Below are positions 1 through 48,498 of a DNA stretch of 48,498 nucleotides, piece by piece. Made by a program: the position numbers and the translations under genes. The notes beneath the pieces are model-generated. The model was not told the DNA's origin. It saw nothing but the letters and a program-made list of their open reading frames with translations, and did not search any database. Within the stretch, counting starts at the first letter, position 1. Each line of letters opens with the position of its first letter. Origin of the DNA: Thermoleophilia bacterium (lineage in GTDB: Bacteria > Actinomycetota > Thermoleophilia > RBG-16-64-13). Location of the stretch: positions 1 to 48,498 of the forward strand of contig JADGPI010000132.1 in NCBI GenBank assembly GCA_017882525.1, written 5' to 3'.

Positions 1-103
1 CTGATCGCGAAGGGCGGCCGCTGCGCCGGCGCCTCGGCCGGCGACAAGACTCGCTAGACGGTCCCGCTGGATCTCCCGTCAGATCTCCAGCTCCATGGCC
101 CGC

Positions 104-379
104 TCAGATGTCCAAGAAGTCTTCGCCTGGGTCGGGTTGAGCGGAGAGAAGATCGACGACGCTCTGGTCTTCCTCCACGATGCCCACGAAAAGTACGGCG
201 GGCCCAGACCAAAGAGTCACCCGCGACCCCACCGGCAGCACGACCGGCATTCCGTCCTCCCGGGTGATGTGCCTCAGGCGAGATTGCAGCACGTCCCTGT
301 CCACCACCGCGTGGCTGATGGGGAAGGGCTCTTGGCCTCCCACCTGAAGCCGCGGCTCTCGGTCCTTGCCTATCTCCAA
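104..379 (-). CDS. hypothetical protein (~91 aa), start uncertain
   Basis: Protein-like composition with acidic C-terminus; co-oriented 64 bp downstream of larB; no recognised motif. Confidence 0.5.
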   Translation of the reverse strand: MEIGKDREPRLQVGGQEPFPISHAVVDRDVLQSRLRHITREDGMPVVLPVGSRVTLWSGPAVLFVGIVEEDQSVVDLLSAQPDPGEDFLDI

Positions 380-443
380 AGCTTCACCTTCGTCAATCGT
401 GACGGGCCGCTTTCCAGTGACACAGCAGCCGCGGCGAGCCGGC

Positions 444-1256
444 CTAGTCGGTGGTGTGCCTCCGCGCGATGAGGGCCGCGGCGGCGCCCGCTCCCACCCC
501 GTTGTCGATATTCACGGCCACGACCCCTGGAGAGCAACTCTGGAGGATGGAACAAAGCGCTGCAGTGCCGTCTCCGCCCATGCCGTAACCGGTCGACGTA
601 GGAACCCCTATCACCGGGACGTCCACAAGCCCCCCAACCACCGACGGCAGGGCACCCTCCATGCCGGCCGCCACCACGAAGACGTCGGCGCCGGCCTCGA
701 TCATCCGGGAGAGAGGCTCCAGCAGCCGGTGGACACCGGCCACGCCGACGTCGTATCCCCTCTCCACGTGACAGCCCATGTGTTCTGCCACAAGAGCCGC
801 TTCTTCGGCCACCGGGATGTCGGACGTGCCGGCCGTCAAGAGCCCGATATACCCCCTCGGTTCGGGCGGACGGTAGGAGGTGGTGGTGACTGCGAGCACC
901 GCGGCTTCCGGGTCATAGTCGAAACCAAGACCCTCATATCCGCCCTCGGACTCCAGCTTGCTCCGGAGCAGGTCCGCTCTTGCCGCCTCGAGCCGGCTCA
1001 CCAAGGCGAGCCCACGCGCCTCCACGAAGTGACGTACTATCGCCTCCAGCTGGTTGTCGGTCTTGCGAGGGGCATAGACGACCTCGGGCACGCCTTTGCG
1101 CAGGATGCGACCGCTATCCAATCGCGCGAAATCGCCCAACTGCGACACCTGGAACAGGCGGAGTCTCTGGAGCGCTCCCTCCACATCCAGATCCCCAGCG
1201 GCGAGCGCCCCCAGCAGCTCTCTCAGGCTATTGCCGTCTCCCGGCCCGTGACTCAA
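444..1256 (-). CDS. larB: nickel-pincer (NPN) cofactor biosynthesis protein LarB (AIR carboxylase-like)
   Basis: Motifs GDFARLD..R..RKGVPEVVY, TAGTSDIPVAEEA, DVGVAGVHRL, AGMEGALPSVVGGL, PTSTGYG, SCSPGVVAVNIDNG. Confidence 0.92.
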   Translation of the reverse strand: MSHGPGDGNSLRELLGALAAGDLDVEGALQRLRLFQVSQLGDFARLDSGRILRKGVPEVVYAPRKTDNQLEAIVRHFVEARGLALVSRLEAARADLLRSKLESEGGYEGLGFDYDPEAAVLAVTTTSYRPPEPRGYIGLLTAGTSDIPVAEEAALVAEHMGCHVERGYDVGVAGVHRLLEPLSRMIEAGADVFVVAAGMEGALPSVVGGLVDVPVIGVPTSTGYGMGGDGTAALCSILQSCSPGVVAVNIDNGVGAGAAAALIARRHTTD

Positions 1257-1257
1257 T

Positions 1258-2193
1258 CTACGTCAAAGCCGTGTGGAGGATCGTCTCCACCAGGTCTTCG
1301 TACGAGAGTCCTGCCGCCGCAGCCTGCGCGGGGAGGTCCGACAACTCGGTCATGCCCGGCAGAGTGTTCACCTCCACGAACCATGGGGTGCCGGCGGCAT
1401 CGACCATAAGGTCGACGCGGCCGTATCCGCGACAGCCTATTGCCCGGAAAGCTGCGATCGCGAGGCGCTGCGACTGTTCGTAAGCGATGGGGTCGAGCCG
1501 GGCCGGCAGGATGAAATCGGTCATGCCGCCCGTGTACTTGGCCTCGTAGTCATAGAACTCTCTTTTGGGAACGAGTTCCAAAACCGGCAGGGCAATCAAC
1601 TGGCCATCGCGGTAGAGCACCCCGACTGTGATCTCGGTCCCGGCTACGAAACGCTCGGCGAAGATCGGGCCGAACTCGGAGCGTAGCCGCTCCACCAGCG
1701 ACGGCAGCTCAGCACGATCCTTGCACTTGACAACGCCGAGGCTTGAGCCTTCGTTGACCGGCTTGAGCATCACCGGGGAGCCAAGGGTGGCTCCGATGCG
1801 CGCGGCGATCTCGCCGGCAGGCTCCTCGGGGTCTATCTCGCAGAAATCCGGAGTGGGGACACCGCTGGATCGGGCGATCTTCTTGGCGGAGATCTTGTTC
1901 ATGCCGAGGGCGGAGGCCAGCACTCCGGAACCCGTGTAAGGGATGCCCATCACTTCAAGCAGCCCCTGGATGGTGCCGTCTTCACCATAGCGGCCGTGGA
2001 GAGCCAGGAACGCGATCTCTACGTTGTTATCGCGCAACCGTTGGGCGACATCATGAAGAGCGTCGATGCGGACCACCCGGTATCCCCGGGACTGCAATGC
2101 GCGGACGCAATTCTCGCCTGAGATGAGAGAGATCTCCCGCTCCCCGGACAATCCGCCCATGAGCACGCCGATGGTCTTGGCCTTCAGATCCAT
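1258..2193 (-). CDS. ddl: D-alanine--D-alanine ligase
   Basis: GGLSGEREIS, LHGRYGEDGTIQGLLE, EGSS, FYDYEAKY, EVNTLPGMT; start moved to ATG 2193. Confidence 0.95.
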   Translation of the reverse strand: MDLKAKTIGVLMGGLSGEREISLISGENCVRALQSRGYRVVRIDALHDVAQRLRDNNVEIAFLALHGRYGEDGTIQGLLEVMGIPYTGSGVLASALGMNKISAKKIARSSGVPTPDFCEIDPEEPAGEIAARIGATLGSPVMLKPVNEGSSLGVVKCKDRAELPSLVERLRSEFGPIFAERFVAGTEITVGVLYRDGQLIALPVLELVPKREFYDYEAKYTGGMTDFILPARLDPIAYEQSQRLAIAAFRAIGCRGYGRVDLMVDAAGTPWFVEVNTLPGMTELSDLPAQAAAAGLSYEDLVETILHTALT

Positions 2194-2199
2194 GGCGGA

Positions 2200-2208
2200 A
2201 CTGTACCA
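2200..2208 (-). promoter_or_regulatory. extended -10 (TGgTACAGT) 6 nt upstream of the ddl ATG, probable leaderless promoter
   Basis: TANNNT hexamer with TG extension; no SD before the ATG. Confidence 0.5.
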
Positions 2209-2228
2209 CAGCACCCAGCGGCGAAAGT

Positions 2229-3119
2229 CTAGCCGACGGCAGCCTTGGCGCGCTCGGGCATGGGCTCGTGCGGGGAGGCGACGCGGCGGAAAGCAGCCGT
2301 GCTGAACGCGCCGTCCTCAGCCACCTGCAACAGCTCGTCTGCATCGAGGCCGTCGCTTGGGGCCGACGCGCAACCTACCAGACATTCGATCCGCCGGCCA
2401 TCGACGAGATGCTCGCCCACCTTGCGACCGACCATCTCGGCCGCCAAGATCGCCTGGGCGGGGTCGCCCGAGAAGAGGAAGGCGATGCGGCCACCAGGGA
2501 GATGGAAGTGCTGAGCGTCAGGCCCGAGATGACGCATCGCGCGCCGGGTCACCGCGGTCAAGGTGTGTTGGGCCACCAGATCCCCGTAATAGAAGACGGT
2601 CTCCTCGAAGCGCACCAACTGCACCAGAACAAGGCTGAACGTGGATCCGCGAGTGGCGAAGAGCCGCATCCGGGCGCGCAGGGCAGCGTCCAGGTCCTCG
2701 ATCTCGGGCGACACGCCAGCGTCCTCCATCCGTGCGGGATATTCCCCCGACCGGACCTCCTGGACTCGCTCGCGGCGAGAGAGCCCGACACTGACGGCGA
2801 ACCCGCCTACCCACACCCCCGAGATGACAACCCGCAGGGGAACGTGGCTACTCCAGACAAAGAGGGGGAGGAGGATGGCGAAGTCGGTGAGACAGAGCAG
2901 ATACCCAAGGCGGCGGTCGGAATGAAAGACGGCGGTAAGGCGGAGGGTCCAGAGGGAATACAGTAGCAGGAACAGGAGGTAGAACATCCAGAGAATCGGC
3001 GAACGTACACCAGAAAGAGGGGGTCCGATCAAGCCTAGTGCCCCCAGGAGAAGGAGCCGGGCCCGAGCCTTTCGATGCTCGTTGCGAGGAAGGAGCCAGG
3101 CTGTGGTCAGGCTATTCAT
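2229..3119 (-). CDS. membrane protein with degenerate GGDEF-like C-terminal domain
   Basis: About 4 hydrophobic N-terminal segments; FSLVLVQLVRFEETVFYYGDLVAQHTL, LPGGRIAFL in place of RYGGDEF, GCASAPSDGLDADELLQVAE; start taken as ATG 3119. Confidence 0.65.
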   Translation of the reverse strand: MNSLTTAWLLPRNEHRKARARLLLLGALGLIGPPLSGVRSPILWMFYLLFLLLYSLWTLRLTAVFHSDRRLGYLLCLTDFAILLPLFVWSSHVPLRVVISGVWVGGFAVSVGLSRRERVQEVRSGEYPARMEDAGVSPEIEDLDAALRARMRLFATRGSTFSLVLVQLVRFEETVFYYGDLVAQHTLTAVTRRAMRHLGPDAQHFHLPGGRIAFLFSGDPAQAILAAEMVGRKVGEHLVDGRRIECLVGCASAPSDGLDADELLQVAEDGAFSTAAFRRVASPHEPMPERAKAAVG

Positions 3120-3245
3120 GTAATCTGTCTTGCAGTATAAGAGGTCTGCAGACGTTTTGCAATGCTTATTGCTAAACATAGTAATTGAAACGGAGGGCGG
3201 CCTAAGTGGCCGAGAAAGCCCGCGTTACCGGGGTAAAATAGTGCA

Positions 3246-4718
3246 ATGAAGGAATTCGCACTTTTAGTCCTAGATCTGCTCAGCCGCTCGCGCCCTGACT
3301 ACGCCGATGTCCGCGTCGTGCGACGTCGACAGGAAGGCATCCAGGTCAAGAACGGGCGGCTGGAGGCCTGGTCCGACGAAGAAGATGTGGGCTTCGGCGT
3401 TCGATTGCTTCTGAACGGCTACTGGGGGTTCGCAGGCGCCAGCGAGCTCACGCCGGAACGCGCCGGCAAAGTGGTGGCACAGGCTCTCGAGATCGCGTCC
3501 GCATCCGAAAGCCTCGGGGGGGCCCGCGCGCGCCTGGCTCCTCAAGGAGTCCGCAAAGAGGACATGGTCGGCCGCTGTCTGGAGGATCCATTCTCGATGT
3601 CTCCGGAGGACAAGGTGGAGTTTCTGCTCGGGGCGACGGAAGGTCTGCGTAGCCCGGGCGTCAGCTTAGCCGTGGGCAAGTTCGGGGCGCTGCGCGAGCA
3701 GAAAGTGTTCGCGTCTACCGAGGGAGCGCTGATCAGTCAGACCCGCACCGAGACAGGCGGCGGCATTGAAGCCACCGCGGTGGCGGCCGGCGACGTGCAG
3801 ACTCGGTCTTATCCTTCCGCGGGTCATGGAAGCTGGAACCAGGGAGGGTTCGAGGTCGTGCGCGGCTTCGGATTTGCGGAGAATGCGCCGCGCCTGGCCG
3901 AAGAGGCCGTGGCTCTTCTCACGGCAACGCGGTGCCCCGACCAAGTGACCACCGTCATCTTGGACGCCGATCAGATGGCTCTTCAACTACACGAATCGGT
4001 CGGCCACCCTACGGAGTTCGACCGTGTTCTCGGCAGCGAGATCAGCTACGCCGGCGGCAGTTTCCTCAAACCGGAATACCTTGGCCACTTCCGTCTGGGC
4101 TCGGAGCACGTGACCATCGTGGCCGATGCTACCCTGCCATCCGGGGTGGGCTCGGCCCCCTTCGACGACGAAGGCGTGCCTGCCCAGAGGAACGTGCTGG
4201 TCCACCACGGAGTGCTGAGCGGTTTTCTCACCTCGCGAGAGACCGCCCCCATCCTTGGCCAAACATCCTCCGGCGCGATGCGCGCGTCCAGTTGGAACCG
4301 CCTGCCTCTCATCCGGATGACCAACATCAGCATCCAGCCTGGACAGGGCTCCCTAGAGCAGCTGATCTCCGACGTGAAAGAAGGCGTGCTCCTGTCCACC
4401 AACAAGAGCTGGAGCATCGACGATCTGCGCCTCGACTTCCAGTTCGCCACCGAGATCGGGTGGGAGATCAAGAACGGCCGCCTGGGACGGATGCTGCGCG
4501 ACTGCACATACACGGGCACCACGCCCGCCTTCTGGCGTTCTTGCGATGCAGTGTGCGGACCGAAAGAATGGCGGCTCTTTGGCGTGGCCAACTGCGGCAA
4601 GGGCGAGCCCGGCCAAGTGGCCCATATCGGTCACGGCGCCGCGCCCGCCCGGTTCCGCGACGTGCGCGTAGGGATCCCAGGCCGGAGCGTCGCTGGTCGC
4701 GCTCCGAAGGGTGCGTGA
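3246..4718 (+). CDS. tldD: TldD metalloprotease subunit
   Basis: LHESVGHPTEFD (HExxGH), FDDEGVPA, PLIRMTN, C-terminal CGKGEPGQ. Confidence 0.92.
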   Translation: MKEFALLVLDLLSRSRPDYADVRVVRRRQEGIQVKNGRLEAWSDEEDVGFGVRLLLNGYWGFAGASELTPERAGKVVAQALEIASASESLGGARARLAPQGVRKEDMVGRCLEDPFSMSPEDKVEFLLGATEGLRSPGVSLAVGKFGALREQKVFASTEGALISQTRTETGGGIEATAVAAGDVQTRSYPSAGHGSWNQGGFEVVRGFGFAENAPRLAEEAVALLTATRCPDQVTTVILDADQMALQLHESVGHPTEFDRVLGSEISYAGGSFLKPEYLGHFRLGSEHVTIVADATLPSGVGSAPFDDEGVPAQRNVLVHHGVLSGFLTSRETAPILGQTSSGAMRASSWNRLPLIRMTNISIQPGQGSLEQLISDVKEGVLLSTNKSWSIDDLRLDFQFATEIGWEIKNGRLGRMLRDCTYTGTTPAFWRSCDAVCGPKEWRLFGVANCGKGEPGQVAHIGHGAAPARFRDVRVGIPGRSVAGRAPKGA

Positions 4719-4721
4719 GAG

Positions 4722-6116
4722 ATGGCACTTTTCGGTAGAGAGCGGTGCCTGGACGCAGCTTCCACCGCCGTCAAGTCCGCACTGGGCGTCGGTGCCACGG
4801 AGGCCGAGGCCGTGCTGATGACCGAGGACTCGGGTCTTACCCGCTACGCGCACAACCGGATACACCAGAACGTGGCGGAGCGAAACACAGAGCTGCGCGT
4901 GCGGGCAGTGGTCGGACGACGAGTCGCCGTCGCCAGTAGCAACCAGGTCGATCAGCGCGCCGTCCGGGAGCTGGCCGACCGAGCGGTCTCCCTCGCCCGG
5001 CAGGGCGCAGACGACGCGGCTTTTGCCGGGCTCCCGGCACCGCCTGCCGCTCCGTACCACGAGCAGAACACCTATTACGAGTCGACCGCGGAGATCGGCC
5101 CAGGCGAGCGAGCGCAAGCGGTAGCCCAGATCGCCGGCCTACTGGAAAGTGTGGGTACCGAGGGCTTCGGTGTTGTCACCTCGGCCACATCCGAGCTCGC
5201 GATATGCAACTCGCACGGCGTCCACGCATACCAGCCGTTCACAGACGGGTGGATGTCTTTGGTGGCCCGCAGGAACGAGTGCAGCGGCTATGCGTCACTG
5301 GCGCACCGCGACTGGAGCGAGCTGGACCACGAGTCGCTCGCGTTCCGGGCGCTCAGCAAGACTCCGGCGGGGCGGCGCCGCACACTCCCTCCCGGACAAT
5401 ACACGGTGGTCCTCGAAGAAGACGCCGTTTGGGAGATGCTCGAGTTCCTCTCCCTGGGAGCCCTGAATGGGCTGGCCTACCTGGAGGGCCGCAGTCTTTA
5501 CAACGGCCGCCTGGGGGAAAAGCGATACCCCGGTCATGTTACTTTGCGAGACGATCCCTTCGACACAAGAGGCGCGAACGTGTCTTTCGATTTCGAAGGA
5601 GTGCCGAAGGCTCCGGTTTCTTTCATAGACGCGGGAGTGGTCCGACAGGTGGCCTACGATACGCAGACTGCCTCACGCGAAGGGCGGGTCAGCACCGGCC
5701 ACGCACTGCCCGCCCCCAATGTCCACGGTCCGATGCCGCTCAATCTGGTGCTTGAGCCGGGCGACCGGACCCGGCACGACCTGATCCGCTCGGTGGACCA
5801 CGGCCTTCTCGTTTCCCGCTTTCACTATGTCAACGAGATCGATCCCGGTACGACGATGCTTACCGGCATGACGAGAGACGGGACGTTCCTCATAGAGAAC
5901 GGAGTGCTAGGGGAGCCGGTCGGTGACGTGAGGTGGATCGACTCAGTCGACGGGCTTCTCCAGCGGACGGTCGCCATCGGTGACACCGTCCGGCTGGTCT
6001 CCGGCGGGCCGGGATACGGCACCCGTTTTCTCACCGGTAGCATGGTGCCTGTTCTACTTGTGGAGGATTTCCGGATCACCGGCGCGGCCGAAGGACCCGG
6101 GGCGGATGCCTCCTAG
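4722..6116 (+). CDS. pmbA: TldE/PmbA family protein
   Basis: LTRYAHNRIHQNV, PGQYTVVLE, FDFEGVPK, STGHA, TGMTRDGTFLIENG; 3 bp after tldD. Confidence 0.88.
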   Translation: MALFGRERCLDAASTAVKSALGVGATEAEAVLMTEDSGLTRYAHNRIHQNVAERNTELRVRAVVGRRVAVASSNQVDQRAVRELADRAVSLARQGADDAAFAGLPAPPAAPYHEQNTYYESTAEIGPGERAQAVAQIAGLLESVGTEGFGVVTSATSELAICNSHGVHAYQPFTDGWMSLVARRNECSGYASLAHRDWSELDHESLAFRALSKTPAGRRRTLPPGQYTVVLEEDAVWEMLEFLSLGALNGLAYLEGRSLYNGRLGEKRYPGHVTLRDDPFDTRGANVSFDFEGVPKAPVSFIDAGVVRQVAYDTQTASREGRVSTGHALPAPNVHGPMPLNLVLEPGDRTRHDLIRSVDHGLLVSRFHYVNEIDPGTTMLTGMTRDGTFLIENGVLGEPVGDVRWIDSVDGLLQRTVAIGDTVRLVSGGPGYGTRFLTGSMVPVLLVEDFRITGAAEGPGADAS

Positions 6117-6538
6117 GGCACCAGCAGCAACGGGACCTCGATGTGGCGGGCCACTCGCTCGCTGACGCTGCCCAGGACCAGCTCTTTGACTTCCGCCCAG
6201 TTCCTTCGGCTCATCACCACTAGATCGACGCGACAACTCCCCGCCTCGGCGAGGATCACCTCTGCCGGCGAGCCGACCACCACTTTGACTTCCGCGCCCA
6301 CTCCGCGCTCGCGCAGAAGGTCGAGTGCCGGCCGCAGTCCCTCCTGCGCTATGCGCTCGACATACTCCTCCACCACCCGCTCGTCCAAATGGGCTGCGAT
6401 CGCCACCGACTGCGAGACCGGGACCACGGTGAGCACCACGAACTCCGCGCTGTAATGCTCCACGATCTCGAGCGCGGCTCTGACGCCTCTGAGAGAGGCT
6501 TCCGAGCCGTCCGTCGTGACAAGGATGCGGCGAAACAT
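6113..6538 (-). CDS. universal stress protein (UspA family)
   Basis: MFRRILVTTDGSEAS, GSPAEVIL, DLVVM, LGSVSERVARH..VPLLLV; the longer track ORF runs through tRNA-Ala so the start was trimmed. Confidence 0.9.
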   Translation of the reverse strand: MFRRILVTTDGSEASLRGVRAALEIVEHYSAEFVVLTVVPVSQSVAIAAHLDERVVEEYVERIAQEGLRPALDLLRERGVGAEVKVVVGSPAEVILAEAGSCRVDLVVMSRRNWAEVKELVLGSVSERVARHIEVPLLLVP

Positions 6539-6570
6539 CACGAGCGGTCCCCTGTCTTCTCGAAGTGAGG

Positions 6571-6643
6571 TGGAGGATATCGGGCTCGAACCGACGACCT
6601 CCGCCGTGCAAAGGCGGCGCTCTCCCAACTGAGCTAATCCCCC
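6571..6643 (-). tRNA. tRNA-Ala(TGC)
   Basis: GGGGGATTAGCTCAGTTGGGAGAGCG CCGCC TT-TGC-AC GGCGG AGGTC GTCGG TTCGAGC CCGAT ATCCTCCA; G3:U70 pair; CCA not encoded. Confidence 0.96.
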
Positions 6644-6686
6644 ACGACGACAATCTGGAACCTTCGGGCCGGGACCCCGTGATAGG

Positions 6687-6760
<74 letters not shown>

Positions 6761-6770
6761 ATGCGCCGGT

Positions 6771-6798
6771 AGTTTACCGGCATTCCTATTGATGTCAA
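6771..6798 (-). promoter_or_regulatory. sigma70/SigA promoter of the tRNA-Ile/tRNA-Ala unit
   Basis: TTGACA-16 nt-TAAACT ending 10 nt before tRNA-Ile. Confidence 0.75.
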
Positions 6799-6891
6799 GG
6801 AAGACTCCGGCCGGCCCATCGGGTGTTGCAAATAGGTGACGACTGCGCTCAGTGAGGGTAACCTAGTGATGTCGACCCGCTCGGGGGAAGC

Positions 6892-7377
6892 ATGGAAGGT
6901 TTCGAAAGAGTCGTTGTTTATGGCGTCAGCTTCGACGTCACCAACAAGCAACCCATCGTTCTGCTCAAGGTCGAAGGCAAGAATCGGTTCCTGCCGATCT
7001 GGATCGGCCACCCCGAGGCGGCGGCCATCCTCATGAAACTGCAGAACGCAGAGCTGCCGCGCCCGATGACCCACGACTTGCTCACTTCGGTCATAGGGAA
7101 CCTATCCGCGAGCGTGGAGCAGGTCCTGGTCACCGAACTGCGAGAAAACACGTTCTATGCCATTCTCCGGTTGAAGTCCGGCGGCGACGAGATCGACGTG
7201 GACTCGCGCCCGTCTGACGCCATCGCGGTCGCCGTGCGCACAGACGCGCCCATCTTCGCCTCCACGGAGCTGCTCGAGTCCAACGGCATCGAGTTCGACC
7301 AGGAGATCGAGGACGCCGAGGAGATCGTGAAAGAGTTCAGGAATTTCCTGGAAGAGGTTTCCCCCGAAGACTTCTAG
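6892..7377 (+). CDS. bifunctional nuclease family protein (DUF151)
   Basis: PIVLLK, LPIWIGHPEA, PRPMTHDLL, TFYA, DSRPSDAIAVAVR. Confidence 0.9.
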   Translation: MEGFERVVVYGVSFDVTNKQPIVLLKVEGKNRFLPIWIGHPEAAAILMKLQNAELPRPMTHDLLTSVIGNLSASVEQVLVTELRENTFYAILRLKSGGDEIDVDSRPSDAIAVAVRTDAPIFASTELLESNGIEFDQEIEDAEEIVKEFRNFLEEVSPEDF

Positions 7378-7415
7378 AGAGCCTTGGCCGCCGCCCGGCC
7401 CCGCCGCAACCTGGG

Positions 7416-7715
7416 CTACTCGCTTCCCTTATCCCCCATGAGCAGCGCTTCGCTTTTGGCAACCTCGAGTATGCAGCCGTAGATGGTCCGCAGACCCTCG
7501 TCGGTGAGCGGACCCCGGTTGGCGCGCGAAAGGAAGGTGATGACCCAGTCTTCCTGGGCCGCGTCGTAAAAGCTGAGCCCCTGGGTCTCCTTGTAGTCTT
7601 TGAGGCTTTTCACGAGCTTGATGCGCTTGTTCAGGGCATCGAGGATCTTGAGATCGTTGTCTGAGATCTGTTCCCGGTAGTTCTTGACGACCGGGTCGAT
7701 TGCGGGAGACGCCAC
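7416..7715 (-). CDS. monofunctional chorismate mutase (AroQ/type II)
   Basis: REQISDNDLKILDALNKR...K...YDAAQE...GPL helical pattern; GAGGAGG SD before GTG. Confidence 0.8.
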   Translation of the reverse strand: MASPAIDPVVKNYREQISDNDLKILDALNKRIKLVKSLKDYKETQGLSFYDAAQEDWVITFLSRANRGPLTDEGLRTIYGCILEVAKSEALLMGDKGSE

Positions 7716-7799
7716 GGTTCCTCCTCATGCGGGCTTTTCTTTCTGGTGAGAGGGGAGCAAGCCTACCGCACCCTGGAAGCGGCCGCCACCCACGACGTG

Positions 7800-9146
7800 C
7801 TATCTATTACGGTTAGCGGCGTGATGAGCGCACTTGGCTACGAAGCGCTGCCCCATGCCTGGACGGCTCGCCAGATGCATGAACACTCTCGAGCACAGCA
7901 AGGAAGACGTCCCCGCGCCCTCCAATCGTTCCGGGCCCAAACTGGCCGCACGAACGCTGAGCGGGGGGTCCCATCCCACGGAGGAATTAACGATCTCCGC
8001 GTCTGTAGCCACCCAGCCTTTCACGGTCTCTCCGCGAGCCAGGAGCAGGTTGTCCCGCTCGGCCGTCACGTCCAGGTAGGCAGGCTGGTCGAGCTCCCAC
8101 AAGATCTCGGCTTCCGCCGGGACCACGTCGGCCAGCTCCACCGTGCGCCCCAGCGAGTCCTGGATCCTGCTGAGCAGGAACAACATGCCACCCCCCAGCG
8201 CGATGGTCGGTAGCCCCTCGCTGATCCGGAGATGGATGTCGCGCAAGAGGGATTGGTTCATTGCGAGATCGGGGAGAGAGTCCGCCCAGAGACTACCCGC
8301 CGCCACAAGCCCGGCGGCCTCGGCCGGCACCTGTTGGTCGGTCATGAGATCGAGCCGGCGCACCTGGGCTCCCGCGGACCTCAGGATCTCGATGGAATCT
8401 CGGCTCCAGGGCGTGAAACCTGGACCGCCGGCGACCATGACCAGTGGCCCTTCCGCCCCGCGGTCTAGGAGCCAGTTCTGCGCGGACAGGAAGCCTCGCT
8501 GGCCCGCCAGTGTCTCGAGACCCTGCACGTCGACTTGGCGCGCCACCGCCTCGAGAAGGGTCGCCTCCAGGGGCAAGCCCCACGCTCCCGGCGCCGGCGA
8601 GTCCCAGTCGGGACCGTCGCCGTTGAAGAGGCAGCCCACAACCGGCACGCTCTCCTCTGCAAGCACGCGGCGGAGGAGCTCGCAATGGTCGCGATCTTCC
8701 ACACCCGAGAGCAACGCGCCGGCCAGATTGAGGTCTTTCAACCGCGCCCGGAGCCCGGCCACAAGGGCCCTCAGTCCCGTGCCCCAACCCCTGCAGTCGA
8801 GCACCACCACAACCGGGCAATCCAATAGGCGGGCCACGTCGGCCGGCAGCCAATCCGCTCCCTCTCTAGAGTCGAGCAGGCCCAGACTGGACGACAGCAG
8901 GGAGAGGTGCGCTCCCCTGGTAGCCACGTCGTACAGCCCGAGAAGGGTCTCTTCGTCGTAGAGCGCGGGATCCAGGAACGACGCGCCCTCCCATCTATCC
9001 CACGAGGAGGCGGGGTTGAGCGGGCCGAGGTGGTGGTAGCGGACCTTGCGTCCTTGGGCGGTGGCTATCTCGGCAACGGCTGCCGTCACCGCGTTGGCGA
9101 GAGCCGTGCGGTGGGTGGGTGCCAGCAAGATCCTTGGGACGGACAT
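7800..9146 (-). CDS. cobyrinate a,c-diamide synthase (CbiA/CobB) homologue with degenerate active sites
   Basis: Colinear with CbiA: MSVPRILLA, GLLD..ADVARLLDCPVVVVLDCRG, F..W.RDSIEILRSAGA, LAMN.SL..DI, GLPTIALGGGMLFL; P-loop and catalytic Cys absent. Confidence 0.8.
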   Translation of the reverse strand: MSVPRILLAPTHRTALANAVTAAVAEIATAQGRKVRYHHLGPLNPASSWDRWEGASFLDPALYDEETLLGLYDVATRGAHLSLLSSSLGLLDSREGADWLPADVARLLDCPVVVVLDCRGWGTGLRALVAGLRARLKDLNLAGALLSGVEDRDHCELLRRVLAEESVPVVGCLFNGDGPDWDSPAPGAWGLPLEATLLEAVARQVDVQGLETLAGQRGFLSAQNWLLDRGAEGPLVMVAGGPGFTPWSRDSIEILRSAGAQVRRLDLMTDQQVPAEAAGLVAAGSLWADSLPDLAMNQSLLRDIHLRISEGLPTIALGGGMLFLLSRIQDSLGRTVELADVVPAEAEILWELDQPAYLDVTAERDNLLLARGETVKGWVATDAEIVNSSVGWDPPLSVRAASLGPERLEGAGTSSLLCSRVFMHLASRPGMGQRFVAKCAHHAANRNR

Positions 9147-9182
9147 GGGCTATCCCCTCGCTTGAGAGACCGCCTGCAGCGA

Positions 9183-9875
9183 CTACCTCGAACGGCTGAT
9201 CAAGATCAACCTTACCAAGTTCAGAATCGCCATGAGCGCCGCGGCCACATACGTGAGAGCAGCCGCATTCAGAACGGCTTTGGCGCCGTCTAGTTCCCCG
9301 GCGACAAGGATGCCATGGTCGGAAAGCTGGCGGATCGCCCGCTGCGAGGCGTTGAACTCCACGGGCAGGGTCACCAGTGTGAAGATCACGGCCACCGAGA
9401 ACAGGGCGATCCCGAGGTTCATGATCATCGCGTTGCGACCGAAGAAGAAGAGCCCGATAAAGAACAGGATGAATCCCAAGTTGCTGCCGAAACGCGCCGC
9501 CGGCACCATGGCGCCGCGGACCACGAGTGGCGCGTAATGGTCGGCATGCTGAAGAGCGTGGCCCGCCTCATGGGCCGCGACCCCGACGGACGCGAGGGAG
9601 TTGCTGTTACCAACATCCGGGCTCAGCCGCAACGTCCGCGACCGAGGGTCGTAATTGTCGGAGAGCCGGCCGCCGCCTATCTCGATGCCCACTCCCTGAA
9701 GGGCGGCGGAGTCCAGCAGCATACGGGCGGCCTGCGCGCCGGTGAGTCCGCGAGCCGAGGGAATCTGAGAGTAACGGTTGAATGTGGAGCTCACCCTGAC
9801 CTGTGCATATATCCCCAGGATAAGTGCGGGGATGAGCAGAATGATGGACCAGTATCCCCCGAGGAACAAAGGCAT
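9183..9875 (-). CDS. membrane zinc metallopeptidase (YugP/Zn_peptidase_2 family)
   Basis: GLTGAQAAR, LSDNYDP, VAAHEAGHALQH, TLPVEFNAS.RA, AAALTYVAA. Confidence 0.9.
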   Translation of the reverse strand: MPLFLGGYWSIILLIPALILGIYAQVRVSSTFNRYSQIPSARGLTGAQAARMLLDSAALQGVGIEIGGGRLSDNYDPRSRTLRLSPDVGNSNSLASVGVAAHEAGHALQHADHYAPLVVRGAMVPAARFGSNLGFILFFIGLFFFGRNAMIMNLGIALFSVAVIFTLVTLPVEFNASQRAIRQLSDHGILVAGELDGAKAVLNAAALTYVAAALMAILNLVRLILISRSR

Positions 9876-10050
9876 GTGCGCTTCTCCTTGCCTTTAGCTA
9901 TCAAACCACGACCGTTTCGAAAGAAAATGATAACAGAACGGGTGGATGGACCGAGTCCAGGCCGGCTTCTGGGCCGGCCGGGTTTGCCCACGTCTCAAGT
10001 GCGGGTATGTGCCCACGGCTAGGGTAGAACGAACGAGGAGGAGGTTCTGG

Positions 10051-10380
10051 ATGCGAAGGAAGACTGCTGTCGTGCTTGCGTTCTCGTTAGTAGCGGCCCT
10101 CCTGATCGTCGCTCTGGCGGTCGCCTCGTGCGGCGGTAGCACTACCACGACAGTCGGGGCGAGCACCACGGTCTCTCCGGCCACAACGGGCGCGATCAAT
10201 GCGGCGGCCCTCTTCGCTCAGGATTGCCAAGGGTGTCACGGCAGCATCCCGAGCGTCAGTCTGGACGTCGTGAAGGCCACGATCCAGAACGGCAGAGGCA
10301 GCATGCCGGGCTTCGCAGACAAGCTGATGGCCGATCAGATCTCAGCTCTGGCCAACTACGTTGCCTCGGGCGGCAAGTGA
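10051..10380 (+). CDS. lipoprotein monoheme cytochrome c (copy 1)
   Basis: SD GAGGAGG; signal peptide with lipobox VASC; Thr-rich linker; CQGCH heme motif; SMPGF axial Met. Confidence 0.88.
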   Translation: MRRKTAVVLAFSLVAALLIVALAVASCGGSTTTTVGASTTVSPATTGAINAAALFAQDCQGCHGSIPSVSLDVVKATIQNGRGSMPGFADKLMADQISALANYVASGGK

Positions 10381-10443
10381 CAGCCGGATACCGCATAGCG
10401 CCCACCGAAGTGGGGCGGCAAAACGCGAATAGTGGGGGGGAGA

Positions 10444-10893
10444 ATGAGTAGAAGAAGAGTAATTGTCCTCGTGACGTCGCTTGTGATCATTCTGGCGGTC
10501 GCGCTGGTGGTCGCTTCGTGTGGCAACAGCGCGACGACCACGACGCAGACTCCGACCACGCAGACTGCGACTACGGCGCCTGCCACCACGGGTTCGACGG
10601 AAGCCAGCACGACGACCACGGCTGCGTCCACCACCACGACCGCGGCAGCAACGACAACAACAGCGGCGCCCACCACCACCTTGGCGCCCACCACCGCGAC
10701 AGCCGCGGTAAGCGCGGCAGCGCTCTACGCGGCGAACTGCGCCGGGTGCCATAGCAACGTCCCCAAAGCTAGCGCCGCGACCGCCAAGACCGTCATACAG
10801 GGCGGCAGGGAAAGCATGCCCGGCTTCAAGAGCAAGCTGAGCGCGGCCGAGATAACCGCCCTTGCGAACTATGTGGCCTCCGGAGGCAAATAG
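10444..10893 (+). CDS. lipoprotein monoheme cytochrome c (copy 2, long Thr/Ala linker)
   Basis: Lipobox VASC; ~60-aa T/A linker; CAGCH; SMPGF; ends ALANYVASGGK like copy 1. Confidence 0.88.
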   Translation: MSRRRVIVLVTSLVIILAVALVVASCGNSATTTTQTPTTQTATTAPATTGSTEASTTTTAASTTTTAAATTTTAAPTTTLAPTTATAAVSAAALYAANCAGCHSNVPKASAATAKTVIQGGRESMPGFKSKLSAAEITALANYVASGGK

Positions 10894-10930
10894 CCCGACA
10901 GCCGGACCCGCGAAGAACGATGAGTCAAAC

Positions 10931-10962
10931 AAAAGGCCCGCCCTTTCCGGGGCGGGCCTTTC
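10931..10962. terminator. bidirectional intrinsic terminator between the cytochrome c genes and gyrA
   Basis: AAAAGGCCCGCCC-tttccg-GGGCGGGCCTTT: GC stem with A and T tracts on either side. Confidence 0.85.
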
Positions 10963-10980
10963 TTGTCTTGCGACCGGGCG

Positions 10981-13581
10981 CTAGAGGTCGCGCCCGGTGT
11001 CGGTCTCGCCCGGTCCTTCGAGATCGTCGTCCAGTTCCTCGTCAAAGTTCTCGTCCGACTCTTCGGTGGGTTCGAACCCCTCGTCTGCCAGATAGTCCTC
11101 GGACAGACCGTCGACAGCGCCGTCACCATCAATGTGGCCATTCCCGTTGCCATCGGAGCTGGTCACTACCCGAGCCATACTGGACACCTTGTCCGCACCG
11201 CGCAGGTGCATGACCCGAACGCCCATGGTGTTGCGGCCTGTGGTACGAACGCTGATAACGGGAACCCGGATGACCGTGCCATCTTGGCTGATGAGCATCA
11301 GTTCGTGGTTGTTCCGCACCGAGGTCACGCCCACGAGGTCACCCCGGTCGGGGCTATCCTTGATTGTGATCACACCCTGGCCCCCGCGCTTCTGCGTGGG
11401 GTAGCTCGACGCCGGGGTCCGCTTGCCGTAGCCCCCGCTCGTGACGCAGAAGATGTCGGCGTCATCTTCGGCCACGGCCATTCCTATGAGCGAATGCCCC
11501 GCTGGGATGCGCATGCCCATCACGCCGCTGGTGTTCCGGCCCATGGGGCGGGCATCGTATTCGTGGAAGCGGATCGCCTTCCCCTCTGACGAGACGAGGA
11601 TGAGGTCGTCGTGACCGCTCGTGTGCCGCACGGCGACCAACTCGTCGTCGGCGGCCAGGTTGATGGCGATGATGCCGTCTGCCTTGAGAGACGTGGCATA
11701 GTCGAGGAAGCGGGTCTTCTTCACCACCCCCTGTCTGGTGGCGAACACCAGGTACTTGGCATCCGTGTAGTCCTTCGTGGCGATGACGGCCTTGATGTTC
11801 TCACCCTGTGCGAGCGGCAGCAGGTTCGCCACGTGCCGGCCCTTGCTTTGACGGCTGCCCAGCGGGAGTTCGTGAACCTTCACCCGGTAGATCTTTCCGC
11901 GCGAGGTTATGAAAAGCAGGAAATGATGAGTGGTGGTTATGAAGAGGTGCTCGATGTAATCGCCCTCTTTGAGGTCCATCCCCATGACCCCTATGCCCCC
12001 CCGGTGCTGCGTGCGGTAGGTGGAGACCGGCAGGCGCTTGACATACCCGGAGTTGGTGATGGAAATCACCATTTCCTCCACTGCGATCATGTCCTCGATG
12101 TCGATCTCGTCCTCGGAGGGCAGGATCTCCGTGCGGCGGTCGTCCCCGTACATCTGCTGGATCTCGAGCAGCTCCTCCTTGATCACCCCGTTGACACGGG
12201 ATTCGCTTCCTAGGATGTCTTCGAGATAGGCGATGCGCTCGAGAAGGTCGCGGTGCTCTTCTTCGATCTTGTGGCGCTCGAGGGCGGTCAGGTTCCGGAG
12301 ACGAAGGTCGACGATAGCCTGGGACTGTTCGTCGGAGAGCCCAAAGCGGGACATGAGCCCCATCTTGGCCGCCTCTGCGTCCTCGCTGGAGCGGATGATC
12401 CGGATGACCTCGTCCAGGTTGCTGATCGCTATCAGCAGCCCTTCCAAGATATGAGCCCGTTTCTTGGCCTTGTCGAGCTCGAAGCGGGTGCGGCGGACGA
12501 TGACGTCCTTCTGGTGTGCGATGTAATAGCGCAAAACGTCGCGTAGGCTGAGGGTCTTCGGCACTCCGTCGGCCAGAGCAAGCATGTTGACCCCGAAGGT
12601 GGACTGCATGGAGGTATGCTTGAAGAGCTTGTTGAGCACGACCTTGGGGATGGCTTCCCGTTTGAGCTCGATGACCACCCGCATGCCGGAGCGGTCCGAC
12701 TCGTCCCGCAGGTCGGAGATCTCGCTGATCTTCTTCTCTCGCACCAACTCTGCGATCTTTTCGATGAGCTGGGCCTTGTTCACCTGGTATGGGAGCTCGG
12801 TGACGATGATGGCCGTTTTGCCCTGCTTGATGGGCTCGGTGTGAGCCCGCGCCCGCACGACCACGCGGCCCCGCCCCGTCTCGTACGCCTCCCGGATGCC
12901 GGCGTGCCCCATGATCAGTCCAGCCGTCGGGAAATCGGGCCCTTTTATGTAGCGCATGAGATCGAGGCTGGTCAGGCTCGGGTCGTCGATGAGGGCGACA
13001 GTGGCGCCGATCGTCTCCCGCAGGTTGTGCGGCGGGATGTTTGTGGCCATGCCCACCGCGATCCCAGAGCTGCCGTTGACCAGAAGATTGGGGAAACGGG
13101 ATGGGAGGACTTTCGGTTCTTCCCTGCTCTCGTCGTAGTTGGGCGTCCAATCGACCGTATCCGCATCGATGTCGCGGAGCATCTCCACCGCGATGCGCGC
13201 AAGCCGGCACTCCGTGTAGCGCATGGCCGCCGCGGCGTCCCCGTCCACGGAGCCGAAGTTGCCGTGGCCGTCCACCAGCGGATAGCGGATAGAGAAGTTC
13301 TGGGCCATCCGCACCAGCGCGTCGTAGATGGCCTGGTCGCCGTGGGGATGGAAGTTCCCCATGACGTCCCCCACGATCCGCGCACATTTGCGGTACGGCC
13401 GGTTGGGCTGCATGCCGGAATCGTGCATGCCAAACAGCACCCGACGGTGGACCGGCTTGAGGCCGTCGCGTACGTCGGGCAGCGCGCGGCCGACGATCAC
13501 GCTCATGGCGTAATCGAGATAGGACGCGCGCATCTCGTCCGCTATCTCGATCTGCTCTATCTTGCCCTGCAGTGTCTCCAT
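10981..13581 (-). CDS. gyrA: DNA gyrase subunit A
   Basis: [40 protein letters not shown] catalytic Tyr, GyrA-box QHRGGIG, acidic tail. Confidence 0.98.
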
Positions 13582-13630
13582 GCCTCAGTCCTGGCGCCGG
13601 TAAGTTCGGCCGTCCGGTCGACCGCCGCGC

Positions 13631-15862
<2,232 letters not shown>

Positions 15863-16056
15863 TCACAGGGGTGATGGAGGTGCTCCCGAGATACTGGAAA
15901 CAGAACCGATCTCCGCCGCGGAAGGTGCGATTCATGGTCGCGATATGATAGCACATCGAGGGGCTTTCGACTCGGGAATTTACGCTCAGAGCGCACTTTT
16001 CCACCTACGGAGGCCTGGCGGCCGACGCTGCTAGGCCGGGCCAGCGTCTCTCTGAG

Positions 16057-16689
16057 TCACTTGTCGCGACGAGCTGCAAACGCCGCCTTCATCGCTCTCA
16101 GTATCTGCTCCCGCAGGCGCTCGTCTGCGCACATATGCTCGACTTCCGCCAGCGCGGCGGCCTCTTCGGCGCTCGGCCGGAATACTCCGGCCGCCGCTCC
16201 CTGGGGCACTTGCCCCTCGTCCGCTGGAGACACCCGTGGCGGCGCCTCCCAGCCTGCGTGACGGAAGACGATCTCCTTTACTGTGTCCTCTCCTAGCGAC
16301 CGGTTCAGCTGATCTTGGATCTGCTCTCTCATGAACTGGAGGGTCTGGGCCCACACCGGCGAGGAGGTTGCCACCACAAGCCTCCCTTGCCTCAACTGGA
16401 GAGGCCGCGCGTTCGCGGCTATGTCGCCACCTACCAGCCCTTCCCAGACCCTCGCAAGCCCTCTCTCCAGCCCGTTCCTCGCCGGGAGGGACCGAGGGAC
16501 AGCCCGCCTCGTCTCGGTAGCTGAGGCATCGTCCGCCGAAGCAGGCACAAGTACGTCGCCAAGAAGATCCCCAAGCTTGGTGAAGTCACCGCAGTCGTGG
16601 TGGCTTCCGCCGGCCCCGTTCTGACGGGCGCCGGCGCCGCGGGCCTCCCGGCCGGACCCTTCGCCGTCCTGTTTTCCGCGCCCGCTCAT
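16057..16689 (-). CDS. DUF721 / DciA family protein
   Basis: LARVWEGLVGGDIAANARP...GRLVVATSSPVWAQTLQFM...I..LN..LG...VKEIVF; lies between recF and gyrB; ATGA overlap with recF. Confidence 0.85.
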   Translation of the reverse strand: MSGRGKQDGEGSGREARGAGARQNGAGGSHHDCGDFTKLGDLLGDVLVPASADDASATETRRAVPRSLPARNGLERGLARVWEGLVGGDIAANARPLQLRQGRLVVATSSPVWAQTLQFMREQIQDQLNRSLGEDTVKEIVFRHAGWEAPPRVSPADEGQVPQGAAAGVFRPSAEEAAALAEVEHMCADERLREQILRAMKAAFAARRDK

Positions 16690-17789
16690 GTCCGGACCAG
16701 CGTCTCCGGACGGGAAAGATCGACCACATGAGCCTCGCTCAACTCCTCGGAGGAGAAGTGACTAGGGTCTGTCGTGGTGATCACCGTCTGCCCGCCCTGA
16801 CTCAAAAGCGCGACCAGGGCCCGCCGCCGGCCCGTGTCCAGCTCACTCATCACGTCGTCCAGAAGAAGCAGTGGTTGTGAGGACGATCCGCACAGATACG
16901 CCCATTCCGCGAGAACCAGGGCAAGTACGGCCGCCCGTTGCTCTCCCTGCGATGCGCAGTCGCGCATGTCGAGCTCCCGGCGCACGAGACGCAAGTCGTC
17001 GCGATGAGGGCCCAAGTGGGTGAAGGTCCGTTGCTGGTCGGCCGCTCGGGAGGCCACCAAGCGGCTCTCATACGCCTGTTCGTCCATGTCGCCGACGTTG
17101 GTCCTATAGACCAGTCTCACCGAATCCGCGGGCTCGCCCGTGAGCTCGGCGTAAGTGACTTGGAAGGAACGCACGAACGAAGCGAGTGCCGCGCTGCGAC
17201 GGCTGACCACGGCGAGCCCGGTCTTGGCCAGCATGGCATCCCAGGGGGAGTACTGATCGCCGGCATCCCCATGCCTGGCGGAGCGGAGAAGAGCGTTGCG
17301 TTGCGCCAGGGCCTGGTCGTATTGGCGAAGGACGCTCCTATAGTCGGGTTGGCACCGGGAGCACAGGGTGTCCAGATACTCACGGCGCCGCCGGGGACTA
17401 CCCTTGATAAGACGGAGGTCGTCAGGCAAAAAACTCCGCACCGGCACCCTGCCCTCCCAGCGCGAAAAATCGTCAAGCACTGCCCCGTCGGCGGTGGCTT
17501 TCCGCTCCCCGTCCCGGGACATGGCAACAGCCGCTATGACGATCGCGCCCGCTTCCTCGAGGGTTGCTTCCACGCGTAGGTAGTCCTGGCCGTGTGTCAT
17601 GAGGTCCCGCGGAGTGCCCGGCCGCAACATCGACCCGCACAGCACGATATTGGCCGCCTCCAGAACGGTCGTCTTCCCCGCGCCGTTCAGTCCAACAAGG
17701 ACGTTCAGGCCCGGCTGCAGCGCTACTTCAAGCTCTCTGTGCGCCCGCAGATTGGTGAGACGTAGTGCCCGGACCAGCACAGGTGTCAC
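16686..17789 (-). CDS. recF: DNA replication/repair protein RecF
   Basis: Walker A GLNGAGKTT, GSPRRRR, QRNALL, GPHRDD, SQGEQR, LLLLDDVMSELD. Confidence 0.95.
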   Translation of the reverse strand: MTPVLVRALRLTNLRAHRELEVALQPGLNVLVGLNGAGKTTVLEAANIVLCGSMLRPGTPRDLMTHGQDYLRVEATLEEAGAIVIAAVAMSRDGERKATADGAVLDDFSRWEGRVPVRSFLPDDLRLIKGSPRRRREYLDTLCSRCQPDYRSVLRQYDQALAQRNALLRSARHGDAGDQYSPWDAMLAKTGLAVVSRRSAALASFVRSFQVTYAELTGEPADSVRLVYRTNVGDMDEQAYESRLVASRAADQQRTFTHLGPHRDDLRLVRRELDMRDCASQGEQRAAVLALVLAEWAYLCGSSSQPLLLLDDVMSELDTGRRRALVALLSQGGQTVITTTDPSHFSSEELSEAHVVDLSRPETLVRT

Positions 17790-18085
17790 GCCCCTCGCGG
17801 GCCGCTCGAGCCTCCAGGCTTGCCGCCAGGCGCCGTATGATCCCTGCGTGGCGACCGGTCTCGGGCCTCCGAGGCCCCGCTTTCTTCCACCCTTACCTCA
17901 GCCCCCGGTACCGCGACGACGTCGCCGACCGCGAGTTTCCGGCCGCGTCGGTCCTCGGTCTGACCGTTGACGCGAACCTGGCCGGAGAGAACCAGGGCCT
18001 TCGCATCGCCGCCGCTGCCCACCACTCCCGCGGCTTTTAAGAATTGCCCCAGGTTGATGGGGAGAATCACCGCGATCCCGGTCAT
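17786..18085 (-). CDS. S4-domain RNA-binding protein (YaaA/YbcJ family)
   Basis: INLGQFLKAAGVVGSGGDAK...VRVNG..EDRRGRKL..GDVV; overlaps the dnaN stop and the recF start. Confidence 0.9.
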   Translation of the reverse strand: MTGIAVILPINLGQFLKAAGVVGSGGDAKALVLSGQVRVNGQTEDRRGRKLAVGDVVAVPGAEVRVEESGASEARDRSPRRDHTAPGGKPGGSSGPRGA

Positions 18086-19185
18086 TCGTTCAGGCGGATG
18101 GGCATCACCAGATAGAGAAAGTCGTCGCCCGCACCCTTCAGCAAGCCCGGCCGTAGCGGGCTGATGAGACGGAGATATACCGGAGATTCCTTGACAGCGG
18201 CGACCCCCGCTTCCAGGAATTCCGGGTTGAAGCCGATTTCGAGGTCTTCGCCCTCGTAATGGACGGGCATCGCTTCGCGCGCCCTCCCAACATCCTGCGA
18301 CTCAGCCGAGACAGTGAGATTGTGGTTGGAGAAGTGCAGGCGAAGAGGTGCGTTCTTCTGCGCAAGCAGTCCGATGCGGCGGATGGCCTCCAAGAGCTCC
18401 TCCCGGTCGACGGCAACCTCATAGTCGAAGGTATCGGGGATCAGCTGCTTGTAGTTGGGGAATTGCCCGTCGATCAGCCGCGAAATGATCGACACGCCTC
18501 CTAGCTCGAAGAGCACCTGGTTGTCGGTGGGGACGATCTTGATGTGGTCGTCCGAGACTGCCGCGGCCACTCGTGACAACTCGGTCAAAGTGCGGGCCGG
18601 GATGATCGCCTGGAACTTTTCGCTGACAGACGACTCCACCGGCGTCTCTTTCACACTCAAACGATAGCTATCCGTAGCCACCATCTTGACGGAGTTCTTC
18701 GCGAAGTGGATCTGAACGCCGGTGAGCACAGGCCTCGTTTCGTCGCGAGAGGCTGATGGGGTAACTCTGTCGACGGTCTCGATGAATGCCGCTTTCTCTA
18801 CTGAGAACCCGCCCTCAGGAAAAATCGGGAACTGCGGGAAGTCCGCGGCCGCGAGGGAATGAAGGACAAAGACAGATTCGCCGGCACGGATCTCCACCTG
18901 TGTCTCTCCAGGGCGTTGCTCGATGACAACGTCTCCACTTGGAAGACTGCGCGCTATGTCAGTGAGTATGCGTGCCGGAAGAACCAGCGCGCCGGGTTGC
19001 TCCACTCTACCGGCCAGAGGCGCCTTGATCGAGATTTCCATGTCCGTTGAGCAGACCACGACCCGATCTTCTCCTGCATCCACCAACACGCCGGACAGAA
19101 CTTGGATCGAGCTCCGAGAAGACACGGCCTTGTTGGCGACAGCGAGACATTCAACAAGTGAGGGTTTATTCGTGATCAGCTTCAT
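18082..19185 (-). CDS. dnaN: DNA polymerase III beta clamp
   Basis: STDMEIS, ASRDETRPVLTG, VATDSYRL, SRLIDGQFPNY, IGFNP, YLVMPIR. Confidence 0.97.
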   Translation of the reverse strand: MKLITNKPSLVECLAVANKAVSSRSSIQVLSGVLVDAGEDRVVVCSTDMEISIKAPLAGRVEQPGALVLPARILTDIARSLPSGDVVIEQRPGETQVEIRAGESVFVLHSLAAADFPQFPIFPEGGFSVEKAAFIETVDRVTPSASRDETRPVLTGVQIHFAKNSVKMVATDSYRLSVKETPVESSVSEKFQAIIPARTLTELSRVAAAVSDDHIKIVPTDNQVLFELGGVSIISRLIDGQFPNYKQLIPDTFDYEVAVDREELLEAIRRIGLLAQKNAPLRLHFSNHNLTVSAESQDVGRAREAMPVHYEGEDLEIGFNPEFLEAGVAAVKESPVYLRLISPLRPGLLKGAGDDFLYLVMPIRLNE

Positions 19186-19199
19186 CGGTGCTCCTCGCT

Positions 19200-19470
19200 G
19201 ACGAGCGGTTGCTGGTGGATCGCTTATTACTATTAGATTGTTTAGAGAGAAATATAGCGGGTGTGATAAGGACTGTGGAAGGCGTTGATAAACACTACGA
19301 AAGCGGCCGGAGCAGGGACGGAGGGCTTTGCTGCCGGCCGGTTGGTTGTGGAGCCGCGGTGGACAACCGAGAACAAGGTGTCGCCGGACTGAGAGCGCTT
19401 GGAGAATGGTCCTGACTCTGCACTGCCTCTCCCTGTGTTATGCGCAAGCACATGTGGATAAGTAATCGTG
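19200..19470. other. oriC unwinding region (dnaA-dnaN intergenic)
   Basis: Perfect DnaA box TGTGGATAA 19453-19461; degenerate boxes near 19274-19291, 19358-19366, 19438-19446; AT-rich tract 19224-19257. Confidence 0.8.
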
Positions 19471-19506
19471 GCGATTCGGCCCCAGCGTTGCGACGCCGGG
19501 GGGCTC

Positions 19507-20958
19507 TTACCGAGTGCTTTTGACCTTCGTGGTCACCCGCTGGACCAGGTTGTACATCTCTCTGTTCTCCCGCATCAACCTCGTGATCTTGTCGACAGCG
19601 TGGAGGACAGTCGTGTGATCCCTGCCGCCGACTCGCTCGCCGATCTTAGGCAGGCTGGCGTCGGTTAGCTCACGTGCAAGATACATGGCTATATGGCGCG
19701 CTTCGACTACCGGCCGGGAGCGCTTGTCACCGGTCAGTTCCGTTATGGACACTCCTGTAGTCTCGGCCACCGTAGATAGGATCAGCTCTATCGTGATGCG
19801 TGACGAGGCGGTCTCGGGGATGTCCTTCAAAACCTCCCGCGCCGATTCTACGTCGAGCGGCCTGTTGCTGAAGGAGGAGAAAGCAACGACGCGCGTGAGG
19901 CAACCCTCGAGTTCTCGGATGTTACTCGGGACTCGGGAGGCGATGAAGGTGAGAACATCGTCATCCGCGAGCCGGATGCCTTCGATACGGACTTTCTTCC
20001 GAAGGATAGCGATCCTCGTCTCCAGGTCGGGCGGCTGGATGTCGGTTATCAGACCCCATTCGAACCTTGACACCAACCGGTCCTCCAACGTGCGGAGACC
20101 TTTCGGGTGGCGGTCTGAGGTGATGACGATCTGTTTGCCGGAGTCGTACAGGGTGTTGAACGTGTGAAAGAACTCTTCCTGCGTCTGCTCTTTCTTCTCG
20201 AGAAACTGGATGTCGTCGATAAGCAGAACATCATTGGTGCGGTAGCGATTCTTGAACCCTTCGATGCTGTCGTCTCGGAGCGAATTGATGAAGTCATTGG
20301 TGAACATCTCGATGGTCACATAGCGCACCTTGAGATCGGGGGCGTTCCGAAGGACGTATTGGCCTATGGCCTGGAGGAGATGGGTCTTGCCGAGGCCGAC
20401 GCCCCCGTAGATGAAGAGGGGGTTGTAGGCTGTGCCGGGGCTCTCCGCTGCCGCCAACGCCGCGGCATGCGCGAAGCGGTTCGAGGGACCGATGACGAAC
20501 GTATCGAACGTGTATCTGTCGTTGAGTCCCACAGCAGACACAGGTGCGGCCGGCGGCGTGGACGCCGACGCCGAGCCTCGCCCGGACGTGGCGGTCGTTC
20601 GGGTGCCCTGTCGAGCGCCGCTTCGCGGGCCAGTTTGGTCTGTGCTCGGGTGCGGGCTCGCGACCAGAGAGGCCGGCTCTTCTTGGCTGAGTGACTGCGA
20701 GAGCTCATGGGAGACTACGATGCGACAGCGCACCGCGTCACCGACGACTTGGGATACGGCATCGGCGATGAGCGCTTGGAAACGAGCGTCTATCCAATCC
20801 TTCGCGAAGTCCGAGGGAACTCCGACTGTGTACGTGTCGTCGAGCAGGCCCAGGCCGACCGTGGCGTCGAACCAGATGCGGTATGTCCCTTCGTTCACCT
20901 GCTGGGAGATGAGCTTCAGAGCCTCTTCCCAGATAGGATCATTGGTGGCCTTGTCCAA
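19507..20958 (-). CDS. dnaA: chromosomal replication initiator DnaA
   Basis: YTFDTFVIGPSNRFA, YGGVGLGKTHLL, DDIQF, SRFEWGL, NIRELEG, GGRDHTTVLHA; start TTG 20958 after SD GGGAGG. Confidence 0.98.
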   Translation of the reverse strand: MDKATNDPIWEEALKLISQQVNEGTYRIWFDATVGLGLLDDTYTVGVPSDFAKDWIDARFQALIADAVSQVVGDAVRCRIVVSHELSQSLSQEEPASLVASPHPSTDQTGPRSGARQGTRTTATSGRGSASASTPPAAPVSAVGLNDRYTFDTFVIGPSNRFAHAAALAAAESPGTAYNPLFIYGGVGLGKTHLLQAIGQYVLRNAPDLKVRYVTIEMFTNDFINSLRDDSIEGFKNRYRTNDVLLIDDIQFLEKKEQTQEEFFHTFNTLYDSGKQIVITSDRHPKGLRTLEDRLVSRFEWGLITDIQPPDLETRIAILRKKVRIEGIRLADDDVLTFIASRVPSNIRELEGCLTRVVAFSSFSNRPLDVESAREVLKDIPETASSRITIELILSTVAETTGVSITELTGDKRSRPVVEARHIAMYLARELTDASLPKIGERVGGRDHTTVLHAVDKITRLMRENREMYNLVQRVTTKVKSTR

Positions 20959-21072
20959 GAGAGCCCCTCCCGACCATTGAGCAGCATCGAACACGAGCGA
21001 CAGATGAGGCACGCCCGACAGCGTCGTCAATCCCGCGAGTCGCTCTCCCCCAGAGCCGAGCGCCCGCCAGGT

Positions 21073-22044
21073 TCAGAGTACCTCGTCCAGGTAAGCCAGG
21101 CCCGCGTCCGTGACCACCCGATGGCCGCTCGCCCTAGAAGAGACGAATCCCTCATGTTCCAAGGCGACGAGGTCACGGTAGGCGGTCGACGTCGCAACCC
21201 CGAGTTCCTCGGCGATACGGGTCGGACCCACCGGAGCGAGCTCCACCGTCAGGAGCAAGGTCTTAAGCTGGCGCTCGGGGAGATTATAGGTCGGGACCGC
21301 TCGAGACGCGAGAGTCTTCTCCGGCGGAAGAGCGACACGAACGGTAACCACGGTGCCCCGGCCCAGGTTGTCCTCTATCTCAAGAGCGCCGTCCAGACTG
21401 CCCAGGGTCTCGCGGATCACGGAGAATCCCGAGCCCACCCCTCTGATGTATTGCTTTGCCGCGGCATCCGCGGATGTGAATCCCGGCTGAAGCACAGCCT
21501 CTTTGTCGCGGATCCCGGGACCCCGATCCGAGACCCTAACAGTGTTGCCCCGGTCGAGGATCGTGACCACCACACCTTCGAAAGATGCATGGACGAGATT
21601 GTCCACGAGCTCTCGCAGCACCGGGTAGGGCAGTCTGCCCCCTTGTTCCTTCGCCAATTCGTAGACGCGAGTGGTGATGGCATCCAGGAGCTGTGGAAGG
21701 CGCGTCTCCGCGATGGAGACCACTAGGGGTGGATGGTGGGAGTCTTCGTAAAGGGCTATGCGCGGCGGCTCGCGCTCCAAGCCGGGCCAGGCAGGCGGAC
21801 TTTCGTGTAGGCTCTTCCCGTCCGTCCGCTCTTCGCCGGAATAGCTGCCGCCGATCGGAGTCTCGCCCGGGCGCGGCTCACCCTGGATCCCAAGGTCGGA
21901 GCTCCTGGCCACGGGCGTCTCCCATCGGTCCTTGTGTCGAACTTCGCTCTGACTACTCCCCGGCTGCACAGGGGCCTGCGCAGTGGGCTCCGTGGGGGCG
22001 GAGCCGTGCGGGAGGCTTGAAGTGGTGGCCTCATCGGCGAGCAT
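21073..22044 (-). CDS. GHKL (HATPase_c) ATP-binding protein fused to a C-terminal winged HTH; start uncertain
   Basis: N box RELVDNLVHA, G1 SDRGPGI, PGFTS..RGVGSGF, GRGTVVTV; HTH GPTRIAEELGVATSTAYRDLVALEHEGFV plus wing GHRVVTDAG. Confidence 0.85.
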   Translation of the reverse strand: MLADEATTSSLPHGSAPTEPTAQAPVQPGSSQSEVRHKDRWETPVARSSDLGIQGEPRPGETPIGGSYSGEERTDGKSLHESPPAWPGLEREPPRIALYEDSHHPPLVVSIAETRLPQLLDAITTRVYELAKEQGGRLPYPVLRELVDNLVHASFEGVVVTILDRGNTVRVSDRGPGIRDKEAVLQPGFTSADAAAKQYIRGVGSGFSVIRETLGSLDGALEIEDNLGRGTVVTVRVALPPEKTLASRAVPTYNLPERQLKTLLLTVELAPVGPTRIAEELGVATSTAYRDLVALEHEGFVSSRASGHRVVTDAGLAYLDEVL

Positions 22045-22103
22045 GGCTTGAAGTGGTCCCCCCGAGCGCGGCAGCAGATAGCACGTGCCAAGAATGCCTC
22101 GCC

Positions 22104-22134
22104 ATTGTAGCGAGAGCACCGGACATTTTCCACA
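22104..22134 (-). promoter_or_regulatory. putative promoter of the GHKL-HTH/dnaA unit with a DnaA box over the -35
   Basis: TGGAAA (22132-22127)-17 nt-TACAAT (22109-22104); DnaA box TTTTCCACA at 22126-22134. Confidence 0.55.
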
Positions 22135-22643
22135 GGGCGTTCTGGCACCGAAGCGCGGAAATGGGCATCATTCTGTTATAAAAGTCGGCACGTAGCGATA
22201 CTTTGCCAGGCTCCTAGACCGCAGTTTTGCAGGTATAACGTTTGGTTATCAACAACATCCTCCACAGGTGTGGAAAACGTGCAGAATGGCAGAACGTTAA
22301 CCCCGCATACACCACCTTTTCTGGGGATAGTGGGGAAAGATGATTTCGTAAGGAGACGTTGTGGCCAACTCAAAGCGGGGTTTATGTGGAGATGGGAGGC
22401 ATGCTGACCGCCCCGGATCGACTTTGTCGGGGGCTCAGAGCGCTGATGGGGGGTGAGCAGTCTCCTTTTGGCCTGATTCAAGGGCCCCGATGGTGGGTCC
22501 TGGAACTCCGTGAGGTCTGGCCTATCTCGAACAGGTCGCGGGGTGCGCCCTGGGCGTGCGGCTGATCAGTTGAATCCACAACCCACGCCGGTGCCTCTGT
22601 CCGTTCTCGCGGCAATCCGAGAGGCTTATCCACAGAATCCACA
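22126..22643. other. upstream DnaA-box cluster (second part of oriC / regulatory region)
   Basis: TTTTCCACA 22126, TTATCAACA 22246, TCCTCCACA 22258, TGTGGAAAA 22269, TGGGGATAG 22322, TGTGGCCAA 22360, GAATCCACA 22572, TTATCCACA 22626, GAATCCACA 22635. Confidence 0.8.
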
Positions 22644-22752
22644 GGAAGCCTGTGTACGCCTGGGGCAGCGCGGCCGGACGCGCGGTGGGTCATAGTGGAA
22701 GAGCCGGAGACTAGCCGGCGGAGCGTCGGATGCTCGCACTACCGGCGTGTGA

Positions 22753-22781
22753 TTGACGGCGGGCTGGCCGACTTGTATACT
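22753..22781 (+). promoter_or_regulatory. sigma70/SigA promoter of the rpmH operon
   Basis: TTGACG-17 nt-TATACT about 100 bp upstream of rpmH. Confidence 0.75.
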
Positions 22782-22881
22782 TCGCGACCCTCTTACATGG
22801 CTGTTTGGGATGTTCCGAGGTGTTTTCATAGTGCGCGGCCGCCTTGTGGTGCTCGCGGTGCTGAGCGATAAGTGAGGAAAC

Positions 22882-23016
22882 GTGAAAAGGACGTATCAGC
22901 CGAACAAGCGCAAGCGGAAGAAGACCCACGGGTTTCGCGTGCGTATGAGCACAAAAGCAGGCCGGGCGGTTCTGAAGCGCAGGCGCGACAAGGGCCGCAA
23001 GCGTCTTTCGGCCTAG
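22882..23016 (+). CDS. rpmH: 50S ribosomal protein L34 (absent from the ORF track)
   Basis: GTG start; [44 protein letters not shown]. Confidence 0.98.
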
Positions 23017-23022
23017 TATGGC

Positions 23023-23421
23023 GTGACTCGGTCTCGCGGCCGGCTGTCTCGCTCTGAGGACTTCGCCCGCGTCTACCGGTCGGGCCGGTCTGTTGCCAAT
23101 AGGTATCTCGTTCTATACTATTTCGAGCGCCCTCCGGCCGCGAGCGCGGGCGACGGCGCAGGATGTCCCAGGGTGGGGTTCTCAGTCTCAAAGCGCCTTG
23201 GCTCAGCAGTCGACAGAAATCGCATCAAGCGCGTCCTGCGCGAGGCGTATGGTTTGAATGGTCAGTCCTTCAGGGGGAACATGGACTTCGTATTGATCGC
23301 GCGCGAGCCTCTCGCCGAGCTGCTATCGGCGGAAGGCTTCAAAGCTGTGGAAGCGAAGATGATCGAAGTCTTCCGCAAAGCTTCTCTTTTGGCGCCTCCG
23401 GAGCACCTATCCACGTTGTGA
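23023..23421 (+). CDS. rnpA: ribonuclease P protein component
   Basis: RLSRSEDFARVY, RVGFSVSKRLGSAVDRNRIKRVLRE (RNR motif). Confidence 0.95.
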   Translation: MTRSRGRLSRSEDFARVYRSGRSVANRYLVLYYFERPPAASAGDGAGCPRVGFSVSKRLGSAVDRNRIKRVLREAYGLNGQSFRGNMDFVLIAREPLAELLSAEGFKAVEAKMIEVFRKASLLAPPEHLSTL

Positions 23422-23837
23422 GCAGCACCTCCAACCCAGTCCGGACCCTTTTGATCTGGGCCGTTCGCGCCTACCAGACGCTGATATCCCCTGCCCTTCC
23501 TCGATCCTGCAAGTATCACCCGTCTTGCTCGCAGTATGCGATCGATGCGTTCAGCCAGTACGGCGTCTTTCGGGGGTTTGTTCTCGCGACATGGAGGCTC
23601 ATGCGGTGCAATCCGCTGAGCTACGGAGGGTACGATCCTGTTGAACGGCAGAGGCTGTTCGAGCCCCGTCCCGTGCCGAGAGCCGACCAGCCGGAGCTGC
23701 GGGTGAATCTCGCCCGCAAAGGCTCATCGCTTCATTCGCGGAAGCATGAGAACGTTACCTGCGACGGGCAGGCTCTCCATGGCGCCGGCCTTCAACCCTT
23801 CCAGGCATTCGCCGGGAGCCGGTCGGTGGAGCAATGA
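23418..23837 (+). CDS. yidD: membrane protein insertion efficiency factor YidD with C-terminal extension
   Basis: YQTLISP...CKYHPSCSQYA...G..LATWRLMRCNP...GGYDPV; GTGA overlap with the rnpA stop. Confidence 0.92.
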   Translation: MSSTSNPVRTLLIWAVRAYQTLISPALPRSCKYHPSCSQYAIDAFSQYGVFRGFVLATWRLMRCNPLSYGGYDPVERQRLFEPRPVPRADQPELRVNLARKGSSLHSRKHENVTCDGQALHGAGLQPFQAFAGSRSVEQ

Positions 23838-24757
23838 ACTCGATAGCCAACCTGCTCAGTCCCCTCAGCAAGTTCTTCTTTGCCATTCTCAAGTTCCTTC
23901 ACGGTGGTCATCCGGTGCCTGGCAGCCCGAACCTATGGGTTGGCGGAGTGATGAGTTGGGCTTGGGCAATCGTGCTTCTGACCGTGATCGTGCGGATCGT
24001 GCTCATTCCGCTCACGTGGCGGCAGATCAAGAGCATGCGTGCCATGCAGGCTCTTCAGCCGCGGATCAAGGAATTGCAGGACAAGTACAAAGGCGACCGG
24101 CCGCTTCTCCAGCAGAAGACCATGGAGTTCTATCAGGAGAACAAGGTCAGTCCGTTCGGGTCCTGTTTGCCGCTGATCCTCCAGCTGCCGGTGTTCTTTG
24201 GCCTTTACTACATGCTCAGGGGCCAGTCGGGCGTAAGCCAAGCCGGTGTGCAAGGAGTGCTGATAGGCCAGCCCTGGCTCTGGATACACGACATCACCAA
24301 GTTCGATCTTCTGTTGATGTTCCTGTACATAGCCAGCCAGTTCGTCGCCTCGTGGCAGACGGCTCGCAACGCCGGCGGGCAGCAGAAGATGATCGCGTAT
24401 TTCATGCCGGTGATGGTGGGGATATTCATGTTCGTCGGCAAGTGGCCGGCCGGTCTGTTCATTTACTGGTTCACATCCAACCTATGGACCATCGTTCAGC
24501 AATTCGTCGCTGAAAGAATCATGCCCACGCCGATCCCGATTCAGGCGAGTGCGGTGTCAACACGTGGGGGACCAGCGAAGCCCCCCGCGAAGACTCCCGC
24601 TCGAGTGACGCCTGGGAAACCCGGGGCTCGGCCGGCAGTAAAGAGCGGAGGCAAGCCAAGTGGCCAAAAAGCGGGGACAACAGGGAAGCAAACAGGTGGC
24701 CAGAGCCAACGGCCCAACCGTGGAGCAGGCCGTCCAAAGGGCACTCGCGGAACTTGA
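23834..24757 (+). CDS. yidC: membrane protein insertase YidC (short monoderm type, basic tail)
   Basis: WAWAIVLLTVIVR, MQALQP.IKELQ.KYK, CLPLILQLPVF, PAGLFIYW.TSN. Confidence 0.95.
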   Translation: MNSIANLLSPLSKFFFAILKFLHGGHPVPGSPNLWVGGVMSWAWAIVLLTVIVRIVLIPLTWRQIKSMRAMQALQPRIKELQDKYKGDRPLLQQKTMEFYQENKVSPFGSCLPLILQLPVFFGLYYMLRGQSGVSQAGVQGVLIGQPWLWIHDITKFDLLLMFLYIASQFVASWQTARNAGGQQKMIAYFMPVMVGIFMFVGKWPAGLFIYWFTSNLWTIVQQFVAERIMPTPIPIQASAVSTRGGPAKPPAKTPARVTPGKPGARPAVKSGGKPSGQKAGTTGKQTGGQSQRPNRGAGRPKGTRGT

Positions 24758-25427
24758 TTTTGCGCCAGGAGAGCTAGCGGAGGACCAGTACGAGGTAATC
24801 ATCCTCGTCCCACCGGAAGAAGGGTTCATGGGTGTGGGCGCGGTCGACGCATTCGTTGAGGTGGCGCTCACGGACGAAGCCTTTGACTTCTTTGGGCCGG
24901 AGGCCGACGAGCAACCTGCGGGCCTTCTGGAAGACGAGTATGAAGATGACGATGAGGATACATTCGATCCCGATGAGACGCCGGAAGCGCACCGACTGAG
25001 AGCGTTTCTCAAACGGGTGCTGGACGAGCTGGATCTGGAGGCGAGAGTCCGCGTCACCGAAAGACCTGACGAGCTCTACGCTGAGGTAACCGGGGAGGAT
25101 CTCGGGATATTCATCGGCCGAAGAGGTCAGACGATCGATGCGGTGGAATACCTGGCGAGCATCGCGGTATTCCCCGAACCGCAAGATCGCAAGCATGTCG
25201 AGGTAGACGCCGAGGGGTATAAGGAGCGGCGGAGGCATCAGATCGAGCGGGTGGCTCTCCGCAAAGCTCAAGAGGTGGCTCGACGCGGCCAGCCTGTTCA
25301 GCTCACTCCGATGACCGCGGCCGAGCGCAAGATCGTTCACGTTGCGCTCAAGAACCGTCCCGATGTTGTGACTGCGAGCCAGGGCCGGGAGCCCAATCGC
25401 TCAGTCGTTATTTCGCCTGCCCCATAG
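24660..25427 (+). CDS. jag: Jag/EloR/KhpB RNA-binding protein (Jag_N, KH, R3H)
   Basis: GPTVEQAVQRAL.EL (Jag_N), IGRRGQTIDA (KH), ERKIVH and SQGREPNR (R3H); GGAGG SD before GTG. Confidence 0.93.
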   Translation: MAKKRGQQGSKQVARANGPTVEQAVQRALAELDFAPGELAEDQYEVIILVPPEEGFMGVGAVDAFVEVALTDEAFDFFGPEADEQPAGLLEDEYEDDDEDTFDPDETPEAHRLRAFLKRVLDELDLEARVRVTERPDELYAEVTGEDLGIFIGRRGQTIDAVEYLASIAVFPEPQDRKHVEVDAEGYKERRRHQIERVALRKAQEVARRGQPVQLTPMTAAERKIVHVALKNRPDVVTASQGREPNRSVVISPAP

Positions 25428-25772
25428 GCCGGCGGCGAAGCTTGCACATTGGCGGATTCTCCCGGCGACGGCCGCCGCGTGCACCTTCGGTTCGGCGGGC
25501 ACTTGCGCCGCGGGTGGGCTGACTGAGGCCGGCTCCTGAGCCGAACTGGTGGGCGGACGCAGCCAACCTGGCGTCGGTCGCTCCCTCGCGTGTGGGCGGT
25601 CGGATCCTCCAAAATGGTCGGCCTCCCGGTTTTCTGGCATCATCTCTGCCCCTGGGCACGGGAGGTAGCTGGCGCCAAGGGGACGACGAGGCTTGGCAAG
25701 GGGATCTTGGGCGCGCGTCCGGCCAGAATCTTCAACGACAGACAGACCCACAAGCGGTCGAGAGATCGGCAA

Positions 25773-27206
25773 ATGAGCATTGACCTTCGCAGCGACTCTG
25801 GTGTGGCCAGCGCGGATACCATCGTAGCAATGTCAACGGCGCCCGGCCGGGGGGCGATCGGCATCGTCAGGATGAGCGGGCCGGAGGCTCTCCGCATAGC
25901 AGAGATGGCCTTCAGACCGGCCAGAGGGCCCGGCCTTGATCCGGACGAGACTCATCGTGTTCTGTACGGACACGTGCTGGGCAGAGGGGGCGACTCCGTC
26001 ATAGACGAGGCGCTCCTGGTTGTCATGTTGGCCCCTCGGACATACACCCGCGAAGACGTCGTTGAGATCCACTGCCACGGTGGACCGGCCGCACAGCGAG
26101 AGGTTCTTCGCGAGATTATCGGACTCGGCGCCCGGCTGGCGGATCCAGGCGAGTTCACCCGCCGAGCTTTCGTCAACGGCCGAATCGACCTAACACAGGC
26201 AGAAAGCGTGGCCTCTATCGTTTCGGCCAAGAGCAGCGCCGCGTTGAGGGCCTCTGTGCGACAACTTGGAGGCGGTCTTTCCGACAAGCTGCGGGCCGTC
26301 CGCAAGCGTCTGATAGAGGTCCTCGCTCAACTCGAGGTGACCGTCGACTTCGCCGACGAGGATGTCGACAACGTAGATTGGGCGAACGCCGTTGCGACGC
26401 TTGGCTCGGTCGAAACGGAGTTGCGCTCACTTCTCGACACTGCTTTTCTCGGAAGAGCGCTCGAGCAAGGAGTCAGCACGGCGATAGTCGGCCGACCGAA
26501 TGTCGGCAAGAGCTCGCTGCTCAACGCGCTTCTGATGAAAGAGCGAGCAATCGTGTCGGAGATTCCCGGGACGACCCGGGACACGGTCGAGGAATTGATC
26601 GAGATCGGGGGCATCCCGCTCCATCTGGTCGACACGGCTGGAATCAGAAGCGGCGGGGATCACATCGAGCAAATGGGTGTAGAAAGGTCCCGCCAAGCCA
26701 TGGAAGAGGCAGATCTGGTACTTGCGGTGTTTGATCTGTCGATTCCATGGGAGCCGGCGGATACCGGACTGCTTGAGGGATTGGATCCCGCGCGGTCCAT
26801 TGTAGTTGGCAACAAGGTAGATCTTGTTCAGGAGTCTGACGTCCGGCGACTTACCGAGAAGGTCGCGGTTGCCACGGGGCGTGAGGACTGGTCGATCTGC
26901 GCGGTCTCGGCGGCGGTGGGCAGCGGACTCGGCGAACTCCGCGAAACGATCCAACGGAAGGTCGCCGGGGAACAGGGAATGCATCTCGAGGAACCGATGC
27001 TGGCGACTGAGCGGCAGCGGAACCTAGTCAAAGAAGCGCTAGAGGGAACGGAAGCGGCCCTGGAGGGTTCTAAGAGGGCCGAATACGAGGAACTGGTGTG
27101 CGAGGATATCCGTGTTGCAGTGAAGGCCCTGGGGCTTATCACGGGCCAAGAGATAACGAGCGACCTGCTTGACGAGATCTTTAGTCGTTTCTGTATCGGG
27201 AAGTAA
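25773..27206 (+). CDS. mnmE: tRNA modification GTPase MnmE
   Basis: DTIVAMSTAPG.GAIGIVRMSG, EIHCHGG, PGEFTRRAF.NG, GRPNVGKSS, GTTRD, DTAG, NKVD, FCIGK; start set at ATG 25773. Confidence 0.97.
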   Translation: MSIDLRSDSGVASADTIVAMSTAPGRGAIGIVRMSGPEALRIAEMAFRPARGPGLDPDETHRVLYGHVLGRGGDSVIDEALLVVMLAPRTYTREDVVEIHCHGGPAAQREVLREIIGLGARLADPGEFTRRAFVNGRIDLTQAESVASIVSAKSSAALRASVRQLGGGLSDKLRAVRKRLIEVLAQLEVTVDFADEDVDNVDWANAVATLGSVETELRSLLDTAFLGRALEQGVSTAIVGRPNVGKSSLLNALLMKERAIVSEIPGTTRDTVEELIEIGGIPLHLVDTAGIRSGGDHIEQMGVERSRQAMEEADLVLAVFDLSIPWEPADTGLLEGLDPARSIVVGNKVDLVQESDVRRLTEKVAVATGREDWSICAVSAAVGSGLGELRETIQRKVAGEQGMHLEEPMLATERQRNLVKEALEGTEAALEGSKRAEYEELVCEDIRVAVKALGLITGQEITSDLLDEIFSRFCIGK

Positions 27207-27253
27207 GGCGGAGACCGTGGTAGGAGTGGCCCACGACCCAACGGAGTGGCCCG

Positions 27254-28762
27254 ATGATCATTAGGGAGCCAAGTGAGCCAAGGGAGCCTTGCCTGGACTC
27301 TCGTCTGGAGTCTCACGCGAGTGGCGCGGTCTTCCCACTCACTGACGGCAGTCGTGGATCTGCCAGCGATGCGCCCCTCGCGGGTACTAGTGCGGGCGAT
27401 CGGCTTGAGGTCTTGATCGTGGGCGGCGGAGTGTCGGGCTGCGCTTGCGCAGCGTCCCTGGCGGTCGCGGGAGCAAGAGTCATACTCGTTAACAGCGCCC
27501 TGGACGTTCTGGGCCTGCCGGGACACGGTCCGGCATTGTTGCCATGTCGTGGCGGCGGGTGGAGCGAGATAGGCGAAGTGTTAGGCGGGCTCCCGAGCCG
27601 TCTTCGGTGGGCGTGGCTGTGTTCGGCGAGTGTCCCCATTGATGGGAGCCCCTGTTTGCTTGTCGACCGACGAGCTGTGAGTTTAGAAGCGAAAAGGGCC
27701 CTTGAAGGCGTCGCCGGGATAGAGTTCCGCCAAGGTCTCGTCGTCGATGTGAGGCCAGCCAAGGGAGGTGCTGCGAACGTGGAGACCAGCGTTACCCCTG
27801 CCCCGGGGAGCGCGCCGGAGGGTGAGAGCTCTGGGAGGAGCAGCGGCGCCGTGCAGCCTGATCGTCGGCGGGTGGAGGTCGTCACCGCGTTCGGGGAGGT
27901 GTTTGCTGGCGACGTAGCCATCATTGCGGTGGGCCTCGGCCTTGGCGGGCGCATCCTGGTCGGCGACGACTCCATGGCCGGCGGCAGATACGGCGAAGTC
28001 GCTGCCGACTTGCTGATGCAGTCCCTCGAAGACCAGGGGGTCAAGTTCCAGTCCGTGGAAGTGGACGAGGGAAGACGGATCTCTGGTAGCAGGTTGGGTA
28101 GCCTCGAGCGTGCCGGGAGGAGGCTGAGTAAGCGCGACGTCGAAGGGACCATTACCGCGCGCTCACTAACAGCCGCCCGGCCAACAGCGGCCTCGTCGGC
28201 CTCTGCGCCACTTGATGATGGAGCCGATCGGTTTCCCGGGGAGCTGCTTGAAGCCCGAGAGGCCCTATTGCGCGTCGCCATGGGCACGGAGGTTGGCGAC
28301 GCCATGGAGCGAGATTCTTGGCGGATGGATTACCCGCTTGCCCCGCACAGGATGGATGAGCTTCGGCGACGCGGGGTGGTGCTGCATCTCAGGACGGCGT
28401 CGCTGGGTGCAAACGGGTCCGAGCCGCTCGTGAGCCCGGATGGCGGCGCTACCGGCGAACTCTATGTTTCCGGGGAGGGTCTTGCAATTCTGGAGGAGGA
28501 CCTCCCGGCGGCTCGGCTGGAGCACGTGATTACCGCCGAGGTGATCGCCGATGCGCAGGGAGGGGGAAGAGTCGCGGAGATCGACGGTGTCTGGGTGGTC
28601 GGCCAGGCGGCCGGAGCAAAGGGGTATCTGGACAGTCTTCAGTCAGGCATAGAAGTGGCTCGCGCGATCATGAGTGACTATCGGACACAAAAGGAACACA
28701 TGATGGCCGGGGGATCGCCGGGGCGTCGCGTCCCCGGACTCGGAAGAAGTAGTTGGTCATGA
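27254..28762 (+). CDS. divergent MnmG/GidA paralogue (FAD-binding part only); start uncertain
   Basis: VLIVGGGVSGC, AVGLGLGGRILVGDDSMAGGRYGE, GVWVVGQAAGAKGYLDSLQSG align to MnmG; no catalytic Cys motifs and no C-terminal domain. Confidence 0.75.
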   Translation: MIIREPSEPREPCLDSRLESHASGAVFPLTDGSRGSASDAPLAGTSAGDRLEVLIVGGGVSGCACAASLAVAGARVILVNSALDVLGLPGHGPALLPCRGGGWSEIGEVLGGLPSRLRWAWLCSASVPIDGSPCLLVDRRAVSLEAKRALEGVAGIEFRQGLVVDVRPAKGGAANVETSVTPAPGSAPEGESSGRSSGAVQPDRRRVEVVTAFGEVFAGDVAIIAVGLGLGGRILVGDDSMAGGRYGEVAADLLMQSLEDQGVKFQSVEVDEGRRISGSRLGSLERAGRRLSKRDVEGTITARSLTAARPTAASSASAPLDDGADRFPGELLEAREALLRVAMGTEVGDAMERDSWRMDYPLAPHRMDELRRRGVVLHLRTASLGANGSEPLVSPDGGATGELYVSGEGLAILEEDLPAARLEHVITAEVIADAQGGGRVAEIDGVWVVGQAAGAKGYLDSLQSGIEVARAIMSDYRTQKEHMMAGGSPGRRVPGLGRSSWS

Positions 28763-30717
28763 CCCGAAGAGAGTGGACATACGACGTCCTGGTGGTTGGC
28801 GGGGGTCACGCGGGGTGTGAGGCAGCCCTCGCATCGGCCCGCATGGGATGCCGCACGGCCCTGATTACGCTCAGCCTCGACAAGATCGCGCTCATGCCCT
28901 GCAATCCCGCGATCGGCGGAGTCGGAAAGGGTCAACTAACTCGAGAGATCGATGCATTGGGGGGAGAACAAGGACGCAATACCGACAGGGCGTTCATCCA
29001 GATCAAGATGCTCAATACGTCAAAGGGTCCCGCTGTGCGGGCGCTGCGTGCGCAGGCCGACAAGAGACTCTACGAGGACTGGATGAAGGTGGTGTTGTCG
29101 AGAACCCCTGGGCTTGACCTGGTCCAGGGCGAAGTCGCGAAGCTGATTGTTTCACGTGAAACAATCAAGGGCCTGAGGCTTGCCGACGGCCGAGTGCTCT
29201 CAGCGAGGGCCGTCATACTGGCGACCGGGACCTTCCTGCGCGGAAAGATCGTCATCGGAGACAAGAGTTACGCAGCGGGCCGTGTCGGTGAACTCCCCGC
29301 GCAGCTCCTCTCGGAAAGCTTGCGCGCGGAAAACCTTGAGCTGGCCAGGTTTCAATCCGCCACTCCGCCCCGCATCGATGGGAGCACCATCGATCGGGAG
29401 CGAATGCTGCTGCAAGTGGGCGACCCTGGGAGCCTTTCGTTTTCTCATTGGGAGGTACCATCCCCGCGGACACAGGTGCCCTGCTACCTCACTCACACAA
29501 CAAGGCGCACACATGAAGTAGTTGCGAAGCACCTCCACCTCAGTCCATTGAAGAGCGGCTCCGTTAGCGGGAAAGGCCCCAGATACTGCCCGTCGATCGA
29601 CAGGAAGCTCATCAACTTCCCAGATAGAGAGCAGCACCCCGTTTTCGTCGAGCCCGAAGGCATCATGACGAAAGAGATGTACCTGCAAGGCTTGACGACA
29701 AGTCTCCCCGTTTTCGTTCAGGAGATGATCATTCGCGCCACGCCCGGGCTTGAACGTGCGCGGTTGGTGAGGCCAGGGTATGCGGTCGAGTACGACTATC
29801 TCCCGCCTGAGCAGCTTTCGCTGACCCTGGAGACCAGGGCCGTTCACGGTTTGTTCTCGGCCGGTCAGCTTAACGGCACCTCGGGCTATGAGGAAGCGGC
29901 TGCCCAAGGGCTCATAGCTGGGATCAACGCAGCACTTCAGGTGAAGGAGGAGCCGCCTCTGATTCTTCGGCGCGACCAGGGGTATATCGGCGTGCTGGTC
30001 GATGACCTGGTGACGAAAGGCGTGGATGAGCCCTACCGGATGTTCACGTCTCGGGCTGAATATCGCCTGCTGTTGCGTCACGACAACGCTTCGCAAAGAC
30101 TCTCTTCCATAGGCCACTCGCTTGGGCTTATCGGCGAGGCGCAGCTTGCCAAGGTCGACGAGAAGGAACGGCAGATCCGCGAGTACGGAGAGATGCTGGA
30201 AACGTCTTGTGTCAAGTCGAGCCCAGAAACCGACGAGCTACTAGAAACGCTGGGGACTGCACGGCTCGAGGAATCGCAGACCGCAGCAAAGGTCCTCAGG
30301 CGGCCCCAGGTCACCTTCGACCAGCTGTTGAGTATGTTGTCGCAGCATGACCGCGAGCGATTGGAGACCGTTCCGACCGAGGTGCTCGAGCAGCTTCTCG
30401 TCCACGCTCGCTACGAGGGTTACATTCGCCGTCAACTGGCAGAGATCCGCCGTCACCGCGCTACAGAGACCATGGCTATTCCTTCAGACTTCGACTATGC
30501 GCCCCTGGAGGGGTTGACTTTCGAAGCAAAGGACAAGATGGGTCGTCTTCGTCCTGCGACCCTCGGTCAAGCGTCGCGTATACCCGGTGTCTCACCGGCC
30601 GACATTTCGGTTCTCCTGGTGCACGTTCACCGGGCGGGCGCAGGGAGAAGCAGGCCAAGGCGCCATTCGGGCGCGGAAATCACGGTAGTCGAGGGGGAAC
30701 CCCCTGAGACTTGCTGA
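28759..30717 (+). CDS. mnmG: tRNA uridine-5-carboxymethylaminomethyl(34) synthesis enzyme MnmG
   Basis: GGGHAGCEA, MPCNPAIGG, GPRYCPS, AGQLNGTSGYEEAAAQG, YRMFTSRAEYRL, ASRIPGVSPAD. Confidence 0.96.
   Translation: MTRREWTYDVLVVGGGHAGCEAALASARMGCRTALITLSLDKIALMPCNPAIGGVGKGQLTREIDALGGEQGRNTDRAFIQIKMLNTSKGPAVRALRAQADKRLYEDWMKVVLSRTPGLDLVQGEVAKLIVSRETIKGLRLADGRVLSARAVILATGTFLRGKIVIGDKSYAAGRVGELPAQLLSESLRAENLELARFQSATPPRIDGSTIDRERMLLQVGDPGSLSFSHWEVPSPRTQVPCYLTHTTRRTHEVVAKHLHLSPLKSGSVSGKGPRYCPSIDRKLINFPDREQHPVFVEPEGIMTKEMYLQGLTTSLPVFVQEMIIRATPGLERARLVRPGYAVEYDYLPPEQLSLTLETRAVHGLFSAGQLNGTSGYEEAAAQGLIAGINAALQVKEEPPLILRRDQGYIGVLVDDLVTKGVDEPYRMFTSRAEYRLLLRHDNASQRLSSIGHSLGLIGEAQLAKVDEKERQIREYGEMLETSCVKSSPETDELLETLGTARLEESQTAAKVLRRPQVTFDQLLSMLSQHDRERLETVPTEVLEQLLVHARYEGYIRRQLAEIRRHRATETMAIPSDFDYAPLEGLTFEAKDKMGRLRPATLGQASRIPGVSPADISVLLVHVHRAGAGRSRPRRHSGAEITVVEGEPPETC
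29148..29163. promoter_or_regulatory. parS centromere site within mnmG
   Basis: Perfect palindrome TGTTTCACGTGAAACA, about 2.3 kb from parAB. Confidence 0.92.
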
Positions 30718-30772
30718 AGGTGAACGCTATACGGCTAGGGGCCTAGGGGCCTCCGCTCAAACAGGGCTTGCG

Positions 30773-31408
30773 ATGCTGGGAGACCTACTCATGTCCTGGC
30801 CAACAAACGTGACAGCCCTGAGAGAGCCTCACGAGATCGAGCGCATGCACTTTCTCGACTCCCTTTCCCTCCTGGACCTTCCCGCGGTTCGCGCAGCTTC
30901 CAGTATCGTCGACATTGGATCGGGCGCGGGCCTACCGGCTTTGGTGCTCGCATTGGCGCTCCCAGGTGCACAAGTGGTAGCGCTGGAGTCGCAGAGGAAG
31001 AAATGCGCGTTTATCCGTGAGGCGGTTTCGAGAATGGGCCTCGGCAACGTCGTCGTCGAGTGTGCCCGAGCGGAAGACTATGGCCGAAGCCCCCAACGCG
31101 GGTCGTTCGATATCGCAGTTTCGCGAGCCTTGGCTTCTCTGGCCGTATCTGCCGAGCTTTCTTTGCCTCTTCTCCGGCTCGGGGGAGCAATGGTGGCGAT
31201 GAAAGGGGCTATCTCCAACGAAGAGCGTACGCTTGGAGCGAGGGCCCTCGCTATACTTGGGGCCGACTCTTTGGAGCTGGTGCGCCTGGACCCGTTCCCG
31301 GATGCTGAGAACCGTTGGGCTTGTCTGGCAGTGAAGACACGTGATACGGCAGCCAGTTTTCCGCGCAGGCCAGGGATGCCGGCCAAGAAGCCTCTGGGGT
31401 CTGGATAA
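30773..31408 (+). CDS. rsmG: 16S rRNA m7G527 methyltransferase RsmG (true start possibly CTG 30704)
   Basis: NVTA, HFLDSL, DIGSGAGLP, ESQRKKCAF, RAED, SRALA, PRRPGMPAKKPL. Confidence 0.95.
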   Translation: MLGDLLMSWPTNVTALREPHEIERMHFLDSLSLLDLPAVRAASSIVDIGSGAGLPALVLALALPGAQVVALESQRKKCAFIREAVSRMGLGNVVVECARAEDYGRSPQRGSFDIAVSRALASLAVSAELSLPLLRLGGAMVAMKGAISNEERTLGARALAILGADSLELVRLDPFPDAENRWACLAVKTRDTAASFPRRPGMPAKKPLGSG

Positions 31409-31480
31409 AGCAAAGGTGCTAGGGGCCCGGTTTGTGCAAGATCCGTATCAGCATGCCGGAAGGATGAAGGGGGCCGAACT

Positions 31481-32245
31481 CTGATTTATGCGATCGCCAA
31501 CCAGAAAGGCGGCGTGGGGAAGACCACCACCGCCATCAATCTGGCCGCGAATCTCGCGCAAGCCGGTGAGCGCGTTCTCCTCATCGATATGGATTCCCAG
31601 GCCAATGCGACGCATGGTCTGGGGGTTAGGACTCTGCGGGGAGAACCTACAGTCCTGGAAGTCCTCTTGGGCGAAAAACCGCTGGCATCGATTCTTCGAT
31701 CTTCCTCCGTTCCGCGGCTGGATGTCGCTCCGTCCTCGCCAGACATGGCAGGGTCGAGCGTCCTGCTCCCGAACCTTGATCGCCGCGAGTATCGATTGAA
31801 GGAGGCTGTTGCGGAGATGGCGGACACTCGCGGGAGGTACGACTACGTGTTCATCGACTGTCCGCCCTCGCTCGGACTGCTTACTGTGAACTCGCTTGTT
31901 GCGGCAGATCAGGTCATCATCCCGGTACAGACTGAGTACTACGCTCTCGAGGGACTGGCTCAACTCATCGCGACTGTATTCGCTGTTCGCGAACGTTTGA
32001 ACCCTTCTCTCAAGGTGGCCGGCCTGGTGCTCACCATGATGGACCCGCGCACGACGCTGGCGAGGCAGGTGGAGCAGGAGATTAGGTCACACTTTCCTAA
32101 CCTCAGCTTCAAAACGGTTATCCCACGAAATGTGCGTTTGGCTGAAGCGCCGAGTCATGGGCTGCCGGTTTCACTGCTCGATCCGCACTGTGCTGGGTCG
32201 GACGCTTACTTCGATCTTGCGATGGAGGTTGTAAGTCATGGCTAA
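31481..32245 (+). CDS. parA: chromosome partitioning ATPase ParA/Soj (inferred CTG start)
   Basis: IYAIANQKGGVGKTTT, DMDSQANAT, IDCPPSLGLLT, PVQTEYYALEG, IPRNVRLAEAPSHG; the track start falls inside Walker A. Confidence 0.93.
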   Translation: MIYAIANQKGGVGKTTTAINLAANLAQAGERVLLIDMDSQANATHGLGVRTLRGEPTVLEVLLGEKPLASILRSSSVPRLDVAPSSPDMAGSSVLLPNLDRREYRLKEAVAEMADTRGRYDYVFIDCPPSLGLLTVNSLVAADQVIIPVQTEYYALEGLAQLIATVFAVRERLNPSLKVAGLVLTMMDPRTTLARQVEQEIRSHFPNLSFKTVIPRNVRLAEAPSHGLPVSLLDPHCAGSDAYFDLAMEVVSHG

Positions 32246-33131
32246 GAGGCCGGCTCTCGGCAGGGGCTTGGCGGCGCTTCTCGGAGAGGGAGTAAGTGCT
32301 GGAGAAGTCACTCTCTCAGGCGGGGGTGTTGCTTCCGAGGTTGGGACTATTGTCGATCTTCCTGTGGGTTCCATTAGGCGAAACCCACGGCAGCCTCGTC
32401 GAGCCATGGATTCGGAAGGCCTCGAGGAGCTGGCTCGATCTATAGCGGCGGTTGGCATAGTCCAGCCGATCATCGTGCGTCAGACCGTGGATGGCTACGA
32501 GCTAATAGCAGGGGAACGCCGCTGGCTCGCTGCCCAAAAGGCAGGGTTTACCGTTGTCCCGGCCATCCTTCGAGGCGCCTCGGACGTAGAGAGTCTTGAG
32601 ATCGCGCTGATCGAGAACGTGGTGCGCCAACAGCTGAATCCCGTGGACGAAGCCCATGCGCTGCGTATTCTCTTGGAGGACCTCGGCGTGACCCAAGAGA
32701 ATCTGGCGGCTCGTGTCGGCAAGAGCCGGTCTGCCATCGCCAACAAGGTGCGTCTGCTGGACTTGCCGCCCGGCGTCCAGGAGCTTATGAGCGCCGGTTC
32801 TTTGAGTGAAGGGCATGGGCGCGCGCTGCTGGGGGTGGGCGAGCGAGGCCCGCAGATTCGCCTCGCGCGTCGGGCGGCCGAGAAAGGCTTGTCCGTGCGC
32901 CAGGTTGAGGAAGAGGTTCGCCGGCTGAACGAAGGTGCTCCGGCGAAAACCGTGCCTGCTGCAACAAACCTGCCATCCGAAGTGACCGACAGAGCGCGAA
33001 ACAGCTTCTTCTCCTTGTTGGGCGTCATGCCCCGACTGAAGGTGCAAGGAAGGGGCGGCCGAGTCGAGATCCCCTTTTCCGACGCCGAGGAGTTGTGTCG
33101 TCTGCTAGACAGGCTGGAGTCCCAGCCTTAG
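32238..33131 (+). CDS. parB: chromosome partitioning protein ParB/Spo0J
   Basis: LGRGLAAL, NPRQPRR, GIVQPI, IAGERRW, ALIEN, GKSRSAIANKVRLL, GHGRALL. Confidence 0.96.
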   Translation: MAKRPALGRGLAALLGEGVSAGEVTLSGGGVASEVGTIVDLPVGSIRRNPRQPRRAMDSEGLEELARSIAAVGIVQPIIVRQTVDGYELIAGERRWLAAQKAGFTVVPAILRGASDVESLEIALIENVVRQQLNPVDEAHALRILLEDLGVTQENLAARVGKSRSAIANKVRLLDLPPGVQELMSAGSLSEGHGRALLGVGERGPQIRLARRAAEKGLSVRQVEEEVRRLNEGAPAKTVPAATNLPSEVTDRARNSFFSLLGVMPRLKVQGRGGRVEIPFSDAEELCRLLDRLESQP

Positions 33132-33415
33132 GTCTCGCAATCGGCTGCGGCTCTCAGGTCGGAGCGCCCTTTCCTACCGCGGTGATTCTGTCTGCACTTG
33201 GCGCTTTTCCGGTTGAGGGCGAGGACAGGCAGTACCGCGCCGTGCGCATTGCAGTCCCGTGGATACCGAGTGGTGCTTCGCTACCCGTCCAACGCCACAG
33301 GGCGGAGTCGGAACCCTTCGCTCTTATTACGGCGTCGTACGCCAGGGTAAGCTGCCGCGGTGTGGTGGCCTGCAACAGCGTTAAGTGTCCAGCCGATTTT
33401 CGCTAGGGGGATGAC

Positions 33416-34279
33416 ATGAGAAGCAGCCGTGGCGCGACCAAGTCTCAGGACCCAAGAAAGAGTCTCACACCACCTGCGGAGAGCACTGCCTCCCAGCGGT
33501 GCGCAAGGCGGAGGAGGTTCAACGTCGGGCTGAGAGTCACAGCCGGTGTTGTGGGTTTCGGGCTGGTGGCGGTGCTTCTTGTGGCGTGCGGCCACCAAGA
33601 GACTCGAGCCGGCGACATATCAAGCCAGATCACCAAGGCGGGAGCCGACAACACGATCACGGTGTCGGGTAGGGGCACCGTCGACGCGTCGCCCGATGAA
33701 GCGGTCGTGACTATCACGGTGGAGACTCAAGGAGCCGACCCTGCCTCGGCCCTGGATGCGAACTCGAAGACCACAAAGAACGTCTCTGATAGATTGTCGG
33801 CGGAGGGGATCCAGAGCGACGCCATCCAGACCTCCAATGTTTCCGTATATCCCGACCGCACGTATGATCCGAAGACCGGTAAGGAGAGCATCACCGGGTA
33901 CCACGCGACGAACTCGGTGGTTGTGACCCTGAAGGATGCTGCTACGGTCGGCAAGGTCCTAAGTGGCACTGTGGAGGCTGGCGCAACGAACGTGTCCGGC
34001 CCGGTTTGGCGAGTGGCGGCGGATAGCCCGTCGGTTACCGAAGCCCTGAAGAAAGCCGTGGCAAACGCTCGAACAAAGGCACAGGCTCTCGCTGAGGCTG
34101 AAGGCATTAAGCTCGGCGCCGTTCTCACCATGACGGAAGGGTCCGTCGATCAGCCGATCTCTCCGCAATTCGACAGCGCAAGAGCCGCAGGCACCGGTTC
34201 TGTGGCTATACCACCGGTGAGTGCGGGCACCATAGAGATCACCGCGAACATGACCATCACCTACAGCTTGACGCGCTAG
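33416..34279 (+). CDS. SIMPL domain (DUF541) protein, probable lipoprotein
   Basis: LLVAC lipobox; TITVSGRGTV.ASPDEA, IQTSNVSVYP, GYHATN, ALKKAVANA.TKA.ALA, AGTIEITA. Confidence 0.88.
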   Translation: MRSSRGATKSQDPRKSLTPPAESTASQRCARRRRFNVGLRVTAGVVGFGLVAVLLVACGHQETRAGDISSQITKAGADNTITVSGRGTVDASPDEAVVTITVETQGADPASALDANSKTTKNVSDRLSAEGIQSDAIQTSNVSVYPDRTYDPKTGKESITGYHATNSVVVTLKDAATVGKVLSGTVEAGATNVSGPVWRVAADSPSVTEALKKAVANARTKAQALAEAEGIKLGAVLTMTEGSVDQPISPQFDSARAAGTGSVAIPPVSAGTIEITANMTITYSLTR

Positions 34280-34412
34280 GAGCTAGATCTGACCTTGAGC
34301 TCGAGGTCTGCCTGGCCTGTTGTGAGACTGTCGGTTGTCGCCGTGGGGAACAGGCGAAGAAGTCTCGTTGGGGGTCGCGCCCGGCACCGTGGCGTGCTGT
34401 TATGATGGACAC

Positions 34413-35072
34413 ATGGGATTCCGCTTCGTCATCGAGAGGACCCGTGACGCCTGGACTCTTGGGCTTAGCGTACGCTTGACTCGCACCGAGTCCGCGCAGG
34501 TGTTCATGTCCGGGGATTCTCTGCTGCAGTGGCCGGTCGAGGGTCTCAAAGCGATCGGGCATCTCCCTCTCGAGAGGACCTCGATGTTCATCTCGGAAGC
34601 CGCCGCACACTCCGAGGGGCTGGAGCTTGAGTATGCAGAGTGCGGGCAGGCAGAGCGGGCCGGGGCCATCCTCCGAAAGCAGCTGGTGGAGGCGGGGATC
34701 GACGAGGAGGCCGAGTCGCACATCGAATACCAAGACCCTTCGGCCGACTTCTTGAAAGATATCCTTGCCGAGTACCTCACCATCAAAGGTATGCGGGCGG
34801 CCATTCTCGTGTCCGACCAAGGATTGATGATCAGCTGCGCGGCGGCCGAAGGAGTGGACACCGCGAGCATCTCGGCGCTGGTGATAGACACCATCGCCTC
34901 CGCGCAGAATCTTGGAGGGCAGGTCAATGCCGGGTCGCTCAACACGATGACCGTGGAGTACGAGAACCTTACCCTGCTACTTGCTCCATTCTCGCAGGAT
35001 GTCATGCTGGTTATCGTCGCGGAGCCGGGCTCCATCGCCGCGTCGCCGTCGAAGCAGGAAGAGACCTCCTGA
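34413..35072 (+). CDS. Roadblock/LC7 (MglB-like) domain protein with unknown N-terminal domain
   Basis: C-terminal half IKGMRAAILVSDQGLMIS...ISAL...LG..V.AG.LNTMTVEYEN; TGtTATGAT -10 lies 6 nt before the ATG. Confidence 0.8.
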   Translation: MGFRFVIERTRDAWTLGLSVRLTRTESAQVFMSGDSLLQWPVEGLKAIGHLPLERTSMFISEAAAHSEGLELEYAECGQAERAGAILRKQLVEAGIDEEAESHIEYQDPSADFLKDILAEYLTIKGMRAAILVSDQGLMISCAAAEGVDTASISALVIDTIASAQNLGGQVNAGSLNTMTVEYENLTLLLAPFSQDVMLVIVAEPGSIAASPSKQEETS

Positions 35073-35169
35073 CGCCAAAGCTCCGGCGCGGTCCTGCAGA
35101 AGCAGCGGTCGGTCCTGCCACCATGGCCGGCCCGGACCTGCGATCTCACTACCCGAGGACATTCACTGG

Positions 35170-35808
35170 CTAGGTGATCGGGGGCAATGGTTCGGCTTGT
35201 GTGCCGATCTTTTCGCCCGTTACGTAGTCAAGAAAGCCGATGACTTCGGCTGCAACATCAGTCGCTCCACTCGCCGGGGGTCCGACAGAGGTTCCTCTCG
35301 GAGACGCGGCAGTGGTGGTCGCGGACGAGGGGTCCAGGGCAGATTGCACTGTGGTGGGCAAAGGAAGGCCGGAGGTCGTAGTCCCGGCGGAGACGGCAAT
35401 GCTCGAGTGGTCGTCTGCGCTGGCGAGGCTCTGGCCAGTATCGGGCATTCCCCAGACTTCCCACACCAAACGTGGAGTTTCGGGCACGGTCAAGGCGATC
35501 CCATCTCGCGTGTAGTAGATGTATCGTGACCTCCTAGGAAAGTAAAGAAGCTTGACGCGAGTCGGCCGTAAGGACCCGACGGCGAAGACATCTTTCGCCC
35601 TCAGCAGGGCCTTGCCTGAATTGCCAAGCTGAGCCGAACCGGAAACGCGAAGCAGAGTCACAATGAGGCCATACGCTTTGATAGGGTGGGTGGCGTATTG
35701 GCCGTCTTGATTCGGCGAGGTGAACCGCTCTGCGACCATAGTTGGGAGGGCGAGCAGCAGCAAGACTACCAATGGAACGATCCAAAGCAGGTGGCTTCTG
35801 GGTCTCAT
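35170..35808 (-). CDS. hypothetical membrane-anchored/secreted protein
   Basis: GGAGG SD; N-terminal hydrophobic helix; S/T/P-rich insert before a short C-terminal segment (VIGFLDYVTG). Confidence 0.7.
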   Translation of the reverse strand: MRPRSHLLWIVPLVVLLLLALPTMVAERFTSPNQDGQYATHPIKAYGLIVTLLRVSGSAQLGNSGKALLRAKDVFAVGSLRPTRVKLLYFPRRSRYIYYTRDGIALTVPETPRLVWEVWGMPDTGQSLASADDHSSIAVSAGTTTSGLPLPTTVQSALDPSSATTTAASPRGTSVGPPASGATDVAAEVIGFLDYVTGEKIGTQAEPLPPIT

Positions 35809-35930
35809 GCTGCACCTCCAGGTCTCCCAGTGAGACGGTGGAATTGGGCGGTTCGGTCCCCTGGGCCACACGTCTCAGAGGGAGATTATCCGTCAAGAGG
35901 CTGGAAAACGCCACGCCGAGAGGAGTTCGA

Positions 35931-36452
35931 GTGCTTGGCCGCGGGAGGATCCTCGTAAACACGGGCAGCGGCAAAGGAAAGACCACCGCTGCTTTTGGCA
36001 CGGTCTTCCGCGCCGCCGGCCACGGGCAGGCCGTCGCCGTGGTGCAGTTCATCAAGGGTGAATGGAGCTGCGGAGAAATCCGGGCTGCGGAGCGCTTTCC
36101 GAACATTCAGGTGACGCGCATAGGGGCCGGATACACTTGGTTGGCCGATGACCCGGAAGTGCCGCGATCGCTGGCTCGCGAAGCCTGGGACAAGTGTTGT
36201 GAGTTGGCAGCCAGTAACGAGTTCGACCTCTTGGTGATGGATGAGTTGAACTGCGCCGTGGCTGAGGGCTTCGTGTCTGTGGACGAGGTCTTGCGGCTGT
36301 TTGAGGCCAAGCCGGCACGGCTTTCTGTGATTATCACCGGAAGGGACGCCAAAGCCGAGATAATTGCCGCGGCAGACACCGTGACCGAGATGCACTGTGT
36401 CAAGCACGCTTTCTATTGTGGAGTGCCAGCAAGGCGCGGCATCGAGTACTGA
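35931..36452 (+). CDS. cobO: cob(I)yrinic acid a,c-diamide adenosyltransferase (CobO/BtuR)
   Basis: NTGSGKGKTTAAFG, VQFIKG, MDELN, IITGR, ADTVTEM, KHAF..G.PARRGIEY; GTG start after GAGGAG. Confidence 0.93.
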   Translation: MLGRGRILVNTGSGKGKTTAAFGTVFRAAGHGQAVAVVQFIKGEWSCGEIRAAERFPNIQVTRIGAGYTWLADDPEVPRSLAREAWDKCCELAASNEFDLLVMDELNCAVAEGFVSVDEVLRLFEAKPARLSVIITGRDAKAEIIAAADTVTEMHCVKHAFYCGVPARRGIEY

Positions 36453-36747
36453 CGCAAGGACCAGCTTGGTCTTACCATCCTACCTGGCCTGCTTGCTTGC
36501 TTGCCCGCCAGCCTGCTTGCCAGCGGCCCACCCCAGTGACGCCTGCCCCCCGCCCCCTTACTTTCTGGCCAGCAGCCTGGCCGGCCGCGTGGCTTAAAGG
36601 GGACACGCCGCATTCGGCCCGTCTTCTAGCCCCGGAGGGACTTTCATTCGAAGACCGCGGCCACGGCAGGGCGCAATCCTCGCCCGCCTAGCTCTCTGTC
36701 GATCGGAACGTCAGTCGGCGGCTGGCCCGCAATCGACGGTCGAGGCC

Positions 36748-38148
36748 TCAGTCCGGCGGAGTCTCGATGAACGGGGGGCTTCCGTCAGCGGGCGGAGTCT
36801 CGGCCGGATACGATCGGCGTCTGGCGGCCAGTTGACCGCATGCGGCATCGATCCCGCTCCCCTTACTCTGCCTGACCACCGTCTCGATGTGGTGGTTGAC
36901 AAGGATGCTGCGAAAACCCTCGATGGCCTCACGGGTGGCCGGACGAAAACCGACAGGCGAGTGATTCTGAGTCGGAGTGCGTGACGGCGTATCGGAGGGT
37001 CGGCTTTCAAGGGAGGGTCGGCTTTCAAGGGAGGGCCGGCCCTCCGCGGCGGAGAGGCTCTCGTCCGGGCTACTTGTTACGCGATTCCACGCGAGAAGGT
37101 TGACGGCTACCACGTGACCCTTGAGAAGAGCAGCCAGGCGTCGAGCATCCTCCGGGGAGTCGTTGACGCCTCCAAGAAGCACGTATTCCACGAGCAACTT
37201 GCGGCGGGTCAGGGCGAAGTGATCCCAGGCGGCATTGAGAACCTCTGCCAGAGGGTGACAGTACTTGGCCGGGATGAGCAAAGCCCGAAGACGGTCGTCG
37301 GCGGCGTGGAGGCTGATGGCGAGGTTCACCTGGGGCTCTTCGTCCGCGAGCCTGCGGATCCCGGCGGGTATTCCCACTGTCGACACGGACAATGATCGAT
37401 GGCCCATCCCGATTCCCAAGGGGTCGGTGAGCAAGCGGATGGAGGTGAGCACCGCCTGCAGGTTCAAGAGCGGCTCGCCCATGCCCATGTAGACGACATT
37501 GGAGAGGGTTCTATCTTCGGATCGCAGCACGGCGATGACCGAACGCACTTGGTCGACGATCTCCGCGGCGCTCAGGTTGCGTCGGAAGCCGAGAGCGCCG
37601 GTCGCGCAGAATGCGCAGCCCACGGGGCAGCCCACTTGCGTCGACACACACGCGGTGACTCGCTGGCTGTAGCGCATAATGACCGTCTCTATGCACGCAC
37701 CGTCGGCACCGGTGAGCAGGAGTTTAGTGGTCCCGTCCTGAGATGAACGCCGGGCCGTCTCTCGCAGAACCGACGCGCCGAGCTTTTCGAGTGTGGACCT
37801 CAGCTCGACCGGTAGAGGCGTAGCTTCCGTGAATGCAACGCCAGGGTGGTGAGTGAGATGCTCATACACCTGAAGATAGCGGTACTGTTCGGCGCCCGAG
37901 TCCACGAGAACCTGAGAAAGATCGGGCCGGTAGATGGCCAGAAGCTCCCTCGGATTGAGCGTGGGCTGAGGGACCTTTCGCGGGGGGGTGACGGTCGTCC
38001 TTGCTCGCGCCGCGGGCGCGGGACCGGATGCGCGTTGCGACGATCCTCGAGGGCCGCCACCTGCCGGAGACGGCTTCTGCGAGGATGGCTGTGGCCTGGA
38101 TGACCAACCGTGCCGTTTGTCAGCTGAGGGCTTCCTAGGGTTAGCCAC
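36748..38148 (-). CDS. rlmN: dual-specificity RNA methyltransferase RlmN (radical SAM)
   Basis: DGTTK, CVSTQVGCPVGCAFCATG, RNLSAAEI, MGMGEP, SLH, IDAACGQL. Confidence 0.93.
   Translation of the reverse strand: MANPRKPSADKRHGWSSRPQPSSQKPSPAGGGPRGSSQRASGPAPAARARTTVTPPRKVPQPTLNPRELLAIYRPDLSQVLVDSGAEQYRYLQVYEHLTHHPGVAFTEATPLPVELRSTLEKLGASVLRETARRSSQDGTTKLLLTGADGACIETVIMRYSQRVTACVSTQVGCPVGCAFCATGALGFRRNLSAAEIVDQVRSVIAVLRSEDRTLSNVVYMGMGEPLLNLQAVLTSIRLLTDPLGIGMGHRSLSVSTVGIPAGIRRLADEEPQVNLAISLHAADDRLRALLIPAKYCHPLAEVLNAAWDHFALTRRKLLVEYVLLGGVNDSPEDARRLAALLKGHVVAVNLLAWNRVTSSPDESLSAAEGRPSLESRPSLESRPSDTPSRTPTQNHSPVGFRPATREAIEGFRSILVNHHIETVVRQSKGSGIDAACGQLAARRRSYPAETPPADGSPPFIETPPD
36994..37046. repeat. 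in-frame 18-bp tandem repeat (2 perfect + 1 degenerate copies) inside rlmN
   Basis: GGAGGGTCGGCTTTCAAG x2 then GGAGGGCCGGCCCTCCG; encodes EGRPSL-ESRPSL-ESRPS. Confidence 0.85.
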
Positions 38149-38994
38149 TTAGCGGTCCCCGAGCGAGGTGGGCTCGCACATCTTGATCAACATGCCCCTC
38201 TGGACTCCCAGGAGCTCGGCCGCGCTGGCACCATTGAGCGCCAGGCCCATCTGACCCCATGAATCCTGATACAGCCCTAGCTCTCCCGGCGCGAGATCTC
38301 CATACGTCCTCACGAGTCTAGCGCTCCAAGAAGGGAGGCCTTCGCCTACCACCTCCACTTCGACGTTAGGATGGGACGGCTTGAACCGGTCGAAAGGAAG
38401 AGCCAGGCCGACATTGCCAAAACGGTCCACCTCGACCACCTCCGCACAGACTTCGTCCGGGCCGATCTTTGTCACACGGGGAGCAAGAACGGACAGCGCA
38501 GACGCGTCTGCCTCGGTGGAGATCTTGCCCGCGGGGAGCCCGGAGAAAAGCAGCGCAGCCGCCGGCGCGAACACATCGCGACCGTGAAACGTAAAGGAGA
38601 TCCGTTCCTCGGGAAGACCCGCTTGCGCGCGCACCCTTGCCGGGTCGAGCACCCAGACTGCAAGGGCGCCGCCGAGGGCTTCCAGCGCAGGCATGAGGAG
38701 GCCATTGTCCGGTCCGACCAAGACGTCTCCCCTCCGCGCCTTGAGCGCGATCAGACGGCGCTTCGTGCCGACGCCGGGATCCACAACCGCCAGGTGCACC
38801 GCCACCGGGCAAAGCGGGGCCACTCGAGCAAGAACGTCAGCTCCCTCCTGGACGTCTCCCACGCGTACCTCATGCGAGACATGCATCACTCTGGCGTCAG
38901 GACTGATCGAAGCTAAGGTCGCTTCGCACGCGGCGACGTAGCCGCCTCCCCACCCGAAATCCGTGAGGAACGTGATCAGGGCGAAATCGCTCAC
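38149..38994 (-). CDS. SAM hydroxide adenosyltransferase (DUF62; chlorinase/fluorinase superfamily)
   Basis: ITFLTDFG, VVDPGVGTKRR, GPDNGLL, TFHGRDVFAP, VDRFGN; Asp-Arg-His triad indicates the hydrolase type. Confidence 0.9.
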   Translation of the reverse strand: MSDFALITFLTDFGWGGGYVAACEATLASISPDARVMHVSHEVRVGDVQEGADVLARVAPLCPVAVHLAVVDPGVGTKRRLIALKARRGDVLVGPDNGLLMPALEALGGALAVWVLDPARVRAQAGLPEERISFTFHGRDVFAPAAALLFSGLPAGKISTEADASALSVLAPRVTKIGPDEVCAEVVEVDRFGNVGLALPFDRFKPSHPNVEVEVVGEGLPSWSARLVRTYGDLAPGELGLYQDSWGQMGLALNGASAAELLGVQRGMLIKMCEPTSLGDR

Positions 38995-41294
38995 GAGCGG
39001 AGTGTCCCTAGAGCCACAGGTGCCCGCGAGGGCAGAAGGTGTTGCACGACGCCGCCCCGGCCGATGCCGACGCGCAGCCGTAGTCCTCCACTAACAAGAG
39101 GCGGGAACCTGAGTGGGATCGCCATTTCCAGTACGTCCCTCCAGGACGAGCGAGATGCGGCTGCAAGCGCCGGGTGCTGCATACAGCTTACCCTGACAAG
39201 GCCCTCATCTTCCAGGCCGGATTGGTTTTCAAGAACCGCGCGCACGATTACGGCCGCGCCGTCGTCATCAGCGCGGGCCGATGGAGCGCTCAGAAGATGG
39301 ACCTCCAATTCTAGTCCTGACGGCAGACGAAGACCGCCGGGCCGAAGCAAAACGTACAGGTTCTCGTCGTCCCAGCCGAAGCGGACCTCTCCCACTTCTG
39401 GGCCTTCGGCTCTCTGCATGGTGGAAAAGGCCGCCGGACGCAGCACGCCTGCGTCCTGCCACTCATCGATCGCGGCGTCCATCTTGCCGTCTATGACGGG
39501 GGAGATCTTGCTTTTGGGAAGAAGGATCTCGGCGGATCCGGCCTCGGGCAGAAGGGGCGCGAAAAGCTCCGACGGGACAGGCTCTCCTAGTAGTCGGTGG
39601 GCTTCTTGGAGGTGGCGGCGAAAGTTAAGGTCCCATAGGTAATCCAGTTGCGTGTGGTGGTGCTCGCCAAACCACCAGTACCAGTCGCTGCCCTCGCACA
39701 CGAGAACGTGATGCCACGCCTCTTCGATGGCCTCAGCCTGGACTCTTCCCGGTGACGCTCGTCTTGCGGCGACAAGGTCACGGGTCTGGTGGAGCAGGGC
39801 CCACGCGAGGTTGTGGACGGGGGCACCGATCCAGGTGGTCAGATCGCCGCCGATCCAAGAACCGGTGTGCAGCCAGCCGAGCGGCCGACGCGCGGGTGAC
39901 GACTGAAGATGCTCGGAAACCGTGACGCAGCGCAGAGCTGAGTCTGAGCTCAGCCCTTGGTAGAGATACTGCAAAAAGTCACGACCGTCGCGGGGAAAGT
40001 ACTCCCAGGCGTTCTCACCGTCCAGAGCGATCGTCACGAGCGGGGTTTCGGAACCGGCGTCCGCTCCACGGCTGCCCAGCTCGACCCGCAGTTCGCGCAG
40101 CCGGCGAAGGAGATCGGCGGCAGCGTCCTTCGAGTCCCAGGACTTGTAGGAGAACCCGATGAGGTCGGAAAGCGTGTGATCCCGAAACACGATCGCCATG
40201 CTTCGCCCCTCGCGTTCCAGGAGGTAAGGCGCATAGAGGGTCTCCGGGGTAAGGGGGCCGCTTGCCGGGCCGCCCGCAGGGCCGCGGCTCGGGTCATGGG
40301 CTGGCACGTCGCCGGAGGCGCGTCCATCGCTTCGCTGGCGGCCGGGGGTCACGGTCCTCCACACATCCTGGGCTGAACCGGCGAGCGAGCGGGCAAGGAC
40401 GGTCTCGTCCGAGATGGTCCATTTCACTCCGGCGTCGAATAGCAAGGGAAGGACGTCCTCGCCCACCGCTTGTTCCGAACACCACATCCCGGCAGGGGGC
40501 TCACCGAAGACGCGTTCATGCTTGAGCATGGCCAAACGAACGTGCTCTGCGGCATCTTCGGGGTGCGCGAAGCGCCTGTAAGGCAGGATGGTGTCGCCGG
40601 CGGAAAGACGGGCGGAATCCGTGTTGAGGAGGAGTGGAAGGATGGGGTGAAAGAAGGGCGAGGTCGACAGCTCCACCTGGCCCCGCCGACTCGCCTCGCG
40701 GTAGGCCGGGATAGTGCGGGCAAGGAGGTCGGCCTGGACATGGGCCAGCGTGGTCTTGTCGTCCTCCAAGAAGTCGCGGCCCCGGCGAAGAAGGTCCGCG
40801 AGCGGCTCGGCCTCGAGCTCTCGTGGATCGAACCAGGCGAGAGTGGACCATATCTGCAGGTCGCGAAGGTCAGCCTCCGTGAAAGCGCGCGCACTCGCTT
40901 CCACGCCGCTGGGCAACAGAGCCTCTTTCTTCAGGGCGAGCTCCAGGTACCGGGGGTGTGCGCGGGCCCTGGGATGGTCGGATCGCTCGCACATCAGGTC
41001 CACCAGAAAGACCCGATCGCCCAATGTGAGGTCGGCGGCCGGCTTGATCGTGTGTTCCCAGTAGAGATCGCGGAAATCGCCGGCAGCGTAGGCCTCCAGC
41101 TGTTCGATCAGGGAGGGGACGAGGTTGAAGGTCTGATGGAGGTCCGGGAAGTCTCCGAGGGTCTGCACCATGTCCAGATAATCCTTGAGACCGTGCAGAC
41201 GGGTCCACGGCATCTCGAAGGGGCCGCTGCGTCCGAAGCGGTAGTAGGGCTGGTGCATGTGCCAGACAAAGGCTATGTGAAGAGGCTCAGTCAC
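38991..41294 (-). CDS. glycoside hydrolase family 57 (amylopullulanase-like)
   Basis: WHMHQP, PFFHPILPLL, GMWCSEQAV (nucleophile Glu), ALDGENAWE (acid Asp), EGSDWYWW. Confidence 0.92.
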   Translation of the reverse strand: MTEPLHIAFVWHMHQPYYRFGRSGPFEMPWTRLHGLKDYLDMVQTLGDFPDLHQTFNLVPSLIEQLEAYAAGDFRDLYWEHTIKPAADLTLGDRVFLVDLMCERSDHPRARAHPRYLELALKKEALLPSGVEASARAFTEADLRDLQIWSTLAWFDPRELEAEPLADLLRRGRDFLEDDKTTLAHVQADLLARTIPAYREASRRGQVELSTSPFFHPILPLLLNTDSARLSAGDTILPYRRFAHPEDAAEHVRLAMLKHERVFGEPPAGMWCSEQAVGEDVLPLLFDAGVKWTISDETVLARSLAGSAQDVWRTVTPGRQRSDGRASGDVPAHDPSRGPAGGPASGPLTPETLYAPYLLEREGRSMAIVFRDHTLSDLIGFSYKSWDSKDAAADLLRRLRELRVELGSRGADAGSETPLVTIALDGENAWEYFPRDGRDFLQYLYQGLSSDSALRCVTVSEHLQSSPARRPLGWLHTGSWIGGDLTTWIGAPVHNLAWALLHQTRDLVAARRASPGRVQAEAIEEAWHHVLVCEGSDWYWWFGEHHHTQLDYLWDLNFRRHLQEAHRLLGEPVPSELFAPLLPEAGSAEILLPKSKISPVIDGKMDAAIDEWQDAGVLRPAAFSTMQRAEGPEVGEVRFGWDDENLYVLLRPGGLRLPSGLELEVHLLSAPSARADDDGAAVIVRAVLENQSGLEDEGLVRVSCMQHPALAAASRSSWRDVLEMAIPLRFPPLVSGGLRLRVGIGRGGVVQHLLPSRAPVALGTLRS

Positions 41295-41400
41295 AGGCTT
41301 GGCTCAGTCACAGGCTCGTCTCGCTTACAGGCTTCGGCTCGGTCATCACTCAGGCGGTGGCGGCCACGCCGGGCGTCGCGGCCGACGCGCCGGGCCTCCC

Positions 41401-42609
41401 TCACGCGAAGGCGTCCATCGCCCGGATGAAGTTCGCATATACGCGTTGCTGCTCCGAAAGGATCATATCCGGCCCCAGCCCCCACCATTCGTCGGGCGTG
41501 AAGTAGGCCGACACCTCCGCCTCGGATCCGCTGCTGCCGGCCCACTGGATCAGGTGTAGGTTGTCGGATTGGAGCAGCCACAGGGCAAGGTCCATGAGCG
41601 TCGGGTCACCGGTCAGCCGGGCCTTGTGGAGCACCGAGTGCATGAGCCGGAAGATCGCCTGCTGAGACGCATTGCCGAGAAAGAACTCCATGCCCCCCTG
41701 TCCTGCCCAGGTGGTGCCGAACTCCGGCAGCGGAAGATCGGGGAGGGAGCGGCCGAACTCGGTCAGCGCCTCACTCGGCAGCATCGACCGGATCTCGTGC
41801 CTCTTGAGCTCGCTCGGCAGTTGTCGCATGAACGAGAAGATGCCCGTGTCGACGCTGTGGTGCTCGCCGAACGTCTCGTAATCCCACCCAATGAAGACGA
41901 AGTCGCCCCAGGCCGCGCGCAGGTTCTTGGCGTAGGTGTCCGCGCGTAGCGGGTAGCCCGTCCATTTGCGGTCGCTGAAGCGGTAGCCCACGTCGTCCGA
42001 CAGCTCGTGATGGCGGCAGAAGAGGGCGAGCTTGTGACCGGCGTGGCTGTAGAGATGCGTGGGTTCCCGCCATTCCAGCACCCACGGCCGGCCGTCCAAC
42101 ATGCCGCCGCGGTAACCGAGCTGATCGAGCGCGAAGTAGATCTCGTTGTTCATCACCATCTCGGTGGTGTCCGTGAAGTCGATCTGCTTCTGAAAGAACT
42201 CCTCGGCGTAGGTCTTGCCGCGGAGCATCTCCTCCTGGAAGAGCTTGATGTCCAGAGCAAACGCAAAGCTGTGGTACGGCTCGACGCCGATCAACTCGCA
42301 ATTCGAGTGAGCCACCAACGTGCGGAACCGGTCGGCAAGCGCAGGATCCCACTCACGAAGTTGCCAGAGGAAGCTCATGGAGAAACCGAGCGAGAGTTTG
42401 AAGCCTTGGCCCATCATATCTAGGAACATGTCCGTGGCCGGGTAGTAGCACCAGCGCGCCACTTTCTCGAAGTAGCGGCGGTTCATCGCGTCGTCGAACA
42501 GGTACGGAGCCATCTTGTCCGGCGCTGTACCGGCGGGGATCACTTGAGCGGGAAGCTTGACCCGACGAGGCTGGTGGATCACGCAATAGGTGACGAGGTT
42601 CTCGGCCAT
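41401..42609 (-). CDS. glycoside hydrolase family 57 (alpha-amylase-like, short)
   Basis: IHQPRR, EPYHS, DTTEM, LSDDVGYRFS, DYETFGEH, QSDN; start ATG 42609. Confidence 0.88.
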   Translation of the reverse strand: MAENLVTYCVIHQPRRVKLPAQVIPAGTAPDKMAPYLFDDAMNRRYFEKVARWCYYPATDMFLDMMGQGFKLSLGFSMSFLWQLREWDPALADRFRTLVAHSNCELIGVEPYHSFAFALDIKLFQEEMLRGKTYAEEFFQKQIDFTDTTEMVMNNEIYFALDQLGYRGGMLDGRPWVLEWREPTHLYSHAGHKLALFCRHHELSDDVGYRFSDRKWTGYPLRADTYAKNLRAAWGDFVFIGWDYETFGEHHSVDTGIFSFMRQLPSELKRHEIRSMLPSEALTEFGRSLPDLPLPEFGTTWAGQGGMEFFLGNASQQAIFRLMHSVLHKARLTGDPTLMDLALWLLQSDNLHLIQWAGSSGSEAEVSAYFTPDEWWGLGPDMILSEQQRVYANFIRAMDAFA

Positions 42610-42619
42610 GCGCCGGCAG

Positions 42620-44533
42620 TCAGCGCCGCGCCGCGGGTCCCGGCGTGCCGGAACTCGGGGTTGGAGAGGCCGCGGGTGCCGGAGTATCAGACTCCCGGGT
42701 CGGCGACGCCACGGTTGCGGGCGTGTCTGAACCCGGGACCGGTTCTGACGCCGATCCAGGCGTCCCGAGCCTCGGGTCTGGCCTCGGCGTGGGCGCAGGC
42801 GCAGGCGACTCTCGTTCTGGAGCAGGGTCATCTGCCGCCGGGATCCGCCACGGGATCAGCTGAGGCTTGATGGACAGTCCATGCCCGGCGGCGCGTCCGC
42901 CATATGCTAGGGATGGCTCGTCGTCGGCGGGCGGGGTGGCTGGACTCACGGCTGGTCGGGCGGCGTCCGGCGGTGCGGTTGGCGGTGCGGGCGGCCCGGC
43001 GGTGTCCCTCGGTGCGGTTAACGGTGCGGCAGCGTCCGGCGGCGGCTCATCTTGGGAGGCGGGGCCGGTCTTGATCGCATCGCGCTGGGTCTTGCCGGGG
43101 CGCGCCGGCTCGGCGGCCGCGGCCCCGAGGGGCGTACCAGCGGGCGACGCCCCCGAAAGCGCGCCGGGCTTGGCCTCACCGGCTGGTATCGCGCCAGGCG
43201 TGGCCGCAGCGGCCGGCATCTCCGCGGCAAGTGGCTCATCGGCTTGTTGGACGAGTTGGCGACGGGACACGTACTCGAGCTTGCCGATCAGGTTGTCTTG
43301 GACCACGTTCTCCCAGCTGAAGCTGCGTGCAGTCTCCTGAGCGTCTTTCCGGATGCGTGCTGCTACCTCCGGGTGCTCGTTCAAGAAATCGAGGGCGATG
43401 GTTATTTCCGCGGGGTCGTCGGTGTCGAGGACCACGGAATTGAGGAAGGGCACGGCGTAGTCCTCGCCCGTGGAGCCCACGAAGACGATGCCGCCGGCCG
43501 CCATTACTTCGAGCCCCACCAGGCCGAATGGCTCGTGGCCCGAGTTGGCCAGGACGGCGTCGGCGGCGGAATAGAATAGGGAGACGAGCTCGTCGCTCAT
43601 GAAGCTCACGACGTTGTACACGTCCGCTTGCGGGAGCCGCCCAAAGAGCGCGATGGCCTCGTCCAGGTCACGGGGGATCTGCACGTCGTGCACCTGCAGG
43701 CCACGTCTGCGCGCGATCGCCAGGACCTCCGCACCGTGCGGCTCGATGCCACCGCGGATCACCATGGCTACGTCCTGGCCCTGGGCCTTGCGGTCGGCGA
43801 CCGCCTGCACGGCCATGTTCCAGCGCTTGTCTGGGCTGAACCGGCCGATCTTGAAGATGAGCTCGCGACCCGGGAAAAGGGCTTTCAACTGTCCCGCAAG
43901 AACTGTGTCCGCCCCTCGGATCCGGTCCGCGGGGATGCCGTTGGGGATCACCAGCGGATTCACCGCGCGATCCCACATCACGTGCTTCATGTACCGGGAG
44001 ACCGTGGTTATCTGGGTGCAGAAGTCAAGTCGGCGCCAGTCGATGCGATCGAAACCCATCACGTTGTTGGCGTTCCAGAGGATGATCGCCTTGTCTCTGA
44101 GGCGCTCGGCAAATAAGCGGTCGGAAAGCTGGCAGGTGCCGTAGGCGGTGTGCCACTCTTCCGCCAGGACCGCGGTCAGCTTGCCCGCGGCGGCAGCAGG
44201 CTTCACCATTCGGGAGGTCACGAAGGACGGCAACTGCTCGTTCCAGTCCACGAGCTTAGCCTCTTCTCCTTGGTATACACCGCCCGGGTAGTGCGCCGAC
44301 AACCACTGCGACCAGCGATAGAGAGTCAGGTTCGGAACGGGCGTTTCCTCGCCCGGCAGGGCCGGGTCTCCCACGAAAACCTGATGCGTGCGGAAGCCCT
44401 GGCGGGCCAGTTCTAGGCCCAGCTCTTTCATGCGTACGCCCAGCCCGCCTGCCATGGAATACTGGTCGGGGCCCTCGAAAGAAAGCAGCACGAACTCGAG
44501 GTTTTCCGGGGTCAAACGGGGAAGGGTCTCCAT
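42620..44533 (-). CDS. glycosyltransferase family 4 with long Pro/Ala-rich tail
   Basis: AGGLG, AEEWHT, VIPNGI, GRFSPDK, HEPFGLVGLEVMAAG (EX7E), FSWE; about 200 aa low-complexity C-terminus. Confidence 0.88.
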   Translation of the reverse strand: METLPRLTPENLEFVLLSFEGPDQYSMAGGLGVRMKELGLELARQGFRTHQVFVGDPALPGEETPVPNLTLYRWSQWLSAHYPGGVYQGEEAKLVDWNEQLPSFVTSRMVKPAAAAGKLTAVLAEEWHTAYGTCQLSDRLFAERLRDKAIILWNANNVMGFDRIDWRRLDFCTQITTVSRYMKHVMWDRAVNPLVIPNGIPADRIRGADTVLAGQLKALFPGRELIFKIGRFSPDKRWNMAVQAVADRKAQGQDVAMVIRGGIEPHGAEVLAIARRRGLQVHDVQIPRDLDEAIALFGRLPQADVYNVVSFMSDELVSLFYSAADAVLANSGHEPFGLVGLEVMAAGGIVFVGSTGEDYAVPFLNSVVLDTDDPAEITIALDFLNEHPEVAARIRKDAQETARSFSWENVVQDNLIGKLEYVSRRQLVQQADEPLAAEMPAAAATPGAIPAGEAKPGALSGASPAGTPLGAAAAEPARPGKTQRDAIKTGPASQDEPPPDAAAPLTAPRDTAGPPAPPTAPPDAARPAVSPATPPADDEPSLAYGGRAAGHGLSIKPQLIPWRIPAADDPAPERESPAPAPTPRPDPRLGTPGSASEPVPGSDTPATVASPTRESDTPAPAASPTPSSGTPGPAARR

Positions 44534-44680
44534 GTTACCTCACAGCACGGCGTCATCATTTGAGGGCAGGTCCGCGGTGGAATAAGGCTACCCCGCTTCA
44601 TGCCCGCCTATGCATATGTTTTCCTTCTGTGCTACTTTTCTCCCTCGTACGCCCCAAAGAGGATGGAAAGGCAGATAGGC

Positions 44681-46033
44681 ATGGCGATCAAGTTTCTGCT
44701 ACCGGAAGACAGGATTCCCACGGCGTGGTACAACGTCGCGGCTGATCTTCCCACGCCCCCGCCGCCGCCACTCCACCCGGGAACCCTGGAACCCGCCGGT
44801 CCGCAGGATCTGGCTCCACTGTTCCCGATGGGCCTCATCATGCAGGAGATGTCGTCAGACCGTATGATCGACATCCCAGATGAGGTCCGGGAGATTTACC
44901 GGCTGTGGCGCCCCACTCCCCTCATTCGGGCTGCTCGATGGGAAAAGACCCTTGGAACTCCCGCGAAGATCTACTTCAAGTATGAGGGTGTGAGCCCCGC
45001 CGGTTCGCACAAGCCGAACACAGCTGTGGCTCAAGCGTATTACAACAAGAAGGAAGGCATAACCAAGCTGACCACGGAGACCGGCGCAGGCCAGTGGGGT
45101 TGCGCGCTTTCTCTCGCGTGTCAGATGTTCAACATGGAATGCCTCGTCTACATGGTGAAGGTCTCCTACTTCCAGAAGCCGTACCGCCGGAGCATGATCC
45201 GGGTGTGGGGCGCGGAAGTGATACCGAGCCCCTCGGACACCACGGCATCCGGCCGCGCCATCCTGGCGCAGGACCCGGATTCTCCTGGTAGCTTGGGCAT
45301 CGCCATCAGTGAGGCGGTCGAAGTAGCCGCCGGGCGCGACGACACCCACTACGCGCTCGGCTCGGTGCTCAACCACGTGCTGCTGCATCAGACGGTCATC
45401 GGTCAGGAAGCTATCGAGCAGATGGAACTGGCCGGCGCGTATCCCGACGCCGTGATCGGGTGCGTAGGTGGCGGCTCCAACTTCGCCGGCATCGCCTTCC
45501 CGTTCTTGGGACAGAACCTCAAGAAAGGCAAGAAGACGCGCCTCATCGCCGTCGAGCCCGCGGCATGCCCGAGCATGACCAAAGGCTGCTACGCGTACGA
45601 CTACGGTGACACCGCCAAACTCACGCCTCTAGTGAAGATGGACACTCTCGGCCACGACTTCATCCCGGCGGATATCCATGCCGGCGGTCTTCGCTACCAT
45701 GGGATGGCTCCCTTGCTGTCCCATACATACCATCTCGGTCTGGTGGAGGCCCAGTCGGTTCTACAGACCGACGCCTTCGCGGCCGGAGTCAGCTTTGCCC
45801 GGTCTGAAGGCATCATCCCGGCCCCCGAGAGCTCTCACGCCATCGCGGCAGTCAAAAGGCTGGCCGACGAGTGCAAAGAGTCCGGCGACGAGAAGACCAT
45901 CCTTTTCAATATGAGCGGACACGGTCACTTCGACATGGCCGCCTACGATGCTTACCTGGACGGCAAGCTCGAGGATTACGCGTACCCAGAAGAGAGGATC
46001 AAGGCAGCGATGAAGAATCTGCCCAAGCTCTGA
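44681..46033 (+). CDS. trpB2: tryptophan synthase beta-like protein (TrpB2)
   Basis: [14 protein letters not shown] (PLP Lys), [40 protein letters not shown]; no adjacent trpA. Confidence 0.94.
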
Positions 46034-46167
46034 GGCAGACTTGACCCGGTCTCCGGCAACCTTCTCCCGCGTTTTGCGCGGGTCGCGGAGGGCGGCTCTC
46101 CGGGCGTAGGAGTCGCCTCAGCAGAGGTCGACCGTGGGTTTCGGGTCAAGAATGATCGCTGTTTCTG

Positions 46168-46202
46168 GGCGGCGCCCCTGGCGGGGCGCCGCCTCTTTCT
46201 TT
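46168..46202 (+). terminator. intrinsic terminator downstream of trpB2
   Basis: GGCGGCGCCCC-tggc-GGGGCGCCGCC followed by TCTTTCTTT. Confidence 0.8.
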
Positions 46203-46239
46203 AGCGTCGCCCTCGGCGCGACGGACCGGACGCCTGTCG

Positions 46240-47151
46240 CTACTCGGTGGTGTCTGCCGGCGCGGCGTCCAGCAAAGACATCATCTGCCGGGCGTTCCGC
46301 GGGGCGTAATCGGCGAAGCAGTTGTTGAACATGACGTACGTGGTCTTCGCGTCCTCGCGCAGACGTTGAATCGGCTGCACCCACTCGACCAACTCCGCCT
46401 CCGCGTAGAGGTAATTGAAGCGCTCGGCGGCCGTGGCTACGCGGGCGTGCCACGTCGCTGCGTTCCGTCCGTGGAAGCGGACATAGGCGATTTGCGCAGT
46501 CACCGCGCTGAGGGCGGGCAGCACCGTGGGGCCGGGGAGGTGCGGCTCGTCGACGCTGGTGTAGGCGGCGCCGAGCGAGCCGAGGAGCGACAAGGTCATC
46601 TCTAGCTCGCGGGGATCCAGCCAGGAAGCGTGCCGGAATTCGACCGCCACCCTGTCTGGCGCCAGCAGGCCGACTGCCTCACGGATATACTCCCGGTTGG
46701 CTGCGTTGGCGACGAAATACGGGGGGAATTGCAGCAGGATCACGCCAAGCTTCGACTCGCGCCGTAGTGGCTCGAGCGCCTCAGAGAACACGCGGAACAC
46801 CTCCTGGCGGAGGGTCGGCGACGGGTGGAGGATCCGGCGGTGCTGGTCGAGCTCGAACGTCCTCGCCGCCCGGATGGGGGCCGGCAACTGTTCCGGGCGG
46901 ACTCCGTGCCGGGTAAGCATCGCAAAGGCTTTGATATGAAAGACGAAATCCGGCGGCGTTCTTTCCACCCAGAGTTCGGCCGTGCCCGGGGTGGGTAGTC
47001 CGTAGAACGTAGAGTCCACCTCGACCGTGTCGAAGTTGCTCGCATAGTAGCGAAGCCTGTCGGCGGCCGAGCGGACATCGGGTGGGTACCAGGCCCTCAC
47101 CATGGTAGGGTCGGTCCACGAGCATGTGCCAACGCGAACTTGTCCGAGCAT
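46240..47151 (-). CDS. DUF72 (YecE/YunF family) protein
   Basis: VGTCSW, YASNFDTVEVDSTFY, F.F.IKA, LLQFPP, VEFRHASW, YVRFHGRN, FNN; start ATG 47151. Confidence 0.92.
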   Translation of the reverse strand: MLGQVRVGTCSWTDPTMVRAWYPPDVRSAADRLRYYASNFDTVEVDSTFYGLPTPGTAELWVERTPPDFVFHIKAFAMLTRHGVRPEQLPAPIRAARTFELDQHRRILHPSPTLRQEVFRVFSEALEPLRRESKLGVILLQFPPYFVANAANREYIREAVGLLAPDRVAVEFRHASWLDPRELEMTLSLLGSLGAAYTSVDEPHLPGPTVLPALSAVTAQIAYVRFHGRNAATWHARVATAAERFNYLYAEAELVEWVQPIQRLREDAKTTYVMFNNCFADYAPRNARQMMSLLDAAPADTTE

Positions 47152-47241
47152 GAGGCAAGGATATACTGGACGGCCCGCGATTGCAGCGTGGGGCTCGACC
47201 GCGCGGGACGAGGCAGACGATACATGCAAGGAGGCTGAGAG

Positions 47242-48285
47242 TTGGCGGATGCCGGCGCAGGACTAGATCGCGTGACAGCGGATGCTCGAGCCGATGAGCC
47301 AACCAAGCCGCGGGTATTTCTCACCCGCCTGATTCCAGAACCTGGGCTGACATCGCTGCGAGAGGCCTTCGAGGTGGTCGGCGGCACTGAGGATCGCCCC
47401 GCGACCCGAGAGGAACTGCTGAGCAATGTCCGGGATGTGGATGCGATGCTCTGCCTGCTGACGGAGTCCATCGACAAAGAGGTCGTCGACGCTACCGGGC
47501 CGCGCCTGCGAGTGATCTCGAACATGGCAGTAGGGTTCGACAACATCGATGTGGCCGCGGCCACTGCGCGACGGATAGTCGTCACCAACACGCCGGGCGT
47601 GCTCACCGATGCCACCGCCGATCTCACCTGGTCGCTCATCTTGGCCTTGTCGCGTCGCGTGGTCGAAGGGGACCGCCTGGTTCGAGAGGGCCGCTTCCCC
47701 ACTTGGGGACCCTTCGTGCTGCTGGGCCGCGAGGTGTTCGGTGCGACGCTGGGGATCGTCGGCATGGGCCGCATCGGCCAGGCGGTGGCGCGCAGGGCCG
47801 CGGGCTTCGAGATGCCCGTTCTCTACGTAAGGCGCGGCGGCCCACTAGCCGACGCTGACATCCCTTGCGGCGCTCGGTGGGAATACCGGGAGGAGCTCGA
47901 CGACCTTCTCCGAGAGTCCGACATCGTGAGCCTGCACGTGCCGCTCGACCAGCGGACGCGGCATCTCATCGGCGAGCGCGAGCTCTCGCTCATGCGGCCG
48001 GGATCGTTCCTCATCAACACGTCTCGTGGCCCCGTGGTGGACGAAGCCGCCTTGGTGGCGGCATTGCGGGAGGGGGAGCTTGGTGGCGCGGGCCTGGATG
48101 TTTACGAACGGGAGCCCGAATTGGCGCCTGGGCTCGTAGGTCTTGACAACGTGGTACTGCTCCCTCACTTGGGAAGTGGCACCCGGGAGACGCGGGGCCG
48201 CATGGCGGAGATGGCTGTGCGAAACGCGATCGCCATCGTGCGCGGAGAGGGCAAAGCGAGCGTAGTCAACCCCGAGGTCCTCTAG
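47242..48285 (+). CDS. D-isomer-specific 2-hydroxyacid dehydrogenase (glyoxylate reductase/D-glycerate dehydrogenase type)
   Basis: MAVGFDNID, NTPGVLTDATADL, GMGRIG, SLHVPL, INTSRG, LDVYEREP, LPHLGS. Confidence 0.93.
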   Translation: MADAGAGLDRVTADARADEPTKPRVFLTRLIPEPGLTSLREAFEVVGGTEDRPATREELLSNVRDVDAMLCLLTESIDKEVVDATGPRLRVISNMAVGFDNIDVAAATARRIVVTNTPGVLTDATADLTWSLILALSRRVVEGDRLVREGRFPTWGPFVLLGREVFGATLGIVGMGRIGQAVARRAAGFEMPVLYVRRGGPLADADIPCGARWEYREELDDLLRESDIVSLHVPLDQRTRHLIGERELSLMRPGSFLINTSRGPVVDEAALVAALREGELGGAGLDVYEREPELAPGLVGLDNVVLLPHLGSGTRETRGRMAEMAVRNAIAIVRGEGKASVVNPEVL

Positions 48286-48421
48286 CCGAGGATGATGACC
48301 GCCGCGCAGGGCAGTATCATTAGAGCCTGCAAGGCGTCGCCTTTGGCTGAGATTGAGACCCGCACTGAGGGTGCGCGCGGCATTTTCGGCGTATGACGCA
48401 GACGGACCACGAAGAGGGAGC

Positions 48422-48498
48422 ATGTTGAGAGCAAGGCGATTCAGGCAGCCGGAAGCGATCCGTGGCGCGGAGCGGCAGGCACATGGGCGCGGACGTGC
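48422..48498 (+). CDS. possible 5' fragment of a gene running off the window
   Basis: GAGGGAG SD-like sequence just before ATG; frame open to the window end. Confidence 0.3.
   Translation, partial: MLRARRFRQPEAIRGAERQAHGRGR

Follow-up and report, generated by a model that had tools for sequence, protein, structure and literature searches.

What does a gene of roughly 320 codons do in front of dnaA, at a place where other genomes mostly have a short non-coding spacer? The window (the whole 48,498-nt stretch of DNA analysed here) carries such a gene, hereafter gene X, between rpmH and dnaA (Table 1). In genomes lacking it, 278-671 nt separate rpmH from dnaA in 13 of the 15 loci with an adjacent rpmH, and the other two have distances of 1075 and 1422 nt. 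An ATP-binding module and a winged helix, placed together directly before dnaA in the relatives examined, make protein X a strong candidate, judged from sequence, for a new regulator of chromosome replication; our best guess is that it would act as a nucleotide-dependent, DNA-anchored regulator at the dnaA promoter or the origin.

Table 1. Features of the rpmH-X-dnaA region (positions are those of the window)
Feature	Position	Strand	Remarks
rpmH	22882..23016	plus	Divergent from gene X; promoter-like site 22753-22781
Perfect DnaA box TTATCCACA	22626..22634	plus	In the rpmH-X spacer
Head-to-head inverted DnaA-box pair TTTTCCACA-CC-TGTGGAGGA	22258-22277		Element spans 22246..22277
DnaA box TTATCAACA	22246-22254		Adjoins the inverted box pair
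DnaA box TTTTCCACA	22126..22134	plus	One mismatch; overlaps the -35 of the X promoter-like site
Promoter-like site, X-dnaA unit	22104..22132	minus	-35 TGGAAA 22132-22127; 17-nt spacer; -10 TACAAT 22109-22104
Gene X CDS	21073..22044	minus	323 aa from ATG 22044; stop codon 21073-21075
Variable N-terminal tail	21793..22044	minus	About residues 1-84 of the 323-aa form; predicted disordered
GHKL (Bergerat-fold) ATP-binding domain	21325..21792	minus	Pfam HATPase_c; model pLDDT >90
Flexible linker	21286..21324	minus	About 13 aa; pLDDT dips to 62
C-terminal winged helix-turn-helix (MarR/IclR/TrmB-like)	21076..21285	minus	Last 70 residues; recognition helix S-T-A-Y-R-D-L conserved
dnaA	19507..21030	minus	Next gene downstream of X; Pfam Bac_DnaA (4.6e-76), Bac_DnaA_C, DnaA_N
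dnaA-dnaN spacer	19186..19506		Perfect DnaA box 19453-19461; most AT-rich stretch of the region, 19216-19255

Gene X is genuine and present in one copy per genome. The length of about 320 aa proposed by a sequence-only reading of the locus fits the form that begins at the in-frame ATG, while the longest open reading frame (21073..22119, minus strand) would yield 348 aa from a GTG at 22119, a codon that sits between the -35 and -10 of the predicted X promoter. All 103 positive genomes returned either one match or two pieces of one gene. The same reading had put the gene 114 bp upstream of dnaA and on the same strand; the shared orientation stands, but a gap of 114 nt holds only if dnaA begins at an in-frame TTG at 20958 (behind GGGAGGGG), and the longest dnaA frame begins with a TTG at 21030, 42 nt after the X stop codon.

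The linkage of X to dnaA is near-absolute. Among the close relatives with an X orthologue (E < 1e-30) the gene lies directly upstream of dnaA and co-oriented with it in 30 of 30, and one family among them keeps this adjacency although rpmH is not next door. The same arrangement recurs in 79 of 80 public loci (the remaining one breaks off at a contig end 461 nt further downstream), in 65 of 65 further phylum-sample genomes with a listed dnaA row (compared by eye) and in all ten loci examined from the most divergent X families. Homologues scattered away from dnaA would have spoken against a role in replication, and no such scatter was found, with the phylum-level tally standing at 75/75 of the X-positive genomes compared (65 + 10). 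Gaps between the tblastn matches of X and dnaA ran from -41 to +148 nt in 78 of 79 loci (347 nt in one); several loci have candidate dnaA starts at -4 to +9 nt relative to the X stop, and in locus L123 the two reading frames overlap by 8 nt.

Within deep Actinomycetota X follows particular clades, of Thermoleophilia, Coriobacteriia and Rubrobacter type, and 103 of the 301 genomes sampled have it. Most of the 198 negative genomes come from large families in which this profile did not detect it. A second phylum (CSP1-3-type, neighbouring Actinomycetota) carries it in 56 of 61 genomes. The search for related loci used a 27-row X alignment. Among 8000 candidates that were scored, 728 proteins matched X at E <= 1e-3; homologues also amounted to 298 clusters at 50% identity (E <= 1e-30), with a Coriobacteriia-type member as query returning 4403 clusters at 90% identity (E <= 1e-20). 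As the sequence-only reading had proposed, genes named 'ATP-binding protein' do precede dnaA in Coriobacteriia: the orthologue in locus L121 has the same sequence as an 'ATP-binding protein' that NCBI lists for Arabiibacter massiliensis, and named close relatives of it come from Gordonibacter, Rubneribacter and Raoultibacter. An extension of the range to Firmicutes was rejected; the titles of L099 and L116-L118 (Clostridia/Eubacteriales) are no evidence for it, because the sample taken around L116 returned the contig coordinates of the window's own phylum sample.

A fixed position could also mean that X is an ordinary transcription factor with targets unrelated to replication, kept in place only because the dnaA promoter is a stable site of constitutive expression. 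Hitch-hiking of this kind rarely outlasts phylum-level divergence, whereas X holds its position in two phyla, even where rpmH has moved; moreover, it is always single-copy and no other position was found in the genomes compared.

The predicted protein consists of two confidently modelled domains behind a disordered tail (structure model: pLDDT 93, pTM 0.74; GHKL and MarR-like winged-helix folds). In the tail the AlphaFold2 pLDDT falls to 39-59 without secondary structure, and its sequence is unconserved even within a genus, as alignments begin at about residue 63-113 of the 348-aa form. Pfam assigns residues 165-264 to HATPase_c (E 4.4e-12; 46.9 bits, threshold 26.4), and the domain has a conserved strand-strand-helix extension at its N-terminus (PRIALY...PP) followed by the motifs ExxxN, DxGxG, PGF and GxGxG. 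Read directly, the ATP site comprises RELVDN for ExxxN (E170, N174), DRGPGI for DxGxG (D198) and GVGSGF for GxGxG (G227-G231), and GRGTVV is also present. The residues N174, D198, G200, G202, G227, G229 and G231 are invariant in 122 X sequences and likewise in a 75-sequence alignment, while E170 is invariant in the 75 and nearly so in the 122. The ATP site is thus intact and its key residues invariant, as had been read from the window.

At the C-terminus, Pfam recognises HTH_IclR at residues 296-327 (26.8 bits against a cut-off of 22), the MarR model staying under its threshold (15.4 against 24.6), and R315 of the winged helix is invariant in the alignments. MarR-type proteins, among them the DNA-bound MarR 5h3r, match the fold with Z 11.8-12.3 (rmsd 1.1-1.8 A, about 70 residues); in contrast to MarR and IclR factors, X has the minimal winged helix only, without the MarR dimerisation helices or the IclR effector domain. 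Across the family the Pfam assignments are those of a generic winged helix, which is compatible with an ordinary transcription factor: HTH_IclR in 45 and TrmB in 41 of 75 members, with matches spread over IclR, TrmB, MarR and ArsR. The two domains are joined by a tether whose length varies from about 13 to about 350 aa (the upper end by domain positions in the long forms); it measures about 100-170 aa and is rich in Pro, Gln and Ala in L121 and L123, whose sequences we read directly. Of 16 long relatives (419-708 aa), 15 showed the order HATPase_c, gap, C-terminal winged helix. The Pfam scan of these 16 disclosed no fusion or extra domain of the Rosetta-stone kind beyond these two, and no further Pfam domain in the gap, which in L121 and L123 is low-complexity linker.

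Sequence comparison draws X towards histidine kinases. The solved structures closest to it in sequence are kinase CA domains (KinB 3d36, E 4.5e-9; HK853 3dge, 6e-7), which together with ThkA (3a0t) share with X a Bergerat fold with N, G1, F-like (PGFT) and G2 motifs, and fold matches to such domains reach Z 10.3-11. X differs from the kinases in lacking a DHp/HisKA domain, a phospho-acceptor helix, a sensor domain and a cognate regulator, and in carrying its own DNA-binding domain. No HisKA-type family was detected in it by Pfam at E <= 0.1, and before the N-box helix the model has two strands and one helix, without a helical hairpin. The description of X as a standalone GHKL ATP site with no HisKA and a C-terminal winged helix is therefore borne out by Pfam, the structure model and the fold matches alike; a receiver partner is missing too, the conserved neighbours being rpmH, dnaA and dnaN only, with no receiver-domain gene among the window genes scanned. 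X might nonetheless belong to a split or degenerate two-component kinase as its catalytic half and phosphorylate a separate DHp/His-containing partner, as the solved-structure matches and the partial NCBIfam matches (all to kinase CA regions, with no kinase model near its cut-off) would allow. We consider this very improbable: the strand-strand-helix extension takes the place of the DHp hairpin in the model, the conserved neighbourhood holds no response regulator or DHp-like gene, and a C-terminal DNA-binding domain is atypical for a kinase.

A different enzymatic role is suggested by SpoIIAB and RsbW, which, like X, are small standalone GHKL folds carrying an ExxxN motif, their N-box helix preceded by an N-terminal strand and helix (1l0o_A: Z 11.2, rmsd 3.4 A, 129 of 141 residues aligned). 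Unlike X, SpoIIAB has no DNA-binding domain. X could be a DNA-tethered enzyme, its winged helix parking the GHKL domain at the origin, where it would act in trans on DnaA or another origin-bound protein, either phosphorylating it on Ser/Thr in the manner of SpoIIAB/RsbW or binding it in an ATP-dependent way. Besides the SpoIIAB-type extension, the JGI name 'anti-sigma regulatory factor (Ser/Thr protein kinase)' on many members points this way; a tether of 13 to about 350 aa suits reach from a DNA anchor better than an allosteric switch, and a physical or enzymatic partner would be expected to show such absolute linkage to dnaA. Yet the SpoIIAB model is far from reached (TIGR01925: E 5.6e-5, with 23.1 bits where 135 are needed), HATPase_c_2 is unmatched at E <= 0.1 in Pfam, the ATP lid and F-box region resemble those of histidine-kinase CA domains, and no STAS or sigma partner gene occurs in the conserved neighbourhood.

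Two further comparisons are structural. The GHL ATPases (GyrB, MutL, Hsp90, MORC) share with X the Bergerat fold and, in ExxxN, the catalytic Glu (E values for the N-terminal domains of MutL lie between 4e-6 and 1e-3), but X lacks the transducer domain that supplies a lysine to the gamma-phosphate; instead, the 13-aa linker and the winged helix follow its GHKL domain. Only one solved structure matches both halves of X in order, GHKL-like and then winged helix: PDB 3lmm, the protein DIP2311 of Corynebacterium diphtheriae. Foldseek aligns 257-270 columns at E 2.1e-7 to 1.4e-6, and none of the GHKL fold matches scores higher (Z 12.9, rmsd 2.9 A over 154 residues). The DIP2311 chains are longer (477-556 residues), with an extra N-terminal region before the matched part (residues 230-410), where X has its disordered tail; sequence identity is 17-19%, and the Pfam scan of X gave no matching family. 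As DIP2311 is an uncharacterised structural-genomics protein, the match says nothing on the mechanism of X.

Annotation adds little to this picture. X is named 'ATP-binding protein' or 'transcriptional regulator, TrmB' in the databases, apart from the JGI name given above, and its Protein Atlas clusters are labelled 'ATP-binding protein' or 'histidine kinase family' only. Membership of a defence system was considered and rejected, as PADLOC matched only the winged helix of CasR/Csa3-type proteins. Pfam and NCBIfam scans of X recovered none of the known DnaA or oriC regulators (YabA, SirA, Soj, Hda, DiaA, SeqA, MtrA, CtrA, Spo0A), and a full-text literature search, with subscription journals outside its coverage, found nothing on the gene family. 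A possible analogy is offered by the origin-binding response regulators MtrA, CtrA and Spo0A, which combine a DNA-binding with a sensing domain and act at DnaA-box regions; they sense through a receiver domain, whereas the sensing module of X would be the GHKL ATP-binding domain. Other DnaA regulators include YabA, SirA, Soj, Hda and DiaA/HobA, and most such regulators are not known to be encoded upstream of dnaA.

The surroundings of gene X are marked by DnaA boxes. Five of the six matches in the window (<= 1 mismatch) fall in the two spacers that flank gene X and dnaA, although the total of six is not unusual in itself, being reached in 8 of 100 shuffles. Over 108 loci both of these spacers carry 4.8 boxes per kb, and coding DNA 0.23 per kb. 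Gene X has a conserved promoter-like site with a DnaA box at its -35: the layout of box/-35, 16-18 nt and TAnn[AT]T occurs on the X strand in 24 of the 108 related loci and on the opposite strand in none, the spacing histogram peaks at 17 nt, and the box/-35, the 17-nt spacer and TA(C/G)AAT are kept across loci while the spacer sequence varies. The box overlapping the -35 in the window had been called a consensus one; its position and the overlap are confirmed, but it deviates from the perfect consensus at one place. Consensus scans of the window revealed neither a terminator-like site on the X strand nor a promoter-like site between X and dnaA; such scans register consensus matches only, and an internal dnaA promoter inside X is possible. 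The view of gene X as embedded in oriC needs qualifying: the gene lies between two DnaA-box clusters, and the sole strongly AT-rich, DUE-like stretch (72% A+T over 40 nt) is found in the dnaA-dnaN spacer, which is the likely unwinding side of the origin.

We looked in the same regions for a signal specific to X. The palindrome TCCACA-NN-TGTGGA was rejected as an X operator because it is also found upstream of dnaA in genomes without X (the CCACA-NN-TGTGG element occurs upstream of X in 50 of 108 loci and upstream of dnaA in 11 of 20 X-less genomes). The k-mer and dyad surveys of 89-108 upstream regions yielded no operator distinct from DnaA boxes, returning only DnaA-box variants, the rpmH promoter and GC-rich background. 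The lack of a specific operator near the gene, like database names that go no further than 'ATP-binding protein' or 'transcriptional regulator, TrmB', agrees with an ordinary transcription factor; taken with the phylum-deep linkage, we regard this alternative as unlikely. No DnaA residue was seen to track the presence of X, one weak column apart, when 75 X-linked and 19 X-less DnaA sequences were compared (a small sample, confounded by phylogeny). This speaks against the DNA-tethered enzyme, which we consider possible but doubtful. Complex prediction from the X core and full-length DnaA (75-row alignments each) scored 0.24 and 0.25 against a mark of 0.32, in runs without controls, and weighs neither for nor against a complex.

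We favour, with a probability of about 0.5, the reading in which X heads an X-dnaA(-dnaN) unit and is a DNA-anchored, nucleotide-controlled modulator of dnaA transcription and/or DnaA assembly. Gene X would be the first cistron of this unit, under the ancestral DnaA-box-controlled dnaA promoter; its winged helix would fasten the protein to the dnaA promoter/origin region, rich in DnaA boxes, and nucleotide binding by the GHKL domain would control self-association, which in turn may set the DNA avidity of two tethered winged helices. As an outcome, X would modulate transcription of the dnaA operon and/or the assembly of DnaA on the upstream box cluster. Co-transcription of X with dnaA, DNA binding at the locus, ATP-dependent dimerisation and an effect on replication are the inferred parts of this picture. 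The sequence-only reading had proposed an ATP sensor that would bind oriC or modify DnaA and tie initiation to the energy state; the structural side of that proposal is supported, and its functional side stays a hypothesis.

Several observations weigh against this preferred reading. There is no operator apart from the DnaA boxes in the regions surveyed, the sole conserved palindrome being shared with X-less lineages, and no DnaA position is specific to X-carrying lineages (in comparison with the 19 X-less sequences). Very long disordered linkers disfavour a rigid allosteric coupling of ATP to the winged helix. Control through dimerisation is an assumption; the closest sequence relatives are histidine-kinase CA domains, which to our knowledge do not dimerise by themselves. 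Operon inertia beside an essential gene can also keep a position.

A bolder version would make X an ancient origin-resident regulator, in which an ATP-driven GHKL dimer uses its tethered winged helices to clamp or bridge DNA in the bipartite DnaA-box region, coupling initiation and dnaA expression to the energy state independently of the DnaA ATP switch; it would have been present in the common ancestor of Actinomycetota and the CSP1-3-type phylum and lost in the X-less lineages. We put this forward tentatively, as a conjecture that is rather unlikely to hold in full.

What is understood about DnaA control comes from a few model bacteria and their lineage-specific factors, such as Hda, SeqA, DiaA, YabA, SirA, Soj, CtrA and MtrA, and we know of no dedicated DnaA regulator in deep-branching Actinomycetota. 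X keeps its position before dnaA across two phyla, with intact ATP-binding residues and a DNA-binding domain of its own. Should it prove not to be a regulator, its locus would be a striking case of operon conservation in need of another explanation; if it does regulate initiation, it would introduce a new sensing principle, a GHKL nucleotide-binding module, into origin control. The question can be put to a direct test, as carriers such as Rubrobacter xylanophilus and Eggerthellaceae from the gut are in culture, and a regulatory role would offer a handle on replication control in the Eggerthellaceae of the human gut and in radiation-resistant Rubrobacter.

Gene order in the window is that of a classical origin region, apart from one additional gene between rpmH and dnaA, the GHKL ATPase/winged-helix gene (hereafter gene X; residue numbers are those of its 348-aa form). 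The S4_2-domain gene shares 4 nt with each of its neighbours, dnaN and recF. On the plus strand, mnmE and the full-length mnmG (28753-30717) flank an extra ORF of 502 aa (27254-28762) that matches GIDA weakly (E 6e-15), perhaps a divergent paralogue or an enzyme of the TrmFO kind.

Features of the origin region in the window, with the minus-strand genes in order of transcription
Feature	Position	Strand	Remark
predicted X promoter	-35 TGGAAA 22132-22127; -10 TACAAT 22109-22104	minus	consensus match
gene X	21073-22119	minus	longest ORF; first in transcription order
dnaA	19507-21030	minus	second, after X
dnaN	18082-19185	minus	third, after dnaA
S4_2-domain gene (yaaA-like)	17786-18085	minus	between dnaN and recF
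recF	16686-17789	minus	after S4_2 gene
DciA-family gene	16057-16689	minus	between recF and gyrB
gyrB	13631-15850	minus	after DciA-family gene
gyrA	10981-13581	minus	last of minus-strand series
rpmH	22882-23016	plus	first of plus-strand series
rnpA, yidC, jag, mnmE, GIDA-like ORF, mnmG, rsmG, parA, parB		plus	after rpmH

The sequence-only reading had taken X for a candidate replication regulator, a proposal that homologues scattered away from dnaA would have spoken against; it withstood the comparison, as X adjoins dnaA in nearly all loci compared. Among 40 close relatives, an orthologue (E < 1e-30) was present in 30 genomes, and in 30/30 it immediately precedes dnaA on the same strand (one adjacency spans the ends of a circular record); one family (three genomes) has no rpmH nearby and keeps X-dnaA-dnaN. 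One further genome (66% complete) is without both X and dnaA, and nine, from four other families of the class, hold just weak kinase-type matches located elsewhere. In the best 80 of 547 confirmed public loci dnaA is next on the same strand in 79, the exception (L076) being a contig that stops 461 nt past X. An even sample of the phylum yielded X in 103 of 301 genomes (E <= 1e-15; 11 genomes flagged unpublished are counted in, none of which matched), always as a single copy. All 65 positives with a listed dnaA position showed adjacency (compared by eye, the window's own genome excluded), three times across record ends. The most divergent families, fetched separately, had rpmH followed by X-dnaA-dnaN in 10/10; with the 65 they make up 75 of the 103 positives, the window's genome apart.

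Within the phylum sample X is distributed clade-wise and nearly all-or-none, with positive families (e.g., 21/22, 20/20, 9/9) and negative ones (e.g., 0/20, 0/21, 0/21, 0/16). The record titles of positive loci name Thermoleophilia, Coriobacteriia, Humimicrobiales, Hakubella and further deep Actinomycetota MAGs, as well as 'Armatimonadetes CSP1-3', Sysuimicrobium and ANGP1. A sample of this second phylum around one CSP1-3-type genome contained X in 56 of 61 genomes (one of the 56 flagged unpublished), and eight of eight loci with titles of this kind were dnaA-adjacent. Loci titled Clostridia or Eubacteriales do not count as evidence that the range reaches into Firmicutes, since the sample around one such genome (G327, from L116) reproduced the window's own phylum sample. 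Named cultured carriers are Rubrobacter xylanophilus DSM 9941, where the L151 protein and ABG06121.1 (called 'transcriptional regulator, TrmB' or 'ATP-binding protein') are identical, and Arabiibacter massiliensis, with relatives in Gordonibacter, Rubneribacter and Raoultibacter. Databases name the family 'ATP-binding protein', 'histidine kinase' or 'anti-sigma regulatory factor'.

Two genomes carry X in two pieces in different frames (G009:C2:44423-45143 and G222:C13:25469-26196), which could reflect a frameshift or an assembly error. In the families of loci L121-L128 (genomes G273, G066, G198, G134, G052, G121, G285 and G147) DnaA matches that of the window much more weakly (E 1e-44 to 1e-71, vs ~1e-110 to 1e-145 elsewhere in the phylum), four genomes of one family have no DnaA match at E <= 1e-40, and X was matched via its GHKL half only, within long open frames; both proteins look fast-evolving in these lineages.

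Pfam places HATPase_c at residues 165-264 (E 4.4e-12) and HTH_IclR, over its cut-off, at residues 296-327, where TrmB, HVO_A0261_N and MarR match more weakly. No NCBIfam model came near its cut-off, the matches listed being pieces of kinase CA domains and SpoIIAB (23 bits vs a cut-off of 135). The first 80-110 residues are unconserved even within the genus and the N-terminal residues are predicted to be disordered (AlphaFold2, pLDDT 39-59); the conserved core starts near residue 119 (PRIALY), some 45 residues ahead of the Pfam domain. Residues 100-348 were modelled from 122 sequences (pLDDT 93, pTM 0.74) as a GHKL half (two strands and a helix, the N-box helix, then the remaining Bergerat sandwich), a short lower-confidence linker, and a three-helix winged helix with a C-terminal helix. 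N174, H177, A178, D198, G200, G202, G227, G229, G231, N251 and G255 are invariant in 75-122 sequences, and E170 is invariant in the 75-sequence alignment and nearly so in the 122-sequence set. None of the residues expected to bind Mg-ATP in the GHKL fold is missing from these columns; we take the roles from established knowledge of that fold. Within the winged helix, the recognition helix (STAYRDL) is strongly conserved, with R315 invariant. H177 (21589-21591; motif NLVHA), three residues past the Mg-binding Asn, is invariant in all alignments; histidine kinases have Lys in its place.

Among solved structures, histidine-kinase CA domains come closest in sequence (KinB 3d36, E 4.5e-9; HK853, 6e-7), with MutL, CheA, BCKD kinase and SpoIIAB next. 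The Pfam scan found no HisKA family in X, and we consider it very improbable that X is a split histidine kinase. In fold, X is most like Corynebacterium diphtheriae DIP2311 (3lmm), a protein without known function solved by structural genomics, to which both halves align (Foldseek E 2e-7, 257-270 columns). Its Z of 12.9 over 154 residues of the GHKL half (VIA-align) is within about two units of the remaining GHKL matches: SpoIIAB (11.2, 129/141 residues), NifL (11.1), ThkA (11.0) and HK853 (10.6). The last 70 residues resemble MarR-type winged helices (Z ~12, rmsd 1.1-1.8 A).

In L121 and L123 (Coriobacteriia-type) ~100-170 Pro/Gln/Ala-rich residues separate the two domains. HATPase_c was found in all 16 long representatives (419-708 aa) and the winged helix at the extreme C-terminus in 15, across a gap of up to ~350 residues in which no additional domain was detected in any of the 16. 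Gaps so long and variable indicate that the domains are tethered, not rigidly coupled.

The longest ORF starts at GTG 22119 (348 aa), and an in-frame ATG at 22044 (323 aa) is the likelier start, because a transcript from the predicted promoter would begin downstream of the GTG. The distance to dnaA likewise depends on the start chosen (42 nt to TTG 21030; 114 nt to TTG 20958, which is preceded by a good Shine-Dalgarno match). Consensus-match scans found no terminator-like site on the X strand within 18900-23100 and no promoter-like site between X and dnaA. A DnaA box over the -35, a 17-nt spacer and TA(C/G)AAT recur on the X strand in 24/108 loci (leaving out the window's own copy, outside the region boundaries used) and on the opposite strand in 0/108, with a sharp spacing peak and variable spacer sequences. 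A promoter-like site of rpmH lies at 22753-22781 on the plus strand (TTGACG, 17-nt spacer, TATACT), and its -10 region (CTTGTATACTTC, minus strand) recurs in ~21/89 related loci.

DnaA boxes (<=1 mismatch; 108 loci, at least three genomes included twice) reach 4.8 per kb from rpmH to the conserved X core and 4.75 per kb in the dnaA-dnaN spacer, vs 0.23 per kb in X-dnaA coding DNA. The window has four boxes within 22126-22634 and a perfect one at 19453, and its dnaA-dnaN spacer holds the most AT-rich stretch, so X and dnaA lie between two box clusters, with the unwinding element probably on the dnaN side. A head-to-head box pair (TCCACA-NN-TGTGGA) occurs upstream of X in 50/108 loci (window 22258-22277, L024-L118, L132-L148), and never in the dnaA-dnaN spacer or coding DNA of the 108; its 2-nt spacer is exact, alternative spacings being almost never found. 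The palindrome was rejected as an operator of X, as it also precedes dnaA in 11 of 20 genomes without X; it thus belongs to the ancestral dnaA promoter, and resembles a conserved operator for dnaA autoregulation in Actinomycetota. In 15 of the 20 X-less loci rpmH is adjacent; 13 of these have it 278-671 nt from dnaA, and the remaining two at 1075 and 1422 nt. Together, palindrome and spacing indicate that X was inserted between an old dnaA promoter and dnaA, or lost from there.

X is a real, conserved, single-copy gene whose product combines an intact nucleotide site with a DNA-binding fold and a flexible tether. Its position is fixed: it comes first in the dnaA unit, next to a promoter-like site that a DnaA box overlaps. 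We reason that the winged helix would anchor X at the box-rich region, where the nucleotide state of the GHKL domain would govern its action. We favour control by nucleotide-dependent self-association, a mode compatible with long tethers. Taken as a whole, the reading of X as a regulator at dnaA/origin has, in our estimate, a probability of about 0.5. Against it count k-mer and dyad surveys of the upstream regions, which found no operator of X's own, and a comparison of X-linked with X-less DnaA sequences, which found no residue tracking X; moreover, kinase CA domains, its nearest sequence relatives, are to our knowledge not known to dimerise alone. The main alternative, which we hold less likely, is that X acts on DnaA as a kinase or binding partner tethered to DNA; a generic transcription factor kept by operon inertia is less likely still.

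Full-text searching found nothing on the family, and within the literature searched there is no prior description of a GHKL sensing module at an invariant place in the dnaA operon; both domains, and origin-associated DNA-binding regulators as a kind, were known already. The analysis adds a second phylum to the range of X, puts names to cultured carriers, and describes the tether, the conserved promoter and a palindrome that is not specific to X.
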